Assembly: GCF_028641065.1 (NCBI RefSeq)
Contig: NC_073395.1
Coordinates: 3,410,001 to 3,474,000 of the forward strand
Reading direction: 5' to 3'
Source of the DNA: Leucoraja erinacea
Taxonomy: Eukaryota
DNA length: 64,000 bases
Notes under the pieces: model-generated
The model's input: the letters and a program-made list of their open reading frames with translations, nothing else
The model's database searches: none
Told to the model about the DNA's origin: nothing
Shown: positions 1 through 64,000 of the stretch, piece by piece
Numbering within the stretch: the first letter of the stretch is position 1
How the letters are laid out: each line of letters starts with the position of its first letter
Program-made: the position numbers and the translations under genes

Positions 1-919
1 GCAATTCTATTGTCTTATTGAACATAGAAAGAATGAAAACATAGCAAATAGGTGCAGGAGTAGGTCATTCGGCCCTTCGAGCATTCAATATGATCATGGC
101 TGATCATTTAAAATCAGTACCCCGTTCCTGCCTTCTCCCCAGCCCTACGAGCTAAGTCTAACTCTCTCTTGAAAACATCCAGTGAATTGTCCTCCACTGC
201 CTTCTGTGGCGGAGAACTCCACATGCAACAGCACAGGGACAGGCCCTTCACCCCCCTCCCTCTTCAGTAGAAATCTTGAGATTGAGTAACGTGGTTTCAG
301 CCTCTGCGGTCTAAACTTCACAGCCACATTTTCATTGCCAGTGTGCTGTTCATAATCTCTGCATGGCACTGATATGAGCAAGTGGTAAAGCATGCCGTGA
401 CCCAGAGCTTCAAGATACGATGCTGTTTATTGCAACAAATCTGTCACAACGACATGCCCTAACTGACCCTACCTGACCCTACTTCAAGAGGAACGATTAA
501 TGAAGCAATATTATATGGAGCCAAGGTTGAAGGGAGTGGAATATATACTCGAGACCCAATATTATCCTGAAAACTCAACTTTGCATGAATGAGAGTGTTT
601 AAGTTCACATTGTCCTTGGCGGTTGGTGAGTTTTGGCACATGTAGCCCTGGCTGTTGTCTTCATTGTTCAATGAAGGTAAGTTTTTCATAGTGACTGGTT
701 TTGAACAATCGAGGGTCAATAAATAATCAAATGCATTGAATAGCGTTTGATTAATCCCCTCTGAATCTTAATTGATTTATTTGTGACTCAGCGTACTGTG
801 CGATTATTTGATCTCCCACTTTGTTTAATAATTGTTATGTGATGAAGGTAAACGTCTTAAATGATGAAACTCAGAAAGTGTGATGGTCTATCAATTATAA
901 CGTTCTGATTATACAATTA

Positions 920-1415
920 GATGGGTGGCGCAGCTGTAGAGCTGCTGCCTCAGAGACCCGGGTTCGATCCCGACCAAGGGCGCTGTCTGTACGGAGTTTG
1001 TACGTTCTCCCCGTGATCTGCGTGGGTTTTCTCCGAGATCTTCAGTTTCTTCCCCACATTGAAGGGCTTGGACACACTAGAGGCAGGAAACATGTTCCCG
1101 ATGTTGGGGGGAGTCCGAACCAGGGGCCACACAGTTTAAGAATAAGGAGTAAGCCATTTAGAACGGAGACGAGGAAACACTTTTTCTCACAGAGAGTGGT
1201 GAGTCAGGGGAATTCCCTGCCTCAGAGGGCGGTGGAGGCCGGTTCTCTGGATGTTTTCAAGAGAGAGCTAGATAGGGCTCTTAAAAATAGCGGAGTCAGG
1301 GGATATGGGGAGAAGGCAGGAACGGGGTGCTGATTGGTGATGATCAGCCACGATCACATTGAATGGCGGTGCTGGCTCGAAGGGCCAAATGGCCTACTCC
1401 TGCACCTATTGTCTA
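920..1415 (+). mobile_element. tRNA-derived SINE head (HE1/V-SINE-like) joined to a CR1 LINE 3' end
   Basis: gtggcgcagc...ggttcgatcc A/B boxes, then CR1 ORF2 C-terminal motifs (GHSLRI, FFSQRVV) and the CR1 3' tail. Confidence 0.8.
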
Positions 1416-1511
1416 TAGTGGTGCCCCAAACCGTGGCACTTGAACTGAATCATTCTGCTGCTGCCTGTAATGCAGAGAGTGATGCCAATCCAACCTGCTT
1501 TAACCAAGGTC

Positions 1512-1847
1512 AAGGGCCTGTCCCACGGGCATGCGACCTGCATGCGGCAAGCGCGACCCACGGGCATGCGACCTGCATGCGGCAAGCGCGACCAAACCAG
1601 AAGCGGGAGCCGCGCGGAGGTTGAGTGAGTGACACGGCGTCGAGGCGGCTACGGGCCGGCAGGCCCTTGCCGCGCGTAATTTTTGAACACGGTCAGTTTT
1701 TCGGAGCCCCGCGCGATGTCGGGACCAGCTCCGCACAACTCCATACTGCTCCGGCGATCGAAGTGGGACCGGCCCGTGAGGCCGCAAGGCTCAAGCGACC
1801 ACGTTAGGTCGCGCTTGCCGCATACAGGTCGCATGCCCGTGGGACTT
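1512..1847. mobile_element. MITE with GTCCCAC-type TIRs (PIF/Harbinger-like)
   Basis: gtcccacgggcatgcgacctg at the left end and caggtcgcatgcccgtgggac at the right end; internal tandem duplication of the left subterminal repeat; truncated relative at 12809-13025. Confidence 0.75.
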
Positions 1848-2008
1848 AACTTGCTCGCACGTGAAAGTGATCCAGAGCCCACCAATATTTCTGCAGTCTA
1901 ATACTTTAATTTTTTGGATGAAAATTTCCAAGTCGATGATGAGAACGGGTCGAGTGAGAGAACGGGTCTGAAAACAAGTGACCATTTCTCTGCCTGTCCC
2001 ACACCAGC

Positions 2009-2054
2009 TCAGCATGCCTGCTGCTCACAATACTGGTACTTCCAACGGCGGTCC
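2009..2054 (-). CDS. Dermatopontin-like last coding exon (EDRRWKYQYCEQQAC*)
   Basis: cccccgctgctag| acceptor, third DRRW repeat, TGA stop; ATTAAA poly(A) signal at 1910-1905. Confidence 0.9.
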
Positions 2055-5000
2055 CTAGCAGCGGGGGAAGACAAGAGAATGACAAGATAAAATGGCAGAA
2101 CATCATTTGGATGAAAATACGTGCATCCAGCACGGAGACAGGTCCCATGGCCCAACGTACACGCCAACACAGATGCCCCAGTTAAACTAGTCTCATCTGC
2201 CAGCGTTTGGCCCATAATCCCTCGAACCTTTTCCTGTCCATGTACCTAGGGCCACCAACTTTCCCGCTCCCAAATAAGGCACAGAGGTCAAAATAAGGGA
2301 CAGATTCCCGACGGCAATTTGTCGACCGACTGGGCCGTGTCTGGGTGAACGATGGGTTGGCCTCGGGTGCTGGACTGCACACAAAGCCCAGCCGGCGGGG
2401 CCAGCTGAGGAGTTCTGGCCCTGGGCCGCGCGACGTCGCGCACAAAGTCCGGCGCCCCGTCCAACTCACGAACCGATGATAGTGCGGTGCGGGGCGTTGG
2501 GGTGCGGGTGGGTTGCGGGGTGGGGCTGGGGGTTGGGGGGGGGGGGGGGGTGGGGATGGGGGGGGGTTGTGGGTGGGGTGGTGGGGTGTGGGCATGTGTG
2601 TGTGTGGGGGGGGGTGTGAATGGGGTGGGGTGGGGCTTGTGTGGGGGGGGGGTTGCGGGTCATGGGGGTGGGGGTGTTCGGGGTGGGGGTGGTGGGGGGG
2701 TGGGGGCGGGGCGTGGGGGGTGTGTGGGGTGGGGAGGGGGGGGGGGGGGTGGGGGGAGTGTGTGGGGGGGGTGGGGGGGGGGGGGGGGGGGGGGGTTGCG
2801 GGTGCGGGTTGGGGGTGACTCAGCAGCCCAGCCTGGCGGTGAAGGCCGGTAGACCTGTCCACTATAACCCACATCCATTATAAAGAGGAGCACAATAACC
2901 AGGGTGGACCCTGCAGCCCGCCTGCCTGCCTGCCTGCCAGTGAAGCAAGGTCGAAGGGTTAGCCTGCAGCTTGTTACTCACTCGCGGTAGTTGTCGTGGT
3001 AGCTGGAGGCACCGACGAGGTACGTGGACGCAGGGAGCTGCCAGCTGAAGTACTGGTCAAAGAGGTTGAGGTAGTCGGTCCAGAAACACGTGGTGTTACA
3101 CACCTTATTCACACGGCAGCAGTAAAACTTCCATCTGACAAAATATACCACAGCAGCGGTGACTGACACAAGCTTTTAAGACATAACAGTTCAGTTTAGT
3201 TTACTGTCCAGTGTACCGAGGTACAGTGAAAAGCTTTTGTTGCGCGCTAACCAGTCAGCGGAAAAAATATACATGATTACAATCGAGCCGTCCACAGTGT
3301 ACAGATACATGATAAAGGGAATAACCTTTAGTGCAAGGACGTTAGTTTAGCGGGGAATGTGGATACCATCAATGGGATAAGATATAGAGCAGCATCGGGG
3401 TGATCAAGCTCCCACATCAGGGGGGATGTCAGCACCCCCGCACCGGGTGATCGGACCCCGGGTCGGGGTTGGTCCAACCTCCTGATTATTGGAGCTTCCA
3501 GACACCAGTCTGTACCCGATACAGCGAGCTCCTCGATGGTGAAATCCGCAGGCCACAGTTGGAGCGTCGATCCCAGGCAAGGGATCGCAGGCTCCAATGG
3601 TAAGTCCATGAATCCCGCGGTGGGGCTCAAAGTCAGTCTCGAGCAAGGCCGCCAGCTCCATGATGTTAGGCCGCAGAACGACCAGAGATACAATCCAGAA
3701 AACAATCGCATCTCCGGCAAGGAGGAGATGAGGAGAACTCTCTTTAGCCAGAGGCTGGTGAATCTGTGGGATTCGTTGCCACAGGTGGCTGTGGAGGCCA
3801 AGTCAGTGGATATTTTGAAGGCAGAGATAGATAGATTCTTGAATAGTGCGGGTGTCAGATGTTATGAGAAGAAGGCAGGAGAATGGTGTTAGGAGGGAGA
3901 TAGATAGATCAGCCATGATTGAATGACGGAATAGACTTGATGGGGCCGAATGGCCTAATGCTACTCCTATCCCTTATGACCTTATGACTAGTGGAAACAC
4001 CCTCTCCACATCCACTCTATCCAGGCCTTTCACTATTTGGTGAGTTCCCCCCTCCTAAACTCCCTATGGAGTGGACACCATAAGCTCAGTGGAGAGCTTT
4101 AGGAAAATGCAGCTAATGACAAAATAAGGTTATCAGAATAAGTCATTAATTAGATAGACACAGAATGCTGGAGCAACTCAGCGGGACAGGCAGCGTCTCT
4201 GGAGAGAAGGAATGCGTGACGTTTCGGGTCGAGATCCTTCTTCAGACTTCATCCGTTCCTTCTCTCCAGAGACGCTGCCCGTCCCGCTGAGTTGCTCCAG
4301 CATTTTGTGTCTGTCTTGGGTTGAAACCAGCATCTGCGGTTCCCATCCCCCAGGACTGTGGGCGAATTGGCTCAGGTAACATTGGCTGCCCCAGTACCTC
4401 CGGTCCTCGTGCTTGTTCACGTGGTCGGACTCCATGCCACTGATGACCGAGTCAAACGGGCAGGTGAAGGTGAATTCCTCATCGAAGTTGTTCACATAGT
4501 TGCTCCAGATACAGGAGGGTTGCTCAGTGAACGTCGTCTGGCACTTGAAATCCCACATGCGATCCTCGTAGTAGCTATGATGCTGACTGCAACACAACAC
4601 ACGAGAGGCAAGGTCAGTCTCCGCGACTCCTGCAAGCTGAGTGTAGGTCTGTCAATTGACAAGAGTATGTATAATCAATAGACAATAGACAATAGGTGCA
4701 GGAGTAGCCTCAATGACTGATAGCTGATCATTCCCAATCAGGTGTCCTTGAGACTCTTGAAAGGCGCCCATTAATAAAATTTATTATTAATATTAATCAG
4801 TACCCCGTTCCTGCCTTCTCCCCATATCCCCTGACTCTACTATTTTTAAGAACCCTATCTAGCTCTCTCTTGAAAGCATCCAGAGAACCTGCCTCCACCG
4901 CCCTCTGAGGCAGAGAATTCCACAGACTCACCACTCTCTGTGAGAAAAAGTGTCCGTTCTAAATGGCTTACTCCTTATTCTTAAGCTGAATAAGGTAAAA

Positions 5001-8000
5001 TATCTAGACACCTCTATAAGATTACCCTCTCATCCTCCTGCATACTTCATGAATAGAGACCCAGCCTACTCAACCACCCCCCCATCCCATAGCTCACACC
5101 CTCTGGTCTTGGCAACACCACCCCGTGAGGCAGAGAATTCCACAGACTCACCACTCTCTGTGAGAAAAAGTGTTTCCTCGTCTCCGTTCTAAATGGCTTA
5201 CTCCTTATTCTTAAACTGTGTGTGGCCCCTGGTTCTGGACTCCCCCAACATTCAGGAACATGTTTCCTGCCTCTAGAGTGTCCAAGCCCTTAACAATCTT
5301 ATATGTTTCAATGAGATCCCCTCTCATCCTTCTAAACCCCAGAGTGTACAAGCCCAGCTGCTCCACTCTCTCAGCATACGACAGTCCCGCCATCCCTGGA
5401 ATTAACCTTGTAAACCTGCGCTGCGCTCCCTCAATAGCAAGAATGTCCTTCCTCAAATTAGGGGACCAAAACTGTGCACAATACTCCAGGTGTGGTCTCA
5501 CTAGGGCTCTGTACAACTGCAGAAGGAAAGTAGGTAAAAGTCAAAGTGTTGACTCACGTACTCCCACACTCGCAAAGACAGTCTTCCACAACCGTGCAGA
5601 TGAAACCCAGCGGATGTCACCTCCAGAACAAGGGGTCACAGTTTAAGGATAAGGGGGAAATCTTTTAGGACCGAGATGAGAAAATCATTTTTTACACAGA
5701 GAGTGGTGAATCTGTGGAATTCTCTGCCACAGAAGGTAGTTGAGGCCACAGTTCATTGACTATATTTAAGAGCGAGTCAGATGTGGCCCTTGTGGCTAAA
5801 GGGATCAGGGGGTATGGAGAGAAGGCAGGTACGGGATACGGAGTTGGATGATCAGCCGTGATCATATTGAATGGCGGTGCAGGCTCGAAGGGCCGAATGG
5901 CCTACTCCTGCACCTATTTTCTATGTTTCTATATGTGGAGCATCCTGGACATTACAGCTCACCCCCTCCACGACACACTGGACAACCTGAGGAGCACCTT
6001 CAGCAACAGACTGGTTCCTCCAAGATGCAGCACAGAACGCCACAGGAGATCCTTCTACCCTGTGGCTATCAAACTGTACAACTGTACAACACCGAGTCCG
6101 CAGAAGGGTCTCGTCACGAAAAGTCACCCATTCATTCTCTCCAGAGATGCTGTCTGACCCGCTGAGTAACGCCAGCTTTTTGTATCTACCTTTGGTGTAA
6201 AACCAGCGTCTGTAGTTCCTTCCCACACACCTCACGCTTGCTCAGATTAAACTCCATCTACCATTTCTCTGCCCTTGTCTGCAGCTGACCCATGTCGTAC
6301 AGAAACATAGAAATTAGGTGCAGGAGTAGGCCATTCAGCCCTTCGAGCCTGCACCGCCATTCAATATGATCATGGCTGATCATCCAACTCAGATGAACTG
6401 GCCTCAACTACCCTCAGCGGCAGAGAGTTCCAGAGATTCACCACTCTCTGTGTGAAAAAAGTTCTTCTCATCTCGGTTTTAAAACATTTCCCCCTTATCC
6501 TTAAGCTGTGACCCCTTGTCCTGGACTTCCCCAACATCGGGAACAATCTTCCTGCATCTAGCCTGTCCAACCCCTTAAGAATTTTGTAAGTTTCTATAAG
6601 ATCCCCTCTCAATCTCCTAAATTCTAGAGAGTATAAACCAAGTCTATGCAGTCTTTCTTCATAAGACAGTCCTGACATCCCAGGAATCAGTCTGGTGAAC
6701 CTTCTCTGCACTCCCTCTCTGGCAATAATGTCCTTCCTCAGATTTGCAGACCAAAACTGTACGCAATACTCCAGGTGTGGTCTCACCAAGACCCTGTACA
6801 ACTGCAGTAGAACCTCCCTGCTCCTATACTCAAATCCTTTTGCTATGAAAGCTAACAAACCATTCGCTTTCTTCACTGAAAACATTTGCACGCCACACGT
6901 GCTGAAATCAATCGCTGCGCGCGCCAGAATACCACCAGAATACGGCGCAGACAACTTTCTCAGTCGCTTACCTGGAAATTGTAGAAATAGTTTCAAATAT
7001 GGGACAAGTGTACAACAGCTTGTCATCAAACTCGTTTACCCAGCGGTTTTCTGAAACGGAGCACAGTCATGTTGTTTAAGAAGGGACTGCAGATGCTGGA
7101 AAATCGAAGGTAGACAAAAGTGCTGGAGAAACTCAGCGGGTGCAGCAGCATCTATGGAGCGAAGGAAATAGGCAACGTTTCGGGCCGAAACCCTGAAGGA
7201 AATAGGCAACGTTTCGGGCCGAAACCCTGAAGGAAATAGGCAACGTTTCGGGCCTGAAATCCTTAAGGAAATAGACAACGTTTCGGGCCGAAACCCCGAA
7301 GGAAATAGGCAACGTTTCGGGCCGAAACCCTTCCGGGTTTCGGCCCGAAACGTTGCCTATTTCCATCGCTCCATAGATGCTGCTGCACCCGCTGAGTTTC
7401 TCCAGCATTTTTGTGTACCTTGGAGCACAGGCATCTTCTAGACATACCAATGGAGCAGTCTTTCAAGAGACAGATTGTAGGACACAGGTGCTGGACTTTG
7501 CAGGAGAGGATAGTATAGGCGTGAAGTGGATGTTTCCACTAGTGGGAGAGTCTAGGACCAGAGGCCACAGCCTCAGAATTAAAGGAGACGAGGAGGAATT
7601 TCTTCAGTCAGAGGGTGGTGAATCTGTGGAATTCATTGCCACAGAAGGCTGCGGAGGCCACGTCAATGGATGTATTTAAAGGCAGAGATACTGCAGATAG
7701 ATTCTTGATTGCCATGGGTGTCAGGGGTTATGGGGAGAAGGCAGGAGAATGGGGTTAAGAGGGAGAGATAGATCAGCCATGATTGAACGGCGGAGTAGAC
7801 TTGATGGGCCAGGTGACTAAATTCTGCAACGAGAAGTTATGAAATAACGAATCTGTCTGCTCTCAGTATAAAGGATCTATCTGGGGCGGGTCCAGCCAAT
7901 GATACGCAAAACTATCCAATACAATCTAAACACGGCACGGTGGGGCAGCGGTAGAGTTGCTGCCTCACAGCGCAGGAGACCCGGGTTCGATCCCGACACT

Positions 8001-11000
8001 GGGCGCTGTCTGCACGGAGTTTGTACATTCTCCCCCCGTGACCTGCGTGGGTTTTCTCCGAGATCTTCGGTTTCCTTCCACACTCCAAAGACGTACAGGT
8101 TTATAGGCTAATTGGCTGGGTATAAATTGTCCCTAGTGTGAGCAGGATAGGGTTAATGTACGAGGTGCGGACTCGATGGGCCAAAGGGCCTGTTCCCGCG
8201 CTGCATGTCTCAACCTATGGCATTTGGACAGGTACACGGATAGGATCCTCCTAGCATCCTCCTCACAGCTAACACTGCCCCCCAGCCTGTCAACCCTGCC
8301 AAGGTGGATAATCACACATTACACTCCTGCTGAGTTTTTGCCCACTCTTTCTGTATTCTCTGCACGAACATGCACTCCTATCTGTCTCTGCATTGCCAGC
8401 AAACTTGGCAGGTGGGACCTGTGTAACATTGAACCTTGGTGATAATTTGCTAGCTCTCTGAATTCATGCATACGTTCTCCAGCTCCTTTTCAACAGCAAC
8501 AGCCTTTGGTCCATCTCCAATTAAACTTATGGGTCCGTCCCACTTGGGCGATGTTTTGGGCGACTGCCGGCGGATACGAGAATGGAATTCACCGAAGTCA
8601 GCACCAGCGGCAACCTACGACAACACCTGCGTCAGGCTACGCTGATTGGCGTCAAATCCACAGTCGCCACTTTCGCAGAAATATTTTCAACATGTTGAGA
8701 ATCCAGCGGCGATCAGAAAGACGCTACAACTCTTTGGGCGACTGAGGAGACGACTCACGACCGTACAGGGGACACAGACTAGTCGCCTAAAAAATCACGT
8801 AAGTGGGACAAGCCCACAAGTCTTTTTTTTTCTTCTCTGTCCACCCTGCCAAGGTGGATAACCACACATTACACTCCTGCTGAGATTTTGCCCACTCTTT
8901 CTGTATTCTCTGCACAAACATGCACTCCTATCTGTCTCTGCATTGAAACATAGAAACATAGAAATTAGGTGCAGGAGTAGAGGCCATTCGGCCCTTCGAG
9001 CCTGCACCGCCATTCAATATGATCATGGCTGATCATCCAACTCAGTATCCCGTACCTGCCTTCTTTCCATACCCCCTGATCCCCTTAGCCACAAGGGCTA
9101 CATCTAACTCCCTCTTAAATATAGCCAATGAACTGGCCTCGACTACCCTCTGCGGCAGAGAGTTCCAGAGATTCACCACTCTCTGTGTGAAAAAAGTTCT
9201 TCTCATCTCGGTTTTAAAGGATTTCCCCCTTATCCTTAAGCTGTGACCCCTTGTCCTGGAATTCCCTAACATTGGGAACAATCTTCCTGCATCTAGCCTG
9301 TCCAACCCCTTAAGAATTTTGTAAGTTTCTATAAGATCCTCCCTCAATCTCCTAAATTCTAGAGAGTATAAACCAAGTCTATCCAGTCTTTCTTCATAAG
9401 ACAATCCTGACATCCCAGGAATCAGTCTGGTGAACCGTCTCTGCACTCCCTCTCTGGCAATAATGTCCTTCCTCAGATTTGGAGCCAAAACTGTACGCAA
9501 TACTCCAGGTGTGGTCTAAACCAAGACCCTGTACAACTGCAGTAGAACCTCCCTGCTACTATACTCAAATCCTTTTGCAATGAAAGCTAACATACCATTC
9601 GCTTTCTTTACTGCCTGCTGCACCTGCATGCCTACCTTCAATGACTGGTGTACCATGACACCCAGGTCTCGCTGCATCTCCCCCTTTCCCAATCGGCCAC
9701 CATTTAGATAATAGTCTGCTTTCCCGTTTTTGCCACCAAAATGGATAACCTCACATTTATCCCACATTATACTGCATCTGCCAAACATTTGCCCACTCAC
9801 CCAGCCTATCCAAGTCACCTTGCAGTCTCCTAGCATCCTCCTCACAGCTAACACTGCCCCCCAGCCTGTCAACCCTGCCAAGGTGGATAACCACACATTG
9901 CACTCCTGCTGAGTTTTTGCCCACTCTTTCTGTATTCTCTGCACGAACATGCACTCCTATCTGTCTCTGCATTGCCAGCAAACTTGGCTGCTGTACGCAT
10001 GGTGCATGACATTATGATTTGGAATGTTCTCCATGTCCCTGATTCACACAGGAAATATTATCTTTCCAACATGCACTAATTATTACATAGAGTGCACGCA
10101 AGTTCTTTATAGCTTTAAGCAGAGAGGGGGAAGACTTTAAAGGAGATGTGTGGGGCAAGTTTTTTTTGTTTTTTTTTTACACAGAGGGTGGTGGGTGCCT
10201 GGAACACACAGCCAGGGGTGGTGGTGGAGGCATATATGATAGTGGTATTTAAGAGGCTTTTAGATAGGCACATGGATATGCAGGGAATGGAGGGATATGG
10301 AACACGTGCAGGCAGGGAAGATTAATTTAACTTGGCATCATGTTCGCATGGACATTGTGGGCCGAACGGCCTGTTCCTGTGCTGTTCAATAGACCCAAAA
10401 TGCTGGAGTAACTCAGCGGGACGGGCAGCATCTCTGGAGAGAAGGAACAGGGTGATGACTCTTCAGTCTGAAGAAGAGTCTCGTCCCGAAACGTCACCCG
10501 TTCCTTCTCTCCAAAGATGCTGCCCGTCCCGCTGAGTTACTCCAGCATTTTGTGTCTACTTTTGATTTTTTTTTCCAGCATCTGCAGTTCTTTCCTATCA
10601 CAAGGCTACAAAGGAGATTAGTATCCATGGAGTTGGGAGAAAAAAATGTATCAAACATTAATGCTCTCTGGCACTTGGAATATTGATGATGACAATATTA
10701 TTGGAATTCTGCACTCAATTTCAACTATGGTTCCACAGTAGTCTGTGGACAGGCCCTTTACGCAGCTGCAAGTAAGAATTTCACTGTTCCGTTTCAGTAC
10801 ATACGACAATCAAACAATCTTGTCTCAGAGTTGCACATTACGTAAACCAACTCATTAAAAAATCTGTATCCGTGCGAAGAAAATATTACGCTAATGTTAC
10901 ACTGGGGGAAATAATAGCCCGTTAAAAACAGAAAATGCTGGAAACACTCGGAGGGTCAGGCAGCAGAGGTGATTGTGCAGCTGAAAGGCACTTCATTGGA

Positions 11001-14000
11001 CCGCTGGTCTGCTGAACGCATCGTGCATCTTTTGTTTTTTACTTTAGATTCCCAGCCTCTGCAACTTGTTTGATTTTCAACGAAGGGGCCATTGTTTTGG
11101 TTGTAGAACACAGAACAGTACAGCACAGAAACAGGCCCTTCGGCCCACAATGTCTGTGCCGAACATGATGTCAAGACCAACTCTTCCTTCTTCTTGGTTG
11201 GCGGCGCGACTCACCCGTTGCAGCGGCCCCTACAGCCTGTCTGTCTTTTTTTTATTTTTTGTCTAGTTAAATGTAGTGTTTGGTGTTTTTTAATAGTATT
11301 TTTAAATGTGTAAATGTGGGGGGAGGGGGAAACTGTTTAAATCTCTTCCCTGTCCGGGAGACCCGACTTTTTCCCTGTCGGGTCTCGGCTGTCGTTGGGG
11401 CCTAGCACCGTGGAGCGGCCTCCAGCCTGAACGAGCCGGGGGCTCGGGAGACTGCGGAGCTGCGGAGCTGCGGACTCACCATCGTCGGGGGTGGCCGGCC
11501 TCGGAGCGTGGGGAGCGGCGGTGACTCGCTGCTGCGACTCGACTCCTGGGGCTCGGAGGCTCCAGCAACGCAGCCGCAGGTCCGGTGGACTGTGACATCG
11601 GGAGCTCGCGGGTCTGGGAGGAGAGAGAGAGACCGCTTCCCGGAGCTCCCACAACGCGACTTCTCCAGCCGGTGTCACGGGGTTGGAACAACCCGGACCG
11701 GGACAGTATATCACCCGGCACGGCTTCATGGCCGTGGGACTCACCATCGCCCGTGGGGGTTCCAACCTTGGACTTTTCAGACCGGGAGCGGGGCCGTAAA
11801 TCGCCCCGCGCGGCCTAAAATGGCCGTGGGACTCATCATCGCCCGCCTGGGGCTTGGACATCGGGAGAGACACGGAGAACAGGGGAGAGAAAAGACTTGC
11901 CTTCCATCACAGTGGCTTCACTGTGATGGATGTTTGTGTGAATTTAATTATGTGTATGTCTGTAAGACAGTGTCTTTGTTTGTATGGCTGTGGAAACAAC
12001 ATTTCGTTTGAGTCTCACTGGGGCTCAAATGATAATAAATTTGTATTGTATTGTATTGTATTGTATCTGCCCGCACGTGATCCATATCCCTCCATTCCCT
12101 TGTTCCTATCTAAACGTCCCTTAAATGCCACTATCATATCAGCCTCCACCACCACCCCTGGCAGTGCATTCTAGGCACCCACCACCCTGTGTAAAAAAAA
12201 AAACATACCCCGCACATCTCCTTTAAACTTTGCCCCCTCACCTTAAATCTGTGCCATCTAGGCTTTGACATTTGACAGCCAGAGAAAAGGTTCTGAGTGT
12301 CTACTCTGTCCATGCCTCTCATATTTTTTTAATCAACTAATGTACAATAGGTTATAGATCATCTCGCGACTTACCGGGAAGCATATGATCAACAGGTCTG
12401 TGTGCTGGAAAAGATAACATAATTGAATTTAGATAACATCATCGCAGTTCGGATTTCAAAAGCAAATTGGGTCATTGTGAAAGTTGCAGTGAAAAGTCTG
12501 AAGTCAGACTGAAGAAGGGTCTCGGCCCGAAACGTCACCCATTCCTTCTCTCCAGAGATGCTGCCTGTCCCGCTGAGCTACTCCAGCATTTTGTATCTAC
12601 CTTCGATTTAAACCAGCATCTGCAGTTCTTTCCTACACGAGGCTACAAATGAGATTCGTATCCATGGAGTTGGGAGAAAAAATGTATCAAGCATTAATGC
12701 TCTCCGGCACCTACACTTGGAATATCGATGATGACAACGCTGACCTTTATTGGAATTCTGCATTCTATTCCGACTGTGATTCTACAGTGGTCTGTGTACA
12801 GACCTGTTAAGGGTCTGTCCCACCAGCATGTGACTGCATGCAGCAAGCGCGACCAAACCGGAAGCGGGGGCCGCGCGGAGGTCGAGTGAGTGGCGTGAAG
12901 TTCGAGTGAAGTCCGTGGGGAGTTCGCGCGTGACGTACGGCGTCAAGACGCTGCGTCTGGTGTCGAGACGCTGTGTATGCCCGTTGAGGCGGTGCGTACA
13001 GCGTTGAGGCGGCTGCGGGCCGGCAGGCTTTGACATTTGACAGCCAGGGAAAAGGTTCTGAGTGTCTACTCTGTCCATGCCTCTCATATTTTTTTTTATC
13101 AACTAATGTACGATAGGTTATAGATCATCTTGTGACTTACCGGGAAGCATAAGATCAACAGGTCTGTGTGCTGGAAAAGATAACATAATTGAATTTAGAT
13201 AACATCATCGCAGTTCGGAGATGGTGCCAAAAGCAAATTGGGTCATTGTGAGAGTTGCAGTGAAGTCAGGCTGAAGAAGGGTCTCGGCCCGAAACGTCAC
13301 CCATTCCTTCTCTCCAGAGATGCTGCCTGTCCCGCTGAGCTACTCCAGCATTTTGCGTCTATCTTCAATGTAAACCAGCTCTGTAGATCCTTCCTGCACA
13401 ATTTGGTTACCTGTTGTGTTCCTCCAGTTTAAGGGACCGCATATCCAATTATTGTTTCGCTAAATTAAAGTCTCCTTAACTCAAACTAAAGCTGCATCTG
13501 TGAAGCCCGATGACTGACTTATGAGTGGATCTTCCAAGACTATAGAAACATAGAAAATAGGTGCAAGGAGGCCATTCGGCCCTTCGTGCCAGCACCGCCA
13601 TTCATTTGGATCATGGCTGATCGTCCCCAATCAATAACCCGAGCCCGACTTCTCCCCATATCCCTTGACTTCACTAGCCCCTCGAGTTCTACCTAACTCT
13701 CTCTTACATCCATCCAGTGACTTGGCCTCCACTGCCCTCTGTGGCAGGGAATTCCACAAATTCACAACTGAAAAAGTTTTTTCTCACCTCAGTTTTAAAT
13801 GGCCTCCCCTTTATTCTAAGACTGTGGCCCCTGGTTCTGGACTCGCCCAATATATATATTCATTGGAGTCCAATAAAACGTAGAACATAGAACAGTACAG
13901 AATGGCCACATCTGTGCCGACCATGACGACACGTTAAACTGATCACCTCTGCCTGCTAGTGACCCGTATCCCTCCATTTCCTGCACATCCATGTGCCCAT

Positions 14001-15555
14001 CTAAAAGCCTCGTAAACAATGCCACTATCTTATCTGCCTCCACCACCACCCCTGGCAGCGTGTCCCAGGCACCCACCACCTTCTGCGTTAAAAAAATCTC
14101 TTTTAATCTGAAGAAGGGTTTCGGCCCGAAACGTTGCCCATTTCCTTTGCTCCATAGATGCTGCTGCACCCGCTGAGTTTCTCCAGCACTTTTGTCTACC
14201 ATCTCTTTTAAATATTGCCTCTCGCCTTAAACCTATGCCCTCAGGTTCTTAATATTTCCACACTGTGAGAAAGGATCTGACTGCCTACCCTATCTGTGCC
14301 ACAGAGGCTAGAGTTATGGAGGGACTTTTTAAACGAGATGATGTCTCCGGAATCAATTAACTTCAAGTATCCCATGTGAAATAAACTTAGGAATTCTCTT
14401 TCCACTTCCCAGCAAACAAGCCAAGTTCCAACTTCCTGCTTGGAGCTAATCAACCTCCAACCCACAACCAGTTCACAATCACAAATCAAACTGTACCTCA
14501 ACAATACTTAGGTAATGGTGATGGCCAGAACAATACAGTGATCTCCCTTCCATTTAATGTTTAGTTAAACTGCTGTTTCCCTGGCCACTTACTGAGTCAT
14601 AGTCGTACAGCATGGGAACAGGCCCTTTGGCCCAACTTGCCCACGTGGACTAACATGCCCCATCAACACTAGTCCCACCTGCCCGTGTTCGGCCCATATT
14701 CCTTTAAATCTAGCCCATCTATGTACCTGTTTGTTAAACGTTACGATAGTACCTGCCTCAACTACATCCTATGCTCACCACCCTTTGTGTAAACAAAGTT
14801 GCCCTTCAGGTTCCTATTAAATCTTTCTCCCCTCACCTTAAAACCTATGTCCTCTCGTTCTCGACCCACCTACTCTGGGCAAAAGACACTGTGCGTTTAC
14901 CCGATCTATTCCTCTTATGATTTTGTAAACCTCTAGACGATCGCTCCTCACCCTCCTGCGCTCCAAGGAATAAAGTCCTAAACTCTATTCCTTGGAGCGC
15001 TTCCTCCAGCACACTAATGCCCCTGTCCCACTTAGGAAACCTGAACGGAAACCTCTGGAGACTTTGGGCCCCACCCAAGGTTTCCGTGCGGTTCCCGGAA
15101 GTTTTTGTCAGTCTCCCTACCTGCTTCCACTACCTGCAACCTCTGGCAACCACCTGCAACCTCCGGGAACCGCACGGAAACCCTGGGTGGGGCACAAAGT
15201 CTCCAGACGTTTCCGTCAGGTTTCTGAAGTGCGACAGGGGCATTAGAAACATAGAAAATAGGTGCAGGAGCAGGCCATTTGGTCCTTCGAGCCAGCTCGA
15301 AGGACCGAATGGCCTACTCCTGCACCTATTTTCTATGTTTTCATTCAGTATCCACAGGAAAACACAGGAAAAACAGCCATTCAATATGATCATGGCTGAT
15401 CATCCAAAATCTTCCTCAGTGCTATCTTGAATGCAGACGACTGCTCTCTCTGAAGTGCCAGAGACTGGAGCACCAAGTCTAACCAAAGCATCTGCTGTAC
15501 CTGAAGGCACTCCATAGACACCAGCAACGAGAAGCAAAAGACTCAACACTCTCAT
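2009..15555 (-). CDS. Dermatopontin / hemagglutinin-amebocyte aggregation factor-like secreted protein, whole gene span. Join 15555-15501, 13170-13141, 12404-12375, (7459-7448 tentative), 7050-6972, 4586-4398, 3134-2982, 2054-2009; about 193-197 aa
   Basis: All exons are GT-AG with compatible phases (1,1,1,2,2,2). Product: MRVLSLLLLVAGVYGVPS-AHRPVDLMLP-AHRPVDHMLP-ENRWVNEFDDKLLYTCP...EDRMWDFKC...WSNYVNNFDEEFTFTCP...EDRRWKFYCC...WTDYLNLFDQYFSW...SYHDNYREDRRWKYQYCEQQAC*. Three D-R-x-W-x-F/Y repeats and the Cys pattern are hallmarks of the dermatopontin family. Confidence 0.9.
2484..2820. repeat. G/T-rich low-complexity tract following a hAT-like element start (tagggccacc, about 2247)
   Basis: Irregular poly-G/GT runs; source of the spurious Pro-rich and Gly-rich ORFs. 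Confidence 0.9.
2982..3134 (-). CDS. Dermatopontin-like exon (WKFYCCRVNKVCNTTCFWTDY...SYHDNYRE)
   Basis: ttttgtcag| acceptor, GA|gtgagt donor, 153 nt phase 2-2. Confidence 0.92.
4398..4586 (-). CDS. Dermatopontin-like exon (SQHHSYYEDRMWDFKC...HVNKHEDRR)
   Basis: gtgttgcag| acceptor, AG|gtactg donor, 189 nt phase 2-2, inside ORF 4178..4600. Confidence 0.92.
4680..6877. mobile_element. Cluster of CR1 LINE 3' fragments in both orientations plus a Rex/Babar-like fragment
   Basis: ORFs with LYRALVRPHLEYCAQFWSP and RRLRGDLIETYKILKG...RTRGHSLRI (CR1 ORF2 C-terminus). Confidence 0.9.
6972..7050 (-). CDS. Dermatopontin-like exon (ENRWVNEFDDKLLYTCPIFETISTIS)
   Basis: ctccgtttcag| acceptor, CAG|gtaagc donor, W-V-N-x-F-D..C-P family motif; not called by the ORF track. 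Confidence 0.9.
7073..7420. mobile_element. Penelope-type hairpin retro-insertion with five tandem 34-bp units
   Basis: gtttaagaagggactgcagatgctgg arm, then (gaaggaaataggcaacgtttcgggccgaaaccct) x5, then the inverted arm; ggagcacag occurs on both flanks. Confidence 0.75.
7930..8215 (+). mobile_element. tRNA-derived V-SINE (HE1-like); further copies near 17215-17605(-), 17955-18265(+), 24490-24770(-), 31120-31410(-), 33480-33770(-), 35895-36130(+), 51235-51400(+), 54540-54830(+)
   Basis: Pol III A/B boxes, conserved ggagtttgtacgttctccccgtgacctgcgtgggtttt core and CR1-like tail. Confidence 0.85.
8530..8815. mobile_element. MITE with GTCCCACTT / AAGTGGGAC TIRs
   Basis: gggtccgtcccacttgggcgatgttttgggcgact ... 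agtcgcctaaaaaatcacgtaagtgggacaagccc. Confidence 0.75.
8947..9990 (-). mobile_element. CR1 LINE, about 1 kb 3' fragment (degenerate RT and C-terminal region)
   Basis: LQGDLDRLGEWANVWQMQYN, KCEVIHFG and RDLGVMVHQSLK motifs with frameshifts. Confidence 0.92.
11195..12065 (+). mobile_element. GC-rich non-autonomous retroelement ending in (TTGTA)n; relatives at 26620-27330 (+) and about 3390-3720 (-)
   Basis: AATAAA plus microsatellite tail; shared gccttccatcacagtg and ggggaaac..ttaaatctctt blocks between copies. Confidence 0.6.
12375..12404 (-). CDS. Dermatopontin-like 30-nt microexon copy B ((A)HRPVDHMLP)
   Basis: atcttttccag|CACACAGACCTGTTGATCATATGCTTCCCG|gtaagt, phase 1-1. Confidence 0.7.
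13141..13170 (-). CDS. Dermatopontin-like 30-nt microexon copy A ((A)HRPVDLMLP)
   Basis: atcttttccag|CACACAGACCTGTTGATCTTATGCTTCCCG|gtaagt, phase 1-1, no stop. Confidence 0.7.
15018..15242. mobile_element. MITE with TGCCCCTGTCCCACTT TIR, flanked by TAA/TTA (Harbinger-like)
   Basis: tgcccctgtcccacttaggaaacctgaacggaaac ... gtttccgtcaggtttctgaagtgcgacaggggca. Confidence 0.75.
15501..15555 (-). CDS. Dermatopontin-like gene exon 1 (signal peptide MRVLSLLLLVAGVYGVPS)
   Basis: acaATG start, hydrophobic core, V-Y-G cleavage-type motif, donor CAG|gtacag, phase 1, TATA box about 62 nt upstream. Confidence 0.85.
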
Positions 15556-15584
15556 TGTTCCAGATCCAAGAGTTCACACCAGTT

Positions 15585-15622
15585 AACTGAGTGCAGGAGG
15601 GGCATTTACACCAGCATTTATA
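15585..15622 (-). promoter_or_regulatory. TATA box (TATAAA 15622-15617) and Inr-like TCAGT near 15588 of the dermatopontin-like gene
   Basis: Minus strand reads gggTATAAAtgctgg...cacTCAGTtaac, about 30-34 nt apart and just upstream of the ATG. Confidence 0.7.
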
Positions 15623-16462
15623 CCCAGGCAAAATATTTCCAACAGCTGCCTCTTTAAACATTAATCGGCTGTGTGTATCGGTGGTTCAAAATCCCATTAA
15701 GCGCAGGTGCTGTGGGGAAAGTCAACATCCCAATCTTTGAGAAATTGCTAAGTAGGAAAATAGTACGACAGGCATATTATTATTTTTGAGAGGACAGGAA
15801 TACATTTTGCTCAGAGCATAAACAAACCTTCAATTATTCATTTTACTGAGATACTGGGAAGATCATCAAAGACCCCTCACACCCCAACCATGGACTGTTT
15901 GCCCTCCTCCCATCAGGGAGGCGTTACAGGAGCCTCAGGTCACGTACTAGTAGGATGAGGAACAGCTTCTACAACAACACAATCACATTGCTGAACTCGG
16001 AGTCCCGCCGATAGATTTCTCCAGTCCCTCCGTCCCCTTTGTTTAATTATTCTGTATTTCCTGATTATTCTGTATCTTCCCTCTTTCTATTTTTTTTTGT
16101 TTTCTTTATGTACAACTACTACGGACTGACGCAAAACTGCATTTCGTTGTACTGATACTTGTATTTGTGCGATGACATTAAAGTTGAATTGAATTGAATT
16201 CCAGCCCCAATGTTCATTTGGTCATCTGATGGTGGATTACATTCTTCCCCCCTTGCCTCTTCACAAGTTCAGTAAGATCTCCCTTCTGTCAATGTGTGGC
16301 TTAGTCACAGTGTCCCAGACACATTGGCCAACAGCTTATCTTGTTCAGCAGCACAACCAAGGTCCTTCTATTCCTTTGAACCGCTCTCCATTGACTCCTT
16401 CTGCACTTGGTGGAGCTTTGGAATAAGCAGCCAACACAAACAAAGACTTGTCCCACACTCGT

Positions 16463-16703
16463 GTTTAAGAAGGAACTGCAGATGCTGGAAAATCGAAGGT
16501 ACACAAAAAATGCTGGAGAAACTCAGCGGGTGCGGCAGCATCTATGGAGCGAAGGAAATAGGCAACGTTTCGGGACGAAACCCTTCCGGGTTTCGGCCCG
16601 AAACGTTGCCTATTTCCTTCAGGGTTTCGGGCCGAAACGTTGCCTATTTCCTTCGCTCCATAGATGCTGCTGCACCCGCTGAGTTTCTCCAGCATTTTTG
16701 TGC
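16463..16703. mobile_element. Penelope-type hairpin insertion with 17-bp TSD, nested in a Rex/Babar-like LINE tail
   Basis: TSD acttgtccca(c/t)actcgt at 16446-16462 and 16704-16720. Confidence 0.8.
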
Positions 16704-19700
16704 ACTTGTCCCATACTCGTCGGGCAGGAGGTACAGAAGCTTGAAAGCGCGCACCACCAGACTCAGGAACAGCTTCTTCCCCTCTGTTATCAGGCTTCTG
16801 AACGGTCCTTCCATACGCTAGGGTGCTGTCCCATTCACCTCTACCCCATTGTGGACATTGGACTTTGTCTGTGGAACTGATGCGCTACAATGCTGAGAAC
16901 TAGATTCTGCATTCTGTATCTTCCCCTTTGCTCCACCTATTACACTTGACTTTGAACTGGTCATATTTATGTATAATAGTATTTAATCTGTTCAGATAAC
17001 CTGAAAATCAAAGCTTTTCACTGTACCTCACTCAGTACATAAGCCTAATGTAATGTGATTTCTTTGCCTTGCCTGCCCATCAAAAAACATATTTTTTCGA
17101 TTTTTTCAAGAACCTGATCAATTCTTTAATATCTTCCTGTTCCTACGATTTCCTACCTCATCATGCCCCCTGCATTTAAATCCGGATCACTGATATATAT
17201 TAAAATCCATTTTTAGGTTTAGTTATACAGCATGGAAACAGGCCCTTCGACCCACCGAGCCCATGCCGACCAGCGATCACCCGCACACAAGTTCTAACCT
17301 ACACACCACGGACAATTTACAGAATACAATTAACCTACAAACCCGCACGTCTTTGGAATGTCGGAAGAAACCAGAGAAACACCACATGGTCACGGGGAGA
17401 ACGTACAAACTCCGCACAGACAGCACCAGTAGTCAGGATCAAAGATACTGGAGGAGCAAGATGGACCACTAGGCGAAAAAGCCGTAGTTGGTCATGGGTG
17501 ATTTTTTTTGCACCATTTTGGGAATCAAATATCTAGTATTTAGGTCAGGATCGAACCCGGGTCTCTGGCACTGCAAGGCAGCAACTCTACTGCTGTGCCA
17601 CTGTGTGGGACTAAACTCAAGCCACCTGGAAGCTCATTGCTTCTAAGTCTCTGATCACTTCCCACTGATTATTTGCCTTTGCTTTCTATAACTTTTTGTA
17701 GAAATAAAGATATTAATATTTAGGGTTCCTGAGATTCAGGAGCGCTGGGGTGAGAGGAGATTCATTGACATGTGGTTGAGTTGGAGTGGACAGGTTCTGC
17801 CAAGCTCCATTCTTTCTTCTCCTCCTCATTGAAATCTTAAGTGAGGCAGGTGCAGCTGAATGAATGTGGAATCAAGGTCCCAGGGTATAACTCAAGTCAA
17901 TGGGCATCAAGAGGAAAATGCTTCAATGGTTGGAGTCTTATCTCATTTAAACGGGACATTGTGGCGCAGCAGTAGAGTTGCTGCCTTACAGCGAATTCAG
18001 CGCATGAGACCCGGGTTCCATCCCGATTACGGGCGCTGTCTGTACGGAGTTTGTACGTTCTCCCCGTGACCTGCGTGCGTTTTCTCCGAGATCTTCGGTT
18101 TCCTCCCACACTCCAAAGACGTGCAGGTTTGTAGGTTAATTGGCTTGGTGTATGTGTAAAATGTCCTTTGTGTGTGCGTGTGTGTAGGATAGTGTTAATG
18201 TGCAGGGATCACTGGTGGATGCAGACCCCCTGGGCTGCAGGGCCTGTTTCCGTGCTGTATCTCTAAACCTAAAGGAAGATGTTTGTTGGTTATTATCAAT
18301 TAGCAACAGCACATCGCTGAAGCTGTCATTCAGTAAGTCCTAACCAGAAATGTCACCTCCCACAGACGCTGCCTGACCCACTGAGTTCCTCCAACACTTT
18401 GGTTTTTGCTCATAATTCCAGCATCTGCAATTTTGTGGGTCTGTCGATTAAAAATGTCATCGGTTTGAACAGAGGGCAAATGTTTTGGGGTTTTTTCAAA
18501 TCCATAATAAAAACACATACCTTCTCGTTTACATTTGCTTAATTTATAAAATACACTTTCCACAGTCAATTTGCATTGGAATAAATCACACAATGGCTTC
18601 ATAATAGATACTAATGAATACAAACCAGACAAAGTATAAATCACAATGGCATATTGAGGTGTGCAAGTATGGATGGAGGGCAGACATAACACAGGCAATA
18701 AAAGGTATCCACCATTGTCATGGGTTAAATATAGGCATTTTACTGCAGCTAAGATTTGGCTAAAAAAACAATGCTGAAATGTTTATAAAAATGATCAGGA
18801 TTTAAAATAAAAACCCTGCATTTTAAGATGTCGTGAAGTGCATTCTCTTTGCCACAAAATCCTAAGTTATATAAATAAAGAATATACTTATTAGTGTCAT
18901 ATGGGGACAATGTACAAACAGAAGCATGGAGAGGAGAAACACAAGAGGCAGCAGCACATCAAACAAATGTGACATCGAAGGGTGGGCTGTGTGGCGGTGA
19001 GATTAGAGTAAGGATATAATCACACACTATATTTGAGCTGGTGGTAATGGGGAGAGGGAAAAGATCTGCAGACCATGCGGACAACATTGAAGACCACACA
19101 AGATAATGCACACATTTGGAGGGCAACACATCGTGTTCAACACAAAAGGCCACTGGCAGGAATGTGTTTCGAGGCAGCAATACGTCGAGTAACTCTATAT
19201 AGCACGAGCACAGAGGCAGTTAAGTAACAGCACATGATTCTGGGTGTTCTGCTGTCGAAACACACCAAATATTATTGTCAGTTTCTATTATTTTCGACGC
19301 TGATGGTAGATAACTAGACAGAGAGCAAGGCACAAGCCCTAACACGTACAGATTAATTTAATCAAAACCAGCCTCATTTTCTGCGTCTGAGTGTTTAACT
19401 GGGTACCATTCCGGCTACAACATGGGGAGCAGAACTGATAATCAGATGCCTCTCTTGGAAAGCTGTGCAGCAAGTATTGTGCCTCAATGTGGAAACGTAG
19501 CCACATACTGTGCCACACCAACTTGCAGTTATATGGAACATGTGATGTGGAAAAACAAATTCTCAAGGTGTCGGAACGGAAAGAACCTTGACATGCTCAG
19601 CTATCGGGCGGGATATCCCTGTTATGTTACGCCAGGACTCTTCATCCTGTTAATTAACATCCACCTCTTCGCCAGTAGTGTTTTCCTGTGGGTGCCGAAT

Positions 19701-20272
19701 GAAAAGGCGGCTCAATTTACCAGCTCTGGGCAACCTGAGGAACGACTAATTGAACGAGGTATTGGGAAGCACTGATGTCTTTGGAACGGAGATCCGGCAA
19801 TGTAATACTGCCTTTGATGAAACTAGGGTAAATAAGGCTCTGTGGATCAAAATAGGATCTTCAAGCATCGTCATTCCGGCCATTTGTTTGTGACATAATT
19901 TAAAGGAGTGCTGCCTGTTTCACCTAATGCCAAATTGGATCCTACTTTTTAAGATAGCTCCCATTTTGTTTCTGTGGGCAAACATGAACAGTGATATTTT
20001 GATCCACATGACAATTTGGCAAAATATCTTATTCAAGTACAGCAATGTAAAATACAGTGCATTAATAGCATAATCAAACTGCCATGATTGCTAGGCCACT
20101 TGGGAATATATTTCTGATATTCGGAGATTTTTTATTGTTTTTTTTAATCTATTTTTGATTTAAACCAAGTCCATAGTAAATCTACTTGCATGATTGCAAC
20201 AAATCCATAGTCCTTTGTGAGGCTGCTTCAGAGATATGTCCCTTTGTGTCCTTCTGTAATCCACTGATGTTG

Positions 20273-20406
20273 TCATTCGCACGCTAATTTACTGTCAAAA
20301 CTGGACAAGCCGATTGCAAAGGCCTGCAGTGCACACATGGGATAATTGTAGTCCAGTGTAAAGACATCTTCTGCCACGCGTCCAAACTGCATCACAATGT
20401 AATCAG
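20273..20406 (-). CDS. TULP3: TULP3 last coding exon ([44 protein letters not shown])
   Basis: caccccacag| acceptor, canonical tubby C-terminus; about 1.8 kb of repeat-free AT-rich sequence follows (probable 3'UTR to about 18450). Confidence 0.96.
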
Positions 20407-23400
20407 CTGTGGGGTGGGAAACATTATTAGTCATTGGAAGGTCTTCACCCAAATTCAAATTACAATTTTGCAAGCACCAGCAGGTTAATTTTAAACAACA
20501 AACTCAAGCAACAATGCACATAAAGTGCTGGGACAGGCAACATAGGTGAAATTTCAGGTTGGGACAAAATGCTGGAGGAACCCAGCGGGACAGACAGCAT
20601 CTCTGGTTAGGAGGGTGACCTTTCAGGTCGGGACCCTTCTTCAGATTGACTGGAGTAGGTGAAGGGAGAAAGCTGGAAGAGAGCACTGGGGCCTGTCCCA
20701 ATGTACGAGCTAATTCAAGAGCTCTCCCTAGTTTAAAACAAAATCAAACTCATGGTAAGCACCTAGAATGTACGTAGCGGGTACGTCGGAGCTTGGGACG
20801 ACTCTTAGCGGCTCGTAACGCTAACGGCAGCTACCTGGGAAACGCGGTAAGCTCGGGAAGACTCGTGAAGATTTTTCAACATGTTGAAAAATGTCCACGA
20901 GAGCCCCGAGTACCTACGAGCGGCTATTACCGTAATTCTCAGAGTTCGAATCAGGAGAAACTCGGGAGAACTCTTGAAGTAGCTCGTACAGTGGGACAAC
21001 CCCATTAGGGTGGGACAAAGCCCGGTGAGTGATGGGTGGATACAGGTGACGGGGCTGATTGGCGGATGGTTGGACAAAGGCCACAGATGGAATGGCAATA
21101 GATGCGAGGTCGGGAGATGAGGAGATGTGGAATGTGAAGGTGGAATATGGGTGAAATGGGTGCACATCCAGGTGGGGCACAGGGAAGAGAGGTGGGGGGT
21201 GAGAGGGAGGATAGGGGGGTTGTGTTTGTAGGTTCGTTATCTAAAATTGGAAGATTCAACCCTCATACCGTTGCTATATGCGGTGCTGTTCCTCCAGTTT
21301 GCATGTGGCTTCACTCTGGCAATGGATGAGGCCCAGGACAGAAAGGCCAGTGTGGCAATGGGAAGGGCGAGTTAAAATGGTGAGCAACGGGGAGAACCAG
21401 CAGACCTTGGCGGACCCAGCGCGAGTATTCAGCGAAATGGTCACCTCGTTTAAGTTGCCAGTGGATGTTATGTTGGCATCTTATGTTAACATCACCGTCA
21501 CAGAATGGTTACAGGAATGAAGGCGGTTATTCAATCCTTACTGGCTCTCCGGAAGAGCCATCCAACTAGTCCCATTCTCCTCTCTCACCACCGCTCTGAA
21601 AATCCTTCTATTTCACATTCAAATGTTACAATTGAATCTACTGCAACTCCCCACCCTGACAGCTCATTGCACACCACGCCTGTTTACTATGTAACAGAAA
21701 CACATGATAAAGTGGATTACATGTCTTTTGTATAGCTGTGCTAAATCTTGTGTTGTTATGACCTCTGCATGCGTCCCCTCCTTGACTCTGGCTCATTTCC
21801 CCCGAGCCAGGTCCAGCACTGCCGCCTCTCCTCAGTAAATGAAAAGTAAAAGAAAAAAACAACTGATGTTTTAAATCTGAAAAACAAGTGCTGGAAACAG
21901 TCAGCAAGGAAGTGATGCCAAGCAGTTAACATTCCAGGCCTCTGTTCATCTTCTCTCCACGCTCCCCAGGCTGCTGAATGGTTACAACATTTCCATTTTG
22001 GTGCCATCTTCCTTGTCGGGCCAGAAACACATCTGTCAGTGACAGACTCCACATATGCTTTGTGGGATCTGTGGAATTCTTTGGAGAAGGCTCTCATCCC
22101 GAAAGGTCACCCATTCCTTCTCTCGAGAGATGCTGCCTGTCCCGCTGAGTTACTCCAGCCTTTTGTGTCTATCTGTGGAATTGTTAGCCACATCTACATC
22201 TGAATAATTGGAGCTTCCCCATTCTTACTACTCCATGGCCTTTGCCTCTGAAATCCTCCCCCAGCAAGTTTACCCCTCAACATCTTTCCCACTAGTTGGC
22301 AGGGTATAGAACAACCAATAGTGTATTTGTTCCTCTTTAGTTTCTTACTCCGAAACAAATACATTCTGTGCTTGGAGACAAGGAAATTGTGAGCAAATCA
22401 CAAGGTGCTGGAGTAACTCTGCGGGTCAGGCAGCATCTTTGGAGGACATAGATCACAGTGAATAACTCAGTTTCACAGAGTGCTGGAATAACTCAGCGGG
22501 TCAGGCAGCATCTGTGGAGAACATGGATAGGTGACGTTTCACAGAGAGCTGGAGAAACTCTGCGGGTCAGGCAGCATCTGTGGAGAACATGGATAGGTGA
22601 CCTTTCACAGAGTGCTGGAGTAACTCAGTGGGTCAGGCAGCATCTGTGGAGAACATGGATAGGTGACCTTTCACAGAGTGCTGGAGTAACTCAGCGGGAT
22701 CAGGCAGCATCTGTGCAGAACATAGATCGGTGATGTTTCACAGAGTGATGGAGGAACTCAGCGGGTCAGGCAGCATCTGTGGAGGACATGTTTCGGGTCG
22801 GGAGTATTTTAAGACTGATTGTAGCACGGGGAAGGAAGAAAGCTGGAAAAGGGATAGGGGGGGCATAGCTTGGATAGGTGAATATAGGTGAGGAGGGTAG
22901 ACAAAAGTGCTGGAGAAACTCAGCGGGTGCAGCAGCATCTATGGAGCAAAGGAAATAGGCAACGTTTCGGACCGAAACCCTTCTTCAGAGGAGGGTTCTA
23001 GGCGAGGAGGGCTTGGATTGGTAGATGGGTGGACAAGGCTGGAGATGAAAAGGAGACAAAAGGGCATCAGATAGAAGGAGAAGAGAGAAATGTAAAGCTA
23101 GATGGAGGAATGTAGATGGAAGGGGGTGGGGAAGAGGGGCAGGATAGTGTTGGAGGGGAGGGGACATAGCTTACAACTCAACGGTATGACTGTTGAATTC
23201 TCCAATTTTAAGTAACAGCCCCCTTCCCCCTCCCTTTCTCTTGTACTCCCTTGAATTGAGGTCATTGTTATTGCCAGAGCACTGCAGTACCATATGATTA
23301 ATTGCACCTGCAGGTTTTCCCAGCCTGGTTTAATGGGCTTTTCTGTTCAATACATGTACCACTAGCTTATCTGAGACCTTGCAACGGACTGTTCCAGCTG

Positions 23401-26400
23401 CTACGGTCAGGCAAGAGCCTCCGCTGTCACGCTGTGAAAACAGAGAGGATGACACGGAGTTTCTTCCCACAGGCAATCAGGACTGTGAACTCTTTTATCA
23501 CCAGGGACTAATCTACTGTTGTGTTGTGTCTTTTTTTTTTTAATTCTAATATGTAGATACTGATTCTGTTCTATTCATTTCTGTTGTTTTTGCACAATCC
23601 ACAGGCATTGCCATTTTCATTTCACTGCACATCTGGTATGTGTATGTGACAAATTACGTTGACTTGACTTGCACTTTCACTCTCCAGAAACATTACATTT
23701 CTTCTGAAAGTAGACAAAAAATGTTGGAGAAACTCATGAAGGACATCCGTCACCTACTCCTTCTCTCCATTGATGCTGCCTCACCCACTGAGTTTCTCCA
23801 GCATTTTTTGTCTACTTTCGATTTTTCCAGCATCTGAAGTTCCTTCTTCAACATTACTTCTTCTGACGTTAGTTATCTTTACCAATCATTTTTTTAAAAC
23901 AACTTTTGTAATCTTTTAAAAGATTCTCCTACATAGGCACGCTGGTCTCTACGGACGAGGTGGGGCGTAAGGCCAGTCTATGAAGGGATATTCCACATTC
24001 AGATCATTAACGTAAACTCTCTCTCGTCACTTGCAATCGTTGGATGGGAGTTTGAGCCTTGGTACTTACGATCATTGTCGTGAACAATCTGAAAGTTCTT
24101 GACAGATGCCTGCGTGACTCTCCCGTGGAAATTCAGCACGTAGGACTGAGTATCATCGTTCCAAACCGGCACCTTGTTATGCAGCTCGATTAGGTTTTCC
24201 ATATTCCTGTTCTGCCACATTAACAGTAAACTTTCATGTTCCTGGGGGGGGTCATGAAAGCAGATGTAACACTTACAGCCTCTCTTGAATTTAGAAAAGA
24301 CAAAGCAAAACGTGAAGAGTATTTTTAAACTTATTATTGTGTTGGTTTTCCTTACAATTAGGTCAAATTTAATGGGAACCAAGTTGAACGTTAAAATATG
24401 TTGTTATTCCATCTCTATTGGACATGCTATTTGATTGATATTTTGTTTTAAATGCGGCCGTCAGAACTATTTAGAACTATTGTTTAGTTTCGAGATACAG
24501 GGCGGAAACAGCCCTTTGGCCCACCGAGTCCGTGCCGACCAGCGATCCCCGCACACTTACACTATCCTACACACAATCGGGACAATTTACAGAAGCCAAT
24601 TAGTTTACAAACCTGTTTGCCTTTGGAGTGAGAGAGAGAGAGAGAGAGAGAGAAAACCAAAGAAAACCGACGCAGGTCATGGGGAGAAGGTACAAACTCC
24701 ATACAGTCAGGATTGTAACCGGGTCTCTGGCGCTGTAAGGCAGCGACTCTACCGCTGCGCCACCGTACCGCACAGAGCTCATTTAAAAAAACATTTAAAA
24801 AAACATTTGAACAGGTTTATTTTTCCATCCAGCATCGCTGATAGCCCATGCGCCCACAACTCGCAAAAGCCACATATTACGAACACATGCACCCTGCTAA
24901 ATTTAAAGACCTATTAATTTTGAAGACCTCTCTCATTTCCTACTGACTTACATTACGAGGTTTGATCGGGACTCGCTCATGATTCATGCTCATCCCTGGA
25001 ATGACAACCGTCATTTTCCGTGGGCCTTTAAACCCAAGGACATTGGTCTCCTGGAGAGACATAAATACCAGTTGGCACAGTCATAAATTATAACAATATT
25101 ATTGCACATAAATACCAAGTTCACATCACGGACACAGCACCTGTCAAATACAAGGTCAGCAAACTTGGTACCTTCATTCCCAGATTGGTTAGTTAATGTG
25201 TTTAAGAAGGAACTGCAGATGCTGGAAAATTGAAGGTATACAAAAAAGCTGGAGAAACTCAGCGGGTGCAGCAGCATCTATGAAGCGAAGGAAATAGGCA
25301 ACGTTTCGGGACGAAACCCTTCCGGGTTTCGGCCCGAAACGTTGCCTATTTCCTTCAGGGTTTCGGCCCGAAACGTTGCCTATTTCCTTCAGGGTTTTCG
25401 GCCCGAAACGTTGCCTATTTCCTTCGCTCCATAGATGCTGCTGCACCGGCTGAGTTTCTCCAGCATTTTTGTGCACCTTTGGTTAGTTAATGAGTTGGCC
25501 AGTGTCCACACTGGGGTAGAATGGGAATTTTTTGCTACTACTTGCCCCCATTGCAATGGCTCTTGCAAACTCCAAGCATCTGAGTATTTAAAATCTTGCA
25601 CAAAAATAATTCTATTCATTTAAAACAAAACTTTTAAAAAAAAGAGCCAAAAGCTAGCATGTCTGGCATGTGTATCATAGAAACATAGAAACATAGAAAT
25701 TAGGTGCAGGAGTAGGCCATTCAGCCCTTCGAGCCTGCACCGCCATTCAATATGATCATGGCTGATCATCCAACTCAGCATCCCGTACCTGCCTTCTCTC
25801 CATACCCCCCGATCCCCTTAGCCACAAGGGCCACATCTAACTCCGTCCTAAATATAGCCAATGAACTGTGGCCTCAACTACCCTCTGTGGCAGAGAGTTC
25901 CAGAGATCCATGGCGTGGCGTGGCATGGCGTATCGTGGCGTGGCAGGGATCATTTAAAGTGCAGTTCATATTTACCAAAACAAATTCTAAGGAATTGCTC
26001 GTCCAAGCTGTACAAGATCTACAGGATTCTTAAATACATTTATCATTACATAGGTCAGTTGTAACAGGCGGACTGAGTATCTAGAAGGCCAGCCAAAGTA
26101 ATCTTGCCATATTGTATACTGGTAAAATACCGTGTACTCACATAACAAATCGCAGCTAATTCTTGCCTGGTATTGGCTTCGTCAAGTAATCCAACTGCCT
26201 TAGCTGGATTGACGCCATTATCATAGATTGTAAACTTGGTTCCCATTAAATTTGACCTAATTGTAAAGAAAACCACACACTAATTAGCATCAATCGCAAC
26301 ACGTATTCTCTGAATCCCAAATGACTCTTCAGTACACTCCCACTTACTCAGCAGAACCTCAAAGACACATTTGATTTTAAGAGTGCGATTCATTTTTGAT

Positions 26401-29400
26401 AAACAGTGCGTTGTCCTGTTGTCATTACAGTCTGTAGTGCAGACTCTCATCCTCAGGCAATAATGGTACACAAAATGCTGGAGTAACTCAGCTGGGCAGG
26501 CAGCATCTCTGGAGAGGAATGGGTGACATTTCGGGTCGAGACCCTTCTTCAGGCAATAATGTTTAGTTTTACCTACTGCATCTACTAATAGCAAACACAG
26601 ATAATAGTCAAGGTTCCACCACCGGGTGGCACCAGCAATGGCTGCCTCGCCAATAGTCTGTCTGTCCCTTCCTTCATTGTTGTTTTAATAGTATGTGTTA
26701 AATGTATGCTTTTAGTGTTCTTTAGCTTGTTTTATGTGGGGGGTGTGATGGAGTGGGGGTGGGGGTTGAGGGAAACCTTTTTAATCTCTTACCTCGACGG
26801 AGATGTGCCTTTTTTCCATATCGTATCTCCGTCCACACTGCAGCCTAACATCAAGGAGTTGGGGGTCTTTGCTCCATAAATGGATGGATTTGGGAGCACC
26901 AACCGCGGGAAACCTGCGGGACTGAACATCGCAGAGCTCGCCATCCCTTTACCAGTGAACGACCTCTGTGCTCCAACCACGGGGGCCGGCGGGCTTTAAC
27001 ATCGTGGAGCTCGTGGTCTCTGGTCAGAGACCGACTTCGGGAGTTCCAAGCCGCAAGAGCTTCGATCGCCACGACGCGGGGGCTTCCATCGCCCCAAATG
27101 CAGATGGTTCAACTACCCCGCAACCGTGGGAGAATAAAGAGGAAAAAGATTGGACTTTATTGCCTTCCATCACAGTGAGGAATGTGGGGAATCCGCTGTG
27201 GTGGATGTTTATGTTAACTTTTATGTAGTTGTGTCTTGTTGCTTTTTCTTTAGTATGGCTGTATGTTAGTTTGCATGTCACTGTACCTTAATTGGCACAC
27301 GTGACAATAAAAGACCTTTGAAACCTTTGAGGTTCAGGAAGAGAACCACTTCTAGATCGAGTCCAGGAGAATGAGAACATTACAGCACGGGACCATTCTA
27401 ATTGTTTGCAAGAATAATCCATTTCTCGGCATGTTTCCCACAGGAATAATTTATTTTTGATTCCAATTCCTTTTAGCATGTCACCATTGAAACAGTTTCA
27501 ACCACCCTTTTAGGCAACGAATTCCAGATCATAAACTCTGGCAACGGGATTTTTTTTTTGTCACCTTTAGTTCATTTGCCATTCACCTTTAAGCCCAGTC
27601 CTCAGATTATCAATCCTTATATCAATGAAAACAGTTTCACTTTGTCTGAATTTTGAACGCTTCTTGCAACTCACATTGTAAATGTTTCTATTCTGAGGAA
27701 ACTGTTCAAGCCTTTGCAGTCCATCCATTTAGCCAACGCCTCTTATCCCTAGAACAATTGCAGTACATCTTTCTGTGGACACTCCAAGGTTACGGCACCC
27801 TAGACCTGTTTGGGTGTATATGTACTACACTGATATTTGTAACACATGGGATGTCTAATGAAGAAAGACCAGTTAGGCAATTAGCAAATTAAATAGAGGG
27901 ACTTAACTGAAAGATCCAAGATCCTGAGTGATTTTAACAAGGTGGATGTAGCAAGGACATTTATTCTTGTGGAAGAATCTAAATCTTGGGGTCACTGTTT
28001 GAAAATAAGCATTTGCTTATTTAAGACAGAGATGAAATAATTTATTTTGGCAAAAAGTTGGTGGTCTGTGGAATTCTCATTTGCAGTGAGGGGAGTGAAA
28101 GTAGTGGCTCTAAATATCTGGTCACTCAGCATGGAAACAGACCCTTCGGCCCAAATTGTCCATGCCAACCAAGATGCCCCAACTAAGCTGGCCAGCGCCT
28201 AGTCTAAACCTGAAACGTCACCTATCCATTCCCTCCACAGAAGGTGCATGGCCCTTCTTGCACTTTGGCTTTAGCTCAATATCATATGTACTGAACTATA
28301 TAAATATATAGTACATACCACCAACTCATCCAAATGCACCTACCTTAATTTCCCTATGTAGCTCTCAGCTTCCCGCGATAAGTCGGTTGCATCAACCGAT
28401 ATTAAATAATTGGACGTTTTGCTTTTTTTTCTTTTTCTTCCAGCTAATAAAAACACCTGTGAAAAAAAAAGCATATTTAGAACTGTGTGCTTATCATAGT
28501 CAATCTCCTCACTTTAACTGGCTTCAGTTTCCAGCAAAATAATCATTTTCCTCTTTCAAGAGGATTGGGTTATTTGATCAAATGGTGACTCAGTGCTGCA
28601 AGATGCAGCCTTACATACTAATGGCATAGAGTCTCAGATGTTTCCAACACAGTCACATCCCTTCACATCCTGGGTAGCTGGGAGAGTTCACAAGTCTGTC
28701 AGATGCAGAATGAAGCTTTCTCTCTCTCTATACACTGCCAGATGACAGCATTAAGCATCTGTGACAGCGCGCAAATACTGGGCTGAAAACATACTCATCT
28801 ACAACAGCATATTGCAGCACAGAAACAGGCCCCTCTGCCCGTGCCGAACAAAATGTTTCATCTACACGAGTCCCACCTGCCTGCGTTTGGCCCATATCCC
28901 TCTAAACCTGTTTATCCATGTATACCTATACAAGTGTCTTTTATATGTTACATAACTGCCTCAACTACCTCCTCTGGCAGCACGTTCCTTATACCCATTT
29001 TGTATTTGATTTATCCTAATTGCTACCTTCCCAAACACATGCAAAGCAATATGCCTGCCATGTAAAGTCCAATTCATAATGAATTTGATTGTTCCATCTA
29101 GGACATATGACAATAAAACATTCTTGACTTGGATGCAGACTCTGCATCCAAGAGTCAAGAGTGTTTTATTCAAGGCTTATCCCTTTTAACTTGCACCTTA
29201 AACTTAGTTCTATTGGCAACACAATTGAACCTTGCACCAAGATGCCATGTTTGTAGATAATGTGTGGACAGATTACAGTGTTAACTTCTCTCTATGTAGA
29301 AAGGGAACCAGCCAGTCACAGCGGGACTAGTGGAACTGATTGAAAGATGCTGTGAAGACTGTTGGAGCTGCTGGATAATCACTGTGTGTTTTGCTTCCAG

Positions 29401-32400
29401 GGTGGCCTCACCTTCTTGCCATCGTCCCGCTCGAGGTGCATGAAGTAGGTTGGGTACAGACCACGGTCCACTCCCTTCTTGTCCCGGGTGATCCTGCACT
29501 GGATCGTTATTCCCCGGGGGGCAGGTCTTAGTGCAAATTCCTCCAAGTTGTCCACATCCAAGTTTAAGCCAGATCCAGGAGAAGGGAGAGTGGCAGCAGT
29601 TGGTTCCTGCAAACCATGAGGGAAGACCTCAATGTTGTATACATTAACTCACCCATGTCTGCCTGGAATTGTATGCCAATATAAGAGCCAATAGACAATA
29701 GGTGCAGGAGTAGGCCATTTGGCCCTTCGAGCCAGCACCGCCATTCAATGTGATCATAGCTGAATATCCCCAATCAGTAATCCGTTCCTGCCTTCTCCCC
29801 ATATCCCCTGACTCTGTTGCCATTGCAACAGCCAGGGAAATGCCTAGTTCGTTGTCTAAAAGTCAAAAGGACATGTGAGAGGAGTAGAATTAGGCAAGTT
29901 GACCCATCCAGTCTACTCTGCTATTCAATCATGGCTGATCTATCTCTCCCTCCTAACCCCATTCTCCTGCCTTCTCCCCATAACCTCTGATACCCGTACT
30001 AATCAAGAATTTATCAATCTCTGCCTTAATAATATATGCTCTTGGCCTCCACAGCCGTCCGTGGCAAAGAATTCCACAGATTCGCCACCCTCTGACTAAA
30101 TACATTTCTCCTCGTCTCCTTCCTAAAAGTAATTGAATCAACAAAACCTCCATCTAAAGTGGAATTCATCTCTCACCTTGATGGACTGTTTACTGCTGGC
30201 AGACGAGGGCCTGACGTTTTCATAACTCTGAGAGCCCGAAGTATTATCATTCTCCCCTTCATCGTCTTCTTCGAAGTTCATGCTTCCAGAGATTCCTAAA
30301 TGGGAAACAAAACACAAATCAACAGTTAAATATTTAATTGTGTTAAATAAAGGCCTGCTGCGCAAAATAAAATACATATGATATAGATCATCATGACCCT
30401 GCAATGCTTTTGTTCAAGAGACACTAAATTGCTTGAGGCTTGTCCAAGTTAGATACAAAATGCTAGAGTAACTCAGCAGGACAGGCAGCGTCTCTGGATA
30501 GAAAGAATGGGTGACGTTTCAGGTCGAGACCCTTCTTTAGACTGCATCAGGAGAGAGGGAGATATAGAGATAAGGAAATGTTCTGACACTTGTTTGATGT
30601 ATTGACAAACACACGCCAGGAACGGAGGGCGATACACCACATGCAGGTAGTTGGCAGTTAAAATTGGCATCATAACGGCACAGGCTTCGTGAGCTAAAAT
30701 GCCTTCTCAAGTGGTATCCATTTACATGTTTACATTAAAAATAACAATTTATTTTAGCACATTATTCCTCCTTTGCTTTTTCAGATTTGCTTCCTTAAAC
30801 CACTCCGTAATTTCATACTTTAGATCCAAGAGCATAACTAGGCATTATTTTCTTTTCTTCAATAATGCATATTCCAACACAAACCATTCTTTCTGTGACT
30901 GCAGCCAATCGCTTCAGTAAACTGATCCACAGAGTTTGGCCTGCATGAGGGATGTGGATAGGTGGGGCAGGAATGTGTTAAATGGACCATAATGTAAGAA
31001 ACTGGGAAATTCTCGTCCTGAAAGGTAAGACATTACAGAGCTGTATGTTGCAGAGGGATGTGGTTTGACATGCAGTTACAACAAGCAATGGGGAAAGTTG
31101 TCAGAAGATTGAGGGAAAGATACAGCATGGAAACAGGCCCTTCAGCCCATTGTGTCCATTCTCACCCGTGCACACTAGTTCTACGTTATCCCACTTTCTC
31201 ATCCACTCCCGACACACTATAGGACAATTTGCAGAGGCCAATTAACCTACAAACCTGCACATCTTAGGGAATTGGGAGGAAACCGGAGCACCCGGTGGAA
31301 ACCCACATGGTCATAGGGAGTACGTGCAAACTCCACATAGACAGTACCCTGGGTCAGGATCAAACCTGGTTCTCTGGCACTGAGGGCAACAGCTCTGCCA
31401 GCTGCACCAGTGATTATCATTTATTATTAAGGGAATAAAATGCAAAAATCAGATGCATTTAATCAGAACCTGATCCGGAACTGAACTGTTCGATGTAGCA
31501 GCAAGGAATCTTCTTCCCTACCTCTTTGTTCCATTATTTCTTGGATTTCTGTTTTTGTTGTAGGTTCCAAAAGTGCTTCAACATCATGACTTGCTGACAT
31601 TGAATCACCAACAGAAAGGGTTTGGAGTCTGTTGCCAACATCGTGCACATCATTGTTCATTAAGAATCCTGGCCCATCAATATCTGCAGGGGTGGAAGCA
31701 ATCTTATGTTAGTGTGACGTAATAATGTTTAACACTTGTTCTATAATAATTCGACACCTCCACAGTGCTTATTGAGGCTTTTTGCATGATACGCCATTAA
31801 AAACCATCCAGCTTACTTACAAGTGCACTCCAAAATCAATGAACATAAAGTTCCTGCGACTTGCTTGTTAGAAAAGTGATCAAGTAACTCAGTTACACCC
31901 CAGCAGTATGAACAGTGACTTCTCCAATTTCAGGTAGTCCTTGCTTTCTCCCTCCTTCCCCTCCCTTTCCCAGCTCTCCCACAGCCTACTGTCTCCACCT
32001 TTTCCTTTCTTTTTCCTGTCACACACCCCCCCCCCCCATCAGTCTGAAGAAAGATCTCGACCTGAAACGTCACCTACTCCTTCGCTCCATAGATGCTACC
32101 GCACCCGCTGAGTTTCTCCAGCATTTTTGTCTACCTTCAAGTAACATATGCCAGAAGTGATACAACTGAATAGCTGTAGAAACAAGGAACTGCAGATGCT
32201 GGTTTACCAAGGAAAGACAAAAAATGCGGGAGTAACTCTGCGGGTCATGCAGCATAACCTGGAGAACATGGATAGATGATGTTTCAGGTTGACAGGAAGT
32301 GTCCCGACCCAAAACATCACCTATTCATGTTCTCCAGGGTTGCTGCCTGACCCACTGAGTTACTCCAGCATTTTGTGTCATTCCTTGAACAGCTGTAGAT

Positions 32401-35400
32401 GGCACCAGGTGAGTGAAGTTGTGCCTGTCCATTCACCTCTAGAGATGCTGCCTGACCTGACGAGTTTCTCCAGCACTTGATTCCAAAATCTGTGGCTCTT
32501 TGTGTCTCCTTGGCTTTTTCCTTCCCAGAACCAGGGGCCACAGTTTGAGAATAACGGGCAAGCCATTTAGAACAGAGACAAGGAAACACTTTTTCCACAC
32601 ACAGAGTTGTGAGTCTGTGGAATTCTCTGCCTCAGAGGGCAGTGGAGACCGGTTCTTTGGATACTTTCAAGAGAGAGCTAGATAGGGCTCTTAAAGATAG
32701 CGGAGTCAGGGGATATGGGAAGAAGGCAGGAACGGGGTACTGATTGTGGATGATCAGCCATGATCACATTGAATGGCGGTGCTGGCTCGAGGGGCCGAAT
32801 GGCCTCCTCCTGCATATATTGTCTATCCCGATTTATTTTTGCCAGTTTCATGCCATTCTATTTAAATTTCACTCACCTGATACTATCTTCAGCCCTGCAT
32901 GCATACCATGTCTTGTGTACAACTCATTTCATTAATGTCTCTTCTCATTAATCTCCTACAGCCCCCATACTACCACCATTTGTAGATCTTGTTTTCTGCT
33001 CAGGCAGTCTGCATTCCAGTTTCTCAAATGTCTGTTTCATTTTTTCTTTCAAACAGTAGATGTCTACCGAGTACAATGTTTACATATCAGGTATGAATTT
33101 CATTGTTCCATTTCGAGACATATGGCAATAACGTACTCTAGCGTCTTGAGAGATTACAGAGACATCTCGTATTCCGAGGAGAGACACACAACACTGAACG
33201 ATCCAGATATAAACAATTCAACTTTTATGGCAATCAAAAAGTAGCAGCTTTCAGGGTTTTGAAGCTAACCTGGTTCGCCTTTGTCCCTTTCGATATCTCT
33301 GTCCAATTTGTTACCTCCTCGCACATTTTTCCTTCTGTCTGGCCGTAAGGATTTTTCAAGAGGAAGTCCCACGTCGGGTTTCTTTCTATCTCCTTCCGCT
33401 AATTTAAATAAAAGCAAAAAAAATTTGAGAGCACCTGCAAAAAAATTTGTTTTCCTTACTTTCTAATACTAATTTAGTTTAGTTTAGAGATACAGCACGG
33501 AAACAAGCCCTTCAGCCCACCCGTCCAGCGATCCCCGCACACTAACGCTATCCTACACACACTAGGGACAATTTATAAATATACCAAAGCCAATGAACCT
33601 ACAAACCTGTACGTCTTGGGAGTGTGGGAAGAAAGCAAAGATCTTGGAGAAAATCCACGGAGGACACGTGGAGAACGTACAAACTCCGTACATACAGCAC
33701 CTGTAGTCAGGATTGAACCCAGGCCTCTGGCGCTGTGAGGCAGCAACTCTACATCTGTGCCACCGTGACTAATTTATATTAGTCATGCCAACATATACAT
33801 GGACAAATTCATCCACAAGCCATGGAAAAACGATGCACATTATTCCATTCGTTATATTATTTCGGCCAGGACTCACCCCACGGAGCCCAGTCCCTCCACA
33901 CACTAGAATCTCCCAACCCCTGCAGAGTAGTTATTAAGATGGCTGATCCGTGGGTGCTTGCTGCTGGGAAGCAAGTCGGGGCCTGATCGGGGGCTGGGTC
34001 GTCTGGGCGAGGGAGTCTGATGTTGTGAGACCCGAAACACCCGATGACCCCAGTTCACATCACTGAGGATGCGTCCCAGCGCATCTAGAAGATGTATATT
34101 TTTCACACTGGTGAAAACAAAATTGCTTAAGTACTGTCTTTCACTTCTAACTTGAACATTAACAGGGAACACCAAGTTTTGTGCACCTGGCTCCATGTGC
34201 GCCGTCAACAGACAGCATCCTACTGGGATGCATCACAGCTTGCTCAAGAAATCACAGGTAGATGTGGACGTAGCCCAGTCCATCGTGCAAACCTGTCTGG
34301 CCCTGTGAATGTCATCCTCGCTTCCTGGGAAAGTAGCCAGCATAATTAAGGACCATTCACACCCCGAGCACTCTCTCTCTTTTCCCCTCTCTTGTCAGGC
34401 AGAAGCTTGAAAGTATGCACTAGCAGATTCAAGAACAGCTTCTTTCTTCCCTGCTGTTCAACGGACCTGCCATAAGCTATGGACATATTCCCAATCTCAT
34501 ATTTTGCAGCCCTTGCACTTTTTGTTCCCTGCACTTTCTCTATAGCGGTAACACTATATTCTGCAACCTAATTTCCTTTCACTTTTTATCTGTTATACTG
34601 ATGTATAGCATGATGAGTAGTGCGTTCGGCCGATGGGAACTACACTCACCCCTCTGCAGGAACTATACATCAGAAGGTGCAACTCCAGAGCCAACAAAAT
34701 CATGGGAGACCCCTTCCACCCCATCAACGGACTGTTCCAGCTGCTACGGTCAGGCAAACGCCTCCGTTGCCATGCTGTGAGAATGGAGAGGATGAGAAGG
34801 AGTTTCTTCCCAGAGGCCATTAGGACTGTAAACACCTATCTCTCCAGGGACTAACTTTACTGTACTATTTTACTGTTGTGTGGTGTCTTTTTAAAATTGC
34901 TATTTTTTCCTTTTTCTTCCCTCCCACAAATATGTAATATGTGAATCTGTTCCATTCTGTTTGGAGTTTGTTTTTGTTTTTACACAATTCGCGAGCATTG
35001 CCACTTTTCATTTCACTACACATCTCGTATGTGTATGTGACGAATAAACTTGACTTGTACTGCTATATAGTATGGTTTAACCAAATTGCACACAAAACAG
35101 TTTATATTGGTAGGTACGATAATAATCCAACTTAATGCCACCTTAAACTGGTTGAAACATTATGGATTATCCACAGCAAACCTCTCTAAGCTAAAAAAAA
35201 TGGCACACTCCATTCCAGTATTAGTCTATAGCATTTAACACGTTTGAGCAAAATAACTCCATAGAATAAGTATTGGGTAGTTTCCTTCCCTCCCCCCCAA
35301 ACAATCAATCTGAAGAAGGGCCCCGACCCAGAACATCACCCAACAATGTTCTCCACAGATGCTGCCTGACCGCTGAGTTACTTGGTGTCTTTTACTAAAC

Positions 35401-38400
35401 ACCATTTAAACACGACACCATCTGGAGAAGGTAAACAATTGGTGAATGCTAACACAAAGCACTTGAGGCCTGAAATATGGGGAATTGTGTTAATGAGAAA
35501 CAGGTAAGTCAACAAAACCTTCATCTCATTATGATTATCCAGCCAGGCACAAAAGAGGAATCAGACGAACAAATGTCAAGGATATTAAGAAATATTCAAT
35601 TAATACGCCAGATTCACAGCTGGCGAGGCACGGTCAGAGCATCCACACAGAAAGCTGGACTCCTAGTAGAGGCTGCACTCTAATCCACACTGGGATAAAT
35701 AACAATCACCAACGTGACCAAGTGGGAGATCTACCCTAATAAATGGGATGCTATTCATTTTGTGGTTACAAATACAAGCAATATTCAATATGCAGTATGT
35801 GTCTACTTTTGCCTTTGAGTACACTTATGATTTTGAAACTTTCCAATAACAAGTGTAGAAAATCTTGTGTGCCACATCGACCCTCAAATAACTAATGTGG
35901 CACGGTGGCGCAGCGGGTGGAGCTGCTACCTCATGGTGCTAGAGATCGGGTTTGATTCTGACCTCAGGTGTCGTCTGTGTAGAGTTTGCATTTTCTCCCT
36001 GTGGCTGCGTGGGGTTTCCTCCGGGTGCCCCGTTTCCTCCCACATCCCAAAGACATGCGGGTTTATAGGTTAATTGGCCCTCTGTGAGTTGTTCCTAGTG
36101 TGTGGGGAGTGGATGAGAAAGTGAGATAACATCCATTTGCCCAGCAACGGTGAACATACACACTTGCCTTACACATGAACTCTTTCAAGTTCAAAAGCAT
36201 TAGTTTTTCATCGTTTTAATGATGTTATTATAAATTGGATAATATTATGTTACACAGCACAAACAGCTTCTTATCCATGCCACGATGGAGTACGTGATCT
36301 TTAAGAAGGTGATTATGTGAAGTATACATTACCAACCATCTAGTATCCTGTGGGTGGTGATGTTGTTCAGGGACTCTACTAATTGGGATTGCTCCTCACA
36401 ACGCTTTGGCTTCAACCTCCGTGGCTTGGCTTCATGGTTGGGCTGAACCATGAGAAGGTCCTGGCGTTTCTTCCTCTGCTTTTGTTCCAGCAATGCACGC
36501 TAGAGAGAAGGAAAAGAAATGGATCAGTTTAGAAATGTGTTTACTAAGTATAAGAACTATTCCAGGTTCAGGAATAGCTACTTCCCCATAGCCATCAGGC
36601 TATTAAACCTGGCTCGGACAAAGCTCTGATTATTAATAACCACTTTCTGTTATTTGCACTTTACCAGTTTATCTATCATGTGTGTATATATTTATATCAT
36701 GGTATATGGACACATTTATCTGTTTTGTAGTAAATGCCTACTATTTTCTGCGTGCTTAAGCAAAGCAAGAATTTCATTGTCCTATATAGGGACACATGAC
36801 AATAAACTCACTTGACTTGACTTGAGAAAGAGAAGTTCAAGAACTAACATTAATAACATTCTCACAAACAGAAACTTGATTACAACTTAAGAGACAATCG
36901 GCTTTGGGCGAGTCCAGAACCAGGGGCCACAGTCTTAGAATAAAGGGGAAGCCATTTAAGACTGAGGTGAGAAAAAACGTTTTCACCCAGAGAGTTGTGA
37001 ATTTGTGGAATTCCCTACCAAATAGGGCAGTGGAGGCCAAGTCACTGGATGGATTTAAGAGAGAGTTAGATAGAGCTCTAGGGGCTAGTGGAATCAAGGG
37101 ATATGGGGAGAAGGCAGGCACGCGTTATTGATTGGGGACAATCAGCCATGATCACAATGGCCCGAAGAGCCGAATGGCCTCCTCCTGCACCTATTTTCTA
37201 TGTTTCTGTCTTTGAAGAATTACATTAATCTTACATGGAATTATCCCCCCAAAGTTGCAAAAAGCAGACCACCCCTTCCAAGAAGTGTATTATATCTATT
37301 CTTCACTCGAACTTATTCCCAACCATCCTCATCAGTCTTTGCTTAAATACATCTATCATCATTTGCCTCAGTAACCCAGGTAATGTGCTCCACCCTCCCA
37401 CTTCTACTGAATTCCCCACTTGATTTCTTCATAACTACTTTAGAGTTATGCGGCATTTGTATCCATATCCATAAGATGATAAGACATAGGAGATGAATTA
37501 GGCCATTCAGTCCACCGAGTCTGCTCCACTAATCAACCATGGCTGATCTATTTTCCCTCTCAATCTCATTCTTCTGCTTTCTCCCCATAACCTTTGATAC
37601 CCATACTAATCAAGAACCTATTCATCTCTGCTTTAAAAATACCTGATGACTCGACCTCTACCACCATCTGCGGCAACGAATTCTACATATTTACTCTTTC
37701 TGGCTAGAGAAATTCCTCCTCATCCCCATTCAAAATACGTCCTTTTATTCTGAGGCTGCACCCTCTGATCCTAGACTCTCCCATTACTGTAAATATCCTG
37801 TCCACATCCACTCTACCTAGGAGCATGATCAAGAAATCTCTCAAATCCATCCGTGTGAACTTTTAATACTTTTAAAGATCTTTGTTGGATAACAAATTAG
37901 CCTATTTGTTCTTTCCCTTGAAATAACTGTACGCAGTTGTGACAACAACTTAAACAATGAACCATATCTTTGTTACTAGGACAAGTCAAGATGTTCAGGA
38001 TTACTCAGTGAGTTAATGCAGCAAATAACCAAGTTATTTACATTGCTTCCATCCATTTGCTCAGCCAGAGCATCAACAGGAGCAAATGTGATAAGTTGAG
38101 AAAATAATTACAGGTGCTCTTTCCTCTTCAACACCATGCCTGTTCAAAAAGCTGATGTATCAAAACACTGTGTCAGGAACTAGAATTGACTACCGAACTA
38201 CACCGAGTTCATTAAACACAAAGACTGTGGTAGCCTGAAACAAGAGTCACTTCTTGCTTCTCACTTAGTCTCAATATTTTTTTTGTTTTACTCATATTTG
38301 GTATAATTTATTCACCTTTATTTTTAAACTACATCTGCGTTCTTTCAATTTTTACCTGATAACATAATCTTAAACGCATAAACAATAAAAACAAATTGTA

Positions 38401-41400
38401 CAGTTGCGCATGGTCAATTAATAGGAACCGAAAGCCTTTTCATTAAACAGCTACAGCAATAAATGGCCGTGAAAAGTGGACAAATCTGTCAGTATTGATT
38501 GAACAGATGATAAATCAGGTTGCAAATTTTAATTTCGTCTTCAACAATATTATACCTGTTTCTCCAACTTCTGCTGTCTGAGGTTAATATTTTCATCTTC
38601 AAAGACACTGGGGGAAAAAAAACAGAATTAATTACTGATGCAATGACATTTCTAACAGAAATATTGAGTCATAGAGCCAGAAAGCAAGGAAACAGGTTCT
38701 TCAGTCCACCCTTAAATTCACCAACGATTCCACAGTTTTTGGACAAATAAGTCAGAGCACAGGAGGGAGATTGATAAACGGATTAAATGACATCTGAAAC
38801 AACAATCTTGCTCTTACATTAGAAAGATAAAGGAGCTGATTCTTGACTTCAGGAAGAGAAAGTCAAAGATCCATGAACCTGCTTCTCCCACTTGCCTGTG
38901 CCTGGCCAATAGTCTTTTAAATGTCATAATTGTGCCCAGCTCAACCTCTTCCCCTGGCAGCTCATTCCACATATCCACCACCCTCTGTGTGAAGCCTTGC
39001 CATCAATTAAACCTATGCCTTGTGTTTAAGAAGGAACTGCAGATGCTGGAAAATCGAAGGTAGACAAAAGTGCTGGAGAAACTCAGCGGGTGCAGCAGCA
39101 TCCATGGAGTGAAGGAAACAGGCAACGTTGCCTATTTCCTTTGCTCCATTGATCCGCTGAGTTTCTCCAGCACTTATGTCTACCAAAAACCTATGCCTTG
39201 TAGTTTTACCCTGGGAAAAAGACTATTCACCTTGTCCACACCGCAATTATTAATTTATGCTGTTCACTTAATCAATGTGCAATATATTTCCAACAGTACC
39301 CGTTTGGTTATCAATTTGATAACTCAAAAGGATTGACATATCACTTTTTATACAACAGAATAACAGAATGTAAGGTTTTCCACAAGGCAGATTTCTGAAG
39401 GGGTGAAGCAATCCAAACCATTCTCATCCTAATAGCCTCTCAGCCAAAATGGAGTTGAAAAGTGGAGGGGAAGTTGACGATGGGGAAGAGGCAGAAAGAG
39501 ACAGAGCAAAACACCCTCCAAGCCAGGAATAGTGACCCATGTGGAATAGAGGAAGGTAAATAAGTATTACATTGGATATAACTTCACCAGCTACAGTCAA
39601 CTAGTGCATTTCATTCAACAATTTGTTTTGCACTTGAAAAACAGCTAAGATCGGTTGCATGCATTCACAGTCCCCAAAATCTATATACCTTTTGTTTAAT
39701 GGAACCAAACAAGTCCTGTCAGTGTCTAGTGGAGAATCTGAGAGGCAGCGGAGTATATGAGCTGGCATTTCTGCTGGCAAGAAAGCAGTGTTCAAGAATT
39801 TGAGGAACCACAGCTCAGATTTCAGTAATGAGGAATATCATGAAGCTAAACTGACATAGTGAAGAATAGCTTAGAAAGATTATTTTCTAAAGATTTCCAT
39901 AAACACACTCCGGCAAGAGGCAGATTCATAAATGCATGAATGCGTGGGAGGAAGAGACTGGGCTGGACCATGTGTGACCTAGCTGCCGGCCCAGCTGTGG
40001 AGGGCCAATCTCACTAGCCCCTGCACACTTAATTCAGGCAGAGCCGAGGCCTCAGGCAGCAGCCTCCCCGTCTCTGGAATGTCCTGTCCACTCTGCCAGA
40101 GGAAAAGCTGGAAGGGGTGGAGCTTTGCTTCTGGGAGCGTTTCAACATTCAGAATAATTCAGAAACCACGATAAATGAGGTAATTTAAAATAGGAATTAC
40201 AACATGGTTAACTAAAAACACAAAAAGAGTTAACAAAATTAAACCAAAATTATTCTAAGCATGTGTTTACTTTCCCTTTGCTTCCTCATCTGCAGCCTTG
40301 GAATGCCATTGAAATCAATGGGGGTTTTCCCAATTCCACTCGGGCCCTGGCCTGCTATATGACCAGAGGGGCAAGACTGGTCTATGTAGTGGGATTTCAG
40401 GCAACAGGCACAAATGTGGCACCACTTAATGCATACACCAAGATCGTAGGTTGACCAGATTTGATGTCTGAAAAACAGCAGTTCAGGTCGGAACCATCGA
40501 TATCACCCGGGCAAGATTCATCCCAATAAGGAAATGATTAAAACATGAAACTAATATTTTTGCAGAAATCAAAAATAACATAAATAAAAACATAATACAA
40601 TGGGGTGGGTGGGGGGGAATTGACTAATAAAGGTGAGGAATTTAACTTAATGTTATTAAAATAGATAATAGTAAATAAAGAAACTATTTACAAGTAAATT
40701 GTAAACAAGTAAATTGGTAAACTGGTCACTCTCGGCCTCCCCACTGTCACATGTGCCTGGATTAAGGATTTCCTCACAAACCGGCCCCAGACTGTGAGAC
40801 TTGGCCCCCACCTCTCCTCCACTCGCAGGTTGAGTACCGGTTCCCCACAGGGCTGTGTGCTAAGCCCCCTCTTATACTGTCTCTACACCTACGACTGTAG
40901 TCCGGCCCACAACAACAACCGCATCGTCAAATTTGCTGACGACACTACTGTGGTCGGACTTATTTCAAAGGGAGACGAAGCCTACAGAGGAAGTCCTGAA
41001 GTTGACAACCTGGGGAAAACAATCTGGCTCTGAACACCAGGAGGTCGACTTCAGGAGGCACAGCACCGACTTAGTCCCCCTACACAAACGGTGTGTGGAG
41101 AGGGTCAACACCTTAATATCGCGGCTGACATCTCCTGGACGGACAACACGACAGCGGTCATCAAAGGCTCAGCAGCGGCTGCACTTCCTGAGGGTCCTCA
41201 GGAAGCACAACCTGGACTCTAACCTGCTGCTGACTTCTACCGCTCGTCCATCGAGAGCCTGCTGACATACACATTACAGCATGGATGGCAGCTGCACCAC
41301 AGACAGGGAGAGGCTTCAGAGGGTAACCAGGACAGCGCAGAGGATCATTGGCCCTCTCCCCTCCCTGATGGACATCTCACCTCCCGCTGCCTTAGCAGGG

Positions 41401-44400
41401 CAAAGAAGATCACCAAAGACAGCTCCCATCCTGCGTTTGGACTGTTCGACCTGCTGCCCTCTGGAAGGCGCTATAGGTGCATCAAATCCAGGACAAACAG
41501 ACTCAGAATAGGGTTCCCGAAATTATATCTACCATAAATTCAAATCCACACATGTGACTACACCGCCCAACACGGACTTCCATCTGTATTTATGTATATA
41601 TGTATTTTGCGCCACAGAATTTGTGCACCTATCCCCCCCCCCCCCCCATCTCCCTTCTGTTTTGTTTTTCTGTTTCTTGTTTTTTGTGCTAAATTGTATG
41701 TATGCACTGAGTACGAGCAGCTTTCAGTTTCACTGTACATGTATAGTGACAATAAATGTCATATCTATCTCATCTCAAACAAGGAACTGCAGGTGCTTGT
41801 AAGAAAAATACACAAAAGGACACAAAGTGCTGGAGTAACTCAGCAGGTCAGGCTGCATCTCTGGAGAACAGGCAGGTGATATTTTTTGCGTCTGAAGGGT
41901 CCCAACCACAAATGTTACCTATCCATTTTCTCCAAAGATGTTGTCTGACCCACTGAGTTACTCCATCATTTTGCATCCGAATAGTAAAGAAAGATGCCTG
42001 ACAGCTAGGTTACGCTGTTGAGGATGGAATATTCTTGACATTTCCTACTCCCTTCTGTTGATATGTTGTCCACTACCATTACTGCAGGCTTTTATTCTGT
42101 TCTATTTTTCACGGGATTACTACCTTCTGCCACTTTAACAGTTTTGAGCTGATCTATCTGTCACATTTTTTCCAAATGGGGTGGTGGTTCACAGTACAGT
42201 GGTGGCAAGATGGACAGGGTAGTGAAAAGGGTGTTTGATAAGCTTGCCTTCATAGGGCAAGGCATTGAGAACAAGAAATGGGATGCCGTGTTGCAACTGT
42301 ACAGAACGTTAGTTAGGAAACAGTTGTGAACCAAACAGCAAAACACAATGCGCTGGAGTAACTCAGCGGTTCAAGTGGAATGGTTAGACAATGTTGGTCA
42401 GGACCTTTCTTCGGACTTATGCGGCTCCATTTGTTAACCAGACAGGTTTACACAAAATCCAATAACTTCACTGCCACCATTACTCATCATTAACAATTGA
42501 ACACAAATTATTTATTAAATTTCATAAGAAGGGTCTCGACCCAAAAGGTCAGGAAGAAGGGTCTCGACCCGAAACGTCACCCATTCCTTCTCTCCAGAGA
42601 TGCTGCCTGTCCCGCTGAGTTACTCAGGCATTTTGTGTCCACCTTTGAATTTAAACCAGCATCTGCAGTTATTTCCTACATAGAAGTCATATGTTGCTGG
42701 ATTACAAATCCATGCCTCATGGTTACTGGTTGAGTAACTAAACATGGGGCATACAGAATGAAATCCACAACTAGCATGCTTATCTGATGGTTCACAAAAC
42801 GGGCACCAAAATTGTAAAATAGATGAATGCACGACAATATAATAACTGATCATAACACCTTAAACAAAACAGATGACTCTCACACACCTCAGAAGACCAT
42901 TTATAAACAACGACGCCAAAGCGCACATGGAGATATTAGGGCAGACTAATTTGAAGAACGTCTTAAATAAGGATTGATAGGAAGAAGATTTCAGAGTTTA
43001 GGCTGAAGTAATTAGGGATGTGCCATAGGTTACGACTGTAGGACTGAATTCAGATTGGAGGCAATTAAGAGACAGAGAGAGAGAGAGAGAGGGAGAAGGG
43101 CAGGTTTATGGAAGGACGAGAAAGCAAGATTAGAATGGTAAAATTAAGACATTTTATCTATAGGCCAAGTGAAATAAAGAATTAATTCCCCTGTGCTTGT
43201 ATTGATACTAAAAGATGCTTTATGATTCAACAGGCATCAGAGCTTTGTGAATATTGTGACATCGGTCGTAATTCTGACGCTATATATAGAAATTGATTTT
43301 TAATGATGCACAGTATATTGTATAATCCAGGTTATGACGTCACAATAATGTGGTATTACTAAAAGCATATGTACAAAGTTTAAATGCTCTTCAACACTGT
43401 TTTGCAATAAACAAATGGCAAAGCAGAAATATTATCTAAGAGGTGGTATCATTGTCCTTTAACAAGCATCTGTATAATTTTAAAAAATCAACCATGGCTT
43501 TTTATTTTAAAAACTGACGGGCGAAAACCATTAAAAAAAAACCACACTGAGAAATCTCAAAGCAATGTATCTAGATTTCTGCAGCTATTTTGTCTTTAAA
43601 CAATACGAAGGTGGCACAAAAGACTACAGATGTTGGAATCTGTGGCAAAATCAAATAGATCTGGAAAAACTCAGAGGGTCAGGCAGCAACTATGGAAGGA
43701 AATGGACAGGCAAAGTATTTGGACAAGACCCTTCATCTAGCCTGCAGTTAAATAAAGGAGAGCAGCTGGATGATGGTTCTCAACCCAATACGGCAACTGT
43801 CCATTTCCCTCTACAGATGCTGACTGACCTGCTATGTACCTCCAGCCCCTCTACTACATAAAATGTGACTCATTTCTTTATCTCTATCATTTGAGAGACC
43901 AGATCTTAAATCAATAAAGCTCACATTCGCATTAACCCTGCCATGAATGGCAGCTGAACCACAAGACCATAATTTATTATACCCCCCTTGCTCAGCTACC
44001 TAAACACAAAACAAATGTACAAAGTGTTTCAATGGTACAGTAGAAGCTTTTGTAAAGGTAGATTACAAATCCATTAGCAAATTCTCTCTCACACCGAGCA
44101 GAACAATATGGCACTAAATAGCAACGCGGTTTCTACTGAGGCTATGATTTGGAAAACAAAAAAGATAGACAGAAACCAATCGCAGTAAATAACGCTTGTA
44201 CATCGAAAAATAGAAGAGATTTTCAGCCAAAATAAGCGCACCACTTCATAGAATACCAATTTGTTTTCCTCTCCGGTGAAGAAATGCAAACATTTCTTAT
44301 TTGCAAACATTTCTTAAGGAGTTGAGACCTTTCATGATGAGCCATGAGCATTGTGCGCATTATAGTCCGCCTCCAGTTTTAATTGCAGTTGGAATATTTT

Positions 44401-44591
44401 GGAGGACTAAGAAACCAAGAACTAAGATAGTAAAATACTCGGTGATATTATATTATTAGCCCAAGGGAGCCGGACCCCACAGATAGTGATATATTGGGAG
44501 AGTCAGCCCATTGCCCAGCAAGTAGCCCCGCTCTCGCCGCACAGTTGCCCCCTCGGCCGCCCTCTCCCTACCTCACGCTGTAGTAGGACAT
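20273..44591 (-). CDS. TULP3: Tubby-related protein 3, whole gene span. Join 44591-44572, 38607-38556, 36499-36337, 33398-33270, 31683-31522, 30295-30177, 29606-29412, 28456-28344, 26256-26142, 25050-24952, 24241-24070, 20406-20273; 490 aa (447 aa without the 129-nt exon)
   Basis: Complete tubby domain ([83 protein letters not shown]) and N-terminal IFT-A-binding helix ([21 protein letters not shown]). All junctions are GT-AG and in phase. Adjacency to RHNO1 and FOXM1 favours TULP3 over TUB. Confidence 0.93.
20688..21004. mobile_element. MITE with GGGGCCTGTCCCA / TGGGACAACCCC TIRs in the last TULP3 intron
   Basis: gtcccaatgtacgagctaattcaagag ... ctcttgaagtagctcgtacagtgggac. Confidence 0.75.
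22398..22800. repeat. Minisatellite of 66-bp units (about 6 copies) derived from the Penelope-type terminal repeat
   Basis: tttcacagagtgctggagtaactcagcgggtcaggcagcatctgtggagaacatggataggtgac recurs at 22471, 22537, 22603, 22669, 22736. Confidence 0.9.
24070..24241 (-). CDS. TULP3: TULP3 exon 10 ([23 protein letters not shown]...FQIVHDND)
   Basis: ccccccag| acceptor, ATC|gtaagt donor, 172 nt. Confidence 0.95.
24952..25050 (-). CDS. TULP3: TULP3 exon 9 ([33 protein letters not shown])
   Basis: gtctctccag| acceptor, AAT|gtaagt donor, 99 nt. Confidence 0.95.
25199..25478. mobile_element. Penelope-type hairpin insertion with 14-bp TSD in TULP3 intron 8
   Basis: ttggttagttaatg at 25185-25198 and 25479-25492. 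Confidence 0.8.
26142..26256 (-). CDS. TULP3: TULP3 exon 8 ([14 protein letters not shown]...RQELAAICY)
   Basis: ttctttacaattag| acceptor, TAT|gtgagt donor, 115 nt. Confidence 0.95.
28344..28456 (-). CDS. TULP3: TULP3 exon 7 ([38 protein letters not shown])
   Basis: tttttcacag| acceptor, AAG|gtaggt donor, 113 nt. Confidence 0.95.
29412..29606 (-). CDS. TULP3: TULP3 exon 6 (start of tubby domain, ...[45 protein letters not shown])
   Basis: tttgcag| acceptor, AAG|gtgagg donor. Confidence 0.93.
30177..30295 (-). CDS. TULP3: TULP3 exon 5 ([13 protein letters not shown]...[12 protein letters not shown])
   Basis: cccatttag| acceptor, AAG|gtgaga donor, ISxSxNFxE and RPxSA motifs of TUB/TULP3. Confidence 0.9.
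31522..31683 (-). CDS. TULP3: TULP3 exon 4 ([13 protein letters not shown]...IQEIMEQR)
   Basis: cccctgcag| acceptor, GAG|gtaggg donor, conserved IDGP motif. Confidence 0.9.
33270..33398 (-). CDS. TULP3: TULP3 putative extra cassette exon ([43 protein letters not shown])
   Basis: 129 nt, phase 1-1, open, purine-rich, tttttgcttttatttaaattag| acceptor and CAG|gttagc donor. Confidence 0.7.
36337..36499 (-). CDS. TULP3: TULP3 exon 3 ([28 protein letters not shown]...RILD)
   Basis: ttctctctag| acceptor; the ATG|gttggt donor gives the required phase 1. Confidence 0.88.
38556..38607 (-). CDS. TULP3: TULP3 exon 2 ([18 protein letters not shown])
   Basis: ttttttcccccag| acceptor, CAG|gtataa donor, 52 nt. 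Confidence 0.92.
40725..41770 (+). mobile_element. Rex1/Babar-type LINE reverse-transcriptase fragment (frameshifted)
   Basis: [32 protein letters not shown] and [14 protein letters not shown] motifs; related 3' ends at about 15850-16200, 23375-23670, 34610-35060, 47470-47700. Confidence 0.85.
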
Positions 44592-45060
44592 CTTTGGGCG
44601 CCGTTGCTATGATGTTGTAGTTGGCGGCTGCTGCTGGTGCCGTATCCCGGTGTCCCCGTCTCCAGATGAGGCTGGCGTCCTGGCCCCCGTGTCCCGTTAC
44701 TGAGGCCGTGTCCCGGTGTCCCCGTTGCTGAGGCCGCGTCCCGGAGCTGGAGCTGGGGCTGGGGCCGTGCGGCTGTGTGTCCCCCCGTCTGCCGGCGGCG
44801 CGGTTCGGTCTACCGGCGCTAGGGCGCTGTGTCGTCCCCGGGCTCCGGCCTCACTCCCAGAGCTCCGGCCCCTAGCAACGCACCGGCCAACAACCGCCGC
44901 CCCCATTGGCTCTGCGCCTCGGCGCGTCACGCACGCACGCGCGTGGCCCTCAATGGCGGGAGGGAGAGCAGGAGGGAGACGCCGCTCTCGCTCGCGCTCT
45001 CGCTCTCCCCGCGGGGGCCGGAGGCTCGCTGGCGCCCGCCAATGTAAGCTATAGCCGCCA
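44500..45060 (-). promoter_or_regulatory. TULP3 CpG-island promoter / 5'UTR
   Basis: Abrupt GC/CpG-rich island around exon 1; CCAAT boxes at 44905-44909 and 45039-45043; GC box; RFX-type half-sites GTTGCT near 44603 and AGCAAC 44874-44879. Confidence 0.8.
44572..44591 (-). CDS. TULP3: TULP3 exon 1 coding part (MSYYSV/S)
   Basis: First ATG downstream of the CpG-island promoter, A at -3, donor GAG|gtaggg, phase 2 matches exon 2. Confidence 0.75.
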
Positions 45061-45069
45061 CTTTAGTCA

Positions 45070-45875
45070 TAGTCACACAGTACTGAACCCGGCCCCTTCA
45101 CCCCCAACCTCCCCATGCTGACCAACATACCCCATCCACAGCACCGAAACAGGCCCTTCGGCCCAACCACCCCATGCCGACCAACATACCCCATCCACAG
45201 CACTGAAACAGGCCCTTCGGCCCAAACACCTCATGCTGACCAACATATCCCATCCACAACATGGCAAAGAGCCCATCGGCCCATAGAAACATAAATTAGG
45301 TGCACCAGGAGGCCATTCGGCCCTTCGAGCCAGCAACCGCCATTAACCTCCTCATGGCTGATCGTCCCACTATCAATAACCCGAAACAGTCCCTTCTCCC
45401 CCATACACCTCATGCTGACCAACTAGCCCACCCAGCACTGTCCATGCCCTTCGACCACCTCATGCTGACCCCATATCCCATCCACACAATACGGCAAAGG
45501 CCCTTCGGCCAGAACCACCCCATTGCAGACCAACATTCGGCCCTTCCCACCAGCACTGAAATTCATTGTGATTCGGCCCATCGTCCACCAATACCCGTGC
45601 CTGCCCCCTCCCCAATACGGCAAAAGGCCCTTAGACCCACTTATCCATACCGACCAACATATCCCATCCACAATACGGCAGAAGGCCCTTCTGCCCAACT
45701 TGTCCATACTGACCAACATAGTACATATCCCATCCATAGCACGGCAACAGGCCCTTCAGTCCAACTTGTTCATACCGACCAACATATTCCATCTACAGCA
45801 TGGCAACAGGTCCTTCGGCCCAACCACCCCTTACCGACCAACATAACCCATCCACAGTACTGAAACAAGCCCTTT
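45070..45875. repeat. Degenerate minisatellite of about 59-bp units built from a CR1/SINE 3' tail, directly upstream of the TULP3 island
   Basis: ccatccacagcacNgaaacaggcccttcggcccaaccaccccatgccgaccaacata repeated about 10 times, interrupted by a CR1 tail. Confidence 0.8.
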
Positions 45876-46756
45876 ACATAGAAACATAGAAAGTAGGTGC
45901 GAGAGTAGACCACCAGGTCCGTCGAGCCCGCACCGCCATTCGCTCATGGCTGAACACTAAACAGACACACTTACCCACAAACAGTAGACACAAGACACAG
46001 AAATTTGGCCCAACATATCCCATCGACGGCACAGAAACAAGCCCTTCAGCTCAACTTGCCCATGCCGGTCAACATGTCCCATCTACACTGGTTCTACCTG
46101 CCCACATTTGCCCCATTTCCCCTCTAAACCTGTCCTGCTCAAATGTCGTTATAGTACGTGCCTCGACTACCTCCTGTGAAGAAGGGTCTCGACCCGAAAC
46201 ATCACCTATTCCTTTTCTCCAGAGATGCTGCCTGACCCGCTGAGTTACCCCAGCATTTTGTGTCTATCTTCAGTTTAAAAACCAGCATCTGCAGTTCCTT
46301 CCTACACATACCCCCTCTCAGGCAGCCCGTTCCATATACCGGCCACCCTCTGTGTGGAAAATAGTTGCATCTCACATTTCTATTCTCAATGTTATATCTT
46401 GCACTAAATGCTGTACCCTTTACCTGTACGCTGTGGACAGCTTGTTTGTATTCTTGTCCTTCCTTTGGCCGGATAGCACATAAAAGCTTTTCACTGGTAC
46501 ACAAAAAAGCTGGATAAACTCAGCGGGTGCAGCAGCATCTATGGAGTGAAGGAAATAGGCAACGTTTCGGGCCGAAATGTTGCCTATTTCCTTCGCTCCA
46601 TAGATGCTGCTGCACCTGCTGAGTTTCTCCAGCTTTTTTGTGTACCTTCGATTTTCCAGCATCTGCAGTTCCTTCTTAAAAGCTTTTCATTGTATTTGAG
46701 TATATGTGACAATAATAAACTAAACTATTAAATCCCCCCCCCCCCCCACGTTAAAC

Positions 46757-46942
46757 CAGGGGTTCCCAACCTTTTTCATCACGTTTACCCCTGGCAACTT
46801 TTAATCGCACACAACAATGTTATTTCACTTATTTATGAACAACTAATGAAGAACAGACACCTCCAGAATCAACAAATTTACCCCTTGGGTAGGCAAAATT
46901 TACTCCCTGGGGGTAAATTTACCCCAGATTTCTGATCCCTTG
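46757..46942. mobile_element. hAT-like MITE
   Basis: 5' end caggggttcccaacctttt; internal palindrome aaatttactccctgggggtaaattt; degenerate 3' end. Confidence 0.55.
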
Positions 46943-49900
46943 CCTTAAACCTATGTCCTCTGATTCTTGATTCTCCTATTCTGGATAAAAGGACTATACA
47001 TTCACCCTATTCCCCTTATGATTTTATACACCACTACAGGATCACTCCTCAACCTCCTGCATTCCCAAGGAATAAAGTCCTCGCCTACTCAACCGCTCCC
47101 TATAGCTCAGACCCTCGAGTCCTGGCAACATCCTCAGAAATCTTCTTTGAAGGTCCTGATATCACCTCAAGAATGTTTGTCTGACAACAGAACAATCAAG
47201 TCCTTGCGTACAGCACCTCAACAACCTGCAAAGAAATTACACTTAGATGATTTATCATAAACAAAAAAAAATCATTAATTAATACGCGAGAACATTACTG
47301 AGTATGATACCATTGAATGTATAGACAATAGGAATGAATGAAGAGTTTGTTTTGTATATATATATATATTTTTGTTCCGTATAAAGCTTATTTTTGAAAA
47401 TGGAAATCAATGAACAACTCTAAAACAAGTGAAAAGAAAGTGCAACCAAGGTAGTTCATAGTTGGTGAGGATAGTGTTGTATACTGTTCAAGAGTCTGAT
47501 GGTTTTTGGGAAAAAGCTGTTCTTGAATCTGGTTGTCGCGGTTTTCCGACTCCTGTATCATCTTCCCAACGGTCTAGTCGAAATGAGAGAGTGGCCATGG
47601 TGTTGTGGGTCTTTGATAATGCTAATTGACTTTTTGAGGCAGTACTTCCTCTAGATCCCTTTGATGGTGGGGAGGTCAGTACCTGTGATGGACCGGGCAC
47701 CTCAGTTGCTCACACAGTCTTCAGCCGCAGGGCAGTAATGCACAGACTGTCTGACTGCTTTCTGGCCATCACATCAGATGAACATCACCCATCGAAAAAA
47801 CTGCCTTTTGATTTTCTGGTCTGGTTCTTACTGTTAAAATAACATTCCCTAATTTGCATTTCTTCATGAGAGAAAGAAATTAATTGGCATCTACCAACCT
47901 CATTTTGAGAACCACTATTCGATCACCTCTCGGCCAATCTTCAACGAAATGTAAAGATCAGAGATCCAAAACTCGACAACTCCTTTCAGACTCATGGTAT
48001 CAAACAGAAGAAAAACAAATCCTTTGGTCCATTGTTTCCATGCCAGCCATCAAAAACCTAGCTAAACTAATCCCAGTTCCAGCATTCAGCCCGTAGTTTT
48101 GTAAGTCATGGCATATGAAGTGCTCATGTAAAAATGTCTTCAATGCTGTGAGTTTACTTGCCTCTATTACTCCTTCAGGCAGTGTGTTCCAAATTTCAAC
48201 CTCTTTGGGTGAAAAAAGATCCCTCACCCTTATCTTAAACCTGTACCCTTTGGTCTTGGGGCACCTCTGCTAAGGGGGATTTTTTTTCTATATGTCCTCT
48301 ACACTTCTTGTACTAGTGTGCACCTCAATCAACCCCCACTCACCTCAGCTTGCTGTACTCCAAAGAAAACAACCCAGCCTACCCAGCTGAAACACCTCAA
48401 CCCAGAACCTTACTCATTGTAATCATATCCATCCTGTACTGTGGTGACCAGAACTGTACAGTTATAAACGTACCCCAACCTCCCTGCTCTTGTATTCTAT
48501 GTTCCGATTAGTTAGTGGAAGTCAGGAGACTTTTGGATTATGTGAAGGCGGGCAAGAGTGGGGGGTAGTAGTGGGGGGGGGGGGGGGGGAACAGGGTGGA
48601 GAAAGGGTGGGGGGGGGGGGTGTTGCCATTAATATTAGAAAATTCAATCATCATACCATTGGGTTGTGAGGTACCCAAGCCAAATACGAGGTGCAGTTCC
48701 TCCAGTTTGCTTGTGGCCTCATTGGACCTGTATTCGGAGAGCAATGATCGGCAAGACTGCAGATCAAATGCTGGAGGTGGCATTAGGTTGGGTAGTCTTT
48801 TTCTTCCAATCCACACCTAATAGACCAACAGCTTCCTTTTTATTGCAACCTCTATCATTTCAGTTACTTAATTTTCCTCAGCAAAATTAATGGAAAAAGT
48901 ATCAAGAATCTTTCATTTTTTTTTGCATAGAATCCAAAATTTTAAATCGCTGTGGAGGAACAGATTATATACTATCACCCCTCAGGATCCCAACAAGTCC
49001 CGTCAGCCTATAGCTCTACAGTTGCTGCTTTTCACGTTCTGATTTGGCATTTACTCGAGATAGCAGCCATGGAGTGGTCAGAATCCAGGATGACAAAATT
49101 CAAGTCAAGCAAGGTTTCAGAAACGCATGCACATCTGGACCAAATCATGTTCAATTTAGACAAAATTGTCAGGAAATCTGGCAACAGATTCAATTCACAG
49201 GTTTATTAAAATTCCGCTGCACCTCTTGTTCTTTACCCCCATTCGATTTTACTCAAATAACAATGAGAAGAAAGGCAACTAAAAAACATTTCAATATCCT
49301 ATTAAAAATTTAGGGATAAAGTGTGGTTAAAAGTGTTGTCATTACTTTTTCTGAATATCACTTAAAAGGGAAATATTCTTCATAATGTTATGCTTTAATT
49401 TCTGCAATTTTATTTCATTTTGCTGCACATTTGAGTCAAGGAATGTAGGAAAAGTACGTATTCACACAGAAATGTAAAAGTGGCAACTGTTGCCCTAATT
49501 AAATACACAAGGCAATAACTGACATCTTTCCACTTCTCACACCAACAGCCTTCAAATCGTAACTTTACTTCCAGATTTCAAGCAGTTTTATGACAAGATC
49601 TATACTCCATGAGAATCAATTTGGAACTGAATAAACCCTTGATATAGGACTCTTTTAGATTGCAGTCCAAACTTTCTATTCTTCCAACAATCTGGAACAA
49701 AAGCTAAACACCCTTAGTTTGACAGCCCGATGATCCTTTAACACAGGTCACTGATCAAGTCTCGCAACACCACAATACTGTGGGTGTTAGCGGACAATAA
49801 TGTCCTGGCACCAATCTGAACACACACTTCAGGCATTTAAAGTGAATCTGGCAGAAACTGTCTTGATATTCGGGATGCAAATACTGTAGTTTAAATTTTT

Positions 49901-49950
49901 AGACTCAAAGAAAATGGCTTGGATAAGCCACATTGCAATGTTCATGGTTA

Positions 49951-50138
49951 AGAAAGAACTGCAGATGCTGGAAAAATCGATGCTAGACAAAAATGCTGGA
50001 GAATCTCAGCGGGTGAGGCAGCATCTATGGAGCGAAGGAAATAGGTGACGTTTCGGGTCTTGACCCGAAACGTCACCTATTCCTTCGCCCCATAGATGCT
50101 GCCTCACCCGTTGAGTTTCTCCAGCATTTTTGTCTACC
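49951..50138. mobile_element. Penelope-type hairpin insertion with 17-bp TSD just downstream of the RHNO1 stop
   Basis: TSD tgcaatgttcatggtta at 49934-49950 and 50139-50155; about 75-bp inverted arms centred on 50060/50061. Confidence 0.85.
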
Positions 50139-50278
50139 TGCAATGTTCATGGTTATCGCTTAAAGGGCAATGCTGTTATTTATTCTTACCTACACCAAAA
50201 TCCAGGTAAACTGACAATCACAATATCAATGGTGACGTTTAAAAGCATAGATTACAATCTTCATAACAAAACGCAAGT

Positions 50279-52663
50279 TCAAGAGCCAACAAACACATCA
50301 GTGGTGTTCAATTTTCCGTGATCCATCAAGTACTGCATGATATGTGGTCGCCTTTGCCAAGTCCTTTTGCGACCATATTCACGTTCTGGCGTGTCCTGGA
50401 CCAAAACATCTTCAGAAAAGTCATCCTTTCGACCAGAACTCTTGTCTAAGCAGTCGAACAGTCCAGGAGGTGCTTTGTGTTTATTCAATCCACTACTTCT
50501 TAATCTACTGCAAATATTTTTCTTGAAGATGGCTGGCGAGGATAAGCCACCAACAGTGGGAGTGCTAACTTGTGGCAGGGTAAATGCCTCATCGATTGAG
50601 CGAGAGAGGTTCTCCGAGAAAGAGATCTCCGTTTCGTCCGAGTCCGCATCCGCCTGATCGTTGATATCATTCATCGGAGGGCAGAGCCTAGAGATCTTCT
50701 CCGCTGTATTTCGAACTGTACTTTTGCCAACCAAGCGTCGCTTTGCTGCAAATCTTTCTCTGCATTTCTGCTTGTCCAATGTCTCTGAATTCTGAGCTTT
50801 GCCAAAAGTGTCAACTCCACATCCTCGTTTGTCACTTCCCGCGAGAGAGGATTTATTTGCTTGGAATATGGCTTGTCCACGGTTTGGAATATGCTGACTG
50901 GTGTTAAGCCGAACATTGCGGTTCTCCTTCTGAACAGGTATCCCTCCACTGCCCACGAAGGTCAAAGGGACAAAGTTCACCTGCAGTTTTTTCACAGACC
51001 CTGTTTTAGATGGAGCGCGCGGTTTGTTGTAGCTGCAACGTTGTTTTGCTCCATCAGATTTTTGTTCTCGTCTTGATCCTCGAGCCGTTGTGGTCTGAAA
51101 CTCTGACAACACCTGCATGGTGACGAGAGGAAGAAGCATAACTCATATCAGTTCTAAATATCCAAATAGTTTTTACTTTCCATCCTTGCAACCGTGCCAC
51201 AATTTACATGGCTGCCAATCAATAATGCACAGTAACACAGCTGGTGGAGTTGGTGCCTCGCAGCGCCAGAGACCTGGGTTCGATCCTGACCTTAGGAGCT
51301 GCCTGTGTGGATTCTGCACGTTCCCCCTGTGACTGTGGGTTTCGCCCGGGTGCTCCGGGTTCCTACATTCCAAAGACGTGTAGGGTTTGCAGGTTAATCA
51401 ATAGACAATAGGTGCAGGAATAGGCCATTTGGCCCTTCGAGACAGCACTGCTGATCATCACCAATCAGTACCCCATTCCTGCCTTCTCCCCATATCCCCT
51501 GACTCTAGCTCTCTTGAAAGCATCCAGAGACCCTGCCTCCACTACCCTCTTACATAGAAACATAGAAATTAGGTGCAGGAGTAGGCCATTCGGCCCTTCG
51601 AGCCTGCAACGCCATTCAATATGATTATGGCTGATCATCCAGTATCCCGTACTCAGTATCTTGAGGCGGAGAATTCCACACTCACCACCCTCTGTGAGAA
51701 AAAGCGGTTTCCTCGTCTCCGTTCTAAATGGCATACTCCTTATTTTTAAACTGTGGCCCCTGGTTCTGGACTCCCCCAACATCGGGAACATGTTCCCTGC
51801 CTCTAGTGTGTCTAAGCCCTTACCAATCTTATATATTTCAATGAGATATCCTCTCATCCTTCTAAACTCAGTGTACAAGCCCAGCTGCTCCATTCTCTCA
51901 GCATTTGACAGTCCCGTCATATGATGGCCTCTGTACATTGCACCCTGGTGTGTAGGGAGTGGATGAGAAAGTGGGATGACATAGAACTATTGTGAACATG
52001 TGGTCGATGTGGACTAAGGTAGGCCAAAGGGCCTGATTCCATGCTGTATCTCTAAATACATAAATACAAATAATGATCACTGAATAACTCAGTTTCATTT
52101 TCATCCAAAATGAATTTGCTCCCGGAAAAACGTCTTTTGAAATACTCCTCACAATGAATTGTCAAAAGCAGGCACTTTGCAACATGTATGTTGGAGGTGT
52201 GGGTGGTGGGATTGATGGAAGTTGTCCCAATGCAAGTCAAACCAACAATATTTTAACTGGAAAAACGAGGCAATTTCGAATTATGTAGTAGATAGACACT
52301 AAAAGCTGGAGTAACTCAGCGAGTCAGACAGCATCTCTGGAGAAAAGGAATCGGTGGCGTTTTGGGTCAAGACCCTTCTTCAATCTCAGTCCAAAACGTC
52401 ACCAATTCCTTTTCACCAGAGATGCTGTCCGACCCGCTGAGTTACTCCAGCTTTTTGTGTATAAAGCATCTGCAGTTCCTTCATACAAAAAAACATACCC
52501 ATGCGTGCGCAGATATCTGGTCAACAGGTATACAGGAAACTTGCCGAGGGATTGTTGTAGATGGTACAGACAGGACTTGCTTGTACTGTTCCCTCTTCAG
52601 TGGGCTCTCCACAAACAGCAGGGGTGGCTTCTTGGATCTGATAGTTTTCTTTTTGCGGGGCAT
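50279..52663 (-). CDS. RHNO1: RAD9-HUS1-RAD1-interacting nuclear orphan protein 1 (RHINO); join 52663-52499 and 51112-50279; 332 aa
   Basis: N-terminus MPRKKK..KPPLLFVESP...PVDQISAHAW|VLSEF and C-terminus VLVQDTPEREYGRKRTWQRRPHIMQYLMDHGKL match the conserved RHINO blocks; TGG|gtatgt and catgcag| junctions are phase 0; lies head-to-head with FOXM1. Confidence 0.9.
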
Positions 52664-53835
52664 CAAGATCCCAGCATCTTGGTCTTGATAATAAAAGAAA
52701 GGACATTTTTTCAAAATGTAACAACAAACTGTTTCCTGTCATAGTTTATCATGTTAATTAGCTGAACAATATCAATAAAGATGACACCAAGATTGTTAGT
52801 TTAGTTTAGAGATAAAGCACGGAAATAAGTCCTTCGGCCCACTGAGTCAACCGATCACCCAGTTTTATGTGATCTCACTGACGTAGACCTTTCACATCCA
52901 CTGCGGCAATTTACAAAGAGCAATTAGCCAACAAACCTGCAGATCTTTGTGTTTAAGAAGGATGCTGGAAAATCGAAGGTAGACAAAAGTGCTGGAAAAA
53001 CTCAGCGGTGCAGCAGCATCTATGGAGCGAAGGAAATAGGCAACATTTCGGGCCGAAACCCTGAAGGAAATAGGCAACGTTTATGGGCAAACGTTGCCTA
53101 TTTCCTTCACTTCATAGATGCTGCTGCACCCGCTGAGTTTCCCCAGCACTTTTGTCTACCTGCAGATCTTTGTGGTGTGGGAGGAAACCAGAGTACCCAG
53201 AGGAAACCCACATAGTCACAGGGAGAAGGTGCAAACTCCACACAGACAGCACCAGAGGTCAGCCGGATCTACAACTCTACCAGCTGCACCACTGTTCTGC
53301 GTTTCCCTGTCATTTTTATATTCCAACTAATGGTGAAACTAATATCTTCGGGAGGAATCGTTTGCAAAGTCGACTCGATCATGTCATTTTCCTGTCTTGG
53401 AAATTAAGCCAAGCATACAATTAGATGAGAACAGAATTATTGAGCATCTACTGACCTGCTGAGTTATTCCAGCACTTTGTGTCTTTTAAGTAAACCGGCT
53501 CCTACAGGTCCTTGTGTCTAACTGCCTACCAAATTGTATTAAGGTAGATGTCAAATATTTTGCTTTATCCACAAGCCAATGCAGAGGTAGTATTTTATTA
53601 GACACAAAAAGGAGAATCCCGTAAATAGCAACACAATGCATAATTAAATGGTGTAAGATGGAACTGCAGATGCCGGTTTACACCAAAGGTAGACACAAAG
53701 TGCTGGAGTAACTCAGCAGGACAGGCAGTATCCCTGGAGAGAAGGAATGGGCAATGTTTTGGGTTGAGACCTTTCTTCATAATTAAATGGTGTTTATGTA
53801 GACAGGACTGTAAACCAGGATAAAGGAAGACTTAC

Positions 53836-53867
53836 CTGCTATTCTGCAAACTCAGCTATGGGATTAC
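53836..53867 (-). other. RHNO1: Probable 32-nt non-coding 5'UTR microexon of RHNO1
   Basis: tttgccttttcag|GTAATCCCATAGCTGAGTTTGCAGAATAGCAG|gtaagt, strong sites on both sides in unique sequence between the promoter and the first coding exon. Confidence 0.55.
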
Positions 53868-55909
53868 CTGAAAAGGCAAAATAACAATTGTTTTAACTTT
53901 CAATCCACACCTTCAAAATCAGACAAAAGCAAATCAACAATGAGTTACAAATGACTGCATTGATGGATAAAACTATAAAATTAAAAGATAATTCTAATTT
54001 GACTGCAATAGCAGAAGGAAAATAAGGTACTGGGCTATGTCAGTAGATAGAAAAATAAAACATTTGATTAATTAACACCAATACAAATGTTATTTTAGTT
54101 TTTGATTGTTCATTTTGGGTAAGGAATATTTTTTATTTATTAATTTTACAGGATCTGACTCAGGCAGGGCCAGCATTTATTGCTCGTCCTTAAGTGCCCT
54201 TCGGAAGATGGCGGTGAGCCACTTGAATTGCTGTCATCATTTTGGTAAAGGTACTCGCACAGTACCGTCGAGGAGAAGATTCCAGAGGTTAGACCCAGTG
54301 ATGGAACTGTGATACATCTCCAGGTTAGTGTTTGGCAATGTAGTTACTGTATTTTAGACAAATAACGGCAGTGCCTTTTGGTGAAGGGATCAACATTTAG
54401 AATCTAAAGTAACTAAGTAAAGTGGGTTTTACCAAGTGAAGTTTTCAGGTAAGACTGAAAGAATTGACAATTATTCACACTGAAAATAAACATAATAGCT
54501 TTCAGTGTGTCTGAATTTAACAATAAGTAAGATATACGATTGGGCAGCACAGTGGTGCAGAGTGTGAAGCTGCTGCCTCACAGCGCAAGAGACTCGGGTC
54601 CAATCCTGACCTCTGGTGCTGTCTGTGTGTGGAGTTTGCACACTCTCCCTGTGACGGTGGGGGTTTCCTCCGGGTACTTCGAATTCCTCCCACATCCCAA
54701 AGACATGCGCATGCAGGTTTGTAGCTTAATTGGCCTCGGTGAAATTGTCCCTAGTGTGTAGGGAGTGGATGCGAAAGTGGGATAACATAGAACTAGGTGA
54801 TCAATGGTTGATGTGGACTTGGTGGGTCCAAACTTTCAATTCTATTCAATAACTCTATTTACAATCTACCCTATCTATGTATCTAATCATTTTACATATC
54901 GTTGAGGAAGCGAACAATATTCAAGAAATATTTTGATGAACATTTGAAATATAACAGAGATGCCTACAAATTACATATTGCAAACTAGGATTAGTATGTT
55001 CAACTTGACCATTCAGTTCCAGACCTCAGTCTTGACCTGTTTGACTCAATGATTTTTCCACCTGCATTGAAATGAAGGACAAAAACGGTAACCAAGAAGT
55101 TCAATGGAATGTGGACCCTTATTCTGAAATATCTCAAGAGGGGATAGGATTTAAAAGCAAGCATGTGATGTTTCAGATATACAAAATACAATTGAGGCAC
55201 AATCTAAACTAGATTTATGGGCACCTCAGAATAAAAACGATGGGCTTTTAGAAGATAATAACAGCACACATTCATCAAAACACAGAGTTTGAGTTAAATT
55301 ATGAAAATTGGCTACAAAAGTCGATTTATTTTCTCCAGACCTTGGAAAATTGAGAATAGTCTGAGGTGTTTTCTGGAGAGGTAGGACAACTACTTGATAT
55401 GCGCCATAATCAACCTCTCAAAGCACTTCATCACCACAGACGTTAGTGCCACTGGTCGATAGTCATTGACGCACGTCACCTTACTTGGTGACGCGTCTTC
55501 AGACCGGGTCTTCTTCAGAAGGGTCTCGACCCGATACGTCACCCATTCCTTCTGTACAGAGATGCTGCCTGAACTGCCGAGTTACTCTAGCATTGTGTGT
55601 CTATTCTTGATTTCCTTACTCTAGGTTTAAAAAAATCTCTGTACATTCACCGTATCTAATCCTCTCATTATTTTATAACCCCAAGGCTTGCTGTGGTCCA
55701 ATAAAGTCCTAGATAGACACAAAATGCTGGAGTAACTCAGCGGGACATGCAGCATCTCTGTCCAGCATTTTGTGTCGCTATCTTCGGTGTAAACCAGCAT
55801 TTGCAGTTTCTACCCACTCGTCCTAGCCTGCCCTGCCTCTCCCTACAGCTCAGAGGCCCATGACTCCTGGCTACATCCTAGTTACTCTTACCAGTTTATT
55901 GACATCCTT

Positions 55910-56950
55910 CCTGACAGGAAGACAACACAAGTAGTAAGGATTAACGGGTCCCTTTCAGAATGGCAGGCAGTGACTAGTGGGGTACTGCAAGAACCGGTGC
56001 TGGGACTGCAGCTATTTACAATATACATTAATGATTTAGATGAAGGGATTAAAAGTAACGTTAATAAATTTGCAGATGACACAAAGCTGGGTGGAAGTAT
56101 GAAGGATGCTATGAGGATGCAGGGTGACTTGGACAGGTTGGCGAGTGGGCAGATGCATGGCAGATGCAGTTAATGTGGATAAATGTGAGGTTATCCACTT
56201 TGGTGGCCAGAACAGGGAGGCAGATTATTATCTGAATGGTGTCAATTTGGGAAAAGGGGAAGTACAATGAGATCTGGGTGTCCTTGGCCATCAGTCACTG
56301 AAAGTAAGCATGCATGTACAGCAGGCAGTGAAGAAAGCTAATGGCATGTTGGCCTTCATAACAAGAGGAGTTGAGTATAGGAGCAAAGAGGTCCTTCAGC
56401 AGTTGTACAGGGCCCTAGTGAAACCACATTGGAGTATTATGTGCAGTTTTGGTCTCAAAAATTGAGGAAGGACATTCCTGCTATTGAGGGAGTGCAGCGT
56501 AGGTTCACGAGGTTAATTCTCGAGATGGCGGGACTGTCTTATGTTGAAAGAAAGGAGCGACTGGGCTTGTATACACTGGAATTTAGAAGGATGAGAGGGT
56601 ATCTTATTGAAACATAAAAGATTATTAAGGGATTGGACACGATAGAGACAGGAAAAATGTTCCCGGTGTTGCGGGAGTCCAGAACCAGTGGTCACGGATT
56701 AAGAATAAGGCCATTTAGAACGGAGATGAGGAAAAACCTTTTCACCCAGAGAGTGGTGATTCTGTGGAATTCTCTGGATATATTTTCAAGAGAGAGTTTG
56801 ATAGAGCTCTTAAAGATAGAAGAGTCAAGGGATATGGGGAGTAGGCAGGAACAGGGTACTACTGATTGTGGATGGTCAGCCATGATCACACTGAATGGTG
56901 GTGCTGGCTCGAAGGGCCGAATGGCCTACTCCTGCTCCTATTGTCTATGT
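55910..56950 (+). mobile_element. CR1 LINE 3' fragment including the RT core
   Basis: TSGVLQEPVLGLQLFTIYINDLD...KFADDTKLG (degenerate GVPQGSVLGP/FADD) through to the CR1 tail; other CR1 3' ends at about 32525-32825, 36905-37205, 51400-51920, 61280-61680, 62300-62765. Confidence 0.92.
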
Positions 56951-57179
56951 ATCTATCAAATATCTTTGGTATCTATGTACAATAATGAAGGGTCGTAACC
57001 CGAAACGTCACCCATTCCTCCTCCCCAGAGATGCTGCCTGTCCCGCTGAGTTACTCCAGCATTTTGTGTATCTTCGGTTTAAACCAGCATCTGCAGTTCT
57101 TTCCCACACAATGGTCAGCCTTTGTCCTTGCTGGGGGAATGCGTTTCCCCAACACACACCTTTGCATTGAGTGTAGATT

Positions 57180-58360
57180 GTTGGCTTGAGGAGGGTGGGT
57201 GTCCAGTGCTGTGCCGTGTTGGGGCCGGCAGCATGCCCACTGCCCTGGGTTGGTTTGGTGCCCGGGGTTGGTGGTGCTGCGGTGCCTACCGGTCGGCGGT
57301 GCCCAATACCTGGTGGCCGGTATTGGGAAATCGGTACCTACTGCAAGGATAGTCAGTTCCCCGCTGCCGGTTCTGGCCCCAGCGGTGCCCGGGGTCCCGG
57401 TGCCCGGGGTGGCGGTGCTGTGGGTCTCTTTGGGTGGCGGTGCCGGTGCCGGGCAAAGATCCTATAGCAGAGGTGCCGGGCTGGCCTGAGGTGCAACACT
57501 GAGACCCCGGGCCGGGCCGCTCCCATTGGGCGCCAGTCTGTTACATGTGAGCCGCTCGCCCATTGGCCGCCCGCACCCACCTGACCCGCCCGCAGCCGCA
57601 TCATTGGTCTAGAGGCACAGAACGCTACAAATTCAAACAACATCTAACCGCTGACAAACTGTAGCAAGCGGCCGCCCGGCAGCGGCAACAACAGCGGTAG
57701 CGGCAGGAGCAGCAGTGTATGGGTGGGTGGGCACAGTAGTGGTGGCAGCAGAGGGCGGTGGATACAGGATCAGTGGTGGCAATAGCTGCAGCGCTACGAG
57801 GGTCAGGGGCAAAGGGCAGGGGCACAGAGGGAGCGGCGCGGAGACAGACACAGCGGCTCTCGAAGGGGCAGCAGGGACACTGGGACAGCAGGGCTGGGAA
57901 CACAGGCTCAGTGGTGGCGGCAGCGGTGTTGGAAGGGCCGGGGACACAGAGGTAGGAGGGCCAGGACACATTGGCAGCCGCAGAAAGCGGCAGTGTCCCC
58001 GGGAGACTGACACAGCAGTAGCAGCGGCCGGCGTGGGGGAGTCTCGGACAGAGAGGCGGCCCAGGGGCGGAAGACATCCACAGCGCGGGAGTTGAGGACA
58101 TTCGGGCTGGGACGCCGCCGTGCCCGGGTGGTGCTCTCGGTCGGGCGGGCTGGGCTCGTCCCGCTTTGAACTCGCTACAATGCAGGTGAGGCGACATAGA
58201 GCGGCCCAGGCCGCCTCACGTTATCTGCTACAGTGTGGAACAAACCCACAATGGCCCAGGGTTCCAGAGTGTCCCCGCTTCCTCTCTGCTCTACCCCCGC
58301 TCCCAGGCTGATATAAGCCCCTCCAGTTGGTCTGGAGCAAGCTGCCCGGCGGTGTCAGGA
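57180..58360. promoter_or_regulatory. Bidirectional CpG-island promoter of RHNO1 (-) and FOXM1 (+)
   Basis: Three inverted CCAAT boxes (57525, 57562, 57603), CHR TTCAAA 57632-57637, MYB-type TAACCG 57645-57650, second TTTGAA 58165-58170, candidate FOXM1 exon-1 donor CAG|gtgagg at 58185. Confidence 0.85.
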
Positions 58361-59031
58361 AAAGCGGCCATGCCTCTTACCAAATATGTTCCATCTGCAG
58401 TCGACGTTCAAATGCAGCACCGGAACAGGCCCTTCGGCCCACCATGTCTATGCCCAGTTATACTAATCTCCTCTGCCTGCACGTGTTCCATATTCCTACA
58501 TTCCCTGCATATACACGTGTCTATCTAAAAGCCTCTATAACGCTACTATGTCTTGTTTGCCGCCACCCTGACACATGTTCCAGGCATTCACCACCCTCTG
58601 AATAACGATGGGAATTTTCTGCATGATGGGAGATTTCTGCACATTGGTGTTCAGCACAGCCCCATCGTGGGCCGAAGGGCCTGTTCCTGTGTTGTATTGT
58701 TCTATGTTCTAATTTAATGTTTACAGTATTTGTAAAATATAGCCCTGGCATCCACAAAGCTCTTGGGTACTTCATTTAAAACCCTGGAATGGATGACATC
58801 TGATCCTGGGGACTTGTCTCTCATTGGTGAGATTATTTTCTTGCCAAAATACTTCAGAACCATGTCATCCATGAATAAGTATATTTAATCGTATAATTAA
58901 TTAGTCAGGTTGTACTTTTCGCTGTGTATCATCTGTTACCATTGCTTTGGATTAAGTACGAGTTTCTAAACGTATTATCCTGTTGCAGGCACAGAGTCAT
59001 GTGTTGATGAAACCACTCTTGTTGCAATAAG

Positions 59032-59662
59032 ATGAAGGCCAGTCCGAGGAGGCCCTTGATTCTGAAGCGGAGGAAACGGCCCCTAACCTTCAGCAGTCCC
59101 GTCGATGCAAAGGACACCGCCAGGGAAGAGCAGGCGTTTGGGAGCCAAGACAAGGCCGTGGGTGGAGATTTTGATACAGCGAACACCTCCCCGAGTAACA
59201 ACATCTTGGGAACGTCACAAAAGAATCCGGCCGCCGTTGTTCAAAAATTTCCAGAAGGGATTCGCATCGTAAACCATCCATCAATACCCGACACCCAAGT
59301 TGTCTTAATTCCAAGAAACGCAGATCTTCAGAGTATCATAGCAGCACTCACCGCAAAGGGCAAGGAAAGTGGCTCCAATGGTCCAAAGAAATTTATCCTC
59401 CTGAGTGGCAATGCAACTTCTTCCCGCCAGAGTCTGCCCTTGGAGAGTAATGATCCTTCCTTAACTCAAGGCAGTTTGTCCAATGTTCCAGAAGGCAGAC
59501 CAAAATCTCTGGAGTTACAGGAAGAAACGGGTGTAAAAGATGGCAAAGTGGCATCCTTGGATGCTGCAAATGGTGTCAGCATCAAGAAGGAGGAATCGTG
59601 CACGCCGCGTGTCCCTGAATCATTGGTATCATCAGCACTGTGTGATCCAGACACCAACACAG
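59032..59662 (+). CDS. FOXM1: Forkhead box M1, first coding exon (N-terminal repressor domain)
   Basis: MKASPRRPLILKRRK (D-box) and FPEGIRIVNHPSIPDTQVVLIPRNADLQSIIAALTAKGKESGSNGPKKFILLS are diagnostic FOXM1 N-terminal blocks; acceptor cctgttgcag| at 58988, donor CAG|gtaaga, phase 1. Confidence 0.95.
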
Positions 59663-62600
59663 GTAAGAAGCATTCCAATGTTGGAGCTGATGGCGATTAG
59701 CTGGGAAGTAAATTCGTTAAAGTAAAGTAAGAGGAAGTCAGACTAAAACACGAATCAACAAGATTCATTCCCCACTTTGAATCAGTCACTGAAAATCTAC
59801 CTCACTTTTATGGTCCATTTTTAGTGTATAGGTTTGGGATATTTACAATTAATCTTTATCTACCATCGTGACAGAATCGATGTGTGAATGCTGTTGTCAG
59901 TGGCCTTAATTCTGTTGACATTATGTAGCAGTTATTAATGTGTGCACAATTTATTCATAATAATCACAACGAGGAATGTCGCTCAGTCTAGCTGCGCCTC
60001 TGTGCTGCCAATTGTAAGCTGTAAACTACCCAAGAGGACTATGTGGTGCTGTGCCTCCAGTTTGAGTGTGGCCTCACTCTAGCTATGGCATCGGCAAGAC
60101 CAAGCGTAGACAAGGCTTCCGTCGTGCTGGACACTTGCACTTGGTCCAATGAGGCCTGTGGGATCTTCCTGTTACTAATCATTTTAACTCTGTCTCATTC
60201 CCATACTGACCTTTCTGTCCGTGGCCTCCTCTGTTGTCAGAGTGGGAGCTCTTGCACCTCAAGATGAAAACGACAAATTATTTTTATTTTTTAATTTGGA
60301 TATATTTAATGAGAAACCAGTATCTGTTTACAGAGGGCATTTGGTGGAAGAACCTTCAAGCCCTGATGAATGGATGGGTTTGTGACCGAGCTAATGTTTG
60401 TTAAATTGTGTTTAAAATTGATAGCACTGGTCAATCTGTAACTTTCACATCAAACCTGGGTATCTGAGGCTTCATGCAGGTAGCCCCCACAGGTGATGCA
60501 CGATGGTAATTTCAAATTAAATTTAAATCTAAAACATTATTTATGGGAATTTTGATTTGGGTTGGTGTCACTGGAAATTGGTGAATTTTCCTGAACTTAT
60601 CAATATAACCAATGTGAGTTCCCAATGTTGGATGGTGTCTAGGGAATCACTCTACCGATAAAACTGCAGATTCTTACTTTGTTTAGCGACTCTGAAAAAA
60701 TTATCTTCCTAAAAGTTTCATTTGGAAGATGCTTAAGATTGATTCGAAACGGTTTGGTTTAGTATATTATGGACACGTGTACTGAGGTACAGTGAAAAGC
60801 TTATGTTTGTTTGATCCAGTCCAAGAAAAGGCGATGCATGATTACAATCAAGCTGTCCACAGTGTACGGGACGAAGGGTGCAACTTTTAGTGCAAGATAA
60901 AGTCTGATTAAAGATAGTTCACGGTCTCCACTGAGGTAGATGGGAGGTCAGGACTGCTCTCTAGCAGGTGAGAAAAAGGTATTCAGTTGCCTGATAACAG
61001 CTGGGAGGAAACTGTCCCTGAAGTATGTGTGTTTTCATACTTCTGTACCTCTTGCCTGATAGAAGAGGGAGCGGCCAAGGTGAGACTGGTCCTTGATTAA
61101 TCTGCTGGCCTTGCCGAGGCAGCGTGAAGGTTCTTTTAATTAACAGTAATATTGTGTGTTTTTTAATTGCTTCGGGAGAAAGGACATCGGCAAAAAGGAT
61201 TGGTCGCCTGCCTTGGGTTGAAGCTGTGATTTCACAAAGTATTTGGGGAATCTCGGGTGGCAGTAATTTTCAATAGCCAATAGGTGCAGGAGCAGACCAC
61301 TTGGCCCTTCGAGCCATTCAATGTGATCATGGCTGATCATTCCTAATCAGTACCCCGTTTCTGCCTTCTCCCCATATCCCCTGACTCCGCTATCTTTAAG
61401 AGCCCTATCTAGCTCTCTTGAATGCATCCAGAGAACCCGCCTCCCACTGCCTTCTGAGGCAGAGAATTGCACAGATTCACCACTCTCTGTGAGAAAAAGT
61501 GGTTTCCTTGTCTCCGTTCTAAATGGCTTACTCCTTATTCTTAAACTATAGCCCCTGGTTCTGGACTCCCCCAACATCGGGAACATGTTTCCTGCCTCTA
61601 GTGTGTCCAAGCCCGTAACAATCTTATACGTTTGTTTCATCCTTCTAAACTCCAGAGTGTACAAGCCCAGCTGCTCCATACTTTCTGCATGCAGTCATTA
61701 AGTCTGTGCTGAATGTTACTGATGAGTCAATGCTGAAAATTGCCCGTCACAACAGGTGCACCTGCAGTTCCCTGTTTAATTGAATTACAGTCACTTGCCT
61801 TCCAAGCTAAACTTGTCTGAACATTTTTGTTTATTGGTCTTTATTTTTCTGTATAATTAAGCTTTGAATTTATAGTCATATAGCACGGAAACAGGCCCTT
61901 CAGCCCACCTCATCCAAACCGACCAAGATGCCCCATCTACGCTCGTCCCACCTGCCTGCATTTTGCCCATATCCCCCTAAACCTTTCCAATCCATGTACC
62001 TGTTCTAGCGCCTCTTAAATATTGTCACCGTACCTTCCTCATCTCTCTCTTCTGGCAGCTCGTTCCGTATACCTACCACCCTCCGAAGAAGCGTTTCGGC
62101 CTGAAACGTTGCTTATTTCCTTCGCTCCATAGGTGCTGCTGCACCCGCTGAGTTTCTCCAGCACTTTTGTCTACCTTTGATTTTCCAGCACCTGTAGTTC
62201 CTTCTTAAACCCTCTTTGAATTATTGAGCTGCTGTTTATTGTGTTCATATGTATATCTATTTAAAAAAAATAATTTTCAAATTCCTGGTGTTCACAAGTT
62301 TCAGGAGTAGAATTAGGCCATTCTGCCCATTGAGTCCACTCCGCCATTTAATCATGGCTGATCTCTGCCTCTTATTCCCATTTTCCTGCCATAACCCTAG
62401 ACACCCGTTCTAATCAAGAATTTGTCCATCTCTGCCTTAAAAATATCCACTGATTTGGCCTCCACAGCCCTCTGTGACAATGAGTTCCACAGATTAACTA
62501 CCCTCTGACTAACGAAGTTCCTCCTCACCTTCTTTCTAAAAGAGCGTCCTTTAATTCTGAGGCTATAACCTCTGGTCCCAGACTCTCCCACCAGTGGAAA

Positions 62601-63109
62601 CACCCTCGCCACATCCACTCCATCTATGCCTTTCATTATTCTGTACGTTTCAATGAGGCCCCCCCCCCCCCCCCCTCAACCTTCTAAACTCCAGCAAGCA
62701 CAGGCCCAGTGTCGTCAAACGCTCATCATGCGCTGACCCATTCATTCCTGAATCATTCTTGTAAATCTTTTAAAAGTGTAACTTTTTTGCTTTTTCTAAG
62801 CAGCCCTGCTCATTGACAGAGGGAAAGGGTGTTTGGTGGTCATAGTGGTTTCAGAACAACCCACATTCCCATGGCCAGTTGCCTGGTTTCCTACCTCGGT
62901 GAATAACTAAAGCAGCAACACTGTTAGCTCCACGGGATCCCTAAGTCCTCAGGAGTTTGTGTGTCTGGTTAACGGGGTGGCAGAGGCAGACGCTAGGCAC
63001 GTGCTGTGTCAAAGATGACATGACTGACCCACTGATAAATATTAAGTACAGGAGAGATGCTGCCAAATTATGTTGTGTGAAAGCTCTGCTGCTAATGTCT
63101 TTGCCTCAG

Positions 63110-63255
63110 CACCTGCAGCTACTGACCGCCTTCTGGATGACAGCCTGACCAACATCCAATGGCTGGGAAAGATGAGCACAGATGGACTGGGAGCTTGCCA
63201 CGTGAAGGACGAGGCCGAGAAAGAGAACAAAGAGCCTGCCCCACAGGGGCCCACA
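63110..63255 (+). CDS. FOXM1: FOXM1 second coding exon (LDDSLTNIQWLGKM, KEN box); gene continues beyond the window
   Basis: ctttgcctcag| acceptor (alternative in-frame acceptor at 63118), ACA|gtaagt donor, phase 1-0; SLTNIQWL and EKENK motifs. Confidence 0.92.
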
Positions 63256-64000
63256 GTAAGTGCCTGGCCAATCTGCGGAACTCATTGCCACAGCCGGCTG
63301 TGGAGGCCAAGTCAATGGATATTTTTAAGACAGATTTGACAGCTGCTTGATTAGTACGGGTGTCGGGGATTCTGGGGAGAGGGTGAGATATCAGCCATGA
63401 TAGAATGGGGGTGTTTAAGAAGAAACTGCAGATGCTGGAAAATCGAAGTTACACAAAAAAGCTGGAGAAACTCAGTGGGTGCAGCAGCATCTATGGAGCG
63501 AAGGAAATAGGCAATGTTTCAGGCCGAAACCCGGAAGGAAATAGGCAACATTTTGTGCCGAAACCGTAAGGGTTTCGGCCCGAAACGTTGCCTATTTCCT
63601 GCGCTCCATAGATGCTGCTGCACTTGCTGAGTTTCTCCAGCATTTTTGTGTACCTTCGATTTTCCAGCATCTGCAGTGAGGTAGGTTGGAAGACCGAAGG
63701 TAGACAAAAATGCTGGAGAAATTTGCAGGTGAGGCATGTAGGGCGAGAGGTTGGAAGACCAGGCCTTTGGAACAAATATTATATGGGCGATTTTGGGGTC
63801 AAGTCAGACTTTACCTTTTGATTCACTAGTTATCAGGTCAGGTCGGGGGTTGTTTCTCCTCCCCCCGCGACGGGTACCATGTAATCCCATGCTACCTGTT
63901 CCATGGTCGATAGTCGGCGACTAAACCGTCTTCCCCCACCTGGTTTGCCAGGTGAGGACGAGGCTGCGGACCCCCAGCAGGACCTGCCAAAGGGCGGATG

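What the first reader, a model, noticed from the sequence alone, without database searches (positions are those of the whole stretch)
24343..26275. 43-nt antisense copy of the TULP3 exon-8 acceptor in intron 9: candidate RNA-duplex splicing switch
Seen: plus-strand 24343-24385 (tggttttccttacaattaggtcaaatttaatgggaaccaagtt) is the reverse complement of 26233-26275 at 42/43 positions. The 26233-26275 segment is the polypyrimidine tract, the AG and the first 24 coding nt of exon 8. It is not a transposon sequence. In the minus-strand pre-mRNA the single mismatch becomes a G-U wobble, so a continuous 43-bp helix can form. It would bury the 3' splice site and loop out exons 8 and 9, and it ends about 100 nt before the exon-10 acceptor. 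Established: long-range intronic complementarity can drive exon skipping and acts as editing-complementary sequence for ADAR. Inference: skipping exon 8 (115 nt) or exons 8+9 (214 nt) frameshifts the tubby domain, giving NMD-coupled control of TULP3 dose. A-to-I editing could instead destroy the acceptor AG or recode SNLMGTK next to the phosphoinositide-binding KLR motif. A neutral recent template-switch copy is the alternative explanation.
Basis: partly seen in the sequence, partly recalled or inferred. Interest (0 to 1): 0.85.

Follow-up and report, generated by a model that had tools for sequence, protein, structure and literature searches.

The report
Backwards splice-acceptor copy in skate TULP3
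An intron of the skate cilia-transport gene TULP3 holds a backwards 55-base copy of an upstream splice signal, shared by four related species; it is predicted to pair with that signal in the RNA but is most likely a tolerated DNA-copying scar rather than a working splicing switch.

Summary
Only these two copies exist in the genome. The gene is skate TULP3. The helix is predicted at near-full occupancy at equilibrium (-67 to -77 kcal/mol), and skipping exon 8 or exons 8+9 would give NMD-type stops. The copy sits at the same intron-9 position in three other species labels, so it is not an assembly error or a private mutation. Function is not supported. Flanks differ by only 1-3%, so the unchanged core is compatible with drift (P 0.03-0.4 by comparison). 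No compensatory change was seen. One RNA contig and 13 of 13 clustered proteins include the exon unrecoded. Three paralogues lack such a copy. Four other unique local inverted duplications in 1.46 Mb imply roughly 25-500 such acceptor copies per genome by accident. Best reading: an old templated inverted duplication, tolerated, with at most minor skipping or editing (0.65). A selected splicing or editing switch stays open (about 0.2). The scan has noted similar intronic antisense junction copies on other DNA (GSK3B, SEL1L3, TEX261, TRPgamma).

The parts
24343..24385 (-). Antisense arm, 43-nt core, in intron 9; 566 nt after the exon-9 donor and 101 nt before exon 10
   Evidence: present in organisms C, D and E
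24330..24342 (-). Decayed 13-nt extension of the antisense arm (2 substitutions and 1 gap against the source)
   Evidence: one further inserted T in organism C
26233..26275 (-). Source arm: pyrimidine tract, acceptor AG (26258-26257, in a UAG triplet) and first 24 nt of exon 8
26276..26287 (-). Source extension with candidate branch point CTAAT (A at -28)
   Evidence: branch-point role inferred from a recalled consensus
28344..28456 (-). TULP3 exon 7 (113 nt), ends within the Arg codon of KLR
26142..26256 (-). TULP3 exon 8 (115 nt), aligns to human TULP3 residues 271-308
24952..25050 (-). TULP3 exon 9 (99 nt), inside the predicted loop
24070..24241 (-). TULP3 exon 10 (172 nt)

Best explanation
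The intron-9 element is an inverted copy of at least 55 bases of the exon-8 acceptor, shared by four related species labels, that likely arose once by template switching during DNA replication or break repair in a skate ancestor and is likely tolerated rather than used. The two arms are predicted to pair once both are transcribed. The antisense arm is made 1.85 kb after the acceptor, so U2AF and U2 would usually be bound first (inferred). The main mRNA therefore keeps exons 8 and 9 (shown for one contig), and any skipped, NMD-cleared or edited molecules would be a minor leak.
For: The copy contains intron and exon sequence, so its template was DNA or pre-mRNA; it is unique in the genome and not a transposon. 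Same-kind events are common: of 9 inverted pairs in 1.464 Mb (at least 30 nt, at least 85% identity, spacer 50-5000 nt, no other copy in the sample), 1 is this element, 4 of the other 8 are two-copy local duplications genome-wide and 4 are transposon families. That is 2.7 per Mb (0.74-7.0), or roughly 25-500 acceptor copies per genome under assumed intron numbers. The arms show uncompensated decay: 4 differences between them, plus 2 more source changes in organism C, one breaking a pair and one leaving a wobble. The unchanged core is not significant against flanks (Fisher P 0.24-0.37). The RNA contig runs exon 7-8-9-10-11 with 0 other letters in the paired exon part. 13 of 13 cluster proteins carry SNLMGTKF and exons 9 and 10. 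3 of 3 paralogues lack a copy. Germline inverted templated insertions are described in PMC8421209 (passages) and 10.1101/2021.11.26.470150 (abstract).
Against: The core is unchanged in both arms in C and E and apparently keeps 31 or more identical nt in D. Over an assumed total tree length of 4-8%, P(no change in 43 nt) is 0.18-0.03. The single core mismatch keeps a wobble pair. Equilibrium folding of the 2091-nt region gives 41 of 43 core pairs at probability 0.99 or more; so strong a mask on a needed acceptor might be expected to be purged if it were useless. No empty-site allele was seen, so the insertion event itself is inferred. The 1.85-kb distance is longer than the 100 bp searched in PMC8421209. 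Contigs drop rare forms, so the RNA result cannot exclude minor skipping.
Confidence: 0.65

Rival explanations
1. Selected RNA-structure switch for unproductive splicing. The helix competes with spliceosome assembly at the exon-8 acceptor and loops out exon 8 or exons 8+9. The frameshifted mRNA is destroyed by NMD, which tunes TULP3 dose according to elongation rate or tissue.
For: The helix buries the branch-point region, tract and AG. Stops fall 231 and 150 nt before the last junction. The core is intact in A, C and E. Precedent: RNA pairs that control unproductive splicing in BRD2/BRD3 (PMC10789245, abstract); paired splice sites are less used (PMC8052449, passages).
Against: No covariation and no significant constraint. 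No skip product among 187 fetched proteins with the exon-7 end motif, in the 13-member skate cluster or in one RNA contig set; all of these are blind to rare NMD forms. PMC8052449 (passages) reports that conserved complementary regions avoid branch points and active splice sites, whereas this one covers both. Absent in 3 of 3 paralogues.
Confidence: 0.13
2. Selected editing-complementary sequence. The helix recruits ADAR, which edits the acceptor A at 26258 (AG read as GG, so the exon is skipped) or recodes Asn, Met, Thr or Lys codons next to the PI(4,5)P2-binding KLR motif.
For: The geometry (exon paired with a downstream intron element) matches known editing sites (recalled). The acceptor A is in a UAG triplet, the only one in the source arm (UAG preference recalled). 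385 of 492 splice-site edits in human nascent RNA change the acceptor AG (PMC5991522, passages). Editing is strongly enriched in pairs below -30 kcal/mol (PMC8052449, passages).
Against: 0 other letters in the exon part of the RNA contig and 13 of 13 proteins unrecoded, so there is no majority recoding in those records. The core has no A-C mismatch or bulge of the kind that makes editing site-selective (recalled criterion). Low-level editing would also occur as a by-product of a neutral copy.
Confidence: 0.09
3. The pairing helps rather than blocks. It closes a loop or competes with the stronger repeat-derived helices in introns 7-10, and so affects splicing order or circular RNA output without skipping.
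For: High-copy inverted repeat pairs of -103 to -146 kcal/mol lie in introns 7, 8 and 10; three of the four pairs folded enclose exons 9-10 or 8-10.
Against: One arm covers the acceptor itself, which would hinder back-splicing to it (inference). There is no RNA evidence.
Confidence: 0.05
4. The inverted pair matters mainly at DNA level, as a substrate for inversion of the 1.85-kb segment between the arms, and organism D carries that inversion.
For: In run X10 one contig goes from intron 9 through the arm directly into the rest of exon 8 (record 1).
Against: A shared repeat of 31 nt or more makes a branching node in either orientation, so a contig can pass through only after two side branches are pruned. 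Both missing branches are short contigs in C and E (156-255 nt) that end at high-copy repeats, and E also shows one branch missing. The pruning is inferred from recalled assembler behaviour. A fixed inversion would break the tubby domain.
Confidence: 0.03
5. Assembly artefact of this genome.
For: None found.
Against: Run X1 holds 0.97 of the words but may be the source of this DNA. Independent runs of organisms C, D and E carry the arm joined to intron-9 flank.
Confidence: 0.01

Closest known systems
Templated inverted insertions and template-switch mutations (MMB-TI, PMC8421209, passages; short-range template switching, 10.1101/2021.11.26.470150, abstract)
   Same: Short inverted copy of nearby unique sequence, tens of bases long, heritable, not a transposon.
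   Different: The template is 1.85 kb away, not within 100 bp. The event is old and seen in four species labels, so junction microhomology cannot be read. The template happens to be a splice acceptor.
Pairs of conserved complementary regions (PMC8052449, passages) and BRD2/BRD3 unproductive-splicing structures (PMC10789245, abstract)
   Same: Long-range intramolecular pre-mRNA pairing near splice sites; NMD outcome if the exon is skipped.
   Different: Those are defined by conservation and, in tested cases, by mutagenesis. Here conservation above background and covariation were not found, and one arm covers an active acceptor and its branch-point region.
ADAR editing-complementary sequences and acceptor-AG editing (PMC5991522, passages; GRIA2 Q/R site recalled)
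   Same: An intronic arm pairs with exon and acceptor; the acceptor A lies in a UAG triplet.
   Different: No editing was seen in consensus-level data. The helix is near-perfect rather than shaped for one site, and deep conservation is untested.

Membership tests
Templated inverted duplication | Inverted copy of a nearby, otherwise unique template | tested here: met
Templated inverted duplication | Not a transposon or its terminal repeat | tested here: met
   2 places in the genome; no high-copy hits
Templated inverted duplication | Empty-site allele in an outgroup and junction microhomology | not testable with these tools
   3 of 3 relatives laid carry the copy; no ray or shark intron DNA was obtained
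Conserved complementary region pair (splicing switch) | Stable helix within one pre-mRNA | tested here: met
   predicted -66.8 and -77.4 kcal/mol; 54 pairs in the fold of 2091 nt
Conserved complementary region pair (splicing switch) | Arms more conserved than the surrounding intron | tested here: inconclusive
   0 core substitutions in C and E against 1-3% in flanks; P 0.24-0.37
Conserved complementary region pair (splicing switch) | Compensatory substitutions | tested here: not met
   none in C or E; changes in C's extension are one-sided; low power at this divergence
Conserved complementary region pair (splicing switch) | Splicing changes when the pairing is broken and returns on rescue | not testable with these tools
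   needs a minigene; the one RNA contig shows inclusion only
ADAR editing-complementary sequence | Intronic complement of exon or acceptor sequence | tested here: met
ADAR editing-complementary sequence | A-to-G differences between RNA and DNA in the duplex | tested here: inconclusive
   none at consensus level; raw reads were not available
TULP3 gene | Tubby domain and closest named proteins TULP3-like | tested here: met
   no tree was built and synteny was not checked
Known Rfam RNA family | Covariance-model match on either arm | tested here: not met
   7 matches in 23800-26500, all at 25286-25356 and below gathering score

The most novel reading that the evidence does not exclude
A chance inverted micro-duplication was captured in a skate ancestor as a built-in antisense strand against a constitutive TULP3 acceptor. 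It now sets TULP3 dose, and so ciliary receptor traffic and Hedgehog tone, by masking or A-to-I editing of the AG coupled to NMD: a skate-specific regulatory helix caught near its birth.
Probability: 0.2. Interest if true: 0.65.

Novelty: new member of a known kind. Interest (0 to 1): 0.27.

Why it matters
If neutral, it is a measurable natural control: a 43-bp perfect antisense strand 1.85 kb downstream that fails to block a constitutive acceptor shows how far co-transcriptional commitment outruns long-range pairing. It also warns that such inverted junction copies should be expected by the tens to hundreds per genome. If functional, it would show a single replication error creating a complete splicing or editing switch in a key cilia-trafficking gene. 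Four searches of the held library found no paper on such an element in TULP3 or on ADAR editing in Leucoraja; most subscription papers are not searched.

Tried and rejected
No RNA holder was listed on record (RNA labels are guesses); this is not evidence either way. No raw reads were available, so editing and rare junctions could not be measured. Intron 9 had no RNA contig cover, which says nothing about antisense transcription. Metagenome scan: 80 loci, 53 with an exon-8 equivalent, 0 of 53 with an inverted match at E 0.01 or better; none looks like a cartilaginous fish (best identity 79%), many have no intron there and many are short, so this is weak. The first background script missed the focal pair and was replaced by a seed-based one (display cut; stored rows used). 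Half of the 8 background candidates proved to be transposon ends and were dropped. One search had the exon-7 end misplaced by three bases; its skip translations were discarded and redone. P0121 (301 aa) looked like a truncated isoform but frameshifts in an A-run of exon 7, upstream of the duplex. The copied segment's own hairpin is not significant (z -0.44). A fifth, distant tubby-like hit on C8 was not examined. Look-ups of earlier findings by place and by sequence were blank. No paper supplements were read.

Full report
Observation. The two stretches match at 42 of 43 positions in reverse complement, and the mismatch is a U-G pair in the minus-strand RNA. With one gap the match is 52 of 56 columns, 24330-24385 against 26287-26233. 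The extra 13 columns include CTAAT, 28 nt before the exon, which fits the branch-point consensus (recalled). A genome search found only these two places. Neither arm has high-copy hits in a 1.46-Mb sample, whereas nearby intronic repeats have hundreds. Chance expectation is about 1e-13.

Gene. The closest named proteins are TULP3-like proteins of sharks and rays. The cluster of the closest protein, P0006, holds named proteins of Leucoraja, Amblyraja and Rhinoraja, so the animal is a skate. Eleven coding exons map by tblastn and a twelfth, short first coding exon lies at 44591. Introns 7, 8 and 9 are 2087, 1091 and 710 nt. Skipping exon 8 gives a stop 231 nt before the last junction; skipping exons 8+9 gives one 150 nt before it. 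Both fit the NMD rule (rule recalled). Skipping exon 9 alone stays in frame.

Predicted structure. The duplex is -66.8 kcal/mol for 43 bp and -77.4 with the extension. In a fold of 26330-24240, 54 pairs form and 41 of 43 core pairs have probability 0.99 or more. This is an equilibrium result: in the cell the acceptor is made 1.85 kb before its complement. The same pre-mRNA has stronger repeat-derived helices, -103 to -146 kcal/mol, so long duplexes are not rare in this gene; only this one was found to touch an exon among the exons tested.

Relatives. 20 of 24 listed runs hold the stretch or part of it, under five organism labels. I laid four runs on 23865-24460. In organism C the arm is joined to both intron-9 flanks. 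Its 34-nt identical core collapses to one double-depth contig (depth 100 against about 47-61), with 0 other letters, and the source side differs from the window's copy by one letter, presumably the known mismatch. C adds one T at the far edge of the copy and has two changes in the source extension, one breaking a pair and one leaving a wobble. Organism E also has the arm with both flanks; one and two unlisted differences near contig ends could not be placed. In organism D one contig runs from intron 9 through the arm into the rest of exon 8. That shows the arm is there, and is most simply an assembler path through a shared repeat, though an inversion is not excluded; one G-to-A difference in D was not displayed and could lie in the arm. 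Flanking intron differs by 8-9 of 350 nt in C and 2-5 of 180 nt in E, so 0.5-1.2 changes are expected in 43 nt and none is seen: P 0.3-0.6 each, pooled Fisher 0.24-0.37, and 0.18-0.03 over an assumed whole-tree length of 4-8%. This leans slightly toward constraint but is not significant, and no compensatory change appears.

RNA and protein. The one RNA-like run laid (a guess by the tool) gives a 3354-nt contig with exon 7 joined to exon 8, exactly 214 nt between the starts of exons 8 and 10, exon 11 beyond, and no other letter in the paired exon bases. All 13 members of the skate cluster read SNLMGTKF and contain exons 9 and 10. Of 187 fetched proteins with the exon-7 end motif, 5 continue differently: two are conservative variants and three run into other sequence; all are from bony fishes or unnamed, and none matches the predicted skip peptides. 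These sources drop rare and NMD-degraded forms, so they show that inclusion occurs, not that skipping is absent.

Controls. Three paralogues in the same genome have no inverted copy covering the equivalent acceptor within the 30 kb fetched for each. For the background rate I searched 1.464 Mb (five regions, not random, around this gene and tubby hits) for inverted pairs with no other copy in the sample. Nine events passed, one being this element. Genome searches on the other 8 gave 4 true two-copy local duplications (two of them include short repeat ends) and 4 transposon families. That is 2.7 per Mb (95% interval 0.74-7.0), about 6000 per genome. With assumed values of 150,000-250,000 acceptors, a 100-nt footprint and 35-45% low-copy DNA, 25-500 would copy an acceptor. 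The mere existence of the element therefore needs no function.

Mechanism. Shown: a unique inverted intron-exon copy, older than four species labels, with one-sided decay at its edge, and a normal spliced mRNA. Inferred: origin by a template switch or templated repair; pairing in nascent RNA; spliceosome commitment usually ahead of pairing; a small leak to skipping or editing cleared by NMD. I put this at 0.65. A selected masking switch (0.13) or editing element (0.09) remains possible, because the core is intact, the one core mismatch keeps pairing, and the acceptor A sits in a UAG triplet. Against that, PMC8052449 (passages) finds conserved pairs depleted at active splice sites and branch points, while PMC5991522 (passages) shows that acceptor AG editing does occur in human nascent RNA.

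Known kinds and novelty. It works like an editing-complementary or splice-masking arm in geometry only; the conservation and effect tests for those families were inconclusive, not met or not testable. It meets the testable features of templated inverted duplications (PMC8421209, passages; 10.1101/2021.11.26.470150, abstract). BRD2/BRD3 (PMC10789245, abstract) is the model for the functional rival. Searches found no paper on this element. Earlier notes of this scan report similar intronic antisense junction copies in other genomes; I did not check them and do not count them as support. Verdict: real, new member of a known kind, interest 0.27.

Noticed in passing
   Followed up: yes
window 26468-26551 with 22082-22168; 25393-25472 with 22901-22980; 25199-25292 with 23758-23853: High-copy inverted repeat pairs enclosing exons 8-10 or 9-10 (-131 to -146 kcal/mol), a geometry that can favour circular RNA or multi-exon skipping.
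   Followed up: partly
window 25286-25356: Palindromic hairpin at the end of a 34-bp tandem array inside repeat DNA of intron 8; miRNA-precursor models match on both strands below gathering score.
   Followed up: partly
window 24385, run X10 (organism D): Contig passes from intron 9 through the arm into the rest of exon 8: assembler path through the repeat, or an inversion between the arms.
   Followed up: partly
window 23865-24035: Organisms D and E stop matching about 35 nt into intron 10 and continue with other sequence, while C matches the window: an indel shared by A and C or by D and E.
   Followed up: no
window 26237-26275: The copied core begins and nearly ends at the two sides of a weak local hairpin that holds the acceptor; not significant against shuffles (z -0.44).
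   Followed up: yes
protein P0122: An annotated shark TULP3 isoform leaves the normal sequence inside exon 9 and ends in another frame of exon 10; unrelated to this duplex as far as seen.
   Followed up: no
L023:1463-1536 and 2443-2557; L088:1440-1563; L101:9170-9290: Four further two-copy local inverted duplications in this genome; overlap with genes not checked.
   Followed up: partly
window 8248-9988 and 10575-13352: Low-copy local direct duplications, for example 162 nt at 98.8% and 337 nt at 92.6%.
   Followed up: no
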